From Phenylobacterium sp. (lineage in GTDB: Bacteria > Pseudomonadota > Alphaproteobacteria > Caulobacterales > Caulobacteraceae): a stretch of DNA of 64,000 nucleotides. The stretch covers positions 106,014 through 170,013 of the forward strand of contig NZ_JBBCIT010000003.1 of assembly GCF_037189685.1 (NCBI RefSeq), written 5' to 3'. Under the pieces are notes generated by a model. It made no database searches. It saw nothing but the letters and a program-made list of their open reading frames with translations, and had not been told where the DNA came from. This document shows, piece after piece, positions 1-64,000 of the stretch (the first letter of the stretch is position 1; every line of letters starts with the position of its first letter). Position numbers and translations under genes: made by a program.

Positions 1-72
1 CGCCTCGCCCAGCGAGGCCGCGAGGCCGTTCATCTTCCAGTTTCCGGCGATCAGGGGCGTCGGCGCAGTCAT
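1..72 (-). CDS. tpiA: triosephosphate isomerase, 5' fragment (gene runs off the window start)
   Basis: Minus-strand ATG at 72-70. My translation is MTAPTPLIAGNWKMNGLAASLGEA, which carries the TIM N-terminal AGNWKMN motif. Absent from the ORF track because it is truncated. Confidence 0.7.
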   Translation of the reverse strand, partial: MTAPTPLIAGNWKMNGLAASLGEA

Positions 73-214
73 CGGTCCTCCGGCAATGGTCGCAGTCGAG
101 CCGGGCGGTTAAGCCATGCCGCTCGTCCTGTCACGCGCTCGGTCGCGCGCTTGCGGGACAGAAGCCCGTTCCCCTATACCGGCGCGCTACGTCGTCGCCG
201 GGGAAGGAACCCGC

Positions 215-2155
215 ATGCTCGCCGCCACCCGCCAGTTCGCGAAGTCCTGGCCCGCCCGGATCCTGCTGATCCTCCTCGCGCTCGGCCTCGTCACAGTGGG
301 CGCGAACCAGGGCGGCCTGCTGGCGCTGGACGGCGACCAGATCGTCAAGGCCGGCTCCCGGTCGGTCAACGCGTTCGAGTTCCGCCGCGAGTACGACAAC
401 TTCCGCCGCCGTCTCGAGGAGCAGTCCGGCCAGCCGGTGACCCCCGAGATCGCCCAGGAAAACAACCTCGACGCCAACCTGCTGAACGGCCTCGCGACCC
501 GGGAGGCGTTCGCCGAACTCCTCTCGCGCATGGGGGTAAAACCGTCCGACAAGCTGATCCTCGAGCAGATCCAGCAGATCCCCGCCTTCTTCGATCCCGT
601 CTCGGGACGGTTCGACCGCCAGACCTTCGAGGCCAGGCTCAGGGACAACGGGCTCACGCCGGAAGCCTTCGACGACGAACTGCGCGACCAGATGGCCGCC
701 CAGCACTTCATCGTGGCGATCCAGAACGGCCTGGCCGCGCCGCGCACCTACGGCGCCGTGGCGGCCGTCTTCGCGACCGAGTCGCGCGACCTGGCCTATG
801 TGACGCTGAATCCGAACAGCGTGCCGCGCCCGGCCGCGCCGACCGACGAACAGCTCAACGCCTTCATCAAGGAAAACGCCGAGCGGCTGACGATACCCGA
901 GATGCGCGTGCTGACCGTGGCGCCGTTCACCACGGCGGGCGCCCAGGCGGGCCTGGGCCCGATCGACGCCGAGGAACTGCAGAAGCGCTACGAATTCCGC
1001 AAGGATACGCTCTCGACCCCCGAAACGCGATCCATCGTCCAGGTGCCGGTCAAGGATCAGGCGAGCGCCCAGCAGGTCGCGGCCCGGCTGACCCGGGGCG
1101 AGGACCCCGCGGCGGTCGCGAAGTCGATCGGCGTCGAGGCCGTCCGCTTCGACCAGCGGCCCCTGACGGCGGTGTCCGACCGCAAGGTCGGCGAGGCCGC
1201 GTTCCGGATGGCCGACGGCCAGGTGGCGGCGGTGCAGGGCGACCTGGGCCTTTCGGTGGTCAAGGTCCTGTCGGTCACCCCGGGCCGGGAGGTTTCGCTG
1301 GAAGACGCCCGTCCCATGCTCGAAGCCGAGATCCGCAAGGACATGGTGGCCGAGAAGGTCCACACCCAGACCGAAGCCTACGAGGAAGCCCACCAGGGCG
1401 GCGCCAGCCTCGCCGACTCGGCCCGCAAGGCCGGCGTGAACGTCCTGGCGATCGGTCCGGTGACGGCCCAGGGCCAGGACGAGAACGGCCAGCCCATCGC
1501 CGGCCTTCCACCCAAGATCCTCGAGACGGCCTTCGGCCTGGGCGCCGGCAGCGAAAGCGACCTCACCGACCTCGGCGACGGCTCGTACTTCGCCGTGCGC
1601 GTCGAACGTGTCGTCCCGGCCCGCGTGCCGCCGCTGGACGACATCCGTGGCCCGGTCACCCAGTTCTGGATGCAGCGCGAGGTGGTCCGCGCCCTGGAGG
1701 CCAGGGCCAAGTCGCTCACCGATCGCATGGCCAAGGGCGAGACGCTGGAGGCGGTCGCGGCTTCGTCCGGACTGTCCGTGTCGCGGCTGCCCGGCCTGAC
1801 GCGCCAGAACGCCGGCCAGCACCAGCAGGCGCTGGGCGGCCAGGTGCTGTCGCAGGCGTTCTCCGCCAAGACCGGCGAGGCCTGGTCCGCAGGCGCGCCG
1901 ACGGGCCTCGTCGTGGGCCGGGTCGAAGCCGTCCGCGCCGACGGCGGCCCCACGACCGCCCGCCTGGCCGACGCCAGCCGCGGGGAACTGACCCAGGTGC
2001 TGTTCCGGGAGATGGGCGAGGCCGCCCAGGTCTATGCGCGCAACAAGCTGAAGGTCCGCATCAACCGCGACAAGGCCCGTACGGTCCTGGGCTTCCCGCC
2101 CCTGCCCAAGGGCGGCGACGCGGCCGCCGGGAAGAACGCGGAGAAGAAGAAGTGA
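215..2155 (+). CDS. PpiD-like periplasmic chaperone / peptidyl-prolyl isomerase
   Basis: ORF 116..2155. Preferred start is ATG 215, preceded by GGGAAGG. An N-terminal membrane anchor (ARILLILLALGLV) is followed by a long SurA-N/rotamase-like periplasmic region. The stop overlaps the trpE GTG. Confidence 0.8.
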   Translation: MLAATRQFAKSWPARILLILLALGLVTVGANQGGLLALDGDQIVKAGSRSVNAFEFRREYDNFRRRLEEQSGQPVTPEIAQENNLDANLLNGLATREAFAELLSRMGVKPSDKLILEQIQQIPAFFDPVSGRFDRQTFEARLRDNGLTPEAFDDELRDQMAAQHFIVAIQNGLAAPRTYGAVAAVFATESRDLAYVTLNPNSVPRPAAPTDEQLNAFIKENAERLTIPEMRVLTVAPFTTAGAQAGLGPIDAEELQKRYEFRKDTLSTPETRSIVQVPVKDQASAQQVAARLTRGEDPAAVAKSIGVEAVRFDQRPLTAVSDRKVGEAAFRMADGQVAAVQGDLGLSVVKVLSVTPGREVSLEDARPMLEAEIRKDMVAEKVHTQTEAYEEAHQGGASLADSARKAGVNVLAIGPVTAQGQDENGQPIAGLPPKILETAFGLGAGSESDLTDLGDGSYFAVRVERVVPARVPPLDDIRGPVTQFWMQREVVRALEARAKSLTDRMAKGETLEAVAASSGLSVSRLPGLTRQNAGQHQQALGGQVLSQAFSAKTGEAWSAGAPTGLVVGRVEAVRADGGPTTARLADASRGELTQVLFREMGEAAQVYARNKLKVRINRDKARTVLGFPPLPKGGDAAAGKNAEKKK

Positions 2156-3684
2156 CGCCCGAGCCGCCGTTCGACGCCTTTCGCTCGACTTACGACGGCG
2201 GCGCCCCCCAGGTCGTCTGGACACGCCTCATCGACGACCTGGAGACGCCGGTCTCCGCCTATCTGAAGATCGGCCACGGCCGGCCCTACGCCTTCCTCTT
2301 CGAGTCGGTGGAGGGCGGCGCGTTCCGCGCGCGCTATTCGATCATCACCCTGAACCCCGACCTCGTCTGGCGCTGCCACGGCGACCGGGCCGAGATCGCC
2401 ACGGGCGACGACATCGCCCAGGGCCGATTCACGCCCCAGCCCGGCGGCGCCCTGGACAGCCTGCGCGACGTGCTGGCCGCCTCGCGGATCGAACTGCCGC
2501 CCGGCTTGCCGCCGATGGCCGCCGGCGTGTTCGGCGCCCTGGGCTACGACACCATCCGGCTGGTCGAGACCCTGCCCGACGTCAATCCCGACCCCCTGGG
2601 CCTGCCGGACGGCGTGCTGACGCGGCCGTCCGTGATCGCCATCTTCGACGGCATCGCTCAGGAGATCCTGCTGGCGACGCCCGTGCGTCCCGGCGAGGGC
2701 TCCGCGCAGGACGCCTATGAGGCCGCCCGGGCGCGCCTCCAGGCCGTCACGGACGACTTCCGCAAGCCCGCGCCGCCGCTGCGCGGCGACGCCCGCCCCG
2801 AGCCCGACCGCTTCACCACGCCCGTGAGCCGAGAGGCCTATCGGGAGATCGTCGAGAAAGCGAAGGGCTACATCCGCGCCGGCGACATCTTCCAGGTGGT
2901 GCCCAGCCATCGCTTCCGCGCGCCCTTCGAGGACGATCCGTTCGCGCTCTACCGCTCGCTGCGCCGGGCCAACCCCTCGCCGTTCCTGTTCTACCTGAAC
3001 TTCGGCGACTTCCAGCTCGCGGGCTCGTCGCCCGAGATCCTGGTCCGCCTGCGCGACGGAAAGATCACGATCCGCCCGATCGCGGGCACCCGCCCGCGCG
3101 GCGCCACGCCCGAGGAGGACCGGCGCCTCGAGGAAGAACTGATCGCCGACCCCAAGGAGCGGGCCGAGCACCTGATGCTGTTGGACCTGGGCCGCAACGA
3201 CGTAGGCCGGGTGGCGATGCTCAAGCAGGCCGGCGCCAACGAGCCGCCAAAGGCGTCCCACGTCCCGCGCGTCCGCGTCACCGACAGCTTCTTCGTGGAA
3301 CGCTACGCCCGCGTCATGCACCTCGTGTCCAACGTCGAGGGCGACGCGCCCGACGGACTCGATCCGGTGGACGTGGTGATGGCCGCCCTGCCCGCCGGCA
3401 CGCTGTCGGGCGCGCCCAAGGTCCGGGCCATGGAGATCATCGACGAGCTGGAGATCGAGAAGCGCGGCATGGGCTACGCCGGCGCCGCCGGCTACTTCGG
3501 CTCGGACGGTTCGGTCGATACCTGCATCATCCTGCGCACGGCGCTGTTCAAGGACGGGATGATGTACGTCCAGGCCGGCGGCGGCGTGGTGGCCGACAGC
3601 GACCCCGACGCCGAATACGACGAGACCCTGCACAAGGCCCGCGCGCTTCGCGACGCCGCCGTGGAGAGTTGGCGGTTCGTGTAG
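2152..3684 (+). CDS. trpE: anthranilate synthase component I
   Basis: Last about 510 codons of frame 151..3684. GTG 2152 overlaps the upstream stop (GTGA). Chorismate-binding motifs are present: LFESVEGG, IAGTRPRG, LSGAPKVRAMEIIDELE, GGGVVADSDP. Confidence 0.92.
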   Translation: MTPEPPFDAFRSTYDGGAPQVVWTRLIDDLETPVSAYLKIGHGRPYAFLFESVEGGAFRARYSIITLNPDLVWRCHGDRAEIATGDDIAQGRFTPQPGGALDSLRDVLAASRIELPPGLPPMAAGVFGALGYDTIRLVETLPDVNPDPLGLPDGVLTRPSVIAIFDGIAQEILLATPVRPGEGSAQDAYEAARARLQAVTDDFRKPAPPLRGDARPEPDRFTTPVSREAYREIVEKAKGYIRAGDIFQVVPSHRFRAPFEDDPFALYRSLRRANPSPFLFYLNFGDFQLAGSSPEILVRLRDGKITIRPIAGTRPRGATPEEDRRLEEELIADPKERAEHLMLLDLGRNDVGRVAMLKQAGANEPPKASHVPRVRVTDSFFVERYARVMHLVSNVEGDAPDGLDPVDVVMAALPAGTLSGAPKVRAMEIIDELEIEKRGMGYAGAAGYFGSDGSVDTCIILRTALFKDGMMYVQAGGGVVADSDPDAEYDETLHKARALRDAAVESWRFV

Positions 3685-3695
3685 CCGAGGCCTTC

Positions 3696-3734
3696 GGAGC
3701 GGACGGCCCGGTTTCGTGGTCCGCCGACCGCTCC
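3696..3734. terminator. hairpin between convergent trpE and the P-loop gene
   Basis: ggagcggacgg (3696-3706) pairs with ccgaccgctcc (3724-3734): 11 bp with one mismatch and a 17-nt loop. No U-tract. Confidence 0.3.
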
Positions 3735-4306
3735 TAGGGATGCAAACGGGACATGAGCTCTCCCTCGATCCGCTCCGCCGTCTCGGCTGCGCCCAGACCG
3801 CTGGTGTTCAGGTCGAGAATCCAGTCGTGGCGGATCGGGAAAGGACCGAGGGAAGCCAGCGAACGCGCCTTTCCGGCGTCCGTGGTCTTGAACCTTTCGC
3901 GTCGTCCGGCGCTGGCGATCCGTTCCCGAAGCTGTTCTTCGTCACACGCGAGACGGACCACGAGCAGGCTTGCCCGCCTCCGCTCGGCCACCCAGAGAAG
4001 CTGACCCGCTATGACCCAGTCGATCGGATGTCCGCCCGGGTCCGAGACCGCATGGGTGAAGACATAGTTCCGCCCCGGCGGCCCGAAGCGCGCGACCGTC
4101 TCCAGCACTGCTGACAGGACGTCGTTGGTCCTGTCCCACACGCCCGCGGGAAGGGTCTTCCCGTCCGGCTCGACCACCTCGAAGATCGGGTTGCTCCAGA
4201 AATGATTGTCCAGGAGCTTGGCGGAGAGACGTTCCGCGACGAGCTTCCCCACCGTGTACTTGCCCACGCCGGGAGGGCCCACGAGGTAGACGATCACATT
4301 TTGCAT
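3734..4306 (-). CDS. P-loop NTPase / small-molecule kinase-like protein (AAA_33-like)
   Basis: ORF 3734..4360. The internal ATG 4306 gives MQNVIVYLVGPPGVGKYTVGK, with the Walker A motif at the N-terminus. Size and layout resemble shikimate/gluconate-kinase-type P-loop proteins. Confidence 0.7.
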   Translation of the reverse strand: MQNVIVYLVGPPGVGKYTVGKLVAERLSAKLLDNHFWSNPIFEVVEPDGKTLPAGVWDRTNDVLSAVLETVARFGPPGRNYVFTHAVSDPGGHPIDWVIAGQLLWVAERRRASLLVVRLACDEEQLRERIASAGRRERFKTTDAGKARSLASLGPFPIRHDWILDLNTSGLGAAETAERIEGELMSRLHP

Positions 4307-4459
4307 TGCGCCCTCGGCGTTCCCTCGCCGGAGACACCAGGGCGGCCGGCGGTTCGTCACGTTTCGAGCGTACGCGCTTGAGCAGCGCCCGCAACGAGCG
4401 GATGACCGCCTCGACAGATCACGAGCCCGTCCTGTCCCCGCCCCTCGGGCGCGTACAGC

Positions 4460-4663
4460 CTAATCCATCGCGCGCTGCGCCACCGGCTCCGTGGTCACCG
4501 GCGGCGCGAGCACCATAGTCGCCGCAAAGGCCACCGAGGTCGCCGCCAGGGCCGTGGCCGCCGCCAGGACCGGCCAGAGGGAATCGCGGCGCTGGGCCGG
4601 AGCCACGAGACTCCGCGCTCGGGCCACCGCATCCACATCCAGGGCAGAATCGCTCAGCGCCAT
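4460..4663 (-). CDS. hypothetical small membrane protein (67 aa)
   Basis: Tail of ORF 4460..5806, starting at ATG 4663: [13 protein letters not shown]...[25 protein letters not shown]... It has one predicted TM helix and GC-rich third codon positions. No recognisable family. Confidence 0.35.
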
Positions 4664-4714
4664 ATCCGCAGCATCCGACTTGGCGCTCGCGCCGGCAAAG
4701 CCTATGGAACGCCC

Positions 4715-5305
4715 ATGATCCTGGTGATCGATAACTACGACAGCTTCACCTACAACCTCGTCCACTTCCTGAACGAGCTGGGGGCGGAGACGCTTGTCCA
4801 TCGCAACGATGCGATCACCGTCGAGGAGGCGGTGGGCCTGCGGCCCGAGGCGGTGCTGCTGAGCCCCGGGCCGTGTACGCCGAACGAGGCCGGCATCTGC
4901 CTCGACCTCATCCGCGAAGCGCCGGAATCCCTGCCGATCCTGGGGGTCTGCCTGGGCCATCAGTCGATCGGCCAGGCGTTCGGCGGCACGGTCGTCCGCG
5001 CCCGCGCCCTCATGCATGGGAAGACCAGTCTCATCCATCACACCGACACAGGTGTGTTCCGCGGGTTGAAGAACCCTTTCACCGCGACCCGATACCATAG
5101 CCTTTCCGTGCAGGAAGCCGATCTGCCGCAGGCGCTCGAGGTCACCGCCCGCACCGAGGACGGCGAGATCATGGGCCTGCAACACCGGACCCGTCCGATC
5201 CACGGCGTGCAGTTCCATCCCGAATCGATCGCCACCGAGTGCGGCCACGAGCTGCTCGCCAATTTCCTCGACCGGGCTGGCGTGAAGCGCCTGGCCCAGG
5301 TCTGA
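4715..5305 (+). CDS. trpG: anthranilate synthase component II (glutamine amidotransferase)
   Basis: [17 protein letters not shown]-terminus, catalytic GVCLGHQ, and HGVQFHPES. Confidence 0.95.
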
Positions 5306-5324
5306 CCGTCCGGGCCCGCCCGCC

Positions 5325-6353
5325 ATGTCCGCCGCCTTCAAGCCCCTCCTGTCGCGCCTCGCCGACGGCGGCACGCTGTCCGAGGAGGACGCCGGGGAGT
5401 TCTTCGCGGCCTGCCTGCGCGGCGAGCCCACGCCGGCCCAGGTGGGCGCGGCGCTCACGGCCATGCGGATGCGGGGCGAAACCCTGGGCGAGATCACCGC
5501 CTGCGCCCGCGCCATGCGCCGGGCGGCGGCGCATATCGAACCGCCCTTCCCGACGATCGACGTCTGTGGCACGGGCGGCGACGGGCAGCACACGCTGAAC
5601 ATCTCCACCGCCGTGGGCTTCGTGGCGGCGGGCGGCGGGCTGAAGGTGGCCAAGCACGGCAACCGGGCGCTGTCGTCCAAGTCGGGCGCGGCGGACGTCC
5701 TGTCGGAACTGGGGGTCGCCATCGACGCGGGACCGGAACGCCAGCTCGAGGCGCTGGACGAGGCCGGCATCTGCTTCCTGTTCGCCCCGGCCCACCACGG
5801 CGCCATGCGCCACGTCTCGCCGATCCGCGCCGAGCTCGGCTACCGGACCATCTTCAACCTCCTGGGTCCGCTGACCAATCCGGCCGGCGCCCAGCGGCAG
5901 GTGGTGGGCGTGTTCGCCGAGCGCTGGGTGGCCCCGCTGGCCCAGGTGCTGGGCGCGCTGGGGTCGGAACGTGCCTGGGTGGTCCACGGTGGCGGCCTGG
6001 ACGAGATGACCACCACGGGCGAGACCAGCGTGGCCGAGTATCGCGAGGGCCAGGTGCGACTGTTCACCGTCACGCCCGAGGCCGTGGGCCTGAAGCGCGC
6101 GGCGCTGGCCGACCTCACCGGCGGCTCCCCGGCCGAGAATGCGCAGGCCCTGCGCCGGCTGCTGGACGGCGAGCCCGGCGCCTATCGCGACATCGTCCTC
6201 CTGAACGCCGCCGCCGCCTTCCTCGTCGGCGACAAGGTTGAGACCTTGCGGGAAGGCGTCGAATTCGCAGGCCGCGTCATCGACGATGGCCGCGCGAAGG
6301 CCGCCCTGGAAAAGCTGGTGGCCATCGCACCCCTGACGCAGGAGCCGGCATGA
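5325..6353 (+). CDS. trpD: anthranilate phosphoribosyltransferase
   Basis: [15 protein letters not shown] and [16 protein letters not shown] motifs; follows trpG. Confidence 0.95.
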
Positions 6354-7126
6354 GCGACGTCCTGGCCGGGATCGCCGCCTACAAGCGCCAGGAAGTCGCC
6401 GAGCGCCGCGCGGCCCGGCCCGTGGCGCCCACCGCCGGCGTTTCGCCGCCGCGGGGCTTCAAGGCGGCGCTGGAGCGGGCGCACGCCCCCGGCCGCCTGG
6501 CTCTGATCGCCGAGATCAAGAAGGCGTCCCCGTCGAAAGGCCTGATCCGCGCCGACTTCGACCCGCCCGCGCTGGCGCAGGCATATGAGGCCGGCGGCGC
6601 GGCCTGCCTGTCGATCCTCACCGACGGCCCCAGCTTCCAGGGCGCCGATGCGTTCCTCACCGCCGCGCGCGACGCCACCGCCCTGCCCTGCCTGCGCAAG
6701 GAGTTCCTGGTCGATCCCTGGCAGGTCGCCGAGAGCCGGGCCCTGGGCGCGGACGCCATCCTGGTGATCCTGGCGATGGTGGACGACGGCCTCGCCGCCG
6801 AACTGATGTCCGAGGCCGCGGCGCATGGCATGGACGCCCTGGTCGAGGTCCACGACGAGGCCGAAATGGCCCGCGCCGGGCGTCTGGGCGCGACCCTGGT
6901 GGGCGTGAACAACCGCGACCTGCGCAGCTTCGCAACCGACCTGGCCGTGACCGAGCGTCTGGCCGCCCTCGCGCCTGCGGACGCCCTCCTCGTGACCGAG
7001 AGCGGCATCTTCACGGCCGCAGACGCCGCCCGGCTGGAAGCGAGCGGCGCCCGCGCCATGCTGGTCGGCGAGAGTCTCATGCGCCAGGCCGACGTCGCCG
7101 CCGCGACTCGCGCCCTCCTGGGCTGA
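6350..7126 (+). CDS. trpC: indole-3-glycerol-phosphate synthase
   Basis: ATGA overlap with trp[16 protein letters not shown] and VGVNNRDL motifs. Confidence 0.95.
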
Positions 7127-7192
7127 GTCGGCGGCCGGCGCCCAAAAAGCCAAGCTTTTCAACGGCTGACAGTATCGCTTGACATTAACCCA

Positions 7193-7207
7193 GAACGCTT
7201 GGAGAAC
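7193..7207. promoter_or_regulatory. LexA operator (alphaproteobacterial SOS box GAAC-N7-GAAC) upstream of lexA
   Basis: gaac gcttgga gaac at 7193-7207, 40 bp upstream of the lexA ATG. TTGACA lies at 7179-7184 just upstream. A second, off-spacing GTTC-N6-GTTC lies at 7229-7242. Confidence 0.6.
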
Positions 7208-7246
7208 ATCCACAGACGTTTGCGCTTTGTTCTTCGAGGTTCACAG

Positions 7247-7936
7247 ATGCTCACCCGCAAACAACATGAGCTGCTCATGTTCATCCATGAGCGGATCAAA
7301 GAGACCGGGGTCTCGCCATCCTTCGACGAGATGAAGGAAGCGCTGGACCTCGCCTCGAAGTCCGGCATCCACCGTCTCATCACGGCGCTGGAAGAGCGCG
7401 GTTTCCTGCGCCGCCTGCCGCATCGGGCCCGTGCGCTCGAGGTGGTGAAGCTGCCGCAGCAGGCTACGGCGGCCGCCCCGCCCAAGGGCCGCGCGCCGTT
7501 CAAGCCACAGCTCGTCGAGGCCGGCGCGGCCATGCCCGCCGCCGCCAACGACAGCCGCGAGCTGCCCATCCTGGGCCGGATCGCGGCCGGTACGCCCATC
7601 GAGGCGATCCAGCAGGAACGCGACCGCATCCCCGTGCCCGAGACGATCCTGGGCGCCGGCGAGCATTTCGTGCTCGAGATCTCGGGCGACTCGATGATCA
7701 ACGCCGGCATCCTGGACGGCGACTTCGTGGTGATCCGCCGTACCGACAGCGCCGTCTCGGGCGACATCGTCGTCGCCCTGGTGGACGGCGAGGAAGCCAC
7801 CCTGAAGCGGTTGCGCAAGAAGGGCGCCTCCATCGCGCTGGAAGCCGCCAATCCGGCCTATGAGACCCGCATCTTCGGCCCCGACCGCGTGTCGGTGCAG
7901 GGCAAGCTGGTCGGCCTCATCCGCCGCTATCACTGA
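7247..7936 (+). CDS. lexA: LexA repressor
   Basis: ORF 7199..7936, with start taken at ATG 7247 ([21 protein letters not shown], winged helix). C-terminal S24 peptidase region ([13 protein letters not shown] ... KRL). Confidence 0.95.
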
Positions 7937-8225
7937 GCCCGTCGCCCGGCGCGCCGGGCCTGAAGACGAAGTCCACACGGAACACCCGCTCGCCACGTCC
8001 ATGGCGGGCGGTTTCCATGAGGGCGGCGAGGCTCTCGAAGCCACCCTCGCGCGCGGTCGCCTCGGTGACGTCGGAAAGGTCGATCTCCTGGAGCCGCGTC
8101 ACCTTGATGTGGCCGTCCGCCAGCGGGTAGCGGCCGCCCACGCGCACACGCGGCGTCAGCCAGAACCGGATGCTGCTGGTGATCTCGCCCGAGCGCACGC
8201 GGGACCGGAGGTTTCGGGCGAACAT
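7917..8225 (-). CDS. small ASCH-domain-like protein (102 aa)
   Basis: Tail of ORF 7917..10022 from ATG 8225: [33 protein letters not shown]... The ATG shares one nt with the comEC TGA (TGATG). The 3' end overlaps the lexA 3' end by 20 bp, convergently. Confidence 0.6.
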
Positions 8226-10384
8226 CACCGCGGATCGTATCCCCAGGTCCAGGGCCGCCGGCCCCGATACGCCTGCGCCCAGGCGGCGCGCCAGCCCTGG
8301 CCCGTCCGCCAGAGCTCCACCGAGCCGCCGGCCAGGAAGTCGCGCTCGGTCAGCACAAGGCGTGCGCCGCAGCTCTCGGGCCGGACGTCGTTGCGCAGGA
8401 CCACGAGATCGGCGCCCGCGCACAGCTCCTCCAGCCGCCCCGCCTTCAGCGGCCGGCGCAGGTTCCAGGCCGCCGCCACCCGGACCGGGGCGTCCGCGCC
8501 CGGCGCACAGCTCCACTGGTCGCAGGTGAATCGCGCGTCCCGTTCCGCGTCGCTGACCAGCGGGGTCAGGCCGCGACGCCGGGCCCAGAGTTCGGCGCCG
8601 AAGAGCTTCACGTCCGGCCGCATCAGCACCGCCTCGCGGCCATCGCGCACCGCCACCGCGGCGCCGTCGGCGGCCACCCAGACGTCGGGCGGCGACGGGC
8701 GCGGCGCCCAGAGGATGGCTGTCGCGGCCAGCAGGCCCGTCCACCGGAGCGGACCCGCCCACAGGCAGACGAACAGCAGCCCCAGGAAGCTCACGGGCAG
8801 CACCCAGCCTGGGGCGCTCGGGATCACCGCCTGCGCCAGCGGCGCCGAGGCGGCGATCTCGGCGACCCGGTTCATCAGCGCGATGGACCAGCCCGCGACC
8901 TCGAGCGGCGCCTGTCCGAGCCCGAAGGGCGTCAGCGTCGCCCCCAGCGCCAGGCCGGGCATCATCAGGAAGGACGAAATCGGCGCCACCGCCAGGTTGG
9001 CGAACAGCCCCCAGGTGGCCACCCGGTTGAAATGCTGGATCGCGAACGGCCCGGTCGCCAGGCCGGCCACGAAGCTCACCGCCAGGCTGGCCGCGGTCCA
9101 GGTCGCCGCGGTCTGCGTCCAGCGGATCGGCCAGGGCACGTCGATCTCGCGCACAGGCCGCGGCCAGATCTCGGCCAGGGCCACCAGGGCGGCGGTGGCC
9201 GCGAACGACATCTGGAAGCCCGGACCCGTTATGGCCTCGGGTTGCAGGAGCAGGACCGCCATCGCCGCCAGCGCGAGGGCGTGAAGGCTGATCGCCTGCC
9301 GGTCGGCCAAGACGGCGAGGAACGCGACCGCGGCCGTGATGGCGGCGCGCTCCGCAGGCGGCGGCGCGCCCGAAAGGACCAGATAGCCGCCCACGGCGGC
9401 CAGCCCGACACAGGCGGCCACCTTCTTGCCGGGCGCCCTCAGCGCCAGCCACGGCCACGCGGCGACCAGGAGCCGGACCGCGGCGAAGACGAAGCCGCCG
9501 ACGATGGCCATGTGCAACCCGCTGATCGAGACGATGTGGGCCAGGCCGGAATCGCGCAGGTTCTCGACCTGCTCGTGTGGGATGAAGGCTTCGTGCCCCG
9601 TCGTCATCGCCGCCGCCAGGCCGCCCGTCTCCGCTCCCAGGGCCGCGACGATCTTCTCGGTAAGACTCCAGCGGACCGCGTTGATCCGCATGGTGAGGCC
9701 CAGCCGCCAGGGCGCCGGCGCCTCGGCTTCGACGGCGACCGGCGGGCGCAGGGCCAACCCTACGGCGCCGACGCTCCTGAAGTAGGCGTCGCGCGCGAAG
9801 TCGTAGGCGCCCGGGCTCGCCGGCGGCGGTGGCGGGTTGAGGATCGCGAACAGGCGCACCGCCTCGCCCGGACGCGGCAGCGGGGTTCCCGGGCGCAGGG
9901 TCACCCGCATCCGGATGGGAGTCGTCCGCGCGGGCCAGTCGCCGATCCGGACCGGCGCCAGCAGCAGCCGCGGGCCGCCCTGCCCCGGCGAGGCGATGTC
10001 GACCACCCAGGCCTCGACCCACTGCGGTTGGCCGCCGGCCCGGGCCACCGGCGCCTTAACGGCCTCGGCCCGGAGCTTGGCTGTCGAGAAGCCGCCCACG
10101 AAACAGGCCCCCAGCACCAGGGCGATCGTGACCAGCCGCGCCGGGCTCCATCGGGTCGCCACGAGCAGTCCCAGGACGACCGGCAGCAGCGCCCACGCCA
10201 CCCAGGCCTGGGGCTCGCGCAGAAGGGTGAAGTAGAGCGCGCACCCTCCGCCGAACGCGACGGGCGTCCAGAGCGTCCAGCGGTCGGCCTGGGCCCAGGC
10301 CTGCGCCCCCAGCCAGGCGCGCGCCGACGCCAGGGCGGGTTCCCGCCCGGCGCTATCCGCCGCCGCCGTTCCAAGCGCGTCCAA
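8225..10384 (-). CDS. comEC: ComEC/Rec2 family DNA internalisation channel protein
   Basis: C-terminal about 720 codons of ORF 8225..11608. Polytopic core with SGLAHIVSISGLHMAIVGG. The part of the ORF above about 10560 is antisense to gltX. There is no in-frame ATG near the 5' end, so TTG 10384 is proposed and the start is uncertain. Confidence 0.8.
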   Translation of the reverse strand: MDALGTAAADSAGREPALASARAWLGAQAWAQADRWTLWTPVAFGGGCALYFTLLREPQAWVAWALLPVVLGLLVATRWSPARLVTIALVLGACFVGGFSTAKLRAEAVKAPVARAGGQPQWVEAWVVDIASPGQGGPRLLLAPVRIGDWPARTTPIRMRVTLRPGTPLPRPGEAVRLFAILNPPPPPASPGAYDFARDAYFRSVGAVGLALRPPVAVEAEAPAPWRLGLTMRINAVRWSLTEKIVAALGAETGGLAAAMTTGHEAFIPHEQVENLRDSGLAHIVSISGLHMAIVGGFVFAAVRLLVAAWPWLALRAPGKKVAACVGLAAVGGYLVLSGAPPPAERAAITAAVAFLAVLADRQAISLHALALAAMAVLLLQPEAITGPGFQMSFAATAALVALAEIWPRPVREIDVPWPIRWTQTAATWTAASLAVSFVAGLATGPFAIQHFNRVATWGLFANLAVAPISSFLMMPGLALGATLTPFGLGQAPLEVAGWSIALMNRVAEIAASAPLAQAVIPSAPGWVLPVSFLGLLFVCLWAGPLRWTGLLAATAILWAPRPSPPDVWVAADGAAVAVRDGREAVLMRPDVKLFGAELWARRRGLTPLVSDAERDARFTCDQWSCAPGADAPVRVAAAWNLRRPLKAGRLEELCAGADLVVLRNDVRPESCGARLVLTERDFLAGGSVELWRTGQGWRAAWAQAYRGRRPWTWGYDPR

Positions 10385-10561
10385 GAGGTCCCCCCCGAGC
10401 CCGGCCTCAACCTTGCCGCGAAGACCCCGCCGACGCCAAGCCCGACGCCGCAGAACGCAGTCTCCGCGTCGTCGGAGAATGCGGCGGCGGGCGCCCCGGC
10501 GTTTCCTTTTCGGGACGTCATGGTAAGAGGCCGGCCCGCCCGCGAAGACCAGACTTGAGCC

Positions 10562-11983
10562 ATGTCCGCCCCTCTTGCAGCCCGCCCCGTCCGCACCCGG
10601 ATCGCGCCCTCGCCCACCGGCATGATGCACATCGGCACCGCGCGCGTGGCCCTCTTCAACTGGCTCTATGCCCGCCACACCGGCGGCCAGTTCCTGTTGC
10701 GGATAGAAGACACCGACCGCGAGCGGTCCACCGACGCGGCCGTGCAGGTCATCTTCGACGGCTTGGCCTGGCTGGGCCTGGAGCCGGACGAGGCGCCCGT
10801 GTTCCAGTTCGCCCGCGCCGACCGCCACCGCGCCGTCGTGGACGAGATGCTGACCCGTGGCGCCGCCTACCGGGACTACATGACCCCGGACGAGCTGGAG
10901 GCCGAGCGCGAGGCCGCCCGGGCCGAGGGCCGCGTGATCCGCTCGCCCTGGCGCGACCTGTCGCCGAACGACGCGCCCGACCGGCCCTTCGTCGTGCGGC
11001 TGAAGGCGCCACAGGCGGGCGAGACCATCGTGCATGACCAGGTGAAGGGGCCGATCCGGTTCGAGAACCGGACGCTGGACGACCTGATCCTGCTGCGCAC
11101 GGATGGCACGCCGACCTACAACCTGGCCGTCGTGGTCGACGACCACGACATGGGGATCACCCACGTGATCCGCGGCGACGACCACCTCAACAACGCCGCG
11201 CGTCAGACCCTGATCTACCAGGGTCTGGGATGGGAGGTTCCCGCCTGGGCGCACCTGCCGATGATCAACGGCCCTGACGGCAAGAAGCTCTCGAAACGAC
11301 ACGGCTCCCAGGCCGTGAGCGAGTTCGACGACATGGGCTATCTGCCCGAAGCCATGCGGAACTACCTGGCCAAGCTGGGCTGGGGGCACGGCGACGACGA
11401 GATCTTCTCGGACGCGCAGGCCATCGAGTGGTTCGACATCAAGGACGTGGTCAGCGCCCCGGCCCGCCTCGACTGGGACAAACTGAACCATCTCAACAAC
11501 CACTACATCCGTCAGGCCGACCCGCTCCGCCTGGCCGGCCTGGTGGTCGCGATCCTCGAGAGCCGGGACGTCGCGCTTCGCCCGGGTGACGAGGCCCTGA
11601 TCGCGCATGTCGTCCCGTTCGTGCGTGACGGGGCCAGGACCACGCTGGAACTGGCGGATGCGGTCGTCTTCGCCCTCAGGCCCCGCCCGCTGGAGCTGCC
11701 GGAAAAGACCCGCACGCAGTTGGCCGATCCCGAACTGGCCAGACGCATGGCGCGCCTGCGCACCGCCCTGGCCGGCGTGGAGGACTGGTCGGTTCCCCCT
11801 CTGGAGGCCGCGCTGCGGGCCTTCGGCGAGTCCGAAGGGGTAGGACTGGGCAAGTTCGGCCCGCTACTGCGCGCCATGCTCTCGGGCGGCGCGCCCGCGC
11901 CCGACCTGGCCGGAGCCATGACGGCGCTGGGCCGCGAGGAGAGTCTGGGCCGGATCGACGACGCGCTTTCTCTCGCTGCGTAA
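10562..11983 (+). CDS. gltX: glutamate--tRNA ligase
   Basis: RIAPSPTGMMHIGTAR (HIGH-type) and KLSKRHG (KMSKS) motifs. Confidence 0.95.
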   Translation: MSAPLAARPVRTRIAPSPTGMMHIGTARVALFNWLYARHTGGQFLLRIEDTDRERSTDAAVQVIFDGLAWLGLEPDEAPVFQFARADRHRAVVDEMLTRGAAYRDYMTPDELEAEREAARAEGRVIRSPWRDLSPNDAPDRPFVVRLKAPQAGETIVHDQVKGPIRFENRTLDDLILLRTDGTPTYNLAVVVDDHDMGITHVIRGDDHLNNAARQTLIYQGLGWEVPAWAHLPMINGPDGKKLSKRHGSQAVSEFDDMGYLPEAMRNYLAKLGWGHGDDEIFSDAQAIEWFDIKDVVSAPARLDWDKLNHLNNHYIRQADPLRLAGLVVAILESRDVALRPGDEALIAHVVPFVRDGARTTLELADAVVFALRPRPLELPEKTRTQLADPELARRMARLRTALAGVEDWSVPPLEAALRAFGESEGVGLGKFGPLLRAMLSGGAPAPDLAGAMTALGREESLGRIDDALSLAA

Positions 11984-12035
11984 AGCGCTATAAGCGCAAA
12001 CAATCGTTTTATCTCGCAACCGCGAAGGGGGTCCC

Positions 12036-13316
12036 ATGGGCGATACGGCGAAGTTCGAGATCGACGGGAAGTCGGTCGACCTGCCGGTTCTGAGGGGCAC
12101 GGACGGCCCGCCCGTTGTCGACATCCGCAAGCTGTACGGCGAGGCGGACGTCTTCACCTACGATCCGGGCTTCACGTCGACCGCTTCCTGCGAGAGCAAG
12201 ATCACCTTCATCGACGGCGACAAGGGCGTGCTGCTGCATCGCGGCTACCCGATCGACGAACTGGCCGAACAGTCGAGCTTCCTGGAGGTCTGCTACCTCC
12301 TGCTGCACGGCGAGCTGCCCACGGCGCCCCAGTTCGCCGAGTTCGACAAGAACATCACGTACCACACGATGGTGCACGAGCAGTTCGACCGCTTCTTCCA
12401 GGGCTTCCGTCGCGACGCCCACCCGATGGCGATCATGTGCGGCGCCGTCGGCGCGATGTCGGCGTTCTATCACGACAGCACCGACATCGACGATCCGGAG
12501 CAGCGGATGATCTCCGCGCACCGCCTGATCGCCAAGATGCCGACGATCGCGGCGCGGGCGTTCAAGTATTCGCGCGGCCAGCCGTTCGTCTATCCGCGCA
12601 ACGACCTCTCGTACGCCGAGAATTTCCTTCGCATGTGCTTCTCGGTGCCGGCCGAGGACTGGACGCCCAATCCGGTCCTGACCCGTGCCATGGACCGCAT
12701 CTTCATCCTGCACGCCGACCACGAGCAGAATGCGTCCACCTCGACGGTCCGTCTCGCCGGTTCGTCGGGCGCCAATCCGTTCGCCTGCATCGCCGCGGGC
12801 ATCGCCTCGCTGTGGGGGCCCAAGCACGGCGGCGCGAACGAAGAAGCGCTCAACATGCTGAAGGAGATCGGGACGGTCGAGAACATCCCCGAGTTCGTCC
12901 AGGGCGTGAAGAACCGCGAGCGCCTGCTGATGGGCTTCGGCCACCGGGTCTACAAGAACTACGATCCGCGCGCGACGGTCATGCAGACCACCTGCCACGA
13001 AGTTCTGGCCGCCGTGGGCCACCAGAATGACCCGCTGCTGAAGGTGGCGATGGAACTTGAGAAGATCGCCCTCAGCGACGAGTTCTTCATCCAGCGCAAG
13101 CTCTATCCGAACGTCGACTTCTACTCGGGCATCACGCTGCGCGCCCTGGGCTTCCCGCCCGAGATGTTCACGGTGCTGTTCGCCCTGGCCCGCACGGTCG
13201 GCTGGATCTCCCAGTGGAAGGAGATGATCGAGGACCCGTCCCAGAAGATCGGCCGGCCGCGCCAGATCTACACGGGCGCGCCGCTGCGCGGCTACACGGC
13301 GATCGACAAGCGCTAG
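12036..13316 (+). CDS. gltA: citrate synthase (type II)
   Basis: [25 protein letters not shown] and [14 protein letters not shown] motifs. Confidence 0.95.
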
Positions 13317-13328
13317 GTCTCCAGGGTC

Positions 13329-13356
13329 GTCGGGTGAGCGCTGGCGCTCGCCCGAC
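13329..13356 (+). terminator. GC-rich hairpin immediately after gltA
   Basis: gtcgggtgagcg / cgctcgcccgac: 12-bp stem with one G-T wobble and a 4-nt loop, 13 nt after the gltA stop. No U-tract. Confidence 0.4.
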
Positions 13357-13374
13357 CGCCTCCCCATCACCGCC

Positions 13375-13426
13375 CCGTGTCATCAACAACGGGTGTGATC
13401 AAACACTCCGTGTCATCAAACAACGG
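13375..13426. repeat. direct repeat ccgtgtcatcaa(a)caacgg, two copies
   Basis: Copies at 13375-13392 and 13408-13426. Each contains tgtcatc, the same terminus that opens the adjacent hairpin element at 13427-13433. The stretch is AT-richer than its surroundings. Confidence 0.7.
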
Positions 13427-13428
13427 CT

Positions 13429-13586
13429 GTCATCCCGGTTTCGGCGAAGCCGAAGACCGGGACCCATCCCAGGGCCGTGCGTCGATGCCGCAGGATGCGC
13501 ATGACATCTGCGCCGCGCCCCTCCAGGGAGATCGACGCCTCGTTCGTTCGTGGGTCCCGGTCTTCGCTATGCGAAACCAGGATGAC
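13429..13586. repeat. MITE/REP-like inverted hairpin pair (element A), no coding capacity
   Basis: Left arm gtcat-cccggtttcggcgaagccgaagaccggg-accca (13429-13466). Right arm, inverted: tgggt-cccggtcttcgctatgcgaaaccagg-atgac (13551-13586). The 84-bp core has a nested inverted repeat gcgtcgat / atcgacgc (13479-13486 and 13531-13538). Confidence 0.8.
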
Positions 13587-14754
13587 ACCCTTTGCTTGTG
13601 ACGAGCTCCAGCACCGCGTCCGCCGCCGCCTCGCCCGGATCGGGCCCGCCGCGGCCCATCTTCAGCAACGCCGCCGACTGCCGTTCGACCTGACGGCGAC
13701 GCAGCTCGGCATCGTCCATCCTGAGGGTCGCCTCGCGCGCGAGCGCCGGGCCGTTGCAGTCGTCCTGGATCAGCTCCGGCGCGACGAAATCCTGGGCGGC
13801 GATGTTGAACAGCGTCACGTACTTCGTGCGGATGAGACGCTTCAGGATCGCGTGGGTCACGGGTCCCAGGCGATAGCCGACCACCACGGGGCAGCCGGCC
13901 AGCGCCAGTTCGGTGGTCACGGTGCCGGAACAGGCCAGGGCCACCGTCGCGGCCGTCATCGCGTCGCGCTTGGCGGCCTCGCCTTCCACCACATGGCATC
14001 CCTGCGGCCAGCCGGCCACCTGCGCCTTCACCGTTGCGGCGACCGTCGGCGCGGCCGGAACGACGACGTGCAGTCCGGGCCGCTCGGCCTTGAGGATGCG
14101 CACGGCGTCCTCGAAGGCCGGCAGCACGCGCTGGATTTCGGACGGGCGACTCCCCGGCGCCACGAGCAGGATCGGCTCATCAGGTCCCGCACCGACGCGT
14201 TCCCGCATCCGGGCCGGATCGGCGGCGCTGAAATCGAGGGCCAGAGTCGAATCGCCGACGAACACCGTCTCCAGGCCCTCGCGCTGGAAGGCCGGAGCGT
14301 CGAAGACGTGGATGGTGAGCAGAAGGTCGAAGGCCTCGGCGGTCGTCCTGGCCCGGCCAGGCCGCGAGGCCCAGACCTGCGGAGCCACATACTTCACCAG
14401 GGGCATGTCCGGCAGCCGTCGACGCAGCCGATGCGCCACGCGCAGGGTGAAGCCCCACGAGTCGATCAGGACGGCGATGTCGGGCCGCTCGCGCTCGGCC
14501 AGGGCCGCCGCCTCGTCGGCGCGCCGCACCACCCTGCGCCAGGCCATCAGGCCCTCCAGCAGGCCCAGGATCGACAGTTCGGAGATGTCGAAGGGACTCT
14601 CGACCCCCTCGGCCCGCATCCGCGCGCCGCCGACGCCGACCAGCCGCACGCCATCGCCCAGCCGCCCCTTCAGCGCCCGGGCCAGGTTCGCCCCGCGGTC
14701 GTCGCCCGAAGCCTCGGCGGCCACCAGCATGACCGTGAGCGGGCGGCCGCTCAT
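13567..14754 (-). CDS. lpxB: lipid-A-disaccharide synthase
   Basis: From ATG 14754 in ORF 13567..15441 (MSGRPLTVMLVAAEASGDDRGANL...). ATGA overlap with the lpxI stop. The last six codons and the stop lie inside element A. Confidence 0.92.
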   Translation of the reverse strand: MSGRPLTVMLVAAEASGDDRGANLARALKGRLGDGVRLVGVGGARMRAEGVESPFDISELSILGLLEGLMAWRRVVRRADEAAALAERERPDIAVLIDSWGFTLRVAHRLRRRLPDMPLVKYVAPQVWASRPGRARTTAEAFDLLLTIHVFDAPAFQREGLETVFVGDSTLALDFSAADPARMRERVGAGPDEPILLVAPGSRPSEIQRVLPAFEDAVRILKAERPGLHVVVPAAPTVAATVKAQVAGWPQGCHVVEGEAAKRDAMTAATVALACSGTVTTELALAGCPVVVGYRLGPVTHAILKRLIRTKYVTLFNIAAQDFVAPELIQDDCNGPALAREATLRMDDAELRRRQVERQSAALLKMGRGGPDPGEAAADAVLELVTSKGCHPGFA

Positions 14755-15608
14755 GCGCCGCCTGGCCCGCCGGCGGACGTATCGACGCCCAGGATGAAGA
14801 CGCCCAGTTCGTCGGCCCGCGCGATCACCGCATCCCGCTCCAGCACCAGCAGGCGGCCGGTTTCTCCCGCGATACCGGCCAGGCCGGCCCGCGCAACGCC
14901 CTCCACCGTGGCGACGCCGATGGTGGGCAGATCGACCCGCGTCTCCTGGATCGGTTTGGGCGCCTTGGCCAGCACACCCACGCCGGCGCCCGCCACGCCG
15001 CGCAGATGGGGCGGCAAGTTCGCCACGCGGGCCAGCATGGCGTCCGTGCCCTCCTGGGCCTCCACCGCCAGCACCAGGCCGCGGGCGACGACCGCCGCCT
15101 GACCGATGTCCAGCCGGCCGATCGCCCGTGCGGTGTCCAGGGCGCGCAGGGCGTCCGCCGTCGTCGCCTCGTCCGCCGGACGAAGTCGTCCCAGCGCGCC
15201 GCAGGGCAACGAGAGGTCCGCCATCACCTCGTGCGCGCCCTCCACCCGGAACCCCTCGCGTTCGAACTCGCCCACGAGCAGCCGCAGGAGCGCGTCGTCG
15301 CCCGCCCTGGCCGCCGCGACGGCGCGGGGGAGCACCGCCAGGCCGCGCAGGTCCGGGACCAGGCTCGCGAAGTCGGGGCGCGCCACGTTGCCGGCCAGGC
15401 AGACGGCGCGGCAGTCGGCCGCCTTCAGCGCCTTCATGCACCTGCCCAGTTCGGCCAGGCCCACGTCCGCGCCCGGATAGCCGGCGAGATCCTCGCCCGC
15501 GAACCCCTTCAGGCGCACGACGAAGATCGGGCGGCCTGAGCGCCGGCAGTGTTCGGCGATCTCCACCGGCAGCCCCCCGCCCCCGGCGATGAGGCCCAGC
15601 CGGTCCAT
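14751..15608 (-). CDS. lpxI: UDP-2,3-diacylglucosamine pyrophosphatase LpxI (DUF1009)
   Basis: From ATG 15608 in ORF 14751..15983: [18 protein letters not shown]... It sits between lpxA and lpxB, as is typical of alphaproteobacteria that lack lpxH. Confidence 0.85.
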   Translation of the reverse strand: MDRLGLIAGGGGLPVEIAEHCRRSGRPIFVVRLKGFAGEDLAGYPGADVGLAELGRCMKALKAADCRAVCLAGNVARPDFASLVPDLRGLAVLPRAVAAARAGDDALLRLLVGEFEREGFRVEGAHEVMADLSLPCGALGRLRPADEATTADALRALDTARAIGRLDIGQAAVVARGLVLAVEAQEGTDAMLARVANLPPHLRGVAGAGVGVLAKAPKPIQETRVDLPTIGVATVEGVARAGLAGIAGETGRLLVLERDAVIARADELGVFILGVDTSAGGPGGA

Positions 15609-16405
15609 CACACCTCGCGTTCGGGCAGGCAGAGCGGGCGGCTGGCGTCGGCGCGGATGAAGTCGATGATCTCCATCACCTCCGGCGAGCCGGCGTAGGT
15701 CTCGGCGGTGTCTTCCAGCCGCTCCTGGAAGGTGCCCTCGTTGGCGAACAGCAGGCGATAGGCGGCGCGCAAGGTGTTGATCGTGTCGCGATCGAACCCC
15801 CGGCGCTTCAGGCCCACCAGGTTCAGGCCCTCGAGGTGTGCGTGATTGCCCCAGACCGAGCCGTAGGGGATGACGTCCTTCACCACGGCGGCGAGGCCGC
15901 CGATCATCGCGTGGCGCCCGACCCGGCTGAATTGATGCACGGCCGCGAGGCCGCCGACGATGACATAGTCTCCGATCTGGCAATGCCCGCCCAAGGTCGC
16001 CTGCTTCGTCAGGATCACGTGATCGCCGACCTGGCAGTCGTGCCCCACGTGGGACTCGATCATGTAGAAGCCGTTGGACCCCACGCGTGTGACCCCGCCG
16101 CCGTTCGGCGTGCCCAGGTTCATGGTGGCGTGCTCGCGGATGACGTTGTCGTCACCGATCTCCAGCGCCGTGTCCTCCCCGCGATACGCCGTATGCTGGG
16201 GCGGCCCGCCCAGGACCGCGAAGGCCCCTATGGTGTTGCCCGCGCCGATCGTGGTGCGCCCCTCGACCACGACGTGGGAGGTGAGTTGCGTGCCGGCGCC
16301 GATGCGAACCTGGGGACCGATGACGCAGAACGGACCTATGCTGGCGCCGTCCGCCAGCACGGCGCCATCCCCGACGATGGCGGTGGGATGAACGTTTGCG
16401 GCCAA
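15608..16405 (-). CDS. lpxA: acyl-ACP--UDP-N-acetylglucosamine O-acyltransferase
   Basis: Hexapeptide-repeat protein ([26 protein letters not shown]...). TTG 16405 proposed as start, 4 nt after the fabZ stop. The stop overlaps the lpxI ATG by 1 nt. Confidence 0.9.
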
Positions 16406-16409
16406 CGGA

Positions 16410-16880
16410 TCAGGTCTCCACCACCATGGCGGCGAACTCGCACTCGGCGGCGACCTTGTCGCCGACGAGGGCCTGGCCCGCGAACTTGAAGACATCGCCG
16501 CGATGGCGGACCACGCGGACCGGCATCCGGATCACGTCGCCCGGCCGCACCGGGGCGCGGAACCGGCAGTTGTCGGCGCTCATGAAGAAGATGGCCTTCC
16601 CGGCGGTGTCCACCTCGAGCGACTTCGACATCAGGACGGCGCCGGTCTGCGCCATCGCCTCGATCAGGAGCACGCCGGGCATGACGGGATAGTCCGGGAA
16701 ATGGCCCTGGAAGAAAGGCTCGTTCACCGTCACGCACTTGATGCCGACGATGGATTCCGACGGCTTGTACTCTTCGCACCGGTCCACCAGCAGCATCGGA
16801 AAGCGGTGCGGGATTCGCTGCAGGACCTCGGTGATGTCGATATCCGTGGGGCTGACCCCTGTCGGCGCCTTGCGTGTCAT
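16410..16880 (-). CDS. fabZ: 3-hydroxyacyl-ACP dehydratase
   Basis: [12 protein letters not shown] and [23 protein letters not shown] motifs. ATGA overlap with the lpxD stop. Confidence 0.95.
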
Positions 16881-17893
16881 GCGTTCTGCCCCCCTCGGCG
16901 GTTCGCCATGCGGGCGAGCCACGCCGTCTCCTTCAACCAGTGCCGGATCGGCCGCGCCGGCATGCCGCCCCAGGTCTCGCCCGCCGGAATGTCCTTCATG
17001 ACGCCCGCGGCGGCCCCCACGCGGGCGCCCGCGCCGATGGTCACATGGTCGGCGACCCCGGCCCGCCCGCCGAACTGGGCCCCGTCTCCGATGGCGACGC
17101 TGCCGGAGATGCCCGTGTGCGCGGCCATGACGCAGTTCCGCCCGACGCGGACGTTGTGGGCGATCTGCACCAGGTTGTCGATCTTGGTGTTCTCGCCGAT
17201 CACGGTGTCGTCGTAGGCGCCCCGGTCCACCGTCGTATTGGCGCCGATCGACACCCCGTCCTGGATGATCACCCGGCCGAGCTGGGGGATGTCGATCAAT
17301 CCCTTCGGTCCGGCCGTCGCCCCGAATCCGGGCTCGCCGATGCGCGCGCCCGCGAGGATCCGCACCCGATCGCCCACCAGGGCGAAGCCGATGGTGGCGC
17401 CGGGGCCGATGTCGCAGTCGCGGCCGATGGCGACCCCCGGGCCGATCACCGCATTGGCGCCGATGCGGGTGTCGCGGCCGATCTGCGCCGCCGGCCCCAC
17501 GACCGCGCCGGGGCCCAGGACCACGCCGGCTTCGAGTCGGGCGTCGGCGGCGACGCGCTCCCCTCCGCCTTCGCGCGGACGGTGCAGCCGCTGGGCGGCC
17601 AGCGCATAGGCCGCGTGCGGGTTGGCGACCGACAGCACGACACAACCCTCGGGCGCCAGCGCCTCCGACCCTGTCGGCAGGAAGCAAGCGCCCGCCCCCG
17701 CACCGGCCAGGGCGGAGGCATATTTGCGATCGGCCAGGAAGGTGATGCTGTCGGAGCCGGCATGAGCCAGCACGGCGACACGGCTCACCCGTCGCCCCGC
17801 AGCCTCGGGGCCCAGCGGAGCGGCGCCGGTCAGCCCGGCCAGCTCGCCGAGCGTGACCGGGCCCAGGTCTTCGAAGAAGCGCGGATCGGGCAT
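16877..17893 (-). CDS. lpxD: UDP-3-O-acylglucosamine N-acyltransferase
   Basis: ORF 16877..17986, with start taken at ATG 17893 (MPDPRFFEDLGPVTLGELA). Long left-handed beta-helix hexapeptide repeats. Confidence 0.92.
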   Translation of the reverse strand: MPDPRFFEDLGPVTLGELAGLTGAAPLGPEAAGRRVSRVAVLAHAGSDSITFLADRKYASALAGAGAGACFLPTGSEALAPEGCVVLSVANPHAAYALAAQRLHRPREGGGERVAADARLEAGVVLGPGAVVGPAAQIGRDTRIGANAVIGPGVAIGRDCDIGPGATIGFALVGDRVRILAGARIGEPGFGATAGPKGLIDIPQLGRVIIQDGVSIGANTTVDRGAYDDTVIGENTKIDNLVQIAHNVRVGRNCVMAAHTGISGSVAIGDGAQFGGRAGVADHVTIGAGARVGAAAGVMKDIPAGETWGGMPARPIRHWLKETAWLARMANRRGGQNA

Positions 17894-17933
17894 GACCTGT
17901 CTTCTAGGCGGACTCGCCCCGCGCGTCGCCCCG

Positions 17934-18572
17934 TCAGCGCGGCGCGGCGGCGCCGACCGGGTTGCCCTGCTGATCGAGGCGTTCACGATCGAACGTGAAC
18001 TGGGTGATCTTGGCGTTCAGCGCCGTGACCACCTGGGGCGTGATGTCCGCCGCCGGATTGGCCAGGATGATCGAGTTGCGGTTCACGAGCACCGAACAAC
18101 CCTTGGCCTGGTAGGCCTGACGGATCAGGGGCTCCATCTCTTCGCCGACGCGGCCGAACGCCTTCTGCTCGGTCACCTGCAGCTCGCGCTCGCGCTGCTG
18201 GGCCTTGCGCTGCAGCGCGTTGGCCTTGACCTGGAGGGCGGACGCCCGCTGCTCCAGCGTGTTCTGGTCCAGGGTGGCGCGCTGGCTCTCGAGGGTCTTG
18301 CCCTCGTTCTCGATGGCCGTGCGCTCGCCGTTCAGCTCCGCGTTGACCTGGCCGACCAGTTGCTGGAGCCGGGTCTGGACGAACTTGCCCACCGCCGAGC
18401 CTCCGATCGCGGCCTCGACCGAGACCACGCAGAGGCCGGGCGCAACGGCGCCGTGGGTCACCTGGGGGGCTGTGGTCGTGGCCGGCGGCGGAACCTGGGC
18501 GAAGGCGGGAGCCGCGCCGCTGAGCGCGACGGCTGCGGCGCAGCCGGCCGCGGCGAGGGTCTTGAGGGTCAT
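17934..18572 (-). CDS. OmpH/Skp-family periplasmic chaperone
   Basis: From ATG 18572: signal peptide MTLKTLAAAGCAAAVALSGAAPAFA, then a coiled-coil-rich Gln/Glu region. Positioned between bamA and lpxD. Confidence 0.85.
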   Translation of the reverse strand: MTLKTLAAAGCAAAVALSGAAPAFAQVPPPATTTAPQVTHGAVAPGLCVVSVEAAIGGSAVGKFVQTRLQQLVGQVNAELNGERTAIENEGKTLESQRATLDQNTLEQRASALQVKANALQRKAQQRERELQVTEQKAFGRVGEEMEPLIRQAYQAKGCSVLVNRNSIILANPAADITPQVVTALNAKITQFTFDRERLDQQGNPVGAAAPR

Positions 18573-18579
18573 GCTTTTC

Positions 18580-21033
18580 CTAGAACCTGGTTGAAGTGGA
18601 GAACCGGAACGTTTCGGTCTTGTCGTAGTCTTCCTTGGCCAAAACGCGGCTGAAATCGAAGCGGATGGGCCCCATCGGCGAGCGCCAGAAGATGCTGACG
18701 CCAGCCGATGCACGAAGCGAAAGGTCGTCGCGGATGCAGGGATTGCGCGTGCCCACGACGGCCGGCGTCGTGATCGTCTGGGTCGGATCGTTCGGATCGA
18801 GCACGGTGCAGCCCGCATCGCCTGCGCGGAACAGCAGGTCGCGCTTGTCCAGCTTGCCCAGCGTGCCGAAGTCCGAGAACAGCGCCGCCTTGATCCCGTA
18901 CTGCTCGGGCAGGAAGGTCGGGACGGTGAGTTCCACCGTGCTGATCGCATAGGCCTTGCCGCCCAGGGCGTCGGTGCGCTGGAGGCCGACGTCACGGGGA
19001 CCGATGCCCGCGGTCTCGAAGCCACGGAACGTCAGGCCGCCCTTGTAGTAGCGGTCGTTGATCCGCACGGGATCGCCGCCCCATCCGGTCACGTAGCCGG
19101 CCGACCCGGTGATCGAGAAGATGAAGTCCTTGGTGAAGCCGTAGAACCAGGCCGCCTCGATGTCGGTGCGGATGAAGTTCACGTCGCCGCCCAGGCCCGC
19201 CACGTCCTGGTTGAAGTCGACGTAGAAGCCCCGGGTCGGGTTCAGGAAGTCGTTCCGGCGATCCAGGCGCGCGCCGTAGCCCACCAGCGACGTCAGGAAG
19301 GTGCCCACCTGATCGCACAGCACGGCCGAATAGACCGGCGGATTCACCGACCCGTCCTCGTTCGTGGTGGCCGTGCAGAAGAAGTCGTCGATCTTGATCT
19401 CGTCCTGGCGCAGCGTGTAGCGGATCGCGCCCCGGCTATCGATGCTCAGCGGGAAGTTCGCCCGGAAGGTCGTGCCGTAGGTGGTGGTCTCGTAGGCCGA
19501 GAACTCGGACAGGTCGTACCGGTAGCCGTAGAGGTCGATCCCCGCGGCCACGTCGCGGCCCAGGAAGCGCGGCTCGGTGAACGAGAAGTCCAGTTGCTGG
19601 CGCAGCGAGCCCACCGAGATCCGCGCGCGGACGTCCTGGCCCCGGCCGCGGAAGTTGCGCTGGGTCACGCCCAGGTCCAGCACGAGCTGGTCGACCGAGG
19701 AATAGCCCGCGCTGAACGACAGCTCGCCCGTGGGCTGCTCCTCGACCCGAACCTGGAGCGCGGTGCGGTCCGGGGCCGAGCCCTGGACCTCCTCGATCTC
19801 GACTTCCTTGAAGTAGCCGAGCGCGCGGATCTGGCGTTTCGAGCGATCGACCAGCGCGCGGTTGTAGGCGTCGCCCTCCACCACGCTCATCTCGCGGCGG
19901 ATGACGTAGTCCAGGGTCTGGGTGTTGCCCACGATGTCGATGCGGTCGACGTAGACCCGCGGCCCCTCGGCGACCTGGAAGGTCACGTCCACGACGCCCT
20001 TTTCGCGATCGGGGGTATAGCGGGGCCGGACGTCCACGAAGGCGAAGCCGGCAGCGCCGGCGGCGAAGGTGAGCGCGTCGGTCGCCTGCTCGATCGCCTC
20101 GTCCTGATAGCCCTGGCCGGACCGGATCGGGATCAGGGCTTCCAGCACCCGCTTGTCCAGCTTCTGAAGCTCGGTCTGCACCTCGACCTTGCCGAACCGG
20201 TACCGGGGGCCTTCGTCGACGGTGTAGGTCACCACGAAGCCGTTCCGGTCGGGCGACAGCTCGGCCACCGCCGACGAGACGCGGAAGTCGTAGTAGCCGC
20301 GATTGCGGTAGTGCTTCCGGAGCTGCTCCTTGTCGTACTCCATGCGGTCGGGGTCGTAGTTCGCCTGGGACGAGGAGAAGAACTTGTACCAGCGGCTTTC
20401 CTCGGTCACGACGACGTCGCGCAGGTCGTTGTCCGAGAACGCCCGGTTGCCCAGGAAGTTGACCGAGAGGATGCCGCTCTTCGGCCCCTCGTCGATCTTG
20501 AAGATCAGGTCCACCCGCTTCTGCGGCAGCTCGATGATCTGGGGCGTGACGGTGGCCGAGATCCGGCCCGAGCGCCGGTAGAGCTCCACGATCCGCTGAA
20601 CGTCGCCCTGCGCCTTGGCGCGGGTGAAGATGCCCCGCGGCCGCACCGTGACCTCGTCGCGGAGCTTGTCCTCCTTGAGGCCCGAGTTCCCCTCGAAGAT
20701 GACGCGGTTGATGATCGGGTTCTCGACCACGGTGACCACGAGGTCGCCGTTCTGGAAGTCGATCGAGACGTCCGAGAACAGATCGGTGCGGAAGAGCGCC
20801 TTCAGCGCCAGGTCGATCCGCTGGGCGTCCACCGCTTCGCCCGCCGCCACCGGCAGGTACGAAATAACCGTCGTGGCCTCGATCCGTTCGTTGCCCTGGA
20901 CGAGGATGCGCTGGATGACCCCACCCTGCTCCTGCTGGGCCACGGCGACGCCGGGCGCGACGAGCGCGGTCGTGCCGAAAAGCAGGGCAAGGCCGGAGGC
21001 GAGCGCGGCGCTGGAGGCGCGGGTTCTGAGCAT
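18580..21033 (-). CDS. bamA: outer membrane protein assembly factor BamA
   Basis: 817 aa. Signal peptide, POTRA repeats (IQRILVQGNERIE...), and a C-terminal beta-barrel ending in F. Confidence 0.95.
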   Translation of the reverse strand: MLRTRASSAALASGLALLFGTTALVAPGVAVAQQEQGGVIQRILVQGNERIEATTVISYLPVAAGEAVDAQRIDLALKALFRTDLFSDVSIDFQNGDLVVTVVENPIINRVIFEGNSGLKEDKLRDEVTVRPRGIFTRAKAQGDVQRIVELYRRSGRISATVTPQIIELPQKRVDLIFKIDEGPKSGILSVNFLGNRAFSDNDLRDVVVTEESRWYKFFSSSQANYDPDRMEYDKEQLRKHYRNRGYYDFRVSSAVAELSPDRNGFVVTYTVDEGPRYRFGKVEVQTELQKLDKRVLEALIPIRSGQGYQDEAIEQATDALTFAAGAAGFAFVDVRPRYTPDREKGVVDVTFQVAEGPRVYVDRIDIVGNTQTLDYVIRREMSVVEGDAYNRALVDRSKRQIRALGYFKEVEIEEVQGSAPDRTALQVRVEEQPTGELSFSAGYSSVDQLVLDLGVTQRNFRGRGQDVRARISVGSLRQQLDFSFTEPRFLGRDVAAGIDLYGYRYDLSEFSAYETTTYGTTFRANFPLSIDSRGAIRYTLRQDEIKIDDFFCTATTNEDGSVNPPVYSAVLCDQVGTFLTSLVGYGARLDRRNDFLNPTRGFYVDFNQDVAGLGGDVNFIRTDIEAAWFYGFTKDFIFSITGSAGYVTGWGGDPVRINDRYYKGGLTFRGFETAGIGPRDVGLQRTDALGGKAYAISTVELTVPTFLPEQYGIKAALFSDFGTLGKLDKRDLLFRAGDAGCTVLDPNDPTQTITTPAVVGTRNPCIRDDLSLRASAGVSIFWRSPMGPIRFDFSRVLAKEDYDKTETFRFSTSTRF

Positions 21034-21062
21034 CGAATCAGCCGTTTGAGGGACGAGCGGGC

Positions 21063-22280
21063 CTAGGAGAATAGGCCGCCGAACAGATTGAACACACGCA
21101 GGCGCTGCAAATCGTTCCAGGTGGCGAACAACATCAAACCGAGAACGAGCGCAAGGCCTACGCGGTACCCTGCCGCTTGAACCTTGGCGGCAAGAGGGCG
21201 CCGGGCGACCGCCTCGTAGGCGTAGAACATCAGGTGGCCGCCATCCAGCACCGGCACGGGCAACAGGTTCATGAAGCCGATGCTCACCGAGATCAGGGCG
21301 GCGAGCTGGAGCAGGTTGACGCCGGAGCGGAGCAGCATGTCACCGAGCCCGTCCGAACCCTCTGCGCCGAGAGCCGCGACCTTGCCCGTCACGGTGGCGA
21401 TGCCCAGCGGCCCTCTCAGTTCGTCGGCGTGGACCTGTCCGGTGATCATCCGGCCGAGGTAGTAGATCGTGGTCTGCAGCGTCCGCCACGTACGGTCGGT
21501 TCCGCGCACCACGGCCTCGATGGGGCCGTAGTGGACCTGGACGAAATCATCCCGGCCCTGAGCCGGCCGGATGCCCAGGGTTCCGATGCGCTGGCGACCG
21601 GCGACCGGATCGTCTGTCGTGCGCCACGCCGGCGTCGCGTTCAGCGTCACCCGCTGGCCGCCACGGTCGACGACGAATTCCGTGGGCACGTTCGCCCGCA
21701 CGGTGACGACCTCGCGGATGTCGTCGAATCGGGTGACGGGCCGACCCGCCGCCTGGACGATCAGGTCGCCCGGCCGGAAGCCCGCCGCCGCCGCGGGAGT
21801 ATCGGGCTCGACTACCGCGATCCGCGCCGGAAGGACCCATTCGCCGAACGACATCAGCAGGGCGGCGAAGATCGCGATGGCCAACAGGAAGTTCGCGATC
21901 GGCCCCGCTGCGACGATCGTCGCCCGCTGCCAGATCGGCTTGAAGTGGAAGTAGCGGGCGATCTCCGGCCCCCGGCCCTGGGCGACCAGTTCGCGGCGCA
22001 TGTCCGCCAGATCCTCGGCGTCGGGGATGCTGGCGGCGTTCTCGTCGCCCGCGAATCGGACGTAACCGCCGATCGGCAGCCAGCCCAGGCGCCACTCGAC
22101 GCCGCCCTTGTCCTTCCAGGACGCGATGGCGCGGCCGAAGCCGATGGAGAACCGGTCGATCTTGGTCCCCAGCGCCTTGGCCGCCAGGAAGTGGCCCAGC
22201 TCGTGGACCGTCACCACCACGCCCAGCACCAGCAGGAACGGGATCACGTAGAGCAGCGCGGTCTGGAGGAACGGGATCAT
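21063..22280 (-). CDS. rseP: RIP zinc metalloprotease RseP (site-2 protease)
   Basis: HELGHFLAAK zinc motif in the first TM region, a central PDZ-like region, and a C-terminal NLLPVPVLDGGH motif. Confidence 0.93.
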   Translation of the reverse strand: MIPFLQTALLYVIPFLLVLGVVVTVHELGHFLAAKALGTKIDRFSIGFGRAIASWKDKGGVEWRLGWLPIGGYVRFAGDENAASIPDAEDLADMRRELVAQGRGPEIARYFHFKPIWQRATIVAAGPIANFLLAIAIFAALLMSFGEWVLPARIAVVEPDTPAAAAGFRPGDLIVQAAGRPVTRFDDIREVVTVRANVPTEFVVDRGGQRVTLNATPAWRTTDDPVAGRQRIGTLGIRPAQGRDDFVQVHYGPIEAVVRGTDRTWRTLQTTIYYLGRMITGQVHADELRGPLGIATVTGKVAALGAEGSDGLGDMLLRSGVNLLQLAALISVSIGFMNLLPVPVLDGGHLMFYAYEAVARRPLAAKVQAAGYRVGLALVLGLMLFATWNDLQRLRVFNLFGGLFS

Positions 22281-22296
22281 GGGCGCGTCTACTCCA

Positions 22297-23493
22297 TCAG
22301 GCGGCGCAGAGGCCGCTCACGACCGCGTCGGCGACCCGCCGGGCCGCCGCGTCGGTGCCGCGGGCGCGTTCGACGGCGTCCCCGTCCCGGCTGGAAAGTT
22401 CCGAGGAACGATCCATCCGCTCCAGCGTCTCGGCCACCACCCGGGGGATATCGAGGAAGCCGATACGCCGGTCAAGGAACGCCGCGACGGCGCGCTCGTT
22501 GGCCGCATTCATCGCCGCCGGGGCTTCCCCGCCCGTCACCAGGGCCTGCTTGGCGATGGCCAGGGCCGGAAAGCGGCTGGAATCCGGATGCTGGAAGGTC
22601 AGCGGGCCGGCCGTCACCAGGTCCAGCTTGGGCGCCGGCCAGGGCAACCGGTCGGGCCAGGCGAAGGCGCAGGCGATCGGCGGGCGCATGTCGGGGGGGC
22701 CGAGCTGGGCCAGGGTCGAGCCATCGGCGTATTCGACGAGGCTGTGGATGATCTGCTGGGGATGGACCAGGACTTCGATCCGCTCGGGCGGCATGGAGAA
22801 CAGGTAGGCGGCCTCGATGACCTCCAGGCCCTTGTTCATCATGGTCGCGGAATCGATCGAAATCTTGGCGCCCATCGAGAAGTTGGGATGCGCCAGGGCG
22901 CGTTCGGGCGTGGCGGCGGCCATCTCGCCGGAGGTCGCGTCGCGGAACGGCCCGCCCGACGAGGTGAGGATGAGGCGCGAGACCGAATCGGCGATCGCCG
23001 GGTCCAGCACCTGGAAGATGGCCGAATGCTCGGAATCCACCGGCACCACGGCCCCGCCCGCCAGCTTCGCCGTGCGGAGCAGCGAGGGGCCCGCGCAGAC
23101 GAGGCTCTCCTTGTTGGCCAGCGCGATCACCGCCCCGGCCCGCGCCGCGGCCAGGGTGGGCGCCAGCCCGGCGAATCCCACGATGGCCGACATCACCCAC
23201 TGGGCGTCGGCCGCCGCGGCGTCGCTGACCGCGCCCGCGCCCGCTGCGGTCTCGATCCCCGAGCCCCTCAGGCGTTCACGCAGTTCCGGTAGGCCGGCCT
23301 CGTCCTCCAGCACCGCCAGCGCCGGGCGCCAGCGCAGCGCCTGCTCGGCCAGGCGGGCGACATTGCGGCCGGCCGTCAGGGCGACGACGTCGATCTCGAC
23401 ATCGGCCTGTTCGAAGAGATCCAGGGTCGAGACGCCGATCGAGCCCGTCGAGCCCAGGACGCTGACCTTCCGCGGCAGGTTCAATGTCCCCAT
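22297..23493 (-). CDS. dxr: 1-deoxy-D-xylulose-5-phosphate reductoisomerase
   Basis: From ATG 23493 in ORF 22297..24039. [21 protein letters not shown] motif and LANKESLV. The start overlaps the cdsA 3' end by 13 nt. Confidence 0.93.
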
Positions 23494-24326
23494 CCCCAAT
23501 GGTTGGCGAGCCGGAGCGCCGCCATCACGACCACAGCAAACATCAGGCCGTCCACCCGGTCGAGCAGGCCCCCATGTCCGGGAATGAGGTCTCCGGAATC
23601 CTTCACCCCGAATCGTCGCTTCAGCGCCGATTCCCAGAGGTCGCCCGCCATGGTCGCGAGGCCCACGGCCAGCCCGATGCCGGCCGCCGCCCAGACGTTG
23701 AGCTCGAACGCCGACTGCGTGGCCATGAGCGCGCCGACGCCCGTCGCCGCCGCCAGGCCCCCGACGAAGCCGGACCAGGTCTTGTTGGGTGAAAAGCGCG
23801 GCCAGAGCTTGGGGCCCTTGAGCGTGCTGCCCACGGCGAAGGCGCCGATGTCGGCCGCCCAGGTGGCGGCGAACAGCATCAGCGTCCACCAGTGGCCCTG
23901 GTTCGTGGAGCGAAGCCAGACCAGGCAAAGCGCCGCGGGCGCGATGTAGAGCACGCCATAGGCGGCGTCCGCCGGCCGCTCGGCCACCCCCCGGGCGATC
24001 ACCGCGGCTCCGGCCGCCGTGACCAGGATCGCGCCCCACGCCCAGATGAAGTCACCCCGATAACCGACGAAAACAGCTATGAGAACGGCGGCGGCGACAG
24101 CCGCGGCGACCCGCGTCGGCGCGACCGGGGCGCTCATGCCGCCCCACTCGATGGCCAGCAGCGCCACGCCCACGGCGATCAGCACCAGATACGGCCAGCC
24201 GCCGAACCACGCCGCCGCGATCGCCGCCGGGACCAGGACCACGGCCGACGCCACGCGCAAGCCGAGGTTGGACCAGTCGAACCGCTTAGCCGGCGGCGAG
24301 GACGTCATCGGCAACGATTGCGCCAT
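23481..24326 (-). CDS. cdsA: phosphatidate cytidylyltransferase
   Basis: Polytopic protein. C-terminal signature [27 protein letters not shown]. An alternative start lies at 24308. Confidence 0.92.
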
Positions 24327-25077
24327 AGCGCCGGTCCCGGGCCGCGAATTCGGCCAATGCGGCCCTCAGGTGCTCTTCGCCATAGTCCGGCCAGAGGACG
24401 TCCTGGAACACCAACTCGGCGTACGCCGCCTCCCACAGGAGGAAGTTCGACAGCCGCTGCTCGCCGGACGGCCGCACGATCACATCGGGCGGCGGCGCGC
24501 CGGAGGACGAGAGCAGGCCGCCGAAGCGCGCTTCGTCCAGGTCCCCGGGACGAGCCGTCCCGGCCGCCACCTGTTCGGCGAACCGGCGGGCGGCGTCGAC
24601 GATGTCGGCCTGCCCGCCATAATTGAAGGCGATGTTCAGGTGGAAGGCGTCGTTGCCGGCGGTGCGGGCCTGGGCCTCGTCCAGAAGCCGGATCAGTTCC
24701 TTCGACAGGCCTTCCCGGCGGCCCAGCGCACGCACACGAACCCCTTCCCGCTCCAGCCGCGCCAGGTCGGTCTCGAAATACCGCTTGGGAAGCGCCATCA
24801 GTTCGGCCACCTCGGCCGCCGGCCGGCTCCAGTTCTCGGTCGAAAAGCCGAAGACGGTGAGCCAGCCGATCCCCAGCTTCGGGGCGGCCGACACCGTGCG
24901 GCGCAGCGCCTCGACGCCGGCGCGATGTCCCAGAGACCGCGGCAGGCCCCGCTGCTTCGCCCAGCGCCCGTTCCCGTCCATCACCACCGCGACGTGCAGC
25001 GGCCGAACGCCCTCGCCTTCGCTCCCGGGCGGGTGGCCGGGGGTGTCCCCGAACGGCGGCGTGTGGGCGGAGGCCAT
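24286..25077 (-). CDS. uppS: di-trans,poly-cis-undecaprenyl-diphosphate synthase
   Basis: HVAVVMDGNGRWA and FSTENWSRP motifs. Confidence 0.95.
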   Translation of the reverse strand: MASAHTPPFGDTPGHPPGSEGEGVRPLHVAVVMDGNGRWAKQRGLPRSLGHRAGVEALRRTVSAAPKLGIGWLTVFGFSTENWSRPAAEVAELMALPKRYFETDLARLEREGVRVRALGRREGLSKELIRLLDEAQARTAGNDAFHLNIAFNYGGQADIVDAARRFAEQVAAGTARPGDLDEARFGGLLSSSGAPPPDVIVRPSGEQRLSNFLLWEAAYAELVFQDVLWPDYGEEHLRAALAEFAARDRRYGAIVADDVLAAG

Positions 25078-25104
25078 GAGGCGCGTGCGATCCTGTCCGG
25101 GAGA

Positions 25105-25671
25105 TCAGACCTGCATGATCTCTTGTTCCTTGGTTTTCAAGGCTTCGTCCACGCGCTTGATGGCTTCGTCGGTGAACTTCTGCACCTCCGCCTCCATGCG
25201 CTTCTCCTCGTCCTGGCTGATGACGCCGTCCTTCTGGGCCTTGCGGCAGTCGTCGTTGGCGTCCCGGCGCACGTTGCGGATGGCGATGCGCTGCTGCTCG
25301 GCGTACTTGCCGGCGATCTTGGCGATCTCCTTGCGGCGCTCCTCGGTCAGGGGCGGGATCGGCAGGCGCAGGGTGGTGCCGTCCACGACCGGGTTGAGGC
25401 CCAGGTCCGAGGCGCGGATCGCCTTCTCCACCGACACCACCAGGCCGCGGTCCCAGACGTTGACCGTGATCATGCGGGGTTCGGGGACGCTGATCGCGCC
25501 CACCTGGTTCAAAGGCGTGCTCGCGCCATAGGCTTCGACGTGGATCTGGTCCAGCAGGCTGGCCGAGGCGCGTCCCGTGCGCAGCGAGCCGAACTCCTCC
25601 TTCAGGGCGGCGACCGCCTTGTCCATGCGGTCCTTGTACTTCGACAGCACCGGCTTTTCGGTCGCGGCCAT
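25105..25671 (-). CDS. frr: ribosome recycling factor
   Basis: 188 aa. Typical RRF sequence ([21 protein letters not shown]). Confidence 0.95.
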
Positions 25672-25713
25672 GTCGGCGTCTCCGTCTCTTGTCGTTGTCC
25701 GGGAATACTCGGG

Positions 25714-26433
25714 TCAGGCGATGGTCGTGAAGACCCCTTCGCCCTTCAGCACTTTCAGCAGGTTGCCGCGTTCGCGGATGTTGAACACCACGATCGGGAT
25801 CTGGTTGTCGCGCATCAGGCTCACGGCCGAGGCGTCCATAACCTTCAGGTTCTTCGCCAGCACGTCGGTGTAGCTCAGGGTCTCGTAGCGCGTGGCCGAG
25901 GCGTCGGCCTTGGGGTCGGCGGTATAGACCCCGTCCACGCTGGTGCCCTTGAACAGCGCCTCGGCGCCCATCTCGGCCGCGCGCAGGGCGGCGCCGGAAT
26001 CGGTGGTGAAGAACGGCGCGCCGACGCCGGCGGCGAAGATCACCACCCGGCCCTTCTCCAGGTGGCGCAGGGCGCGCCGGCGGATATAGGGCTCGCAGAC
26101 CGCGTCCATCGGGATGGCCGACTGCACGCGGGTGAAGACGCCCAGCTTTTCGAGCGCCGCCTGCAGCGCCAGCGCGTTCATCACGGTAGCCAGCATGCCC
26201 ATGTAGTCGGCGCTGGCCCGTTCCATGCCGGCTTCGGCGAGGGCCGCGCCGCGGAAGATGTTGCCGCCGCCGACCACCACGGCCACCTGGATGCCCGCAC
26301 GGGTCACCTGGGCGATCTCGTCGGCCACGGCGGCCAGGGTCGCCGGATCGATGCCGAACTTGTCGCCGCCGACGCCCGCCTCCCCCGAGAGCTTCAGGAG
26401 GATGCGTTTGTAGCGCGGCTTGTCGGCGGGCAT
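25714..26433 (-). CDS. pyrH: UMP kinase
   Basis: From ATG 26433 in ORF 25714..26724: [12 protein letters not shown] and [10 protein letters not shown]. Confidence 0.95.
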
Positions 26434-26469
26434 GGGCGAGTCCTGATTGGCGAACGGAACATACAGCAA

Positions 26470-26498
26470 GGGCGCGGCGCGTCGAACGCGCCGCGCCC
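26470..26498 (-). terminator. probable tsf terminator hairpin
   Basis: Perfect 12-bp GC stem gggcgcggcgcg / cgcgccgcgccc with a 5-nt loop, 22 nt after the tsf stop. On the minus strand it is followed by the T-rich ttgctgtatgttccgtt. Confidence 0.6.
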
Positions 26499-26519
26499 CG
26501 GCAGTCTCAGCGATGCGGC

Positions 26520-27458
26520 TCAGGCGCCGCCGGTCATCGAAGCGACTTCCGCGGCGAAGTCGTCGGCCTTCTTGTCCACGCCTTCGCCCAGGGCGAGACG
26601 CACGAAGCCTTTCAGCGACACGGCCCCGCCCACCTGCTTGCCCGTCTCGGCGACGAGTTGCTCGATGGTCTGGTCCGGGTTCATGACGAACGGCTGCTTC
26701 AGGAGAACGACCTCCTCCTGCCACTTGCGGATGCGGCCCTCGACCATCTTCTCGGCGATCTCGCGGGGCTTGCCCGACTCCATCGCCGTCTGGGTCTGGA
26801 TCTCGCGCTCCTTCGCCACCACGGCGGGGTCCAGCTCGTCCGACGTCAGCGCCAGAGGCGGGGTCGGCGTGCCGGCCACGTGCAGGGCGATCTTGCGCGC
26901 CACCTCGCCCAGGACGGCCTGGTCGCCCGGGCCTTCCAGCGCCACCAGCACCGCCAGGCGGGCCACGTCGTCGCCCTGCTTGTTGTGCAGGTAGAGCGAC
27001 ACCGCGCCCTGGTCGACCGACAGCTTGGCCGCGCGGCGCAGGCGCATGTTCTCGCCGATCGTCGCGATCAGGTTGGTGATCACGTCGCTGACGACCTCGC
27101 CCGACGCCGTCTTGGCCGCGGTGATCGCGTCCACGTCGCCACTGGTGGTCAGGGCCACCTCGGCGAACGCGCGCGCCGCGTTCTGGAACGACTCGTTCTT
27201 GGCCACGAAGTCGGTCTCGGCGTTGAACTCGACCAGCACGCCGGTCTTGCCGTCGGCCGCGATCTTGCCGGCCACCAGGCCTTCGGCCGCGGCCCGGTCG
27301 GCCTTCTTGGCCGCCTTGGCCAGGCCCTTCGTCCGCAGCCAGTCCATCGCGGCGTCGACGTCGCCGCCCGTTTCCTGCAGCGCCTTCTTGCAGTCCATCA
27401 TGCCGGCGCCGGATTTTTCGCGCAGGTCCTTGACCAGCGCAGCGGTGATTTCCGCCAT
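26520..27458 (-). CDS. tsf: elongation factor Ts
   Basis: Start taken at ATG 27458: [27 protein letters not shown]. Confidence 0.95.
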
Positions 27459-27563
27459 GGTCAGCTCCTTCAAGGTCTTTGAATCACGACAGACCCCCGG
27501 TGTGAGGGCCCGTCGTCAGGGTTTTGTGACAGCCAGTCCTCCGACCAGGCGCCCGAGAGCGCC

Positions 27564-28439
27564 TCAGCCGGCCTGTTCTTCGCCCGCCGCATCGGCCGCG
27601 GGGGCTTCGGCGCCGGTCATCTCGGCTTCGAGGGCCGCAGCTTCCGGCGCGGTGACCTCGGGTTCGGCCGCCGGTTCCGGCGTCAGCTCACGGGCCAGCG
27701 TCGGCTCGATCGGCGCTTCCGAGGCGCCCAGGTCCACGCCCGCGGCCGACTGGCCGGCGGCCAGGCCATCGAGCACCGCGTCGGCGAGCAGGTCGCAGTA
27801 GAGCTGGATCGCGCGGGCGGCGTCGTCGTTGCCGGGGATCGGATAGGTGATACCGTCCGGGTTGCAGTTCGTGTCCAGGATGGCGATCACCGGAATGTTG
27901 AGCTTCCGGGCTTCCTGAATCGCGATCGCTTCCTTGTTGGTGTCGATCACGAACATCAGGTCGGGAATGCCGCCCATGTCCTTGATGCCGCCCAGGCTGA
28001 GCTCCAGCTTGTCGCGTTCGCGGGTGAGCTGCAGCAGTTCCTTCTTCGAACGGCCCTGGCCTTCGCCGGTCACCACGCCGTCGAGTTCGCGCAGGCGCGT
28101 GATCGAGCCCGACACCGTGCGCCAGTTGGTGAGCGTGCCGCCCAGCCAGCGGTGGTTCACATAGTACTGGGCGCAGCGCTTCGCGGCCGTGGCGATCGGC
28201 TCGGAGGCCTGCCGCTTGGTGCCGACGAACAGGATGCGGCCGCCGCCGGCGGCGACCTCGCGCACCTTCACCAGGGCCTGGTGCAGCAGCGGGATCGACT
28301 GCGACAGGTCGATGATGTGGATGTTGGACCGCGAGCCGAAGATGTACTTGTCCATCTTCGGGTTCCAGCGGTGCGTCTGGTGGCCGAAGTGGGCGCCGGC
28401 TTCCAGGAGCTGGCGCATGGAGAAATCAGGCAGAGCCAT
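27564..28439 (-). CDS. rpsB: 30S ribosomal protein S2
   Basis: From ATG 28439: [29 protein letters not shown]. Ala/Glu-rich C-terminal tail. Confidence 0.95.
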
Positions 28440-28621
28440 CGTCTGTATCGTCTCTTTCTTCCGGTTGGACCGCCGCGGGCAAACCCTCCGAAGAGGACCG
28501 GAACGGACAGGACGGGATGTCTCCCCGCCCAAGACCGCACACCCGCGTGTGGATTGGAGCGGCGCATGTAGTGGGAAACAGGCCGGAAATCAAGACGAAG
28601 CGGCGACGCCCGTCGGTGCGG

Positions 28622-28918
28622 CTACCACGTCTTGCGCTTGGGGTCCGGGCCGAAGACGCTGGTCGTCGGGGCCTTGGGCTTCGGCGCAGCCTGATAGGGC
28701 GAGCGGCCCTCGGGGCGCTCGTAAGTGGACACGCCCTTGTAGGGTTTGAACGCCGGGGCGGCCGGCGCCTTCGGCGCGGAAGGCGCTGCGGGGGCGGCCG
28801 GCTTGGCCGCCGGCGCCCAGGGCTGGCGGCCGCCGTAGGTCCCTTGAGCGAACGCCGGAGCCGCTGCGGACCCCGCCAGGACGACCGTCAGCGCGGCCGA
28901 TATCAGCGCCGTTCTCAT
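28622..28918 (-). CDS. hypothetical small exported Pro/Ala-rich protein (98 aa)
   Basis: ORF 28622..28966, with start taken at ATG 28918. Signal peptide MRTALISAALTVVLAGSAAAPAFA, then a low-complexity PAAKPAAPAAPSAPKAPAAPA region. Confidence 0.5.
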   Translation of the reverse strand: MRTALISAALTVVLAGSAAAPAFAQGTYGGRQPWAPAAKPAAPAAPSAPKAPAAPAFKPYKGVSTYERPEGRSPYQAAPKPKAPTTSVFGPDPKRKTW

Positions 28919-28973
28919 TTTCGACCCCCCGAATTGCTGCACTAAGGAAAGCACGCAAGACGTCAACGCGCCA

Positions 28974-32435
<3,462 letters not shown>

Positions 32436-32440
32436 GGCGG

Positions 32441-32530
32441 TCAGCCCACCAGGCCGGCCACCGAACAGACCATCCAGACAAAGCTGGCCACCGACGCAAA
32501 CGCCAGCGATTCCCGGGCCAAGCGAACCAT
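32441..32530 (-). CDS. sidA: putative SOS-induced small hydrophobic membrane protein (29 aa), SidA-like
   Basis: [29 protein letters not shown]. Minus-strand AGGAGG (32545-32540) lies 9 nt before ATG 32530. A GAAC-N7-GAAC box lies about 45 bp upstream. The stop is 5 nt before the dnaE ATG. The symbol rests on architecture and synteny, not sequence identity. Confidence 0.5.
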
Positions 32531-32575
32531 CTTCCGCATCCTCCTGTGGGGCGCCTGTGGAGAACCTGTAGGCGC

Positions 32576-32607
32576 GTTCCGTTTTCGTTCCTTTTCACCT
32601 TTTGTTC
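32576..32607. promoter_or_regulatory. SOS box (GTTC-N7-GTTC) plus a third GTTC, in the dnaE / orphan-gene divergent region
   Basis: gttc cgttttc gttc at 32576-32590, and a further gttc at 32604-32607. The tract is unusually T-rich for this genome. Confidence 0.55.
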
Positions 32608-32636
32608 CATAGGTCAAGCCGCTAGGCTGGCGCCCG

Positions 32637-33890
32637 TTGCTGGAACGTGGGGGCGGGAACTTGAGGGCGACACGACACAGACGGACGGCCGGGCCGTCGC
32701 CGCTGCTCGCCGTCCTGGCGGCTGGCGGTTTCGCGCTGGCCGCCCCCATGCTGGGCGCCTCTGCGCTGGCCACCCCCGCGCCGGACACCTCCCTGACGCC
32801 TGGGGCCGCACCTTCGCCTTGCGTCGGGGCCTGGAGCGGCGAAGGCCGGCCCCTGCGGTTTCGCGACGGGATGGCCGAGGCCGAGCGGCGGGCGCTGAGC
32901 GCGGCCGTCTTCCTGGCCCTGGACGATCCGGCCGGCGCCGCCGACTGGCCGGCCGGCGCGATCGAGGACGCGCCGCCCTGCGAACTGGCGCGCTTCCAGG
33001 CCGACGGCGTGACCTGGACGATCTCGGGCGGTGTCGCCCCTGCCCCGCCGCGCGTCATCCGCGGGCCTGGGACCTCCGACTACTTCTTCGTCGCGGAAGC
33101 GCCCGCGCTGGACGACGCCGGCCGGTGGGCGGCGGCGATGACGCCGCTCGTCCCGCGCACGAAGCCGCCCGTCTATCTCCTCGTCGGCGCGACGGGCGAA
33201 CGGCGCTTCGTCTTCGCGGCCTACGACTCGGCGCCCGGAACCAAGCAACTGGCCGACGACGTGGTGAACGTCGTGGAGGGCGACGCCGCGCCGATCGCGC
33301 TTTTCGACCGTCCCGGCGCGGCGGTCACCGTGGCCGCCACCAGCCGCAGCGGCGTGCAGGCCGACCTCTACCGTCCGGCGCTGCTCGATCGCCGCCGGAC
33401 GGCCACGCTCTACGGGCCGGACGGCCGCTACTTCGTTCCGATGGCCGGCGACGCGATACGGCTCCACGGTTCCGGCCTCGAGTGTCCGGCCCGCCATGGC
33501 GCGTTCGAGCGCGCCCGCCTGATCGTGATGGACACGCGTCCCGACCACCTGGACCTGGCCTGCGTGTTCGAGGCCGGGGAGAGCTACATCACCGTCTTCA
33601 GCCAGCGCCTCGCCGACCCCAGGACCGACCGGGCCTACATCGCCGAACAGATCGCGGGTTCGAAGGCCTCGACCGGCGTTTCAGGCCGCCGGACGACGAC
33701 GGAACGCCTTCGCTCGGCCGACGCCGGCCATCGGTGGGAGGACAGTTCCGGCCAGCAGCAGGCGCTGTGGTTCCACCGCCGGGGCGACGACCTGATCGAG
33801 GCGCGCGCGACCTTCACGCCCGAGGCCGAGGCGGACGTCGTCAGCCTCGTCGAAAGCCTGTTCGGCCAGCCGTGGCGGCGCGGAGACTGA
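32637..33890 (+). CDS. hypothetical exported protein (417 aa), no recognisable domain
   Basis: ORF 32637..33890. The N-terminus has RHRR followed by the hydrophobic LLAVLAAGGFALAAPMLGASALA, which looks like a signal peptide, possibly Tat-type. Good GC3 codon bias. Confidence 0.6.
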   Translation: MLERGGGNLRATRHRRTAGPSPLLAVLAAGGFALAAPMLGASALATPAPDTSLTPGAAPSPCVGAWSGEGRPLRFRDGMAEAERRALSAAVFLALDDPAGAADWPAGAIEDAPPCELARFQADGVTWTISGGVAPAPPRVIRGPGTSDYFFVAEAPALDDAGRWAAAMTPLVPRTKPPVYLLVGATGERRFVFAAYDSAPGTKQLADDVVNVVEGDAAPIALFDRPGAAVTVAATSRSGVQADLYRPALLDRRRTATLYGPDGRYFVPMAGDAIRLHGSGLECPARHGAFERARLIVMDTRPDHLDLACVFEAGESYITVFSQRLADPRTDRAYIAEQIAGSKASTGVSGRRTTTERLRSADAGHRWEDSSGQQQALWFHRRGDDLIEARATFTPEAEADVVSLVESLFGQPWRRGD

Positions 33891-33896
33891 AAGGCG

Positions 33897-35252
33897 TCAC
33901 GGCCGTTCGGCCGGCGGGAACGGCTGGCGCTGGCCGCCCAGCTTGTGGACCACCCCGCGGCGCATCACGAAGGTCGGCCGTTCCAGCTCGGTCACGTCGG
34001 CCAGCGGGTTCCGGGCCACCGCGACGATGTCGGCGTCCTTCCCCGGCTCCAGGGATCCCAGGGTCTCGCGCCGGCCCAGCAGTTCGGCGGCGTCCGCGGT
34101 CGCGGCCTTGATCGCCTGGGCCGGCGTCATGCCCACGCCGACCATCAGGGCGAACTCCTTGGCGTTGTCGCCGTGGCTGGACACGCCGGTGTCGGTGCCG
34201 AACGCGATCTTCACGCCCGAGGCGATCGCGCGCCGATGGTTCTCCATCGCCGCCTTCGCGGCCACCTCGGCCTTGTCCAGGGTGTTGCGCGACCGCGAAC
34301 CGGCCCGCGCCTGGGCCAGGGCCGCCTGGGGCGCCAGCATGGTCGGCACGAACCAGGCGCCGGTCTTGCGGAACAGCGCGTCGGTGCCGGCCGTGCCGAA
34401 GGTGCCGTGCTCGATGGAATCCACGCCCGCCCGCAGCGCCGCCTCGATCCCGTCGGTCCCGTGGGCGTGGGCGGCCACCTTGCGGCCGAACATGTGGGCC
34501 GTCTCGACCACCGCCTTCATCTCGTCGTCGTACATCTGCCGGCCCAGGCCGCCGGCGACGTTCGAGTTCACGCCGCCGGTCGCCATGAACTTGATGACCT
34601 CGGCGCCCTGCGAGATCTGCGAGCGCACCGCCCGGCGGCAGTCTTCCGGCCCGTTGCAGACGGTGGCCTGGCGCACGTGGGCCGCCGCGGTCAGGTCGCG
34701 GTTGAGGTTGTTGGAGCCGTCGCCGTGACCGCCGGTGACCGAGATCGCGCCGCCCGCCGCGACGATGGTCGGCCCCGGCAGCAGGCCCGCGGCGATCCCG
34801 TCGCGCAGGGCGGTGACGCTGCGCACGTCGCTGCCCAGGTCGCGCACGGTCGTGAACCCGGCCTCCAGCGTCCGCCGGGCGTTGTCGGCGCCCAGGATCA
34901 CCACGTCCTCGATGTCGCGGGTCGGCCCCTCGATGCGGCCCCTCAGCTTGTCGTCGTCGCTGAAGATGTGGACGTGCATGTCGATCAGGCCCGGCAGGAC
35001 GAACTGGTCCTTCAGGTCGATCAGCCGCGCGCCCGGTCCGCCGGCCTGCGCCGGGTCGGCATGGCCGTCCTGCACGGCGGCGATCCGGCCGTCCCGGATC
35101 ACCAGGGTCGAGGGCCCCCGCGGCGCCTGGCCCGGCCGGTCCAGCAGGCCGCCGGCGTGGATCACGGTGGTGACGGGCGCGGTCTGGGCCGACGCCTGCG
35201 GCGCGGCGACAAGGCAGAGCGCGGCGGCGGCCGCGGCGACGGACAGGCGCAT
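33897..35252 (-). CDS. periplasmic metal-dependent amidohydrolase family protein
   Basis: Signal peptide MRLSVAAAAAALCLVAAPQASA. LPGLIDMHVHI metal-binding motif and a later HAHG / DSIEHG. Confidence 0.85.
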   Translation of the reverse strand: MRLSVAAAAAALCLVAAPQASAQTAPVTTVIHAGGLLDRPGQAPRGPSTLVIRDGRIAAVQDGHADPAQAGGPGARLIDLKDQFVLPGLIDMHVHIFSDDDKLRGRIEGPTRDIEDVVILGADNARRTLEAGFTTVRDLGSDVRSVTALRDGIAAGLLPGPTIVAAGGAISVTGGHGDGSNNLNRDLTAAAHVRQATVCNGPEDCRRAVRSQISQGAEVIKFMATGGVNSNVAGGLGRQMYDDEMKAVVETAHMFGRKVAAHAHGTDGIEAALRAGVDSIEHGTFGTAGTDALFRKTGAWFVPTMLAPQAALAQARAGSRSRNTLDKAEVAAKAAMENHRRAIASGVKIAFGTDTGVSSHGDNAKEFALMVGVGMTPAQAIKAATADAAELLGRRETLGSLEPGKDADIVAVARNPLADVTELERPTFVMRRGVVHKLGGQRQPFPPAERP

Positions 35253-35345
35253 GACTGGAGTCCCCCGATGACAGGCGCCGCAGCCTATCGGCGCGATCCG
35301 GCCTGTCCAGCCGCACCCGTCCCGCCCGACCGGACCTCCGCCGGC

Positions 35346-36036
<691 letters not shown>

Positions 36037-36044
<8 letters not shown>

Positions 36045-37362
36045 AGCGAAGCGCCTCCACGGGATCGAGGCGCGACGCCCGCCACGCGGGAATGAGGCTC
36101 CACAGGCACGCCATGCCCAGCGAGAAGACCGAGATCCCCGCCACCTCGACGGGATCGACCTTCGCGGGCAGCCGCGACAGGTAGTAGACGTCCGAGGCGA
36201 ACACCTGCGTGCCGGTGGCCCATTCCACGAAGCTCTGGATCGGTCCGATGTAGACCGAGAACAGCACGCCCAGCGTCACGCCCGCGATCGTGCCCAGCGC
36301 GCCGATCGTGGCGCCGGTCATGAAGAAGATGCGCAGCACCGAGCCCTGCCCCGCCCCGATGGTGCGCAGGATGGCGATGTCGCGGGTCTTGTTCTTCACC
36401 AGCATCACCAGCCCCGAGATGATGTTGAGCGCCGCGATCACGATCAGCATCCCCAGGATCAGCCGCATGGCGACCCGCTCCACGGCCAGCGCGCCCCAGA
36501 AGGCGGTGTCGCGCTGGGTCCAGTCGGTGACGATGGCCGCGGGCCCTGCCGCCCGCGCGATGTCGGCGCGCAGCGCCGGGGCCTTGTCGGGATCGACCAC
36601 CTTCACCTCGATGGCGTCGGCGCTGTCCTCGCGGCCGAAGAAGAGCTGGGCCTGCTCCAGGGGCATGTAGATGTAGGCCTGGTCGAACTGGCTCATGCCG
36701 ACGCTGAAGGTCGCGGCCACCGTGTAGGGCTTCTGCAACGGCGTGCCGCCGAACGCCGTGGCGCCGCCCGCCGGCGAGATCAGGGTCAGGGTGTCGCCGG
36801 GCATGACCCCCAGCGACTGGGCGAGGCGCTCGCCCACCACGATCATGTCGCCGCCGTATTCGCCCTGGCCGAACCCGGTCAGCCGGCCCTGGACGATGTT
36901 GCCCGACACCAGCCGGGTCTTCGCCAGGTCCCCGGCGCGGATGCCGCGCACCAGGGCCCCGGTGATCTGGCTGGGGCCGATGGCGATGGCCTGGGCCTCG
37001 ATGACCGGCGCCGCCAGGGTGACGCCCGGAACCTTCGCGATGGCGTCGGCGGCCACGTCGCGACCCGGCCCGTCCAGCACGCCGCCGGTGACGAACACGT
37101 GGCCCTGGAAGCCCAGGATCCGGCCCAGCAGTTCGGCGCGGAACCCGTTCATCACCGACATGGTGGCGATCAGCACGCCCACGGCCAGCATGATGCCGAT
37201 GAACGAGATGACCGAGATCAGCGCCACGCCGCCCTGCTGGCGCTTCGCCCGCAGGTAGCGCCACGCCACCATCCGCTCCCAGAGCCCGAACGGCCGGGCC
37301 CGGCCCGCGAAGCCCTGACCTGCGACGTCCTGGGCGGAGACGTCCTGGGCGGAGACGGTCAA
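36037..37362 (-). CDS. lipoprotein-releasing system permease LolC/E family
   Basis: FtsX/MacB-type permease ([38 protein letters not shown]). No ATG lies upstream of this conserved N-terminus, so TTG 37362 is proposed; it overlaps the proS TGA. Confidence 0.85.
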
Positions 37363-38675
37363 CCCGTGATGGCCTTGATCGCGGCGTCGAGCGACAGCGT
37401 CTGGCGCTCGCCCGTACCGCGTCGCTTCAGCTCGACCACCCCCTCGGCCACGCCCTTGGGCCCGACGATGAGCTGCCAGGGGATGCCCACGAGGTCTGTG
37501 GCGGCGAACTTCGCGCCCGGCCGGTCGTCGCGGTCGTCGTACAGCGGATCGATCCCCGCCTCGGACAGCGCCTTGTAGGCCGCCTCGCACGTGGCGTCGC
37601 AGCCCGCGTCGCCGGCGCGCAGGTTCAGCACCGCGGCGCCGAAGGGCGCCACGCTGTCGGGCCAGATGATGCCGCCGTCGTCGTGGCTGGCCTCGATGAT
37701 GGCGCCCACGAGCCGCGAGACGCCCACGCCGTACGAGCCCATCTGGACGGCCACGTCCTTGCCGTCCGGCCCCGTCACCTTCGCGCCCATCGGCGCCGAG
37801 TACTTCTCGCCGAAGTAGAAGATGTGGCCCACCTCGATGCCGCGGGCCGTCATCCGCTTGTCCTCGGGCAGGGCGCCATAGGCGGCCTCGTCGTGCATCT
37901 CGTCCGAAGCGGCGTAGAGCGTCGTGCGCTTCTCGACCAGCGGCTGGAGATCGCCGTCCCAGTCGATGTCGGGGCCGGGCGCGCCCATCTCCACCAGGTC
38001 GCGGTGGGCGAAGACCTGGCTCTCGCCCGTCTCGGCCAGGATGATGAACTCGTGGGAGAGGTCGCCGCCGATGGGCCCCGTGTCGGCCCGCACCGGGATC
38101 GCCTTCAGGCCCAGGCGCGAATAGATGTTGAGATAGGCCAGGAACATCCGGTTGTAGGCGCGCCGCGCCGCCGCCTCGTCGATGTCGAAGCTGTAGGCGT
38201 CCTTCATCAGGAACTCGCGCCCGCGCATCACCCCGAACCGGGGCCGCCGCTCATCGCGGAACTTCCACTGGATGTTGTAAAGATTCTTCGGCAAATCCTT
38301 GTAGGATTTGACGTAACTCCTGAAGATATCGGTCACGACCTCTTCCGCCGTGGGGCCGTACAGCAGGTCGCGCTCGTGGCGATCCTTGATGCGCAGCATC
38401 TCCTCGCCATAGTCGTCGTAGCGGCCGCTCTCGCGCCACAGGTCGGCGAGTTGCAGCGTGGGCATCAGGATCTCGACGGCGCCGGCGCGGTTCATCTCCT
38501 CGCGCACGATCTGCTCGATCTTCTTCAGCACCTTCAGCCCAAGCGGCAGCCACGCATAGATGCCCGCCGCCTCCTGCCGGATGAGCCCCGCGCGCAGCAT
38601 GAGCTGGTGCGACACGATCTGCGCGTCGGCGGGCGCCTCGCGAAGCGTCGGCATGAAGTATCGCGAAAGGCGCAT
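37359..38675 (-). CDS. proS: proline--tRNA ligase (short form without the editing insertion)
   Basis: 438 aa. [30 protein letters not shown] and class II motifs. Confidence 0.95.
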
Positions 38676-38773
38676 GGGATTCCCGTCCGGTCAGGCGAAG
38701 GCGCCGTGATAGCCTTGCCGCGCGAACCTTGGCAACGATGAGGCGACGACGCGGGTTCCCCGGCCGGCCCGGC

Positions 38774-39034
38774 TCAATGCGTCCGCGGCAGCGGCGGCAG
38801 CTTGATCAGGCCGAGCCACAGCACGACCCACAGGACGGCGAAGATCACCGCGGTGATCCCCGTGGTGACCAGGAACTTCTGCTTCAGCTTCGGATCCACC
38901 GGCGCCCCGGGGTCGCCGCCGTCGCCCTTGTCGATCCCGGCCTCGGCATGCGACTGCACCCCGAACGGCAGCACGGCGAACAGCACCGTCCACCAGATCG
39001 TCAGGAAGACGGCGATCGAGGTGAACGGGCCCAT
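38774..39034 (-). CDS. DUF1467-family small membrane protein (86 aa)
   Basis: From ATG 39034: MGPFTSIAVFLTIWWTVLFAVLPFGV..., with two TM helices. The ATG shares 1 nt with the mce stop. Confidence 0.7.
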   Translation of the reverse strand: MGPFTSIAVFLTIWWTVLFAVLPFGVQSHAEAGIDKGDGGDPGAPVDPKLKQKFLVTTGITAVIFAVLWVVLWLGLIKLPPLPRTH

Positions 39035-39456
39035 CAATGCGCCTCTTTCGGCGTTTCCATCAGCTCGACCAGCACCCCGCCCATGTTCTTCGGATGCACG
39101 AAGATCACCGGCGTCCCGTGGGCGCCGATCCGCGGCTTGCCGCCGTTCAGCACCGTGGCGCCCTTGGCGACCATGTCGTCGCGCGCCGCTTCGATGTCGG
39201 CCACCTCGAAGCAGATGTGATGCTGGCCACCGGCCGGATTCTTCTCCAGGAAGCCCTTCAGGGGCGAGGCGTCGCCGTGCGGCTCGATCAGTTCGATCTG
39301 GCTGTTCGGCAGGTCGACGAAGCACACCCACACGCCCTGTTCGGGCAGGGCGAACTTCTCGCCGATCTTCGTGGCGCCCAGCACGTCGCGATACAGCGCG
39401 ACCGACTGCTCGATGGAGGGCGTCGCGACGCCCACGTGGTTCAGTTTCCCGATCAT
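39034..39456 (-). CDS. mce: methylmalonyl-CoA epimerase (VOC/glyoxalase fold)
   Basis: From ATG 39456: MIGKLNHVGVATPSIEQSVALYRDVLGA...HHICFEV... Confidence 0.85.
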   Translation of the reverse strand: MIGKLNHVGVATPSIEQSVALYRDVLGATKIGEKFALPEQGVWVCFVDLPNSQIELIEPHGDASPLKGFLEKNPAGGQHHICFEVADIEAARDDMVAKGATVLNGGKPRIGAHGTPVIFVHPKNMGGVLVELMETPKEAH

Positions 39457-39523
39457 GCCCCGCCTATACGCCGCCTCGCGCGCCGGGGCGAGATCACCTT
39501 GCGGAACGAGGCGCACCGGCCCT

Positions 39524-41860
39524 TCAGAACACCGCCCCCTGCGCCACCAGTTCGGCGATACGGTCGGCCGGCACGCCATACCCCCCCAGGATCTCCGCGG
39601 AATGCTCGCCCAGGTCCGGCGTGGGCCGCGAGAAGCCCGTCGGCGTCCGCGAGAAGGCCGAGAAGGCCCTGGTGCTGACCACCGGCCCGAGCCGGGGATG
39701 CGTCCAGGCCTCCACGAAGCCGTTCTGCGCCAGGAACGCGTCCTCGAGGGCCTCGGCGCCGCGGATCGCCGGCGCGGCGGCGACGCCCGCCGCCCGGAGC
39801 GCCGTCAGCGCCTCGCCCCGCGGGCGCGCCGCGAGGGCTGTGGCGATCCCGTCGGCCAGCGCGCCGTCGCGAGGCTCGGTCAGGGCCCCGTCGTCCAGGT
39901 CCAGCCCCACAACCTCGCCCAGCGCGCGGGCTTCGGCCCCGGTCTCGGCCACCAGGCCGATCCAGCCGTCGGCGCACGCATAGAAGCGGTGCAACGCCGA
40001 GACCCCGATACAGTCGACGTCGCCGTCCACGTTCGGCGGCCGGCCGTCGTAGGTGGTCACCTCGCCGCTCTGGAACAGCAGGCTCTGGGCCATCAGGCTC
40101 GTCAGCACCTCCTGGCCCTCGCCGGTTCGCTCGCGCGCGTTCAGGGCGGCGATCACGGCCCCTGCGACGGTGGCCGCCGTGGCGATGTCGTTGACGGCGA
40201 TCGTGTAGAGGACCGGGTCGCCCGCGCCCCCCTGTCCCGCCATCATCCCGCCCTCGGCCTGGAGCAGCGGGTCGAACCCCGGCAGCGCCGCCCGCGGCCC
40301 GCTCTCGCCATAGGCGTTGATCGAGCAGGAGATGATCCGGGGGTTGGCGGCCTTCAGCGCCGCGTAGTCGATGCCCAGGCGCCCCCGCACGCCCAGCCGG
40401 TAATTGTCGATCACGACGTCGGCCTGCCGGACCAGATCCAGGAACAGCGCCCGCGCCGAGGGTGTCTTGAGGTCCAGCCCCAACGCCCGGTTGCCGCGGT
40501 TGTAGGCCATGAACTGCGAGCCGTCCGACCGGAAGGGATCGCCCTCCCGCGGCTCGATCTTCGCCACGTCGGCGCCGAGCTGGGTCAGGATGGTGCCCGC
40601 ATAGGCGCCCGCGATCACCGTGCCCAGGTTCAGAACCTTCACGCCGGCCAGCGGCCCGCCGGAGTCCGGAGCGCCTGAGTCCGGAGCGCCTGAGTCCGGA
40701 GCGCCTGAGTCCGGAGCGCCTGGGTCCGGAGCGCCTGGGTCCGGAGCGCCTGGGTCCGGAGCGCCTGGGTCCGGAGCGCCGGACTCAGGCGCCGCCCGCG
40801 GGGACCAGGCTGGCGGTGCGGCGATGGATTTCGCCAGTCCGCGCACCGAGGCGGGGGTCGTCGCGAACTTCACCGAGGGCGCGGGCGTGGCCACCACGCC
40901 CAGCGTCGGATGCGCCAGTTCCAGCCTCAGGCCCGCGTCCCGGACCACCTCGCTGGCGAACCAGGCCTCGCGGCGGCCGATGGGTCCGCACGGCACGTCG
41001 TTGGCCCGCAGCGCCTCCAGCCACTCGTCCCGCGTCCGCGTCAGGAACATGCCTTCCAGGAGGTCGCGCGCCGCCAGCATGTCGGCCTCAAGCGCGTCGA
41101 AGGCGTCCTCCAGGCCCAGCACCTCGAAGGCCTTGCGATAGAAGTTGTTGAACAGCGTCCCGAGGAAGAACCATTCCCCGTCCGCGCATTGATACAGCCG
41201 GTAGCGCGGGTTGCCGCCCGGCGGCACGGGCCGGGGAAGCGGCGGCTCGACGAAGACCTTGGACGGCGGCGCCGCCTCGGCCGCGCCGTGCAGTCCGGTG
41301 ACCACCAGTCCCTGGCCCCGCCCGCTGCGGGTCCGCTCGAACAGCGCCGCCCCGATCGCGCCTGCGCCCAGCACGGCCTGCGCATACCAGGCGATCGGCA
41401 GCGTCAGATGCACGGGCTGGTCGCTCCACGCGCCCTGGCGGAACGCGACGCCCGTCAGGCCGGCCAGCAGCAGGTGGTGCGGCGCCAGGTCGCTCCACTC
41501 GCCCGTGGTCCCGTAGGGCGGCATCCAGGCGTGGACTAGTCCGGGATGGGCCGCCGTCAGCGTCTCGGCGTCCAGTCCCAGCGCCTCCAGGCGTCCCGGC
41601 GCGTGGTCGAACAGCGCGACGTCCGCTCCCGCGATCAGCGTCCGCGCGGCCGCCAGCCCCTGGCCGTCGCCGAGATCCAGGGTCAGAACCTGCTTGTTGC
41701 GGTTCCAGGTCTGATAGCCGGCCGTTCGCTGCGCCCGGTCGCCGCCCGGCGGCTCCACCTTGACGATCTCGGCCTCCAGGTCGCCCAGCAGCATGGCGGC
41801 CATCGGCCCGGCCACCCCTTGCGTGAAGTCGACGATCCGAACGCCCCTGTACGCGGACAT
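39524..41860 (-). CDS. tandem-fused family III (CaiB/BaiF) CoA-transferase, two complete domains
   Basis: 778 aa. The N-terminal domain starts VRIVDFTQGVAGPMAAMLLGDLEAEIVKVEPPGGD. The second domain starts VKVLNLGTVIAGAYAGTILTQLGADVAKIEPREGDP. They are joined by (GAPDP)4(GAPDS)4. Confidence 0.85.
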   Translation of the reverse strand: MSAYRGVRIVDFTQGVAGPMAAMLLGDLEAEIVKVEPPGGDRAQRTAGYQTWNRNKQVLTLDLGDGQGLAAARTLIAGADVALFDHAPGRLEALGLDAETLTAAHPGLVHAWMPPYGTTGEWSDLAPHHLLLAGLTGVAFRQGAWSDQPVHLTLPIAWYAQAVLGAGAIGAALFERTRSGRGQGLVVTGLHGAAEAAPPSKVFVEPPLPRPVPPGGNPRYRLYQCADGEWFFLGTLFNNFYRKAFEVLGLEDAFDALEADMLAARDLLEGMFLTRTRDEWLEALRANDVPCGPIGRREAWFASEVVRDAGLRLELAHPTLGVVATPAPSVKFATTPASVRGLAKSIAAPPAWSPRAAPESGAPDPGAPDPGAPDPGAPDPGAPDSGAPDSGAPDSGAPDSGGPLAGVKVLNLGTVIAGAYAGTILTQLGADVAKIEPREGDPFRSDGSQFMAYNRGNRALGLDLKTPSARALFLDLVRQADVVIDNYRLGVRGRLGIDYAALKAANPRIISCSINAYGESGPRAALPGFDPLLQAEGGMMAGQGGAGDPVLYTIAVNDIATAATVAGAVIAALNARERTGEGQEVLTSLMAQSLLFQSGEVTTYDGRPPNVDGDVDCIGVSALHRFYACADGWIGLVAETGAEARALGEVVGLDLDDGALTEPRDGALADGIATALAARPRGEALTALRAAGVAAAPAIRGAEALEDAFLAQNGFVEAWTHPRLGPVVSTRAFSAFSRTPTGFSRPTPDLGEHSAEILGGYGVPADRIAELVAQGAVF
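40661..40793. repeat. 15-bp in-frame minisatellite (7 full copies plus partial ends)
   Basis: ggagcgcctgagtcc x3 (40668-40712), then ggagcgcctgggtcc x4 (40713-40772). The array is capped by ggactcaggcgc, an inverted copy of the unit core. Confidence 0.9.
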
Positions 41861-42089
41861 GCGCAGCCGGCCTCCCCTGCCCTTACCCTATCGCGCGGCT
41901 GCCCGCGTCTCGCTAAGGCCATCAAACCCGCCCTTCGAACGCGCGGCAAGCGGCATGGGCGAGATTCGACGGGCTCGGGCTGGCGTCGGCGCGAACCGAA
42001 AACAACTCCGCTCATCCCGGCGAATGCCGGGACCCAGATCGTATGGCTCAGTTCGTCGGCAGTCACATCTCGACAAGTACGGCATCATG

Positions 42090-42104
42090 GAACATTGTAA
42101 GAAC
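42090..42104. promoter_or_regulatory. SOS-box consensus GAAC-N7-GAAC at the 5' end of the GIY-YIG gene
   Basis: gaac attgtaa gaac at 42090-42104. It runs into the 10-bp palindrome gaacatgttc (42101-42110), which is centred on ATG 42105. Confidence 0.45.
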
Positions 42105-42458
42105 ATGTTCCATGTCTACATCCTTGCGAGCCACCGCAATGGAACGACCTACGTCGGTCACACGAACGATCTGGCGCGGCGTATCTGGGAGCACCGCGAG
42201 GGAATCTACGGCGGCTTCACCATGAAGTATGGGGTCAAACGGCTCGTATGGTTCGAAGAGCATGGATCGCGCGAAGAGGCGTTCCGCCGAGAGCGGCGAA
42301 TCAAAGAGTGGCGCCGATCATGGAAGCTGCTGCTGATCGAAGAGCGAAACCCGACTTGGCGGGACCTGTTCGAGGAGGTCTGTGGGGCGGACGTGGATGT
42401 GGAAGCCTGGCTGGCCGAGTTGGATCGCAGAGACGCAGCGCCTATGGCGGGCGTCTGA
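42105..42458 (+). CDS. small GIY-YIG nuclease family protein (URI / UPF0213-type)
   Basis: MFHVYILASHRNGTTYVGHTNDLARRIWEHREG...RERRIKEW matches the GIY-YIG core (YIL..G..YVG, R..EH, E). The alternative ATG 42087 would add MEHCKN. Confidence 0.85.
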   Translation: MFHVYILASHRNGTTYVGHTNDLARRIWEHREGIYGGFTMKYGVKRLVWFEEHGSREEAFRRERRIKEWRRSWKLLLIEERNPTWRDLFEEVCGADVDVEAWLAELDRRDAAPMAGV

Positions 42459-42518
42459 TTTCGCCACGCCGAACCATATGATCTGGGTCCCGGCATTCGC
42501 CGGGATGAGCGGAAGGAT

Positions 42519-44198
42519 CTATATCCGCAGCACCGTCGTCTCCACCACGGGCCGCTTGCCCCAGATGCGCTGGCTGGCCTTCTTCACCGCCCGGGTGATC
42601 ATGGTCTCGATGGTGTCGTCGAGATCCCGGTCCTCGCCCTTCAGGCGCTTGAGCGCCTGCTCGGCCTCGTCGGCCAGTTCGTCGAGGATGTCGTCCAGCG
42701 CGCTCTCGCCGTCGGCGGGCAGCCCCAGGACGCGCACCTGCGGGCCGCTGACGATCCGGCTGCGGCCGTCCAGCGCCACCGAGACCGCGATCATCCCGTT
42801 GTAGGCGGCGTGGCGGCGCTCGCGCAGCGCATCGCCGTTCTCGGGCGTCAGCACGCCCGCGTCCACGAACAGGCGGCCGGCGGGCACCTCGTCGATCACC
42901 TCGGCGCGGCCGGGCGCCAGCCGCACGAGGTCGCCGTTGCGGGGCGTCACCTGCTGCGGCACCTGGAGGTCGCGGGCGAAGGCCGCGTGCTCCATCAGGT
43001 GGCGCCGCTCGCCGTGCGTCGGCACCGCCACCTGCGGCCGCGCCCAGCGGTACATCTCGGCCAGCTCGTCGCGGCACGGGTGGCCCGAGACGTGGATGCC
43101 CGGATGGTCGCGCTCGGTGTAGAGCCGCACGCCGCGCTCGGTCAGCTTGTTCTGCAGGTTGCGGATCGGGATCTCGTTGCCCGGGATCACCCGGCTGGAG
43201 AAGACCACGCTGTCGCCCGAGGCCAGCTTCACGTGCGGATGCGTGCCCTCGGCGATCCGGGCCAGCGCGGCCCGCGGCTCGCCCTGGCTGCCGGTGCAGA
43301 GATAGAGCACCGCGTTCTCCGGCAGGTGCTTGGCCTCGGTGTCGTCCAGGAAGGGCTGGATGTCCTGCATCAGGCCGACCGACTTCGCCGCCGCCGCCAT
43401 CCGGTGCATCGAGCGCCCGGCGAGGCAGACGCGGCGCCCCGCCGCCTCGGCCGCGCGGATCACGCTGTCCATCCGCGCCACGTTCGACGCGAAGCACGCC
43501 ACCGCCACCTTGCCCTTCAGGCCGCCGATCAGCGACGTCATGGCCTCGCGCACGTCGGCCTCGGACCCGGCGTGGCCGTCCACGAAGACGTTGGTGCTGT
43601 CGCACACCATCGCCAACACGCCCTCGTCGCCCAGCCGGCGGATCGCGGCGGCGTCGGTGACGTCCCCCAGCAGCGGGTCGGGGTCGATCTTCCAGTCGCC
43701 GGTGTGCAGGATCGTGCCCAGCGGCGTGCGGATCGCCAGGCCGTTCGGCTCGGGGATGGAGTGCGTCAGGGTGATGAGGTCCAGCGTGAACGGCCCCAGC
43801 TCGATCCGCCCGCCCAGCGGGACCTCGGTGATCTCCACCTCGTCCAGTAGGTCGGCCTCGCGCAGCTTCTCGCGCAGGATGAAGGCGGTGAACGGCGTCG
43901 CGTAGATCGGCGCCTGGAGCCGTGGCCACAGCCAGGCCACGGCGCCGATGTGATCCTCGTGCGCGTGCGTCAGCACGATGCCCAGGATGCGGTCGGCGTA
44001 CGCCTCGATGAACGTCGGGTCGGGCAGGATCACCTCGACGCCCGGCGTGGTCTGGTCGCCGAACGTCACGCCCAGGTCGACCACGATCCACTTGCGGTCG
44101 TGCGCCGGGCCGAAGCCGTACAGGTTGAAGTTCATCCCGATCTCGTTCGACCCGCCGAGCGGCAGGAAGACGAGTTCGTCGTCTCTGGATTTCGCCAT
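42519..44198 (-). CDS. rnj: ribonuclease J
   Basis: From ATG 44198 in ORF 42519..44909. Metallo-beta-lactamase HAHEDHIG, followed by beta-CASP and C-terminal domains. Confidence 0.9.
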   Translation of the reverse strand: MAKSRDDELVFLPLGGSNEIGMNFNLYGFGPAHDRKWIVVDLGVTFGDQTTPGVEVILPDPTFIEAYADRILGIVLTHAHEDHIGAVAWLWPRLQAPIYATPFTAFILREKLREADLLDEVEITEVPLGGRIELGPFTLDLITLTHSIPEPNGLAIRTPLGTILHTGDWKIDPDPLLGDVTDAAAIRRLGDEGVLAMVCDSTNVFVDGHAGSEADVREAMTSLIGGLKGKVAVACFASNVARMDSVIRAAEAAGRRVCLAGRSMHRMAAAAKSVGLMQDIQPFLDDTEAKHLPENAVLYLCTGSQGEPRAALARIAEGTHPHVKLASGDSVVFSSRVIPGNEIPIRNLQNKLTERGVRLYTERDHPGIHVSGHPCRDELAEMYRWARPQVAVPTHGERRHLMEHAAFARDLQVPQQVTPRNGDLVRLAPGRAEVIDEVPAGRLFVDAGVLTPENGDALRERRHAAYNGMIAVSVALDGRSRIVSGPQVRVLGLPADGESALDDILDELADEAEQALKRLKGEDRDLDDTIETMITRAVKKASQRIWGKRPVVETTVLRI

Positions 44199-44971
44199 CA
44201 GGCCTTCTTCGTGTTCCGCCGCCAGATCTCCAGCATGCCACGGATGGTCAGGTCGGAGTCGAAGTGATCGATGCTGGTCGTCGCGCCGTGGAACAGCGAG
44301 GCGACACCGCCGGTCGCGACGACGGTCAGGGGTTCGGCGCGCTCGGCCTTGATCCGCGAGATCAGGCCTTCGATCAGGGCGATGTAGCCCCAGAACACGC
44401 CCGACTGCATGGCGCCCACCGTATCGGTGCCGACCACCCGCTGCGGCTTCTGGATCGCCACCCGCGGCAGCTTGGCGGCGGCCGAGTGCAACGCCTCCAT
44501 CGACAGGTTGATGCCCGGCGCGATCACCCCGCCCTCGAAGCCGCCGTCCGCGGCGATGATGTCGAATGTGGTCGCCGTGCCGCTGTCGATGACGATCAGG
44601 GCGCCGGGATGGGCGGCGTGTGCGCCCACCGCGTTCACCAGCCGGTCGGCGCCGGCCTCGGACGGCTTGTCGATGCGGACCGGTATGCCCAGGTCCACGT
44701 TCTCGCCGATCACGAGCGGTTCGACGTGCAGGTAGCGCCGCGCCAGGTTGCGCAGGTTGAAGATCGACTGCGGCACCACGCTGGAGATGATGCAGGCGTC
44801 GAAAGCCCCCAGCGCCAGGCCGGCCATGCCCAGGAGTTGCGAAAGCCAGACGGCGTATTCGTCGGCCGTCCGCGTGGAGTCGGTGCCGGCCCGCCACTGC
44901 GCCGTCCACCGTTCGCCGTCATGAACGGCGAACAGGGTGTTGGTGTTGCCCTGCTCGATGGCCAGCAGCAT
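44198..44971 (-). CDS. coaX: type III pantothenate kinase
   Basis: [16 protein letters not shown] and [12 protein letters not shown] motifs. The stop shares 1 nt with the rnj ATG. Confidence 0.92.
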
Positions 44972-44972
44972 G

Positions 44973-45713
44973 TCACGCCTCCCCGAAGAACACGTCGCCC
45001 GCGGTTATCCGCTCCAGCCCGCCGTCGTCCAGCCGCAGCCGGAGCGCCCCGTCCGCGTCCAGGCCCTCGGCGACGCCCCGCAGGGTCCGGTTCGGCAACC
45101 GCGCCTCGCACGGCTGTCCCAGGCCCGTCGCCCGCTCTGACCAGCCCGCGGCGATGGGCGCGAACCCCTGCGTGGTCCACGCGACCCGCCAGCGCTCGAA
45201 GGCCGGCGCCAGGACGTCCAGGGCCGCGCGCGGGGTCGGCGGCGGCCCCGCCATATGGTCGGCGAACGCCGTCGCGGGGCGCTCGACGTCGGTGGGCGCA
45301 TGGGCGAGGTTCACCCCGATCCCCACCGCCAGCCACAGCCGTCCGTCCGGCCGCGTGCCGGATTCCACCAGGATGCCCACGGCCTTGCGCCCGTGGACCA
45401 GCACGTCGTTCGGCCATTTCAGCCGCGCCGCGCCGGGCCCCAGGCAGGTGTCGGCCAGGTCGCACGCCGCCAGCGCGGCCACGAAGGAAAGCTGCGCCGC
45501 CTCGCCCGGCGGCCGGTCCGTGGTGGCCAGTAGCGTGGCCGCCAGGTTGCCGCGGAGCGTCGACCACGCCCGTCCCCGCCGCCCGCGCCCGGCGGTCTGG
45601 ACGGCGGCGGTGATCCAGACGGGGCCGCCCTCGCCCGCCTCGCCGCGGCGTCGCGCCTCGGCGTTGGTGGAGTCGAGTTCCTCGTAGGCCTCGATGGGCG
45701 GGGTCGCGACCAA
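44973..45713 (-). CDS. birA: biotin--[acetyl-CoA-carboxylase] ligase (no N-terminal HTH)
   Basis: [13 protein letters not shown] motif and KWPNDVL. 246 aa. Confidence 0.9.
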
Positions 45714-45716
45714 GCC

Positions 45717-47147
45717 CTAGGCCAGGCCCAGCGACAGCGCCGCGCGCTGGGCCAGCGGGGTCAGCCAGACCAGGGCGACCAGCACGACCGGGAAGGCGAA
45801 GATCGCCGTCACGGCCGCGATCGCCCGCGCCTCGGCCGGCGGCTTGTCGGTGGCGCCGGGGCTGCCGTCGAACCACATCACCTTGATGAGCCGCAGGTAG
45901 TAGAAGGCCGCCACGACCGATCCCACGAGGCCGATCACCGCCGCCACCCAGAGTCCGGCGTCGATCGCCGCCTTGAAGACGAAGACCTTGGCCCAGAAGC
46001 CCGAGAACGGCGGCAGGCCCAGCGCCGACAGCGCGAAGACGGTCATGGCCAGCGCCAGCCCCGGCCGTTCCTTGATCAGGCCCGCCATGTCGTCGATCGT
46101 CTCCATCGGCCGCCCGTCGCGCGACAGCGCGGCCAGGCAGGCGAAGAAGCCCGTCACGTCGATCATGTACAGGATCATGAACATCAGCATCGCCTGCACG
46201 CCGTCCGACGTACCCGACGAAAGTCCCAGGACCGCGTAGCCGACGTTGGCGATCGAGGAATAGGCCCACAGGCGCTTCAGATTCTTCTGCACCAGGCCGC
46301 CGAAGGCCCCGACCGCCACCGAGATGAGGGCCAGGACAACCAGCACCTGCTGCCACTGATCGGCCGCGCCGGCGAACCCGTCAGCCAGCACGCGGGCGAA
46401 CAGCACCATCGCGGCCAGCTTCGGAGCCGCGGCGAAGAAGGCCACCACCGGCGTCGGCGCGCCTTCGTAGACGTCCGGCGTCCACATGTGGAACGGCGCC
46501 GCCGAGACCTTGAAGGCCAAGCCGCAGATCAGGAAGACGAGGCCGAACAGGAGGCCCGTGTCGGCGCCCGAACCGGCCGCCGCGGCGATCTCGGAATACA
46601 GCGTCGAGCCCGAGAAGCCGTAGACCAGGCTGGCCCCGTACAGCAGCATCCCCGACGAGAGCGCCCCGAGGACGAAGTATTTCAGGCCGGCTTCCGAGGC
46701 CTTCGGGTTGTCGCGGTGCATCGCCGCCAGGACGTAGAGCGACAGCGACGACAGCTCGACGCCCACGTACAGCGAGATCAGGTCGCCGGACGAGGCCATC
46801 ATGCCCATGCCCAGCGCGGCCAGCAGCACCAGCACCGGGAACTCGAACACCCGCACGCCCCGCCGCTCGAACCACGGCAGGCCCAGGGGGATCGCCACGG
46901 CCGAGGCCAGGTAGATCGCCACCTTGGCGAAGCTGGCCGCCGCGTCCGAGATCAGCCCGCCGCCGAACGCTTCGCCGAACGGCTGCGTCGCCGAAGCCAC
47001 GGCCGCCGCCAGCAGCACCAGCACCGCGCCGCCGCCCACCAGCCGGGTCTGCTTCGGCGCGAAGGCGCCCACGACCAGCAGGCCCAGGGAGCCGAGGGCC
47101 AGGACGATCTCAGGGAGGGCCAGCGCCAGATTGTCGGTGAAGGTCAT
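45717..47147 (-). CDS. nuoN: NADH-quinone oxidoreductase subunit N
   Basis: 476 aa polytopic antiporter-like subunit; last gene of the nuo block. Confidence 0.95.
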   Translation of the reverse strand: MTFTDNLALALPEIVLALGSLGLLVVGAFAPKQTRLVGGGAVLVLLAAAVASATQPFGEAFGGGLISDAAASFAKVAIYLASAVAIPLGLPWFERRGVRVFEFPVLVLLAALGMGMMASSGDLISLYVGVELSSLSLYVLAAMHRDNPKASEAGLKYFVLGALSSGMLLYGASLVYGFSGSTLYSEIAAAAGSGADTGLLFGLVFLICGLAFKVSAAPFHMWTPDVYEGAPTPVVAFFAAAPKLAAMVLFARVLADGFAGAADQWQQVLVVLALISVAVGAFGGLVQKNLKRLWAYSSIANVGYAVLGLSSGTSDGVQAMLMFMILYMIDVTGFFACLAALSRDGRPMETIDDMAGLIKERPGLALAMTVFALSALGLPPFSGFWAKVFVFKAAIDAGLWVAAVIGLVGSVVAAFYYLRLIKVMWFDGSPGATDKPPAEARAIAAVTAIFAFPVVLVALVWLTPLAQRAALSLGLA

Positions 47148-47156
47148 CGAACGTCC

Positions 47157-48641
47157 CTACCCGCCGATGGCCGCACGATAGACCTGCACGAGCTGGTCGA
47201 CCGACGCCTGGGTCACGTTGAACACGGAGTTGGGCTGCACGCCCATGTAGAGGGTGGCGATCACGAGCGGCGCGAAGATCGCGATCTCGCGCCAGTCCAG
47301 GTCCTCGATGGCCGAAAGCTTCGGATTGGTCATCTCGCCGAACACCACGCGCCGGTACAGCGTGAGCATGTAGACCGCCGAGAGGATGACGCCGCTGGCC
47401 GCCAGGATGGCCGCCCAGGTCGACACCTCGTAGACGCCCACCATGGCCAGCACCTCGCCCACGAAGCCGCTGGTGCCCGGCAGGCCCACGTTGCCCATGG
47501 TGAACAGCATGAACACGCCCGCGTAGAACGGCATCCGCTTCACCAGCCCGCCGTAGAACGCGATCTCGCGGGTGTGCATGCGGTCGTAGATCACGCCGAC
47601 GCAGAGGAAGAGCGCGCCCGAGATCACCCCGTGGCTCAGCATCTGGAAGATGGCGCCCTGCTCGCCCTCGGCGTTGCCGGCGAAGATGCCCATGGTCACC
47701 AGGCCCATGTGGGCCACCGACGAATAGGCGATCAGCTTCTTCACGTCGGTCTGCCGGAACGCGATCAGCGAGGTGTAGATCACCGCGATCACCGACAGGG
47801 TCAGGACCAGGGGCGTGAACAGGTCGGAGGCCTGCGGGAACATCGGCAGCGAGAAGCGCAGGAAGCCGTAGCCGCCCATCTTCAGCAGGATGCCCGCCAG
47901 GATCACCGAGCCGGCGGTCGGCGCCTCGACGTGCGCGTCGGGCAGCCAGGTGTGGACCGGCCACATCGGCATCTTCACCGCGAACGACGCGAAGAACGCC
48001 AGCCACAGCCAGGTCTGGGCCTCGGGCGTGAAGGCGTACTGCATCAGCGCCGGGATCGAGCTGGTCCCGCTGACCCCGATCATGAACAGGATCGCCGCCA
48101 GCATGAGCACCGAGCCCAGCAGGGTGTAGAGGAAGAACTTGAAGGCGGCGTACACCCGCCGCGCGCCGCCCCAGATGCCGATGATCAGGAACATCGGGAC
48201 CAGGCCGAACTCGAAGAAGATGTAGAACAGCACCAGGTCCAGCGCGCAGAACACGCCGATCACCAGCGTCTCCAGCACCAGGAAGGCGATCAGGTATTCG
48301 TGGACCCGCTTGTCGATCGACCGCCACGACGCGGCGATGCACAGCGGCATCAGGAACGCCGTCAGCAGCACGAACAGGATCGAGATCCCGTCCACGCCCA
48401 TCCGGTAGCTCAGGCCCATGAACCAGGCCGTCTCTTCCACGAACTGGAAGCCCGGGTTCGAGGAGTCGTACTGCGCGACCAGCAGGACCGAGAGGACGAA
48501 GGTGGCCAGGGTGGTGACCAGCGCGATCCAGCGCGCCGTCTCGGCCGACTTCGGATCGTCCGCACGCCCGCCGAAGCGCAGGGCCAGGATGCCCAGCACG
48601 CCCACCAGCGGCGCATAGGTGATGAGGGAGAGAAGCGGCAT
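47157..48641 (-). CDS. nuoM: NADH-quinone oxidoreductase subunit M
   Basis: 494 aa antiporter-like subunit ([19 protein letters not shown]). Confidence 0.95.
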
Positions 48642-48659
48642 CTTAAGTGGTCATCCCCC

Positions 48660-50789
48660 TCAGGCGGACCAGGCCCAGATCGCGTAGGTCAGGAGACCCG
48701 CGACGCCGAGCAGCATGACGAAGGCGTAGTGGTAGACGTAGCCCGACTGGAGGCGCCCGGCGCCCTTGCCCACCCGGACCGACAGCGCCGAGACCCCGTC
48801 GGGGCCCAGCCCGTCGATGATCTTCTGGTCGCCGCCCTTCCAGAACAGGTCGCCCAGCCACTTCGCCGCGCGGACGAAGGTGGCCTGGTACAGCTCGTCG
48901 AAGAACCACTTGTTGTAGAAGAAGACGTAGAGGATGCCCTCGCGCGCGGCGAGCTTGGCCCCCAGGCCTTCCTTCCAGATGTACATGTAGGCCGCCACCA
49001 GCAGGCCGCCGACCGAGGCGACCAGCGGGGCGAGGTAGACCCATAGCGGCGCATGGTGGCCGCCCTCGCCCGCATGCTCCGCGGGCAGGTTGAAGATGGC
49101 GCCCCGCCAGAAGTCGCCGGCATGGCTGCCGATGAACTCGTGGTGGAACACGAAGCCGGCGAAGATCGCGCCGGCCGCCAGCACCAGCAGCGGGATGCGC
49201 ATCGTCCACGGGCTCTCGTGCGGCTTGTGCTCGCCGTGGCCGTGCGCACCGTGATGGCCGTGATCATGCGCGTCGGGCAGCGGCTCGCTGTGGGTCTCGT
49301 GCTGCGCGTCGGTCGCGTGGTCGTCGTGCGTGTGGTGGTCGCGGTTGTGCCAGTGGTGCTCCAGGTCCTCGGGCGTCCAGCGCGCGTGGCCGTTGAAGGT
49401 GAAGAACGCCAGCCGCCACGAATAGAACGCCGTCAGGCCCGCCACCAGAACGCCGATGAAGAAGGCGAAGTAGCCTACCGCATGGCCCGCCCCGCCGGCC
49501 TCGTAGGCGGCGTGGATGATCGCGTCCTTGGAATAGAAGCCGGCGAAGCCCAGCTCCAGCGCGGGCGCGCCCAGGCCCACGCCGGGGATGCCCAGGCCGG
49601 TGATGGCGATGGTGCCGATCATCATCACCACCGCGGTGATCGGCAGGTACTTCTGCAGCGCGCCGTAGCGGCGCATGTCCTGCTCGTGCGCCATGCCGTG
49701 GATCACCGAGCCGGCGCCCAGGAACAGCAGCGCCTTGAAGAAGGCGTGGGTGAACAGGTGGAACATCGCCGCCTGGTAGGCCCCCACGCCGGCGGCGAAG
49801 AACATGTAGCCGAGCTGCGAGCAGGTCGAGTAGGCGATCACCCGCTTGATGTCGTTCTGCGTCAGGCCGACCGTAGCGGCGAACAGGGCCGTCACCGCGC
49901 CGATCACGGTCACGATGGTCTTGGTCACCGGGGCGTATTCGAACATCGGCGACAGCAGGCAGACCATGTAGACGCCGGCCGTCACCATGGTGGCGGCGTG
50001 GATCAGGGCCGACACCGGCGTCGGGCCCTCCATCGCGTCGGGCAGCCAGGTGTGCAGGAAGAACTGCGCCGACTTGCCCATCGCGCCCACGAACAGCAGC
50101 GCGCAGGCCAGGTCGATCAGCGAGAAATGGCCGCCGGCGAAGTCCCAGCCCTCGCCCACCGCGCCCTGGATCAGCGGGAACAGCTTGGCGAACTCGATGG
50201 TCCCGAAGGCCCAGAACACCGTCATGATCCCCAGCACGAAGCCGAAGTCGCCCACGCGGTTGACCACAAACGCCTTGATCGAGGCGGCGTTGGCCGAATC
50301 CTTGTGATGCCAGAAGCCGATCAGCAGGTAGCTGGCCAGCCCCACGCCTTCCCAGCCGAAGAAGAGCTGCATGAAGTCGGCGGCGCTGATCAGCGCCAGC
50401 ATGGCGAAGGTGAACAGCGACAGGTAGGCGAAGAACCGCGGCTTGCTGGGGTCCTCGGCCATGTACCCCCAGGAATACAGGTGCACGAGCGAGGAGACGG
50501 TGGTCACCACCACCAGCATCACCGCCGACAGCGCGTCCAGGCGGAACGACCAGTTCGAGACGAAGTCGCCCACATGGATGAAGGGCGCATAGGTGAGCGT
50601 GAACGGCTGCAGGCCGCCCCAGGTCCACTGGCTGAAGACCACCCACGACAGGATCGCCGACAGGAAGAGGAAGCCGGTGGTGACGGCCATGGCCGGCTTG
50701 TCGCCGATCAGCTTGCCGAACAGGCCGGCCGTGATCGCGCCGATCAGCGGCCCGAACAGGATGATGGTGACGAGGGCTTCTGCGTTCAC
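48660..50789 (-). CDS. nuoL: NADH-quinone oxidoreductase subunit L
   Basis: 709 aa (WLPDAMEGPTPVSALIHAATMV). His-rich insertion before the C-terminal helices. Confidence 0.95.
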   Translation of the reverse strand: MNAEALVTIILFGPLIGAITAGLFGKLIGDKPAMAVTTGFLFLSAILSWVVFSQWTWGGLQPFTLTYAPFIHVGDFVSNWSFRLDALSAVMLVVVTTVSSLVHLYSWGYMAEDPSKPRFFAYLSLFTFAMLALISAADFMQLFFGWEGVGLASYLLIGFWHHKDSANAASIKAFVVNRVGDFGFVLGIMTVFWAFGTIEFAKLFPLIQGAVGEGWDFAGGHFSLIDLACALLFVGAMGKSAQFFLHTWLPDAMEGPTPVSALIHAATMVTAGVYMVCLLSPMFEYAPVTKTIVTVIGAVTALFAATVGLTQNDIKRVIAYSTCSQLGYMFFAAGVGAYQAAMFHLFTHAFFKALLFLGAGSVIHGMAHEQDMRRYGALQKYLPITAVVMMIGTIAITGLGIPGVGLGAPALELGFAGFYSKDAIIHAAYEAGGAGHAVGYFAFFIGVLVAGLTAFYSWRLAFFTFNGHARWTPEDLEHHWHNRDHHTHDDHATDAQHETHSEPLPDAHDHGHHGAHGHGEHKPHESPWTMRIPLLVLAAGAIFAGFVFHHEFIGSHAGDFWRGAIFNLPAEHAGEGGHHAPLWVYLAPLVASVGGLLVAAYMYIWKEGLGAKLAAREGILYVFFYNKWFFDELYQATFVRAAKWLGDLFWKGGDQKIIDGLGPDGVSALSVRVGKGAGRLQSGYVYHYAFVMLLGVAGLLTYAIWAWSA

Positions 50790-50796
50790 GACCGGA

Positions 50797-51105
50797 TCAG
50801 CCCTTCATCATCGAGGCGTCGTCCACGGCGATGTCGCCGCGGGTGCGGAAGAAGGTGACGAGGATCGCCAGGCCCACCGCCGCCTCGGCGGCGGCGACGG
50901 TCAGCACGAACATGGCGAAGATCTGCCCCACCACGTTGCCGAGATAGACCGAGAAGGCCACCAGGTTGATGTTGACCGCCAGCAGGATCAGCTCGATCGA
51001 CATCAGGATGACGATGACGTTCTTGCGGTTCACGAAGATCCCGAACACGCCGATCGTGAACAGGATCGCGGCGACCGCCAGATAGTGCGAAAGGCCGATG
51101 ATCAT
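50797..51105 (-). CDS. nuoK: NADH-quinone oxidoreductase subunit K
   Basis: 102 aa with three TM helices ([24 protein letters not shown]). Confidence 0.95.
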
Positions 51106-51220
51106 CCTTCTACGCTCCGTTGGAGCTTCGAAGGATCGGTCCTCCGAAGGCGTTCGGCCGCTATGGCGAGTTGGAGAGCGGTGTGGAGGGCGTGTCCTCC
51201 GAAGCCCTGGCGAAGGAGGA

Positions 51221-51841
51221 TCATTCCCCGATCCCCTCGCCCGGCTTCGGATTGACGAGCTTCATGCCCGTGGCGGGCGTCCGCCGCATCTGCTCCATGA
51301 CCGACTGGCGCTTCACGCCGGGCTTGTGGCGCAGCGTCAGCACGATGGCGCCGATCATGGCCACCAGAAGCACCAAGCCCGCGGCCTGGAAGAAGTAGAC
51401 GTAGTCCGTGTAGAGCACCCGCCCGATCGCCTCGGCGTTGGTCACGTCGGCCCCGCCCGACGCCATCGGGACGGCGTCGGCCCCGGCCGCGCCCCGCGCC
51501 GCCACCGTGCTCGACACCAGAACCATCTCGGCGGCCAGGAAGCCCGCGATCAGCAGGCCCACGGGCATGTATCGCGCAAAGCCCTGCCGCAGGGCGGCGA
51601 AGTCCACGTCCAGCATCATGACGACGAACAGGAACAGCACCGCGACGGCGCCCACATAGACCACCACCAGCAGCATCGCGAGGAACTCCGCGCCCATCAG
51701 GACGAAGAGACCGGCGGCCGAGAAGAAGGCCAGGATCAGCCACAGCACCGAATGCACCGGGTTGCGGGCCGAGACCACGCAGAATCCGGACGCCACGGTC
51801 ACCGCCGCCAGCAGATAGAATGCGATCGCCTGCAGGGCCAT
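51221..51841 (-). CDS. nuoJ: NADH-quinone oxidoreductase subunit J
   Basis: ORF 51221..51997, with start taken at ATG 51841 ([19 protein letters not shown]). The upstream 52 codons are a read-through of hairpin element C. Confidence 0.92.
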
Positions 51842-51880
51842 TGGGCCTTCGTTCAACCCCTCAATCCATTTGCTCGGATC

Positions 51881-51965
51881 GTCATCCCCGGGCTTGTCCC
51901 GGGGACCCATGAACACCAGCCTCTCCAGGGTGTTCATAGGTGGCCGGGACAAGCCCGGCCATGAC
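51881..51965. repeat. inverted hairpin pair (element C) in the nuoI-nuoJ spacer
   Basis: gtcat-ccccgggcttgtcccgggg-acccatgaacac (51881-51916), a 13-nt spacer, then gtgttcataggt-ggccgggacaagcccggcc-atgac (51930-51965). Confidence 0.85.
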
Positions 51966-52000
51966 GTGCGTCGTGGCGGCGCGGAATCGCGCCGCACGTC

Positions 52001-52495
52001 CTATCGGTACGGTGCGTCCAGTTCCAGATTCTTCGCGATTTCCCGTTCCCACCGGTCGCCGTTGTCCAGCAACCGGGCCTTGTCGTAGTAGAGCTCCTCG
52101 CGGGTCTCCACGGCGAACTCGGTGTTCGGGCCTTCCACGATGGCGTCCACCGGGCAGGCCTCCTGGCACAGGCCGCAATAGATGCACTTCACCATGTCGA
52201 TGTCGTAGCGGGTCGTCCGGCGGCTGCCGTCGGCGCGCGGCTCGGCCTCGATGGTGATCGCCTGGGCGGGACAGATCGCCTCGCACAGCTTGCAGGCGAT
52301 GCAGCGCTCCTCGCCGTTGGGATAGCGGCGCAGCGCGTGCTCGCCGCGGAAGCGCGGGCTCTGCGGCCCCCGCTCGTGCGGGTACTGCACCGTCTTCTTG
52401 GGCGCGGCCATGTACTTCAGGCCCAGCCCGAAGGCGCCCGCGAAGTCCAGCAGCGCGGCGCCCTTCAGCGCCTGTCCGATCCGGTCAAACATCAT
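52001..52495 (-). CDS. nuoI: NADH-quinone oxidoreductase subunit I
   Basis: From ATG 52495 ([12 protein letters not shown]). Two 4Fe-4S motifs: [12 protein letters not shown] and [12 protein letters not shown]. Confidence 0.95.
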
Positions 52496-52692
52496 TTCGT
52501 CTCGCAGGCGTAGTCGTCGAGGTACTTGGCGTCGCCGTTGCGCTTCAGGCGCAGCGCGCCGCCGCGGGCTTCGCACGCCGCCTGCGCCGCGCGCAGGTCG
52601 TCGTAGGTGGCCAGGCCGCCGCTCCGGCCGTAGCCGGCGCCGCTCGAGCACGCGGTGAGCATCAGGGCGCAGGCGATGGCGAGCGTCCTCAT
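52492..52692 (-). CDS. small lipoprotein (66 aa) embedded in the nuo operon
   Basis: [20 protein letters not shown]..., with lipobox LTAC. ATGA overlap with the nuoH stop at its 5' end, and ATGA overlap with the nuoI start at its 3' end. Confidence 0.6.
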
Positions 52693-53768
52693 GCCACCGG
52701 CCCCCGGACGTAGACCAGCCAGCCGGCCACGAGGCACACCGCCGCCAGAGAGGTCGGCAGGAAGACCTTCCAGCCCAGCCGCATCAGTTGGTCGTAGCGG
52801 TAGCGGGGCACGATCGCCTTCACCATGGCGAACATGAAGAAGAAGAAGATCACCTTCCCGAAGAACCACAGGAAGTAGAAGAAGCTGGCCGCCGTCGGCG
52901 CCCACGAGTCGGTGAACCCGGTCGGGAACGGCGCGTGCCACCCCCCGAAGAACAGGATGGTGATCATCGCGCACATCAGCACGATGTTCGCGTACTCGCC
53001 GATCATGAACAGCAGGTACGGCGTGGAGCTGTATTCCACCTGGTAGCCGGCCACCAGTTCCGACTCCGCTTCCGGCAGGTCGAACGGCGGGCGGTTCGTC
53101 TCCGCCAGCGCCGAGATGAAGAAGATCACCGTCATCGGGACCATCACCACCGCGCCCAGCAGGCCGCCCAGGCCGCCGCCCCCGCCCAGGACGTTCCAGT
53201 TCCAGAAGCCCCCGGCCTGCCGGTCCACGATCGCGGTCAGGTTCATCGACCCCGCCAGCAGGATCACCGTGATGATGACGAAGCCGATCGAGACCTCGTA
53301 GCTGACCATCTGCGCCGCCGAGCGGAGCGACCCCAGGAACGGATACTTCGAGTTCGAGGCCCAGCCGCCCATGATGATGCCGTAGACGCCCAGCGAACTG
53401 ACGGCGAACAGGTAGAGGATGCCGACGTTCAGGTCGGCGATCACCCAGCCCGGCGCCAGCGGCACCACGGCCCAGGCGCCGAACGCCAGGATGAAGGTGA
53501 TCAGCGGGGCCAGCAGGAAGACGCTCTTGTCCGCCCCGGCCGGGACCACGACCTCCTTCAGCAGGAACTTCAGGAAGTCGGCGAACGACTGGAGCAGGCC
53601 GAAGGGGCCCACAACGTTCGGCCCCTTGCGCATCTGCACGCCGGCCCAGATCTTCCGGTCGGCCAGCAGCAGGAACGCGAGCGACAGCAGGATCCAGATG
53701 GTGACGGCCAGGATCTGGCCGACGGTGATCAGGGTCCAGCCTGCGGGAGTGGTCCAGAAATCCGTCAC
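52689..53768 (-). CDS. nuoH: NADH-quinone oxidoreductase subunit H
   Basis: 359 aa polytopic protein ([21 protein letters not shown]). Confidence 0.95.
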
Positions 53769-53777
53769 GCCCGCCCC

Positions 53778-55817
53778 CTATTCCGCGGCGATCTTGGCCG
53801 GGCCCGAGGCGAGCGCGGCGCATTCGGCCATCGTCACGCTGGCGCGGGCGATGGGGTTCGTCAGGTGGAAGTTCGAGACCGCGCTGCGGAACGGCGCGTC
53901 GGACAGGTCGCCCTTGCGGCCCAGGGCAGCGAGGTCCATCGCCGCCGGCGCCTCGGCCACATAGTCGATGCGGCCGAACGTGGGATGCTCCTCGAACAGG
54001 CGGCTGCGAAGCTGGTCCAGGGTGTCGTAGGGCAGCTTGGCGCCCAGGCGCTCGCTGAGCGCGCGCAGGATCGCCCAGTCCTCCTTGGCCTCGCCCTTCG
54101 GGAATACGGCGCGGAAGCCCATCTGCACCCGGCCCTCGGTGTTGACGTAGAGGCCGTTCTTCTCGGTGTAGGCCGCGCCCGGCAGGATCACGTCGGCGCG
54201 GTGCGCGCCCGCGTCGCCATGCGTGCCCAGGTAGACCACGAAGGCGTCGGTCTTCGACAGGTCGATCTCGTCGGCGCCCAGCAGGAACAGCACCTCGGCC
54301 CCGCCCTTCGCCGCCAGCTCGACCGCCGTCCGGCCGCCCTCGCCGGGAACGAAGCCCAGGTCCAGGCCGCCGACCCGGCTCGCGGCCGTGTGCAGCACGT
54401 TCCAGGTCATGCCGAACGCCTTGGCGACCCCGGCCGCGGCGGCCAGCACCGCCAGGCTGTCGGGCCGGTTCAGCGCGCCCGCGCCCACGACGATCGCCGG
54501 CGCCTTGGCCGATTTCAGCCCCTTCACGAACTCGGACTTGGACTTCGCCAGGTTCGCCAGCGAGGCCGGCCCGGCGCCCAGGTGCTCGTAGCCATAGGTC
54601 AGGTCGACCGCCTCGCCGACCAAGCCCACCTGCGTCGCCTGGGCCATCCAGCGCTTGCGGACGCGGGCGTTCAGCACCGGCGCCTCCAGCCGCGGATTGG
54701 CGCCGACGAACAGGATGAAGTCAGCGTCTTCAATGCCTTGGATCGAGGAATTGAACAGCCAGCTCTCGCGCGCGCCGTCGCCCAGCACCATGCCGTCCTG
54801 CCGGCAGTCCAGGCTCGTCACGCCCAGGCCGCCGAACAGGTCCTTGGCCGCCTTCATCGACTCGGCGTCCTGCAGGTCGCCGGCGATCACGCCGATGCGG
54901 TCGGGCGACGCCGCCTTGATCTTCGCCGCCACCGTGTCCAGGGCCTCGGCCCAGCTCGCCGGGCGCAGCTTGCCGTTCTCGCGCACGAACGGCCGGTCCA
55001 GGCGCTGGCGCGCCAGGCCGTCGACCGCATAGCGGGTCTTGTCCGAGATCCACTCCTCGTTGACCGCCTCGTGGGTGCGCGGCAGCACGCGCAGCACCGC
55101 CGGCCCGCGGGCGTCCACCCGGATCGCCGAGCCCAGGGCGTCCATCACGTCGACGCTTTCGGTCTTCTTCAGCTCCCAGGGCCGCGCGTTGAACGCGTAC
55201 GGCTTGCTGGTCAGCGCGCCCACCGGGCACAGGTCGATCACGTTGGCCGACAGCTCCGACGCCACGGCCTTGTCGAGATAGGTCGTGATTTCAACATCTT
55301 CGCCGCGAGAGATGAGACCGATGTCCGGAACGCCCGCCACCTCGGTGATGAAGCGGACGCAGCGCGTGCACTGGATGCAGCGGGTCATCACCGTCTTGAT
55401 GAGCGGACCCATGTGCTTTTCTTCGACGGCCCGCTTGTTCAGCTCGTAGCGGCTGTCGTCGCGGCCATAGCCCATGGCCTGGTCCTGCAGGTCGCACTCG
55501 CCGCCCTGGTCGCAGATCGGGCAATCGAGCGGATGATTGATGAGCAGGAACTCCATCACCCCGTGGCGCGCCTTCTTCACCATCGGCGTGTCGGTGAAGA
55601 TCTCCTGCCCCTCGGCGGCCGGCAGCGCGCAACTGGCCTGCGGCTTCGGCGGGCCGGGCTTCACCTCGACCAGGCACATGCGGCAGTTGCCGGCGATGCT
55701 CAGCCGCTCGTGATAGCAGAACCGCGGGATCTCCTTGCCGGCCAGCTCGCACACCTGGAGGACGTTCATCCCCGGCTCGAACTCGACCTCGACCCCGTCG
55801 ACCTTGGCGATAGGCAT
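53778..55817 (-). CDS. nuoG: NADH-quinone oxidoreductase subunit G
   Basis: From ATG 55817 in ORF 53778..56375 (MPIAKVDGVEVEFEPGMNVLQ). 2Fe-2S and 4Fe-4S cysteine clusters: CYHERLSIAGNCRMC and HPLDCPICDQGGEC. Confidence 0.95.
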   Translation of the reverse strand: MPIAKVDGVEVEFEPGMNVLQVCELAGKEIPRFCYHERLSIAGNCRMCLVEVKPGPPKPQASCALPAAEGQEIFTDTPMVKKARHGVMEFLLINHPLDCPICDQGGECDLQDQAMGYGRDDSRYELNKRAVEEKHMGPLIKTVMTRCIQCTRCVRFITEVAGVPDIGLISRGEDVEITTYLDKAVASELSANVIDLCPVGALTSKPYAFNARPWELKKTESVDVMDALGSAIRVDARGPAVLRVLPRTHEAVNEEWISDKTRYAVDGLARQRLDRPFVRENGKLRPASWAEALDTVAAKIKAASPDRIGVIAGDLQDAESMKAAKDLFGGLGVTSLDCRQDGMVLGDGARESWLFNSSIQGIEDADFILFVGANPRLEAPVLNARVRKRWMAQATQVGLVGEAVDLTYGYEHLGAGPASLANLAKSKSEFVKGLKSAKAPAIVVGAGALNRPDSLAVLAAAAGVAKAFGMTWNVLHTAASRVGGLDLGFVPGEGGRTAVELAAKGGAEVLFLLGADEIDLSKTDAFVVYLGTHGDAGAHRADVILPGAAYTEKNGLYVNTEGRVQMGFRAVFPKGEAKEDWAILRALSERLGAKLPYDTLDQLRSRLFEEHPTFGRIDYVAEAPAAMDLAALGRKGDLSDAPFRSAVSNFHLTNPIARASVTMAECAALASGPAKIAAE

Positions 55818-55822
55818 GCCGC

Positions 55823-57139
55823 TTACTCCGCCGCGATGGAGGCGCCGGCGTAGACGCCTTTGCGCGCGCGGTAACTGTTGATCCGGTCCTCCACCTCGTG
55901 GCGGAAGTGGCGGAACAGGCCCTGGATCGGCCAGGCGGCCGCGTCGCCCAGGCCGCAGATGGTGTGGCCCTCGACCTGGCTGGCCACGTCCAGCAGCAGG
56001 TCGATCTCGGACATCTCGGCCTCGCCGGTGACCATCCGCTCCATCACCCGCCACATCCAGCCGGTGCCTTCGCGGCACGGCGTACACTGGCCGCAGCTCT
56101 CGTGCTTGTAGAAATAGGCCGCGCGGGCGATCGCCTTGACGAGGTCGGCGTCCTTGTCGAACACGATCAGGGTGCCGGTGCCCAGGCCCGAGCCGCGGGC
56201 GGCCAGGTCCTCGTAGGTCATGATGGCTTCGTCGCATTGGTCGGCCGGGATCATCCGCACCGAGATCCCGCCCGGGATCACGGCCTTCAGGTTGCCCCAG
56301 CCGCCGCGCACGCCGCCGAAATGGTCCTCGATGAGCTGCTTCACGCTGATGCCGACGGCATCCTCGACCACGCACGGCGTGTTCACGTGGCCCGAGGCCG
56401 CGAACAGCTTGGTGCCGGTGGACTTCTCGGTGCCAAAGCCGGCGAACCAGTCGGCCCCGCGGCGCAGGATCGTGCCCACCACCGAGATCGTCTCGACGTT
56501 GTTCACCGTGGTGGGGCAGCCGTAGATGCCGGCGCCGGCCGGGAACGGCGGCTTCAGGCGCGGCTGGCCCTTCTTGCCCTCGAAGCTCTCCATCAGGGCG
56601 GTCTCATCGCCGCAGATGTAGGCCCCGCCCCCGTGCTGGACACCCACGTCGACGTCGTAGCCCAGGACGCTGCCCTTCCCGAGCAGCCCCGCGTCATACG
56701 CCTGGCGGATCGCGGCTAGCAGGCGCTCGCGCTCGTGCACGTACTCGCCGCGGATGTAGATGTAGGCTTGGTGCGACCGCATCGCCCGGCAGGCGATCAC
56801 GCAGCCCTCGATCAGCAGGTGCGGGTCGTTGCGCAGGATCTCGCGGTCCTTGCACGCCCCCGGCTCGGACTCGTCGGCGTTGACCAGCAGGTAGTGCGGA
56901 CGCTCGCTCTCCTGCTTGGGCATGAAGGTCCACTTCAGGCCGGTGGCGAACCCCGCCCCGCCCCGGCCGCGCAGGCCCGAGGCCTTGATCTGGTCGCAGA
57001 TCCATTCCGGCGTCTGGGCGACGATGTCCTTCGTCCCGTTCCACGCGCCGCGCGCCTTCGCGCCCTCCAGCGTCCAGTCGTGGACCCCGTAGAGGTTGAG
57101 GAAGATACGGTCCTTGTCGGCGAGGATGCCCGCCATCAC
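55823..57139 (-). CDS. nuoF: NADH-quinone oxidoreductase subunit F
   Basis: [17 protein letters not shown] motif and [12 protein letters not shown]. The start is either GTG 57139 or ATG 57136. Confidence 0.95.
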
Positions 57140-57807
57140 GCCGTCTCCTTCTTCGCCTTGGGCGGCAGGTTCGGGATCTTGATCTTCCTGCCCAGCGACC
57201 CGTCGTAGAGCTTGGGATCGGTCAGCGTGGTCGGCCCGCCCTCGGGCGCGGCCCCCTGGCGGCCGATCGCCGAGCCCGGCCTGGGCGCCTTGCCGGCGGC
57301 GAAGTCGTCCAGCAGCTTCTCGAGGCTCTCGGGCGTGAGGTCCTCATAGTAGTAGTCGTTGATGGCCGCCATCGGGGCGTTCGAGCACGCCCCCAGGCAT
57401 TCCACTTCCTGCCAGTAGAACTTGCCGTCGGGGCTCTTGTGGTTCTGCGGCCCGATGCGGCGCTTGCAGACGTCCATCAGGCCTTCCGCGCCCCGGCTCT
57501 GGCACGGCGTGGTGCCGCACACCTGCACCAGCGCATGCGTGCCCACCGGCTCCAGCATGAACATGGTGTAGAAGGTCGCCACCTCCAGAACCCGGATCAC
57601 CGGCATGCCCAGCAGCTCGGCCACGGCCCGGATCGCGGGCTCGCTGATCCAGCCGTCCTGCTTCTGGACCAGCCACAGCACCGGCACCACGGCCGACTGC
57701 TGCTTGCCGGGCGGGAAGTTCGCCATCCAGCCCTGCGCGGCCTTCAGCGTCGCCGGTTTGAAGGCGAAGCTGGCGGGTTGGTTCGGGGAAAGCCTGCGGA
57801 CGCTCAA
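57136..57807 (-). CDS. nuoE: NADH-quinone oxidoreductase subunit E
   Basis: VCGTTPC and [10 protein letters not shown] 2Fe-2S motifs. Confidence 0.95.
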
Positions 57808-57814
57808 GCCGGCC

Positions 57815-58165
57815 TCACTTCGCGAAGTCCACGCGGGCGATCCGGCCGCCGGCGAGGGTGTAGATGGCGATGACCTCGAAGCTCTCGCCTTCGCCCTGGC
57901 GGAAGACGCGCTCGTGGTCGATCACGGTGTTCCCCACCCGGATCCGGTTGACCAGTTCGGCCCGGTTCCGGGGGAAGTCGGCGAAGACCTGCGTGTACTT
58001 CGCCCGATAGGCCTGGGCGCCCTGGATCGTCACGGCCCCGTTCAGGTCGGCCACCACCACGTCGTCGGCGAAGAAGGCGCAGTGCGCGTCCAGGTCCTGG
58101 CGGTTGTAGGCGTCGAGCTGGCCCTGAATGATATCGAGGGGCTGGAGGGTCGCGTTCGCGCTCAC
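57815..58165 (-). CDS. NTF2/SnoaL-like small protein (116 aa) embedded in the nuo operon
   Basis: GTG 58165 overlaps the nuoD TGA (GTGA). The sequence ([27 protein letters not shown]...) looks like a SnoaL-type alpha+beta barrel. It ends 7 nt before nuoE. Confidence 0.6.
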
Positions 58166-59391
58166 CGGTCGATCTCCCCGAACACGATGTCCAGCGAACC
58201 CAGGATGGCCGAGACGTCCGCCAGCATGTGGCCGCGGTTCATCCAGTCCATGGCCTGGAGGTGCGGATACCCCGGCGCGCGAATCTTGGCCCGGTACGGC
58301 TTGTTCGTGCCGTTCGAGACCAGGAAGACGCCGAACTCGCCCTTGGGCGCCTCGACGGCGGCGTACACCTCGCCGGGCGGCGTCCGGTAGCCCTCGGTGA
58401 AGATCTTGAAGTGGTGGATCAGCGCTTCCATCGAGCGCTTCATCTCGCCCCGCCGTGGCGCGCCGATCTTGTTATCCTCGGTCAGCACCGGTCCCGGCGT
58501 CTTCAGCAGGCGCTCGCAGCACTGCTTCATGATCTTCGTCGACTCCCGCATCTCCTGCATCCGGCAGAGGTAGCGGTCGTAGCAGTCGCCGTTCACGCCC
58601 AGGGGGACGTCGAACTCCATCTCGTCATAGGCCGCGTAAGGCTGCGCCCGGCGCAGGTCCCAGGCGATGCCCGAGCCGCGCACCATGACGCCCGAGAACG
58701 AATGCTCGATCGCCTCCTGGCGCGTCACCACGCCGATGTCGACGTTGCGCTGCTTGAAGATGCGGTTGTCGGTGATCAGCGTCTCGATGTCGTCGCAGAT
58801 CTTCGGGAAGTGGTCGCACCAGTCGTCGATGTCGCGGACCAGGGCCTCGGGCAGGTCCTGCCGCACGCCGCCGACGCGGTAGTAGTTGGCGTGCATCCGG
58901 GCGCCCGACGCACGCTCGTAGAAGATCATCAGCTTCTCGCGCTCCTCGAAGCCCCAGAGCGGCGGCGTCAGCGCGCCCACGTCCATGGCCTGGGTCGTCA
59001 CGTTCAGCAGGTGGTTCAGGATGCGGCCGATCTCGTCGTACAGCGTGCGGATCAGCAGCCCGCGGTACGGGACCTCCACGCCCAGCAGCTTCTCGATCGC
59101 CAGGCAGTAGGCGTGCTCCTGGTTCATGGGCGCGACGTAGTCGAGGCGGTCCATGTACGGGATCGTCTGCTGATAGGGCCGCGCCTCCATCAGCTTCTCG
59201 GTGCCGCGGTGCAGCAGGCCGATGTGCGGGTCCACCCGCTCCACCACCTCGCCGTCCAGCTCCAGCACCAGGCGCAGCACGCCGTGCGCCGCCGGGTGCT
59301 GCGGGCCGAAGTTGATGTTGAACTTGCGGACCGGGGTCTCGCCCCCAAACAGGGAAGACGGGTCCGACGGAATGATCGCGGTCTCGGCCAT
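58162..59391 (-). CDS. nuoD: NADH-quinone oxidoreductase subunit D
   Basis: From ATG 59391 (MAETAIIP...[18 protein letters not shown]). Confidence 0.95.
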
Positions 59392-60023
59392 CACTTCGCG
59401 CCCTCTTCGGCGGTCTTCTCGTCGCCGGGCAGGATCGCGGCGAACCCGCGCTCGGCGCCCTCCCACGGCGACAGGAAGTCCCAGTTGCGCCATTCGACCG
59501 ACTTCACGGGCTCGTAGACCACCCGCTTCAGCTCCTCGTCGTAGCGGACCTCGACGTAGCCGGTCATCGGGAAGTCCTTCCGCAGCGGATGGCCGTGGAA
59601 GCCGTAGTCGGTGAGGATACGCCGCAGGTCCGGGTGCCCGTCGAAGAACACGCCGTACATGTCGAACGTCTCGCGCTCGTACCAGTTGGCCGCCGGGAAG
59701 ACCGGAACGGCCGACGGGACGGCGGTGTCCTCGTCGGTCTGCACCTTGATCCGGACGCGCCGGTTCTTCGTCATCGACAGCAGGTGGTAGACCACGTCGA
59801 ACCGCTTCGCCCGCTCGGGATAGTCCACGCCCGAGAGGTCGATGAGCTGGTGGAAGCCCTGCGCGTCCCGCAGGTAGGTCAGAGCCTCGACGACCGTCGC
59901 CGCCGGCCCGGTCAGCGTCAGCTCGCCGAACGCCACCTCGGCGCCGGTGATCACGCCCGGCGCGCCGGCCAGGATCTCCTGGCCCAGCGCGTCCAGCTCG
60001 GCGGGGGTCGTCGGCCAGCTCAT
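59391..60023 (-). CDS. nuoC: NADH-quinone oxidoreductase subunit C
   Basis: From ATG 60023 ([14 protein letters not shown]...[13 protein letters not shown]). ATGA overlap with the nuoB stop. Confidence 0.93.
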
Positions 60024-60601
60024 CGGACGATCGTCCCGGTGCGGCGGATCTTCTTCTGGAGCTGGAGCACGCCGTAGACCAGCGCCTCGGCGGTCGGCGG
60101 GCAGCCGGGCACGTAGACGTCCACTGGCACGATCCGGTCGCAGCCGCGCACGGTCGAATAGCTGAAGTAGTAGTAGCCGCCGCCGTTGGCGCACGAGCCC
60201 ATCGAGATCACGTACCGCGGCTCGGGCATCTGGTCGTAGACCTTGCGCAGGGCCGGAGCCATCTTGTTCACCAGCGTGCCGGCCACGATCATCACGTCGC
60301 TCTGCCGCGGGCTGGCGCGCGGCGCGAAGCCGTACCGCTCCAGGTCGTAGCGCGGCATCGAGGCCTGCATCATCTCGACCGCGCAGCACGCCAGGCCGAA
60401 CGTCATCCACATCAGCGAGCCGGTGCGGGCCCAGGTGATGAGGTCGTCCACGCTGGCGGTCACGAAGCCCTTGTCGGCCAGCCGCTGCGAGACGCCGTCG
60501 AAGAACGGGTCGTGGAGCTTGGGGTCGTAGCCCTCGACGCCCGTGCGCCCGGCGGCGCCGGCGGGCGCGACCGGAGACGGGTGGCCGGCCGGAACGATCA
60601 C
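60020..60601 (-). CDS. nuoB: NADH-quinone oxidoreductase subunit B
   Basis: GTG 60601 overlaps the nuo[24 protein letters not shown] and GCPP motifs. Confidence 0.93.
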
Positions 60602-60975
60602 TCCCAGTCCAGCGCCCCTTTCTTCCAGGCGTAAAGGAAGCCCACCGTCCGCCCGCCCAGGAAGGTCATCATCGACCAGAAGGCGAACTGCGCCGTTTCC
60701 GCCGGCAGCTTCATCAGCGACACCGCCCACGGGAACAGGAACGCGACTTCCAGGTCGAAGATGATGAACAGGATCGACACCAGGTAGAACCGGACGTCGA
60801 ACTTCATCCGCGCATCGTCGAAGGCGTTGAAGCCGCATTCGTACGACGACAGCTTTTCCGGGTCGGGCGCCTTCGGCGCGAGCACCAGGGCCGCGACGAT
60901 GAAGATGACGCCCAGCGCCGCCGCGATCCCGAGAAAGATCACGATGGGCAGGTACTCTGTCAGATAGGCTTCCAT
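60598..60975 (-). CDS. nuoA: NADH-quinone oxidoreductase subunit A
   Basis: 125 aa ([34 protein letters not shown]). Confidence 0.95.
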
Positions 60976-61107
60976 GGAGTCTCCGGCGGGAGTCGCGGCG
61001 CCCTTCTAGACCGATCATCCCGGGGTTTCAAACAGCCCTTGTGCGACGCGAAATGACGCGGTTCCGAATACTTGCGAACGCTTCGCAACTACCGGAGAAT
61101 GCCGTTC

Positions 61108-62535
61108 TCAGAGGCGGCTGACCCTGAGCGGAATTCCGCCGTCGGCGCGCAGCGCGATGTCCGCGCGCGGCCAGGGTTCGGCGCCGCCCGCGGGCTCGAA
61201 GCGGAACGCCGTCAGCCACCGCGACAGCAGGATCAGCGCCTCGGTGTTGGCCAGTCCCATGCCGATGCAGATCCGCGGCCCCGCCCCGAACGGCAGGTAC
61301 TGGTAGCGATGGCGCCCGGCCCGCGCCTCGGGGTCGAAGTTCTCCGGGTTGAAGGCGTCCGGCTCGTCCCACAGCCGTCGGTGCCGGTGGAGCACCCAGG
61401 GCCAGATCGTCACCATGTCGCCGGCCTTCACCGGCTCGCCGCACAGTTCGTCGTCCTCGGTGGCCTGCCGGTCGATCCGCAGCACCGGCGGATAGAGCCT
61501 GAGCGTCTCGTCCCACACCATGCGCAGGTACATCAGGCGGTCTGCCACGGCGGCGGGATCGCCGCCGCGCCACGCCTCGACCGCCTCCTCCCGCGCCCAG
61601 GCCTGGGCCTGAGGGTCCCGGCTCAGGAGGTACAGCGCCCAGGCCAGGCCGTTCGCCGTGGTCTCGTGGCCGGCGACGAAGAACGTCATGGCGTTGTCCA
61701 GCGTCAGGCGCTCGGCCGCCTCGCGCGGATGTTCGGCCAGGAAGGCCCGCAGCATCCGGGTGACGAAGTCGTCGGGCGGATCGTCGGCCTCGGCCCGCGC
61801 CCGGATCATCGCGGCCATCCGCGATCTCAGCCGCGTCTGCGCGCGCCGGCCGCGCCGCTGGGCGACGCCCCAGTCCAGCGCCTGGAGGCCGAACACCTGC
61901 GACAGCCGCAGCTCGCCGCCGCCCGCCAGCAGGTCGCGCACGTCGCTGGCGGTGTCCTCGAACGGCATCCCGCTGGCGCCCGAGAACAGCGTGGCGTCGA
62001 TGATCTCCAAGGTCGCCCGCGTGGCCTCGACGGCCACGTCGACCGTCCCCCCGCCGTCCGCCATCCGGGCGCAGCTCCGGCCCGCCGCGGCGTCGATCTG
62101 CGGAGCCGCGCCGGCCACGGCCGGCGGCGCGAACGCCGGCGCCATCAGCCGGCGCTGGCGCCGCCAGTCCTCGCCGTTGGCGCTCAGCAGGCTGTCGCCC
62201 AGCAGGGGCCGCAGGATTCTCTGCACCAGCCCCGGCCTCACATAGGCGTCGGCCCGGTCCAGCAGGACCCGCTTGATCGCGTCGGGCTCGTAGACGCCGT
62301 GATAGGTCAGGTGGAGGAACCGCGCCTTGCGGTAAGGCCGCTCGAACGCCTCCCGGGGGATCGCCGTCAACGGATTGCGCGTCATGCGCGGGTTGAACAG
62401 CATCATCACGCCGGGATCGCGTTCGAGCGGCTCCGGCGCCGGGGGCCGGAATCGCGGGGTGGGGAGGGCGATTGCGGCGGCGGCGACGGCGTCGGGCATT
62501 GGTGGGGAGACCTCGCGTTCGACGTCCCGGACCAT
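61108..62535 (-). CDS. cytochrome P450
   Basis: Heme-ligand loop FGAGPRICIGMGLA, I-helix FFVAGHETTANG, and ETLRLYPP (ExxR). Confidence 0.9.
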   Translation of the reverse strand: MVRDVEREVSPPMPDAVAAAAIALPTPRFRPPAPEPLERDPGVMMLFNPRMTRNPLTAIPREAFERPYRKARFLHLTYHGVYEPDAIKRVLLDRADAYVRPGLVQRILRPLLGDSLLSANGEDWRRQRRLMAPAFAPPAVAGAAPQIDAAAGRSCARMADGGGTVDVAVEATRATLEIIDATLFSGASGMPFEDTASDVRDLLAGGGELRLSQVFGLQALDWGVAQRRGRRAQTRLRSRMAAMIRARAEADDPPDDFVTRMLRAFLAEHPREAAERLTLDNAMTFFVAGHETTANGLAWALYLLSRDPQAQAWAREEAVEAWRGGDPAAVADRLMYLRMVWDETLRLYPPVLRIDRQATEDDELCGEPVKAGDMVTIWPWVLHRHRRLWDEPDAFNPENFDPEARAGRHRYQYLPFGAGPRICIGMGLANTEALILLSRWLTAFRFEPAGGAEPWPRADIALRADGGIPLRVSRL

Positions 62536-62611
62536 CGGCGGATTGCCGCGATCCGCAAAACGATATAACCGCGGTTTTCTTGTGAGCTGACGTCACAGGA
62601 GGCCGTCGCTG

Positions 62612-63559
62612 GTGACCGTCCGGACAGAGAGGCGCCCGCTTCCCTCCCTGACCGCGCTCAGGGCTTTCGAAGCCTTCGCCCGCCTGGGCCAGATGACGCT
62701 GGCCGCCGACGAGCTCTGCGTCACCCACGGCGCCGTCAGCCGCCAGATCCGCAGCCTGGAAGCCACGCTTGGCCTCGACCTCACCGAAGGCCCCCGCCAC
62801 CGCCTGCGGCTCACCGAGGCCGGCGCGCGCCTGGCCGCCGCGCTCTCGGGCGCGTTCGGCCAGGTCGAGGCGGCCGTCGCCGATCTCCGGGCCGATACCC
62901 ACACGGAGCTGCGCCTGTCGTGCGTGGGCACGCTCGCCATCCGCTGGCTGATCCCGCGCCTTTCGGCCTTCCACGCCCGCCATCCCACGGTGCGGGTCAA
63001 GGTCACCGAGTCCTATGCGCCGGTGGACTTCGCCCGCGACCGCTTCGACGCCGCCATCCGCGTCAACGAGACCGCCCCGATCGTCGGCGCCGAGGCCACC
63101 GCCTTCCTGGAGAACTTCCACGGTCCCGTGGTGGCCCCTGCCCTGCTCGGCGACGGGCCGACGGGGCTGGAGGGCCTCACCCGCCTCACCACCGGGTCGC
63201 GCCAGACCGCGTGGGCCGAATGGGAGCTGCACTCGGGGATCACCCTGCCCGAGCCGCCCGACAGCCAGGAGTTCGAGCACATCTTCTACACCCTCGAGGC
63301 GGCCGCCGCCGGCCTGGGGGTCGGCCTCACGCCCTGGGTGTACGTGGCCGCCGACGTCGCCGCCGGCCGCCTCGCCGCCCCCCTGGGCTTCGCCCCCACC
63401 CCGTCCCGCTTCTGGTTCCTCACTCCGGCCGGTCCCCGACGGCCCGCCGTCGAGCCGTTCCGCGCCTGGCTCGTCGAGGAGGCCGCCAAGGTCCCGCCGC
63501 CGCCAGGCGTCGCCGGGCCGGGCGTGGCGGGGCCGGGCGAGGTCCGCACGGGGGGCTAG
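62612..63559 (+). CDS. LysR-family transcriptional regulator (GcvA-like)
   Basis: GTG start preceded by caggagg. HTH region LTALRAFEAFARLGQMTLAADELCVTHGAVSRQIRSLE. Divergent from the P450 gene. Confidence 0.9.
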   Translation: MTVRTERRPLPSLTALRAFEAFARLGQMTLAADELCVTHGAVSRQIRSLEATLGLDLTEGPRHRLRLTEAGARLAAALSGAFGQVEAAVADLRADTHTELRLSCVGTLAIRWLIPRLSAFHARHPTVRVKVTESYAPVDFARDRFDAAIRVNETAPIVGAEATAFLENFHGPVVAPALLGDGPTGLEGLTRLTTGSRQTAWAEWELHSGITLPEPPDSQEFEHIFYTLEAAAAGLGVGLTPWVYVAADVAAGRLAAPLGFAPTPSRFWFLTPAGPRRPAVEPFRAWLVEEAAKVPPPPGVAGPGVAGPGEVRTGG

Positions 63560-63602
63560 ATCGCAATTCCGTGTGGCCGGGGGTCCGGCCGGCACTCAGT
63601 CG

Positions 63603-63631
63603 TTGACACGATTCCGACAGCCCCATATGAG
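63603..63631 (+). promoter_or_regulatory. putative sigma-70-type promoter for tRNA-Asp
   Basis: TTGACA (63603-63608), a 17-nt spacer, then TATGAG (63626-63631). The tRNA 5' end is 29 nt downstream. Confidence 0.4.
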
Positions 63632-63660
63632 GGCCGCCTTCGCAGCGCCGGACGGCCCTG

Positions 63661-63737
<77 letters not shown>

Positions 63738-63748
63738 ACGTCCGGCGG

Positions 63749-63787
63749 CGAAATCCCCAGAAGAAATCCCCAGAAGAAATCCCCAGA
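63749..63787. repeat. 13-bp tandem repeat gaaatccccagaa x3
   Basis: Three perfect head-to-tail copies starting 12 nt after the tRNA-Asp 3' end. AT-richer than the surroundings. Confidence 0.9.
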
Positions 63788-64000
63788 ATCCTAGCGATAG
63801 GCCGACGGCCCGCCCCTGCCCGCCAGCCTGCGCCCGACGGCGGCCTGCGCCTCGCCGCGGCCGCGCGACGGCAGCCCGGCCGCGGTCCGGCCCGTGCTCA
63901 CGACCGAAGGCGCCCGCCCGGGACCGGACGCGCGCCTCATGTCTCCAGGCCCGCCCCGCCTGACGCGGAGCGGGCGATCCCCGCCGGCCCTACGGCTCGC

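Follow-up and report, generated by a model that had tools for sequence, protein, structure and literature searches.

In Caulobacter crescentus, cleavage of LexA leads to the production of SidA (CC_1927 / ccna_02004), an inner-membrane protein of 29 residues. SidA contacts FtsW and FtsN, and it delays constriction by holding the FtsW/FtsI/FtsN subcomplex inactive (PMC4211646). In C. crescentus NA1000, sidA (ccna_02004) and dnaE (ccna_02003) are adjacent, and the sidA transcription unit of 3557 nt consists of sidA and dnaE (PMC12700426 supplementary tables). Both genes are contained in the SOS genes of Table S5 of PMC12700426. After 40 min of mitomycin C treatment, the log2 fold changes are 3.42 for sidA and 1.18 for dnaE, and dnaE shows a log2 fold change of 1.45 in a lexA sidA double deletion, in which sidA is deleted and not measurable (PMC12700426). 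The LexA box of Caulobacter is GTTC-N7-GTTC (PMC9578287 Table 1; PMC12700426), and the C. crescentus sidA promoter contains two such boxes, GTTCACAAGATGTTC and TTTCTTGTTTTGTTC (PMC12700426 supplement). An earlier sequence-only reading of the DNA described here had characterized SidA of C. crescentus as a 29-aa inner-membrane peptide under LexA control, encoded next to dnaE. The description of the peptide agrees with PMC4211646, and the adjacency is that of ccna_02004 and ccna_02003 in one unit of 3557 nt (PMC12700426).

A second inhibitor from C. crescentus, DidA, is likewise a small transmembrane inhibitor of the FtsW/I/N subcomplex (PMC4211646). In contrast to SidA, it is induced by DriD and not by LexA, binds FtsN and belongs to a different family; no LexA box is expected. 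According to PMC13396833 and PMC9578287, YneA of Bacillus subtilis, SosA of Staphylococcus aureus, DivS of Corynebacterium and ChiZ of Mycobacterium are LexA-repressed small membrane division inhibitors as well, which block the late divisome or septal wall synthesis and not FtsZ. These proteins are unrelated to SidA in sequence, are larger and show no linkage to dnaE; YneA and SosA additionally carry extracellular domains. Their operator types differ from that of SidA, the Firmicutes type being CGAAC-N4-GTTCG. SulA of Escherichia coli is likewise a LexA-controlled, damage-induced division inhibitor; contrary to SidA, it is cytoplasmic and soluble, has a length of about 170 aa and binds to FtsZ, and it shows no sequence or structural relation to SidA. 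The operator of SulA is the gammaproteobacterial TACTG(TA)5CAGTA (PMC9578287).

The window, meaning the whole 64-kb stretch of DNA that was analysed, comes from a host of another genus than C. crescentus, a Phenylobacterium-like member of the Caulobacteraceae. Its locus shares with the C. crescentus system the length of 29 residues, the single hydrophobic segment, two boxes of the GTTC-N7-GTTC type, dnaE directly downstream and the host family. It differs in an extra leader hairpin of ∼24 nt found in the clade of the window and in the position of dnaE, which starts 5 nt after the sidA stop. The locus is interpreted here as the sidA-dnaE operon of Phenylobacterium-like Caulobacteraceae, with a LexA-controlled division inhibitor upstream of dnaE, a reading to which a probability of about 0.93 is assigned.

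The sidA Reading Frame and Its Product

The minus strand at the locus reads ggcTTGACCtatgGAACaaaaggtGAAAagGAACgaaaacgGAACgcgcctacaggttctccacaggcgccccacAGGAGGatgcggaagATG...TGAccgccATG. On this strand, the Shine-Dalgarno sequence, the spacer, the ATG, the 29-codon ORF, the TGA and the dnaE ATG are all found where the sequence-only reading had placed them (Table 1). The encoded peptide matches the NCBIfam equivalog div_inhib_SidA (NF033228.1) with 68.1 bits (E = 4.6e-19) at a cut-off of 35 bits, and its residues 1 to 29 cover model positions 1 to 29, the full length of the model. A search of Pfam for the 29-aa peptide found no family. The N terminus is basic (MVRLARES, with two Arg residues) and is followed by one hydrophobic segment of 21 residues (residues 9 to 29) with a mean Kyte-Doolittle hydropathy of 1.99, which is predicted to span the membrane. 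The curated NCBIfam model together with the shared synteny provides the tie to the characterized SidA of C. crescentus. Judged by its sequence, the 29-codon frame is a genuine sidA and fits regularly into a family that is already known, curated and annotated.

The proposal of a SidA-like inhibitor is thereby supported, with the word "candidate" overstating its novelty. The description of the ORF as unannotated holds for the ORF track only; an exact look-up finds the identical 29-aa peptide already in the NCBI, ENA and Logan protein sets. The 90%-identity cluster of the peptide contains 19 members, 12 of which carry NCBI/UniRef names, and most of the named members are called "cell division inhibitor SidA" and come from Phenylobacterium species. 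In the mechanical ORF list, sidA is merged into a 205-codon ORF (32441-33058) and hidden within it because the frame stays open upstream by chance in a genome of 70% G+C.

Table 1. Coordinates of the sidA-dnaE locus and of related features in the window
Feature	Position	Strand	Details
lexA with its own promoter	7179..7936	+	TTGACA -35 at 7179-7184; ORF 7199-7936; ATG 7247
GAAC-N7-GAAC box of lexA	7193-7207	+	In the lexA promoter
dnaE (DNA polymerase III alpha subunit)	28974..32435	-	1153 aa; NF004226, 1448 bits
sidA CDS	32441..32530	-	29 codons + TGA; NF033228 match and comparative coding pattern
sidA landmarks		-	ATG 32530-32528; TGA 32443-32441
Shine-Dalgarno sequence AGGAGG	32540..32545	-	9-nt spacer to the sidA ATG
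sidA 5' leader hairpin	32551..32575	-	GCGCCT / AGGCGC stem; invariant TCCAC in the loop
LexA box 2, perfect, GAACGAAAACGGAAC	32576..32590	-	GAAC-N7-GAAC; operator type published for Caulobacter LexA
LexA box 1, imperfect, GAACAAAAGGTGAAA	32593..32607	-	GAAC-N7-GAAA; inside the promoter spacer
-35 element TTGACC	32612..32617	-	TTGAC in one aligned column block
Gene divergent from sidA	32637-33890	+	About 410-417 aa; signal-peptide-like N terminus RHRRTAGPSPLLAVLAAGGFALAAP
GAAC-N7-GAAC box	42090-42104	+	Within the palindrome CATGGAACATTGTAAGAACATGTTCCATG; abuts ATG 42105
GIY-YIG nuclease gene	ATG 42105, to 42458	+	117 aa; PF01541, 59 bits
GAAC-N7-GAAC match	53395-53409	+	Inside a coding region; G+C-rich spacer

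Conservation of sidA among Caulobacteraceae

Related loci were gathered by means of the N-terminal 350 residues of DnaE alone, which leaves the set unbiased towards sidA. Of the 80 genome loci obtained, 52 belong to the Caulobacteraceae, mostly Phenylobacterium with one Brevundimonas and a Caulobacterales MAG. With 97% DnaE identity, L001 (Phenylobacterium sp. SCN 70-31) is the closest of the 80 loci. A SidA homologue is located immediately 5' of dnaE in 52/52 Caulobacteraceae loci, and none is found before dnaE in the Rhodobacterales and other outgroup loci among the 80. The case for SidA had been made to depend on conservation of the peptide frame in related genomes, and this frame is kept in every Caulobacteraceae locus.

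The window and its 52 relatives comprise 53 sequences, of which 51 differ at the DNA level and which encode 41 different peptides, and the ORF has a length of exactly 29 codons in all of them. In the sidA alignment, the column entropy at codon positions 1, 2 and 3 is 0.50, 0.33 and 0.91 bits, respectively. Single-site codon differences in the sidA frame are distributed as 8373 synonymous to 3471 non-synonymous, compared to 1984 to 10065 in shifted frame 1 and 1410 to 10380 in shifted frame 2. These substitutions show the pattern of a coding sequence, with purifying selection on the peptide. Residues R3, R6, E7, L9, S13, F17, V18, W19, M20, C22 and A25 vary hardly or not at all among the peptides. 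The open in-frame stretch 5' of the sidA ATG varies between 0 and 232 codons among the relatives (mostly 12 to 30), indicating that the conserved gene begins at ATG 32530 rather than farther upstream, where the 205-codon ORF starts.

Promoter and LexA Boxes of sidA

The alignment of the upstream regions reveals a conserved block of the form cTTGACga - N4-5 - GAACAAAAgnnGAAT - AA - GAACnnnnnnnGAAC; no conservation is seen in this alignment beyond the -35 element. TTGAC occurs within 130 nt 5' of sidA in 50 of the 53 sequences, and the GGA core of the Shine-Dalgarno sequence is kept at an equal distance from the ATG. A generic sigma-70 scan called no sidA promoter, and the -10 element is poor in the window. 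The -10 element is probably AAAAGG at about 32595-32590, which is aligned with AATAAG of the relatives. As both boxes are located downstream of the -35 element and upstream of the likely transcription start, RNA polymerase would be occluded by bound LexA.

Copies of GAAC are found on the minus strand at 32607-32604, 32590-32587 and 32579-32576. The sequence-only reading had described them as GAAC-N13-GAAC-N7-GAAC; the positions are right, but the arrangement is really GAAC-N7-GAAA, AG, GAAC-N7-GAAC, corresponding to two tandem LexA boxes. Box 1 is imperfect and reads GAAC-N7-GAAA in the window, whereas most relatives have GAAC-N7-GAAT, and 40 of the 53 sequences contain GAACAAAA-N3-GAAT/A 2 nt before box 2. 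Box 2 is perfect in 48 of the 52 related loci; the other four, as read in the alignment, show one mismatch, with a GTAC or CAAC half-site. With this degree of conservation and its match to the GTTC-N7-GTTC operator of Caulobacter, the SOS box claimed in front of the ORF is confirmed as a sequence feature. The reverse complement of the C. crescentus box TTTCTTGTTTTGTTC is GAACAAAACAAGAAA, nearly identical to the box 1 consensus determined here. The spacing differs between the two systems: the box-to-CDS distances are 49 and 15 nt in C. crescentus, whereas in the window box 1 begins 77 nt and box 2 begins 60 nt ahead of the ATG.

lexA and Other LexA-Type Sites in the Window

GAAC-N7-GAAC occurs four times in the 64-kb window compared to 1.32 expected occurrences, a count that is weak by itself. 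Three of the four sites precede plausible SOS genes, namely, lexA, sidA and the GIY-YIG nuclease gene. The lexA ORF matches the TIGR00498 equivalog with 184.3 bits (cut-off of 110.95), and the gene of the cognate repressor is therefore present in the same window, 25 kb from sidA. The LexA protein of the window presumably targets the boxes of sidA. From the placement of its box, the GIY-YIG nuclease gene is probably another SOS-regulated gene, and the fourth site (53395-53409) is most likely a chance match.

Directly 3' of their LexA boxes, lexA and sidA share the heptamer TCCACAG, and ATCCACAG after the lexA box is the same motif as that found after the box in the sidA leaders.

Leader Hairpin and Rare Codons

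About 31 relatives and the window form a long-leader clade of Phenylobacterium carrying ∼24 extra nt in the sidA leader, and the hairpin of this stretch is situated at the 5' end of the leader. All 31 of the 31 distinct long leaders, folded singly, form a hairpin around TCCACA, with a mean z of -2.2 against shuffled sequences; the hairpin of the window folds at -11.7 kcal/mol. The short-leader relatives lack this hairpin in the alignment. Stems vary by species and include GCGCC/GGCGC, GCGGCTG/CAGCCGC and CCCCC/GGGGG as well as GGCGGT/ACCGCC, CGACTG/CAGTCG and TGCGGT/ACCGCA, a set of sequence differences that looks like compensatory change. RNAalifold applied to the MAFFT alignment of the leaders did not yield a consensus structure, as the stems are shifted relative to one another in it, and Rfam showed no match within 32000-33200.

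The loop of the window hairpin contains UUCUCC, which is complementary to the Shine-Dalgarno sequence GGAGGA. A terminator-like site on the plus strand, made up of 32551-32575 and a T-rich tail and reported once by the generic sigma-70 scan, is read as the leader hairpin beside the T-rich LexA boxes; the terminator reading was rejected because no plus-strand gene ends there.

The codon usage of sidA differs from that of dnaE across the 53 loci, sidA retaining codons that are otherwise rare in these genomes. Phe is encoded by TTT in 93% of the sidA Phe codons, compared to 4.8% in dnaE, and Glu is encoded by GAA in 94% of cases in sidA, compared to 20% in dnaE. Val2 is GTT in 47 of 51 sequences, and many other third positions of sidA are saturated. 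This pattern in the alignment points to selection on the rare sidA codons at the nucleotide or decoding level.

The sidA-dnaE Junction

The 5 nt between the sidA stop and the dnaE ATG at 32435 are ccgcc. Synonymous wobble (ATG CGN ATG GGN GAG) and codon indels that preserve the frame in the relatives back this dnaE start. The sidA-dnaE gap is small in nearly all 53 sequences, ranging from a 4-nt overlap to about 30 nt, and reaches 64 nt in L048. In the clade of the window, the gap amounts to 4 to 7 nt, dnaE starts with ATG, and no conserved Shine-Dalgarno sequence for dnaE is found within the 3' end of sidA. In other Phenylobacterium loci, dnaE has its own GGAGG and starts with GTG or TTG 16 to 28 nt after the sidA stop, and the Brevundimonas-like loci L049 and L050 feature an ATGA overlap of the two genes. 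These clade-dependent starts suggest varying degrees of translational coupling.

With a tiny gap, no room for a terminator and a divergent gene upstream, sidA transcripts must enter dnaE. The divergent orientation of the upstream gene in the window also means that nothing can read into sidA-dnaE from upstream. As dnaE is essential, some LexA-independent or leaky transcription must exist. A search of the relatives' alignment for a conserved internal dnaE promoter inside sidA gave no convincing one, and basal transcription of dnaE could arise from leaky initiation at the sidA promoter or from a second start site. The sequence-only reading had raised the question of SOS-dependent read-through into dnaE, which is answered for C. 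crescentus only, where induction is strong for sidA and weak for dnaE (PMC12700426).

The constant tightness of the junction, the ATGA overlap in L049 and L050 and the lack of a conserved dnaE Shine-Dalgarno sequence in the clade of the window would also fit a short ORF that is mainly a leader peptide (uORF) of dnaE, which delivers ribosomes to dnaE and whose peptide is itself functionless; the conserved rare codons could then tune the ribosome flow. This explanation is very unlikely given the strong conservation of the amino acid sequence, with its excess of synonymous differences, and the match to a model built for a peptide that was shown to be functional in its own right (NF033228; PMC4211646). 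The many relatives with a separate GGAGG and a GTG/TTG start 16 to 28 nt downstream argue against it as well. Translational coupling could exist in addition to the function of SidA.

A SidA-encoding operon that is also shaped by an undescribed post-transcriptional layer, comprising the hairpin, the fixed rare codons and the tight junction, is conceivable but doubtful. If this were true, the ribosomes translating the division inhibitor may set the amount of the replicative polymerase. The leader hairpin, the conserved rare codons and the always small sidA-dnaE gap may be new.

A small, hydrophobic and potentially toxic peptide could also represent another membrane toxin, type I toxin-like or DidA-like and not controlled by LexA, and the conserved leader hairpin could be the target of a post-transcriptional control of such a toxin. 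Contrary to this idea, the peptide matches an equivalog specific to SidA, a LexA-type operator precedes the gene, lexA itself is located in the window, and neither an antisense RNA nor another RNA family was detected with Rfam within 32000-33200. DidA, moreover, is described as a distinct inhibitor with FtsN as its target and without dependence on SOS (PMC4211646). Another toxin of this kind is thus highly implausible.

Proposed Mechanism and Significance

The mechanism proposed for the LexA-controlled sidA-dnaE operon is analogous to that of C. crescentus. Here, the two tandem LexA boxes extend over the spacer and the -10 region of the promoter as well as over the start region, and LexA would hold the sidA promoter nearly shut. 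Upon DNA damage, cleavage of LexA would lead to strong transcription of sidA. By homology with the C. crescentus protein, SidA is expected to insert into the inner membrane and to bind FtsW and FtsN of the late divisome, keeping the FtsW/FtsI/FtsN complex inactive. Constriction would be delayed until repair is complete. The sidA transcripts running into dnaE would raise its expression modestly during the SOS response, in line with the values from C. crescentus, from which the extent of the co-induction is taken.

The gene sidA, its 29-aa product, the control by LexA and the adjacency to dnaE are already known. The discovery value of the locus is little, as sidA, LexA control, the position of dnaE and its weak induction are published for C. 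crescentus, and the NCBI annotation pipeline already names the SidA peptide family in Phenylobacterium. The locus demonstrates that a real gene of 29 codons is recognizable from raw sequence and that an ORF-length cut-off conceals known small genes. The 53 sidA-dnaE junctions, with their two-box operator, clade-specific leader hairpin and conserved rare codons, are of modest value in themselves and could guide the study of how an essential polymerase gene tolerates a position downstream of an SOS promoter under strong repression. Only the hairpin, the codon bias and the tight junction may merit further study.

Neighboring and Overlapping Reading Frames

A chance frame in DNA of 70% G+C, or the tail of the 205-codon ORF, next to a fortuitous GAAC repeat, could be argued from the single 205-aa ORF of the mechanical list, from the opposite strand being open too in 47 of 51 homologues and from the unremarkable number of GAAC-N7-GAAC sites taken alone, but it is already refuted by the constant length of 29 codons in 53/53 sequences, a codon-position pattern specific to the sidA frame, in-frame stops 0 to 30 codons 5' of the ATG in most relatives, the match to the curated model NF033228 and a G+C-by-codon-position profile that is wrong upstream of sidA, where the plus-strand gene has the coding profile. 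Based on this profile and on a lack of conservation, neither the 205-aa ORF nor the long plus-strand ORFs across the region were accepted as genes.

In the DNA 5' of the sidA ATG, the G+C content by codon position follows the pattern of a gene encoded on the opposite strand. This divergent gene (32637-33890) has a G+C content of 0.74, 0.59 and 0.89 at codon positions 1, 2 and 3, respectively, and searches of Pfam and NCBIfam with its product gave no match. Its start lies only 20 to 45 nt from the -35 element of sidA, and its promoter must therefore overlap the sidA control region.

Follow-up and report, generated by a model that had tools for sequence, protein, structure and literature searches.

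Where a small nuclease gene lies between two inverted copies of a hairpin repeat, and similar hairpin pairs without a gene are found elsewhere, the question arises whether the enzyme and the repeats form one system, and whether such a system moves. This arrangement was noticed in a 64-kb stretch of Phenylobacterium sp. DNA, the whole of which is called the window below. The first-pass annotation proposed a system comparable to REP elements and their RAYT transposases, built on a GIY-YIG nuclease, and regarded it as not formally described. The central idea was correct, but it was already known: the system has been published, the analogy to REP and RAYT included, under the name of the Ssn family and together with its NTS/SRM repeats (Chenal et al. 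2025, Nat Commun 16:2388; PMC11893778).

The proteins of this family are nucleases with a single GIY-YIG domain and a length of about 94 aa, are classified as CDD cd10448 (GIY-YIG_unchar_3) and form a clade separate from UPF0213 (PMC11893778). SsnA of N. meningitidis binds the hairpin repeat NTS, CGTCATTCCCGCGMAVGCGGGAATCYRG, in single-stranded DNA only and cuts a few bases upstream of the motif; duplex DNA, RNA and the complementary strand are left uncut, and the RNA form is also unbound (PMC11893778). The NTS/SRM consensus was given as CGTCAT-stem-loop-stem-CYRG, and the catalytic residues mutated in SsnA were Y6, Y17 and E64 (PMC11893778). In many phyla the ssn genes typically have inverted copies of an NTS-like repeat, named SRM, on either side; binding and cleavage were shown experimentally for four homologues, and the characterized enzymes act by hydrolysis as single-strand nickases, on one strand only (PMC11893778). 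Cleavage in Neisseria is affected by the bases immediately 5' of the palindrome, and a new stem sequence with the pairing kept abolished activity (PMC11893778). The authors likened NTS-ssnA-NTS to an insertion sequence, to IS200/IS605 and to REP-associated transposases, and also raised the hypothesis that Ssn units are mobile elements (PMC11893778).

Inverted repeats around the nuclease gene

The neighbors of the 507-bp unit are a family III CoA-transferase gene (39524-41860) and the RNase J gene rnj (42519-44198), both on the minus strand and both identified by Pfam. Its ends are formed by an inverted repeat of 43 nt, with the left arm at 42007-42049 on the plus strand and the right arm at 42471-42513 on the minus strand, which leaves 5 bp to the rnj stop codon. 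The two arms match at 41/43 positions (95% complementary), are perfect over the first 34 nt and are spaced by 421 nt. The inverted-repeat score of 37 (+1/-2 scheme) was the best in the 658-bp intergenic span, compared with 9.0 ± 1.2 and a maximum of 15 among 100 dinucleotide shuffles of the same span, so that the inverted repeat recorded in the first-pass annotation was confirmed and is far from chance.

A hairpin-aware scan revealed TCAT-CCCGGC-GAAT-GCCGGG-ACCCA in both arms around the GIY-YIG gene, in agreement with the perfect hairpin and the TCAT and ACCCA flanks described before. The SRM of the left arm, at 42008-42036, reads CCGCTCAT-CCCGGC-GAAT-GCCGGG-ACCCA, and the same SRM occupies 42484-42512 on the minus strand in the right arm. 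Folding of the arm hairpin as single-stranded DNA gave a 7-bp stem with -9.3 to -9.6 kcal/mol. As in the Ssn family, the gene is therefore boxed by inverted, oriented hairpins of the form TCAT-stem-4-nt loop-stem-(A/T)(C/T)CCAG. Target-site duplications were not found at the edges of the 507-bp unit. At the nuclease locus no family was matched in the Rfam scan and no promoter-like site was returned by the promoter scan. One weak terminator-like match was observed, overlapping the left arm on the minus strand.

The enclosed gene encodes a protein of the Ssn family

The sole gene between the arms, at 42105-42458 on the plus strand, encodes a single-domain GIY-YIG nuclease of 117 aa, and no Y1 HUH transposase (RAYT) is encoded there. 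An alternative ATG at 42087 would give 123 aa, and the start at 42105 is the one used by homologues and by the database gene call; the earlier description of a lone GIY-YIG gene of 117-123 aa thus held. Pfam assigned PF01541 (GIY-YIG) alone to the window protein (E 4.9e-16, residues 8-80 of 123), without a second domain.

The protein was compared with an SsnA orthologue of N. gonorrhoeae from NZ_CP119142.1 (L169:1501-1770), not with the N. meningitidis protein CAX49033.1 itself; the orthologue was found in two N. gonorrhoeae chromosomes that PLSDB lists among its plasmids. The gonococcal orthologue has 94 aa with Y6, Y17 and E64, which are the length and the numbering published for SsnA, and in its record the gene is without an in-frame ATG. 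The window protein is identical to this orthologue at 48/90 positions (53%) in a gap-free alignment with an E of 5e-36 that covers residues 5-94 of 94. Residues Y5, Y16 and E63 of the window protein (117-aa numbering) align with the catalytic Y6, Y17 and E64, with the same Tyr/Tyr/Glu spacing, and 22 homologues show no variation at the Y, Y and E positions or at further R, H and N positions. Membership of the family was defined by a single GIY-YIG domain in a protein of <150 aa and a BLASTP match to Neisseria SsnA at E < 1e-10 over at least 75% of its 94 aa (PMC11893778). With the gonococcal orthologue as reference, the window protein lies within these limits of size, domain content and similarity and has equivalents of all three catalytic residues, and its length agrees with the range of about 95-120 aa shared with Ssn proteins. 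It differs in a C-terminal tail of roughly 25 aa, which is common to its closest relatives only.

Other groups of GIY-YIG proteins are farther away. UPF0213/YhbQ-type proteins share the fold, the size and the stand-alone GIY-YIG domain, yet the UPF0213 structures in the PDB were only distant matches (E 7e-7 for 1ZG2 BH0048 and 4e-3 for 1YWL EF2693), and the window protein is much nearer to SsnA with its 53% identity. GIY-YIG homing endonucleases of the I-TevI type have the same catalytic domain and a similarly patchy distribution, like that of selfish elements. They bind DNA through a distinct domain and break both strands of duplex target genes, whereas the window protein lacks a second domain and scored 17.6 bits with the group I intron endonuclease model TIGR01453, far under its cut-off of 56.05. 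A second ssn gene was not found within the 64-kb window. Weak tblastn matches near 8500 and 53000 were regarded as noise, with E values of 0.2-0.7 over 11-26 residues.

The arms carry a variant of the SRM

The published SRM pattern, HGTCWYN(0-2)YYVSBRHN(0-5)WNVSBRGN(0-2)RNCYNB (PMC11893778), was searched up to 500 bp from the window gene on either side and matched neither arm; the sole strict match in the 64-kb window was at 51880-51910. Both arms are missed because their 5' end reads G-C-TCAT (CCG-C-TCAT) and not H-G-TCAT (CGTCAT), and the remainder of the pattern fits them by eye. For this reason a covariance model, R1, was derived from 65 hairpins located beside homologues in other genomes, and all sequence of the window was left out of it. 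The two arms were the best matches of R1 in the window, at 41.6 bits and E 2.7e-9 each, which falls in the range of 33-47 bits obtained for the 11 NTS copies around gonococcal ssnA. According to the covariance model, inverted, oriented NTS-like hairpins are thus present on both sides of the gene. The other copies in the window scored lower because their stems and loops differ. A further R1 match at 17788-17814 (E 0.011) was attributed to chance, since it lies inside an lpxD-like coding sequence. The sequences in alignment A2 had been selected for pairing, and its pair counts are therefore not independent evidence of hairpins.

Two differences from the described repeats were found. The 5' flank in the window is CCGCTCAT and not CGTCAT, and the nearest copies are arranged '+ upstream, - downstream' in the window versus '- upstream, + downstream' at gonococcal ssnA. 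Taken together, the window protein and its repeats both belong to the Ssn/SRM system, and the 507-bp unit was assigned, with a probability of about 0.85, as an ssn module, in which the gene for an Ssn-family GIY-YIG nuclease is combined with its cognate SRM in two inverted copies.

Nuclease and repeats are associated across genomes

From a scan of one genome per species, 80 homologous loci were collected in Alpha-, Beta-, Gamma- and Deltaproteobacteria, Chloroflexota, Planctomycetota and candidate phyla; their proteins share 48-68% identity with the window protein. Across these loci the strict SRM pattern occurred at 1.12 matches/kb within 500 bp of the gene vs 0.038/kb farther out, and it flanked the gene on both sides at 23/80 loci and on one side at 16/80. 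With a relaxed hairpin definition, 49/80 homologues were boxed on both sides, a 15-fold enrichment was obtained, and the '+ upstream, - downstream' layout of the window was present in 45/80; overall, the motif was enriched 15- to 29-fold beside the homologues. When the best inverted repeat spanning each gene was searched without any pattern, NTS-like arms were recovered at most of the 80 loci. In several cases the database gene call extends into the hairpin, and the protein then ends in a tail such as HPGECRDPD or LGPGIRRDER. The inverted repeats reach past the hairpin, to 43 nt in the window and to 51-68 nt at two other loci (L008 and L019). These results support a real link between nuclease and hairpin, as had been suspected from the window.

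In a neighbor-joining tree of the proteins, the GCTCAT flank was found at 18/23 leaves of the protein clade that includes the window protein and at 1/58 leaves elsewhere. It is most simply explained by a single clade-specific change in the repeat. The changed position is one that affects cleavage in Neisseria (cf. PMC11893778), and the change may reflect an altered specificity of the nuclease. A protein clade whose repeats read CCGCTCAT in place of CGTCAT is new here and is a modest addition to the published family.

Gene-less hairpin pairs are of other subtypes

Both gene-less inverted pairs reported earlier were found as described, in intergenic DNA, in keeping with the further related repeat copies known from the Ssn system. 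They were located at 13430-13466(+)/13553-13586(-) and at 51882-51909(+)/51937-51964(-), within the somewhat wider limits given below for each pair. The pair at 13427-13589 follows the citrate synthase gene and lies between convergent genes. Its first arm (13427-13466, plus strand) reads GTCAT, then CCCGGT-TTCGGC-GAA-GCCGAA-G-ACCGGG, then ACCCA, with 16.1 bits and E 0.04 under R1 and a folding energy of -15.5 kcal/mol. The second arm (13551-13589, minus strand; 13.2 bits, E 0.26) shares this subtype, but its inner stem is shorter and its loop altered (TTCGC-ATA-GCGAA). The pair at 51878-51968 occupies an operon-like gap between nuoI-like and nuoJ-like genes, which were named from their terminal sequences only. 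Its first arm (51878-51916, plus strand), CGTCAT-CCCCGGG-CTTGT-CCCGGGG-ACCCAT, contains the strict SRM match and reached 26.6 bits (E 4.6e-5) over 51878-51909, and in the second arm (51930-51968, minus strand; weak, 7.8 bits over 51937-51968) ACCTA replaces ACCCA. The two arms of this pair are identical at 33/41 positions and differ by a compensatory swap of CC..GG to GG..CC, by which the pairing is kept.

TCAT stands next to the stem in all six copies of the window. The four gene-less copies carry the GTCAT flank noted before, whereas the arms around the gene read GCTCAT. The three loci represent three different stem/loop subtypes, and the gene-less pairs are SRM-like repeats of other subtypes than the arms around the window gene. 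The 51878 type (GTCAT, 7-bp stem, CTTGT loop) closely resembles repeats flanking ssn homologues at L024, L058, L066 and L080, and the 13427 type with its long stem resembles arms at L050 and L071. Their description as decayed copies of the unit was not supported, as they belong to different subtypes that flank other ssn homologues in other genomes (L024, L050, L058 and L066 among others). Given that a stem change abolishes activity in Neisseria, the nuclease encoded here may not act on the gene-less pairs. They could be the repeats of further ssn paralogues located outside the window, or of past residents.

Composition and neighborhood of the unit

The unit has a GC content of 59.8% vs 71-74% in its neighbors, which bears out the lower GC noted before, and a GC3 of 0.73 vs 0.91-0.98. 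It starts 5 bp after the rnj stop, and a native leader of about 146 bp is retained upstream of the CoA-transferase gene. In a metagenome scan with the window RNase J, none of the 80 loci returned had ssn beside rnj. The closest syntenic relatives have an RNase J 79-83% identical to that of the window and the gene order birA-coaX-rnj-CoA-transferase. At the junction of rnj and the CoA-transferase gene, two of them are empty, with a short gap without hairpin (about 100 bp in L083 and about 75 bp in L086), and two others carry an unrelated 286-aa gene (L082) or 2.7 kb of other DNA (L084). At 79-83% identity of RNase J, the empty sites read equally as insertion in one lineage or loss in the other at base resolution.

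Among clade members, flanking genes are common only within L001/L005/L021 and within L007/L035, plus two weaker single-flank matches, and the flanks of the window are common to no other member. The neighbors of the module differ in most genomes, and homologues are also located on rhizobial and Azospirillum megaplasmids. Exact-sequence look-ups of the window Ssn and of the window RNase J gave no match. The same kind of look-up for the homologues P0018, P0028 and P0041 showed one fixed context each across 11-24 contigs; multiple genomic contexts were not found for these three, and there was no sign of recent transposition. The foreign composition and the junction that is empty in the nearest relatives found suggest that the unit was probably acquired by insertion or horizontal transfer.

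Discussion

The comparison with REP elements was apt as an analogy. In both cases inverted hairpin repeats enclose the gene of a small nuclease, gene-less inverted doublets are dispersed in intergenic DNA, and the hairpin is recognized in single-stranded DNA with specificity given by unpaired flanks, which for the window protein is expected by homology. This is a resemblance in working and not membership of REP/RAYT (REPtrons, REPINs). The stems of REPs adjoin a conserved 5' tetranucleotide of the GTAG type, whereas the 5' motif of the window repeats is TCAT, and no RAYT gene lies inside the unit; of the features of REP/RAYT systems looked for in the window unit, only the gene-less doublets were present. 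The enzymes also differ, a hydrolytic GIY-YIG nuclease here versus the covalent Y1 HUH tyrosine enzyme (IS200/IS605-like) of RAYT. To our knowledge, no strand-transfer activity is known for GIY-YIG/Ssn enzymes, unlike RAYT.

How the window module may work can be proposed by analogy with the characterized Neisseria and Wolbachia enzymes, from which we infer that the window protein is active. The repeat, when single-stranded, would fold into the 7-bp GC hairpin. The protein would bind this hairpin, read the unpaired bases next to it (TCAT before the stem and C after it, in 5' to 3' direction) and cut the strand that bears the hairpin a few bases 5' of the motif. Duplex DNA, RNA and the complementary strand would be left uncut. 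Two nicks are predicted in this way, at the outer edges of the unit and on opposite strands. In the cell, the most likely role would be the trimming of motif-bearing single-stranded DNA, incoming or replicating, and the modulation of recombination as in Neisseria.

Three other explanations were weighed against the assignment as an ssn module. That the arrangement is a coincidence, with GC-rich hairpins gathering in intergenic gaps and a common small GIY-YIG gene happening to lie between two of them, had been offered as the alternative from the start. Similar hairpins do occur in the window away from any nuclease gene, and small GIY-YIG genes are abundant (672 matches in the homologue search). 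Against this stand the 15- to 29-fold enrichment of the motif beside homologues in 80 genomes, the conserved position and orientation of the copies and a flank variant that follows the protein clade, as well as the binding and cleavage experiments on four homologues (PMC11893778), so that coincidence has become extremely improbable. It is very unlikely that the hairpins are RNA-level elements, terminators or mRNA stabilizers as proposed for classical REPs, with no functional tie to the nuclease. Their positions would suit such a role, 5 bp past the rnj stop for the right arm, inside the operon-like nuoI/nuoJ gap for the pair 51878-51968 and between convergent genes for the pair 13427-13589, and the weak terminator-like match on the minus strand over the left arm fits as well. 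However, no T-run follows the hairpins, no Rfam family was matched, the RNA form is neither bound nor cut by Neisseria SsnA (PMC11893778), and the conserved asymmetric flanks and the association with the gene would be left unexplained. The hairpins may have a side effect at the RNA level, which would then be secondary.

The third explanation takes SRM-ssn-SRM as an autonomous mobile element, which the Ssn nuclease excises and re-inserts, and which spreads the gene-less SRM pairs as REPIN-like non-autonomous derivatives. GIY-YIG enzymes hydrolyze DNA and form no covalent intermediate, and thus cannot rejoin strands themselves. Much of what was observed would nevertheless be expected of an element of this kind: inverted terminal repeats that extend past the hairpin, both here (43 nt) and at L008 and L019 (51-68 nt), the dip in GC and GC3, an orthologous junction that lacks the unit in L083 and L086 and is variable in L082 and L084, varying neighborhoods among clade members, homologues of 50-68% identity in several phyla and on megaplasmids, and gene-less inverted pairs in intergenic DNA. 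The same hypothesis came from the authors who described the family (PMC11893778). On the other side, the complement of the motif is uncut (PMC11893778) and the inverted arms present the recognized strand on opposite strands, which puts the cuts on opposite strands, unlike IS200/IS605 with cuts on one strand, and peel-and-paste excision like that of IS200/IS605 does not directly follow. The unit edges lack a target-site duplication, the window has one ssn gene only, three homologues each keep one fixed context across 11-24 contigs, and the gene-less pairs belong to other repeat subtypes. Autonomous mobility is thus unlikely, and the role of the nuclease as mobilizer, put forward in the first-pass annotation, was not supported for hydrolytic one-strand nickases with inverted arms and homologues in fixed contexts. 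Its fullest form also appears doubtful: a present or recent autonomous mobile element with a new mechanism, in which a GIY-YIG single-strand nickase would cooperate with host repair or replication, the gene-less pairs would be non-autonomous derivatives and the CCGCTCAT clade would be a co-evolved switch of specificity. If it were true, the unit in the window, 5 bp downstream of rnj, would be a fresh insertion.

With the locus recognized as an ssn module, the first-pass annotation is an independent re-derivation of the Ssn/SRM association from raw sequence and not a discovery. The signs of recent acquisition are a second modest addition, beside the clade with the altered flank. Because the published search pattern misses the CCGCTCAT variant, the published figures for the association probably undercount it. 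The locus provides a concrete test case for the mobility of Ssn modules, with its low GC, near-identical arms and empty orthologous sites in relatives, and the CCGCTCAT variant may offer a new cleavage specificity for single-stranded DNA tools.

Distribution of Ssn homologues

Homologues 48-68% identical to the Ssn protein of the window were found in Proteobacteria, Chloroflexota and Planctomycetota, and the loci (L001-L080) also included one bin each of Prevotella and of the candidate phylum Uhrbacteria, an occurrence that points to wide horizontal spread of Ssn. Recognisable flanking hairpins were absent at a few of these 80 loci (L004, L035, L055-L057 and L060). In one lineage (L161:1640-2412 and L162:80-852), two IS5-like transposase genes, with DUF4096 and DDE_Tnp_1 matches, lay directly upstream of the gene of homologue P0018, which also adjoined uvrC.

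The ssnA orthologue of N. gonorrhoeae was located at 1501-1773 of L169 (NZ_CP119142.1:1880219-1883485), a segment of one of two 2.17-Mb chromosomes that are filed as plasmids in PLSDB. An in-frame ATG was absent from the orthologue in both chromosomes, the nearby ATG at 1494 being out of frame, and the gene is possibly frameshifted. It was surrounded by 11 copies of NTS, the Neisseria version of the cognate hairpin repeat, within 3.3 kb.

Genomic surroundings of the ssn gene

The content of the rnj-CoA-transferase junction differed between four relatives with this gene order. The junction was empty in L083 (3722-3820) and L086 (2979-3052), and was occupied by an unrelated 286-aa secreted-looking protein in L082 (2590-3750) and by 2.7 kb of other genes in L084 (5500-8263). 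In the window, the CoA-transferase gene (39524-41860, minus strand) encoded two fused family III CoA-transferase domains, linked by a proline-rich repeat, (GAPDP/GAPDS)n, at about 40650-40790.

An SRM-like match inside an lpxD-like coding sequence (17788-17814, plus strand; 18.1 bits, E 0.011) was judged to be due to chance. Rfam matched an rpsB leader/sRNA at 28448-28551 (minus strand, 44 bits). The 92-nt tRNA-Ala(cgc) called by ARAGORN at 62078-62169 (minus strand) is doubtful, because it was not reported by Rfam at gathering score.

A ComEC/Rec2-like competence protein gene (Pfam Competence PF03772 and DUF4131) was located 30 kb from ssn on the minus strand, at 8228-11608, an ORF over-extended at its 5' end as listed. 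This gene may be relevant, since the single-stranded DNA taken up in transformation is a substrate of SsnA in Neisseria.
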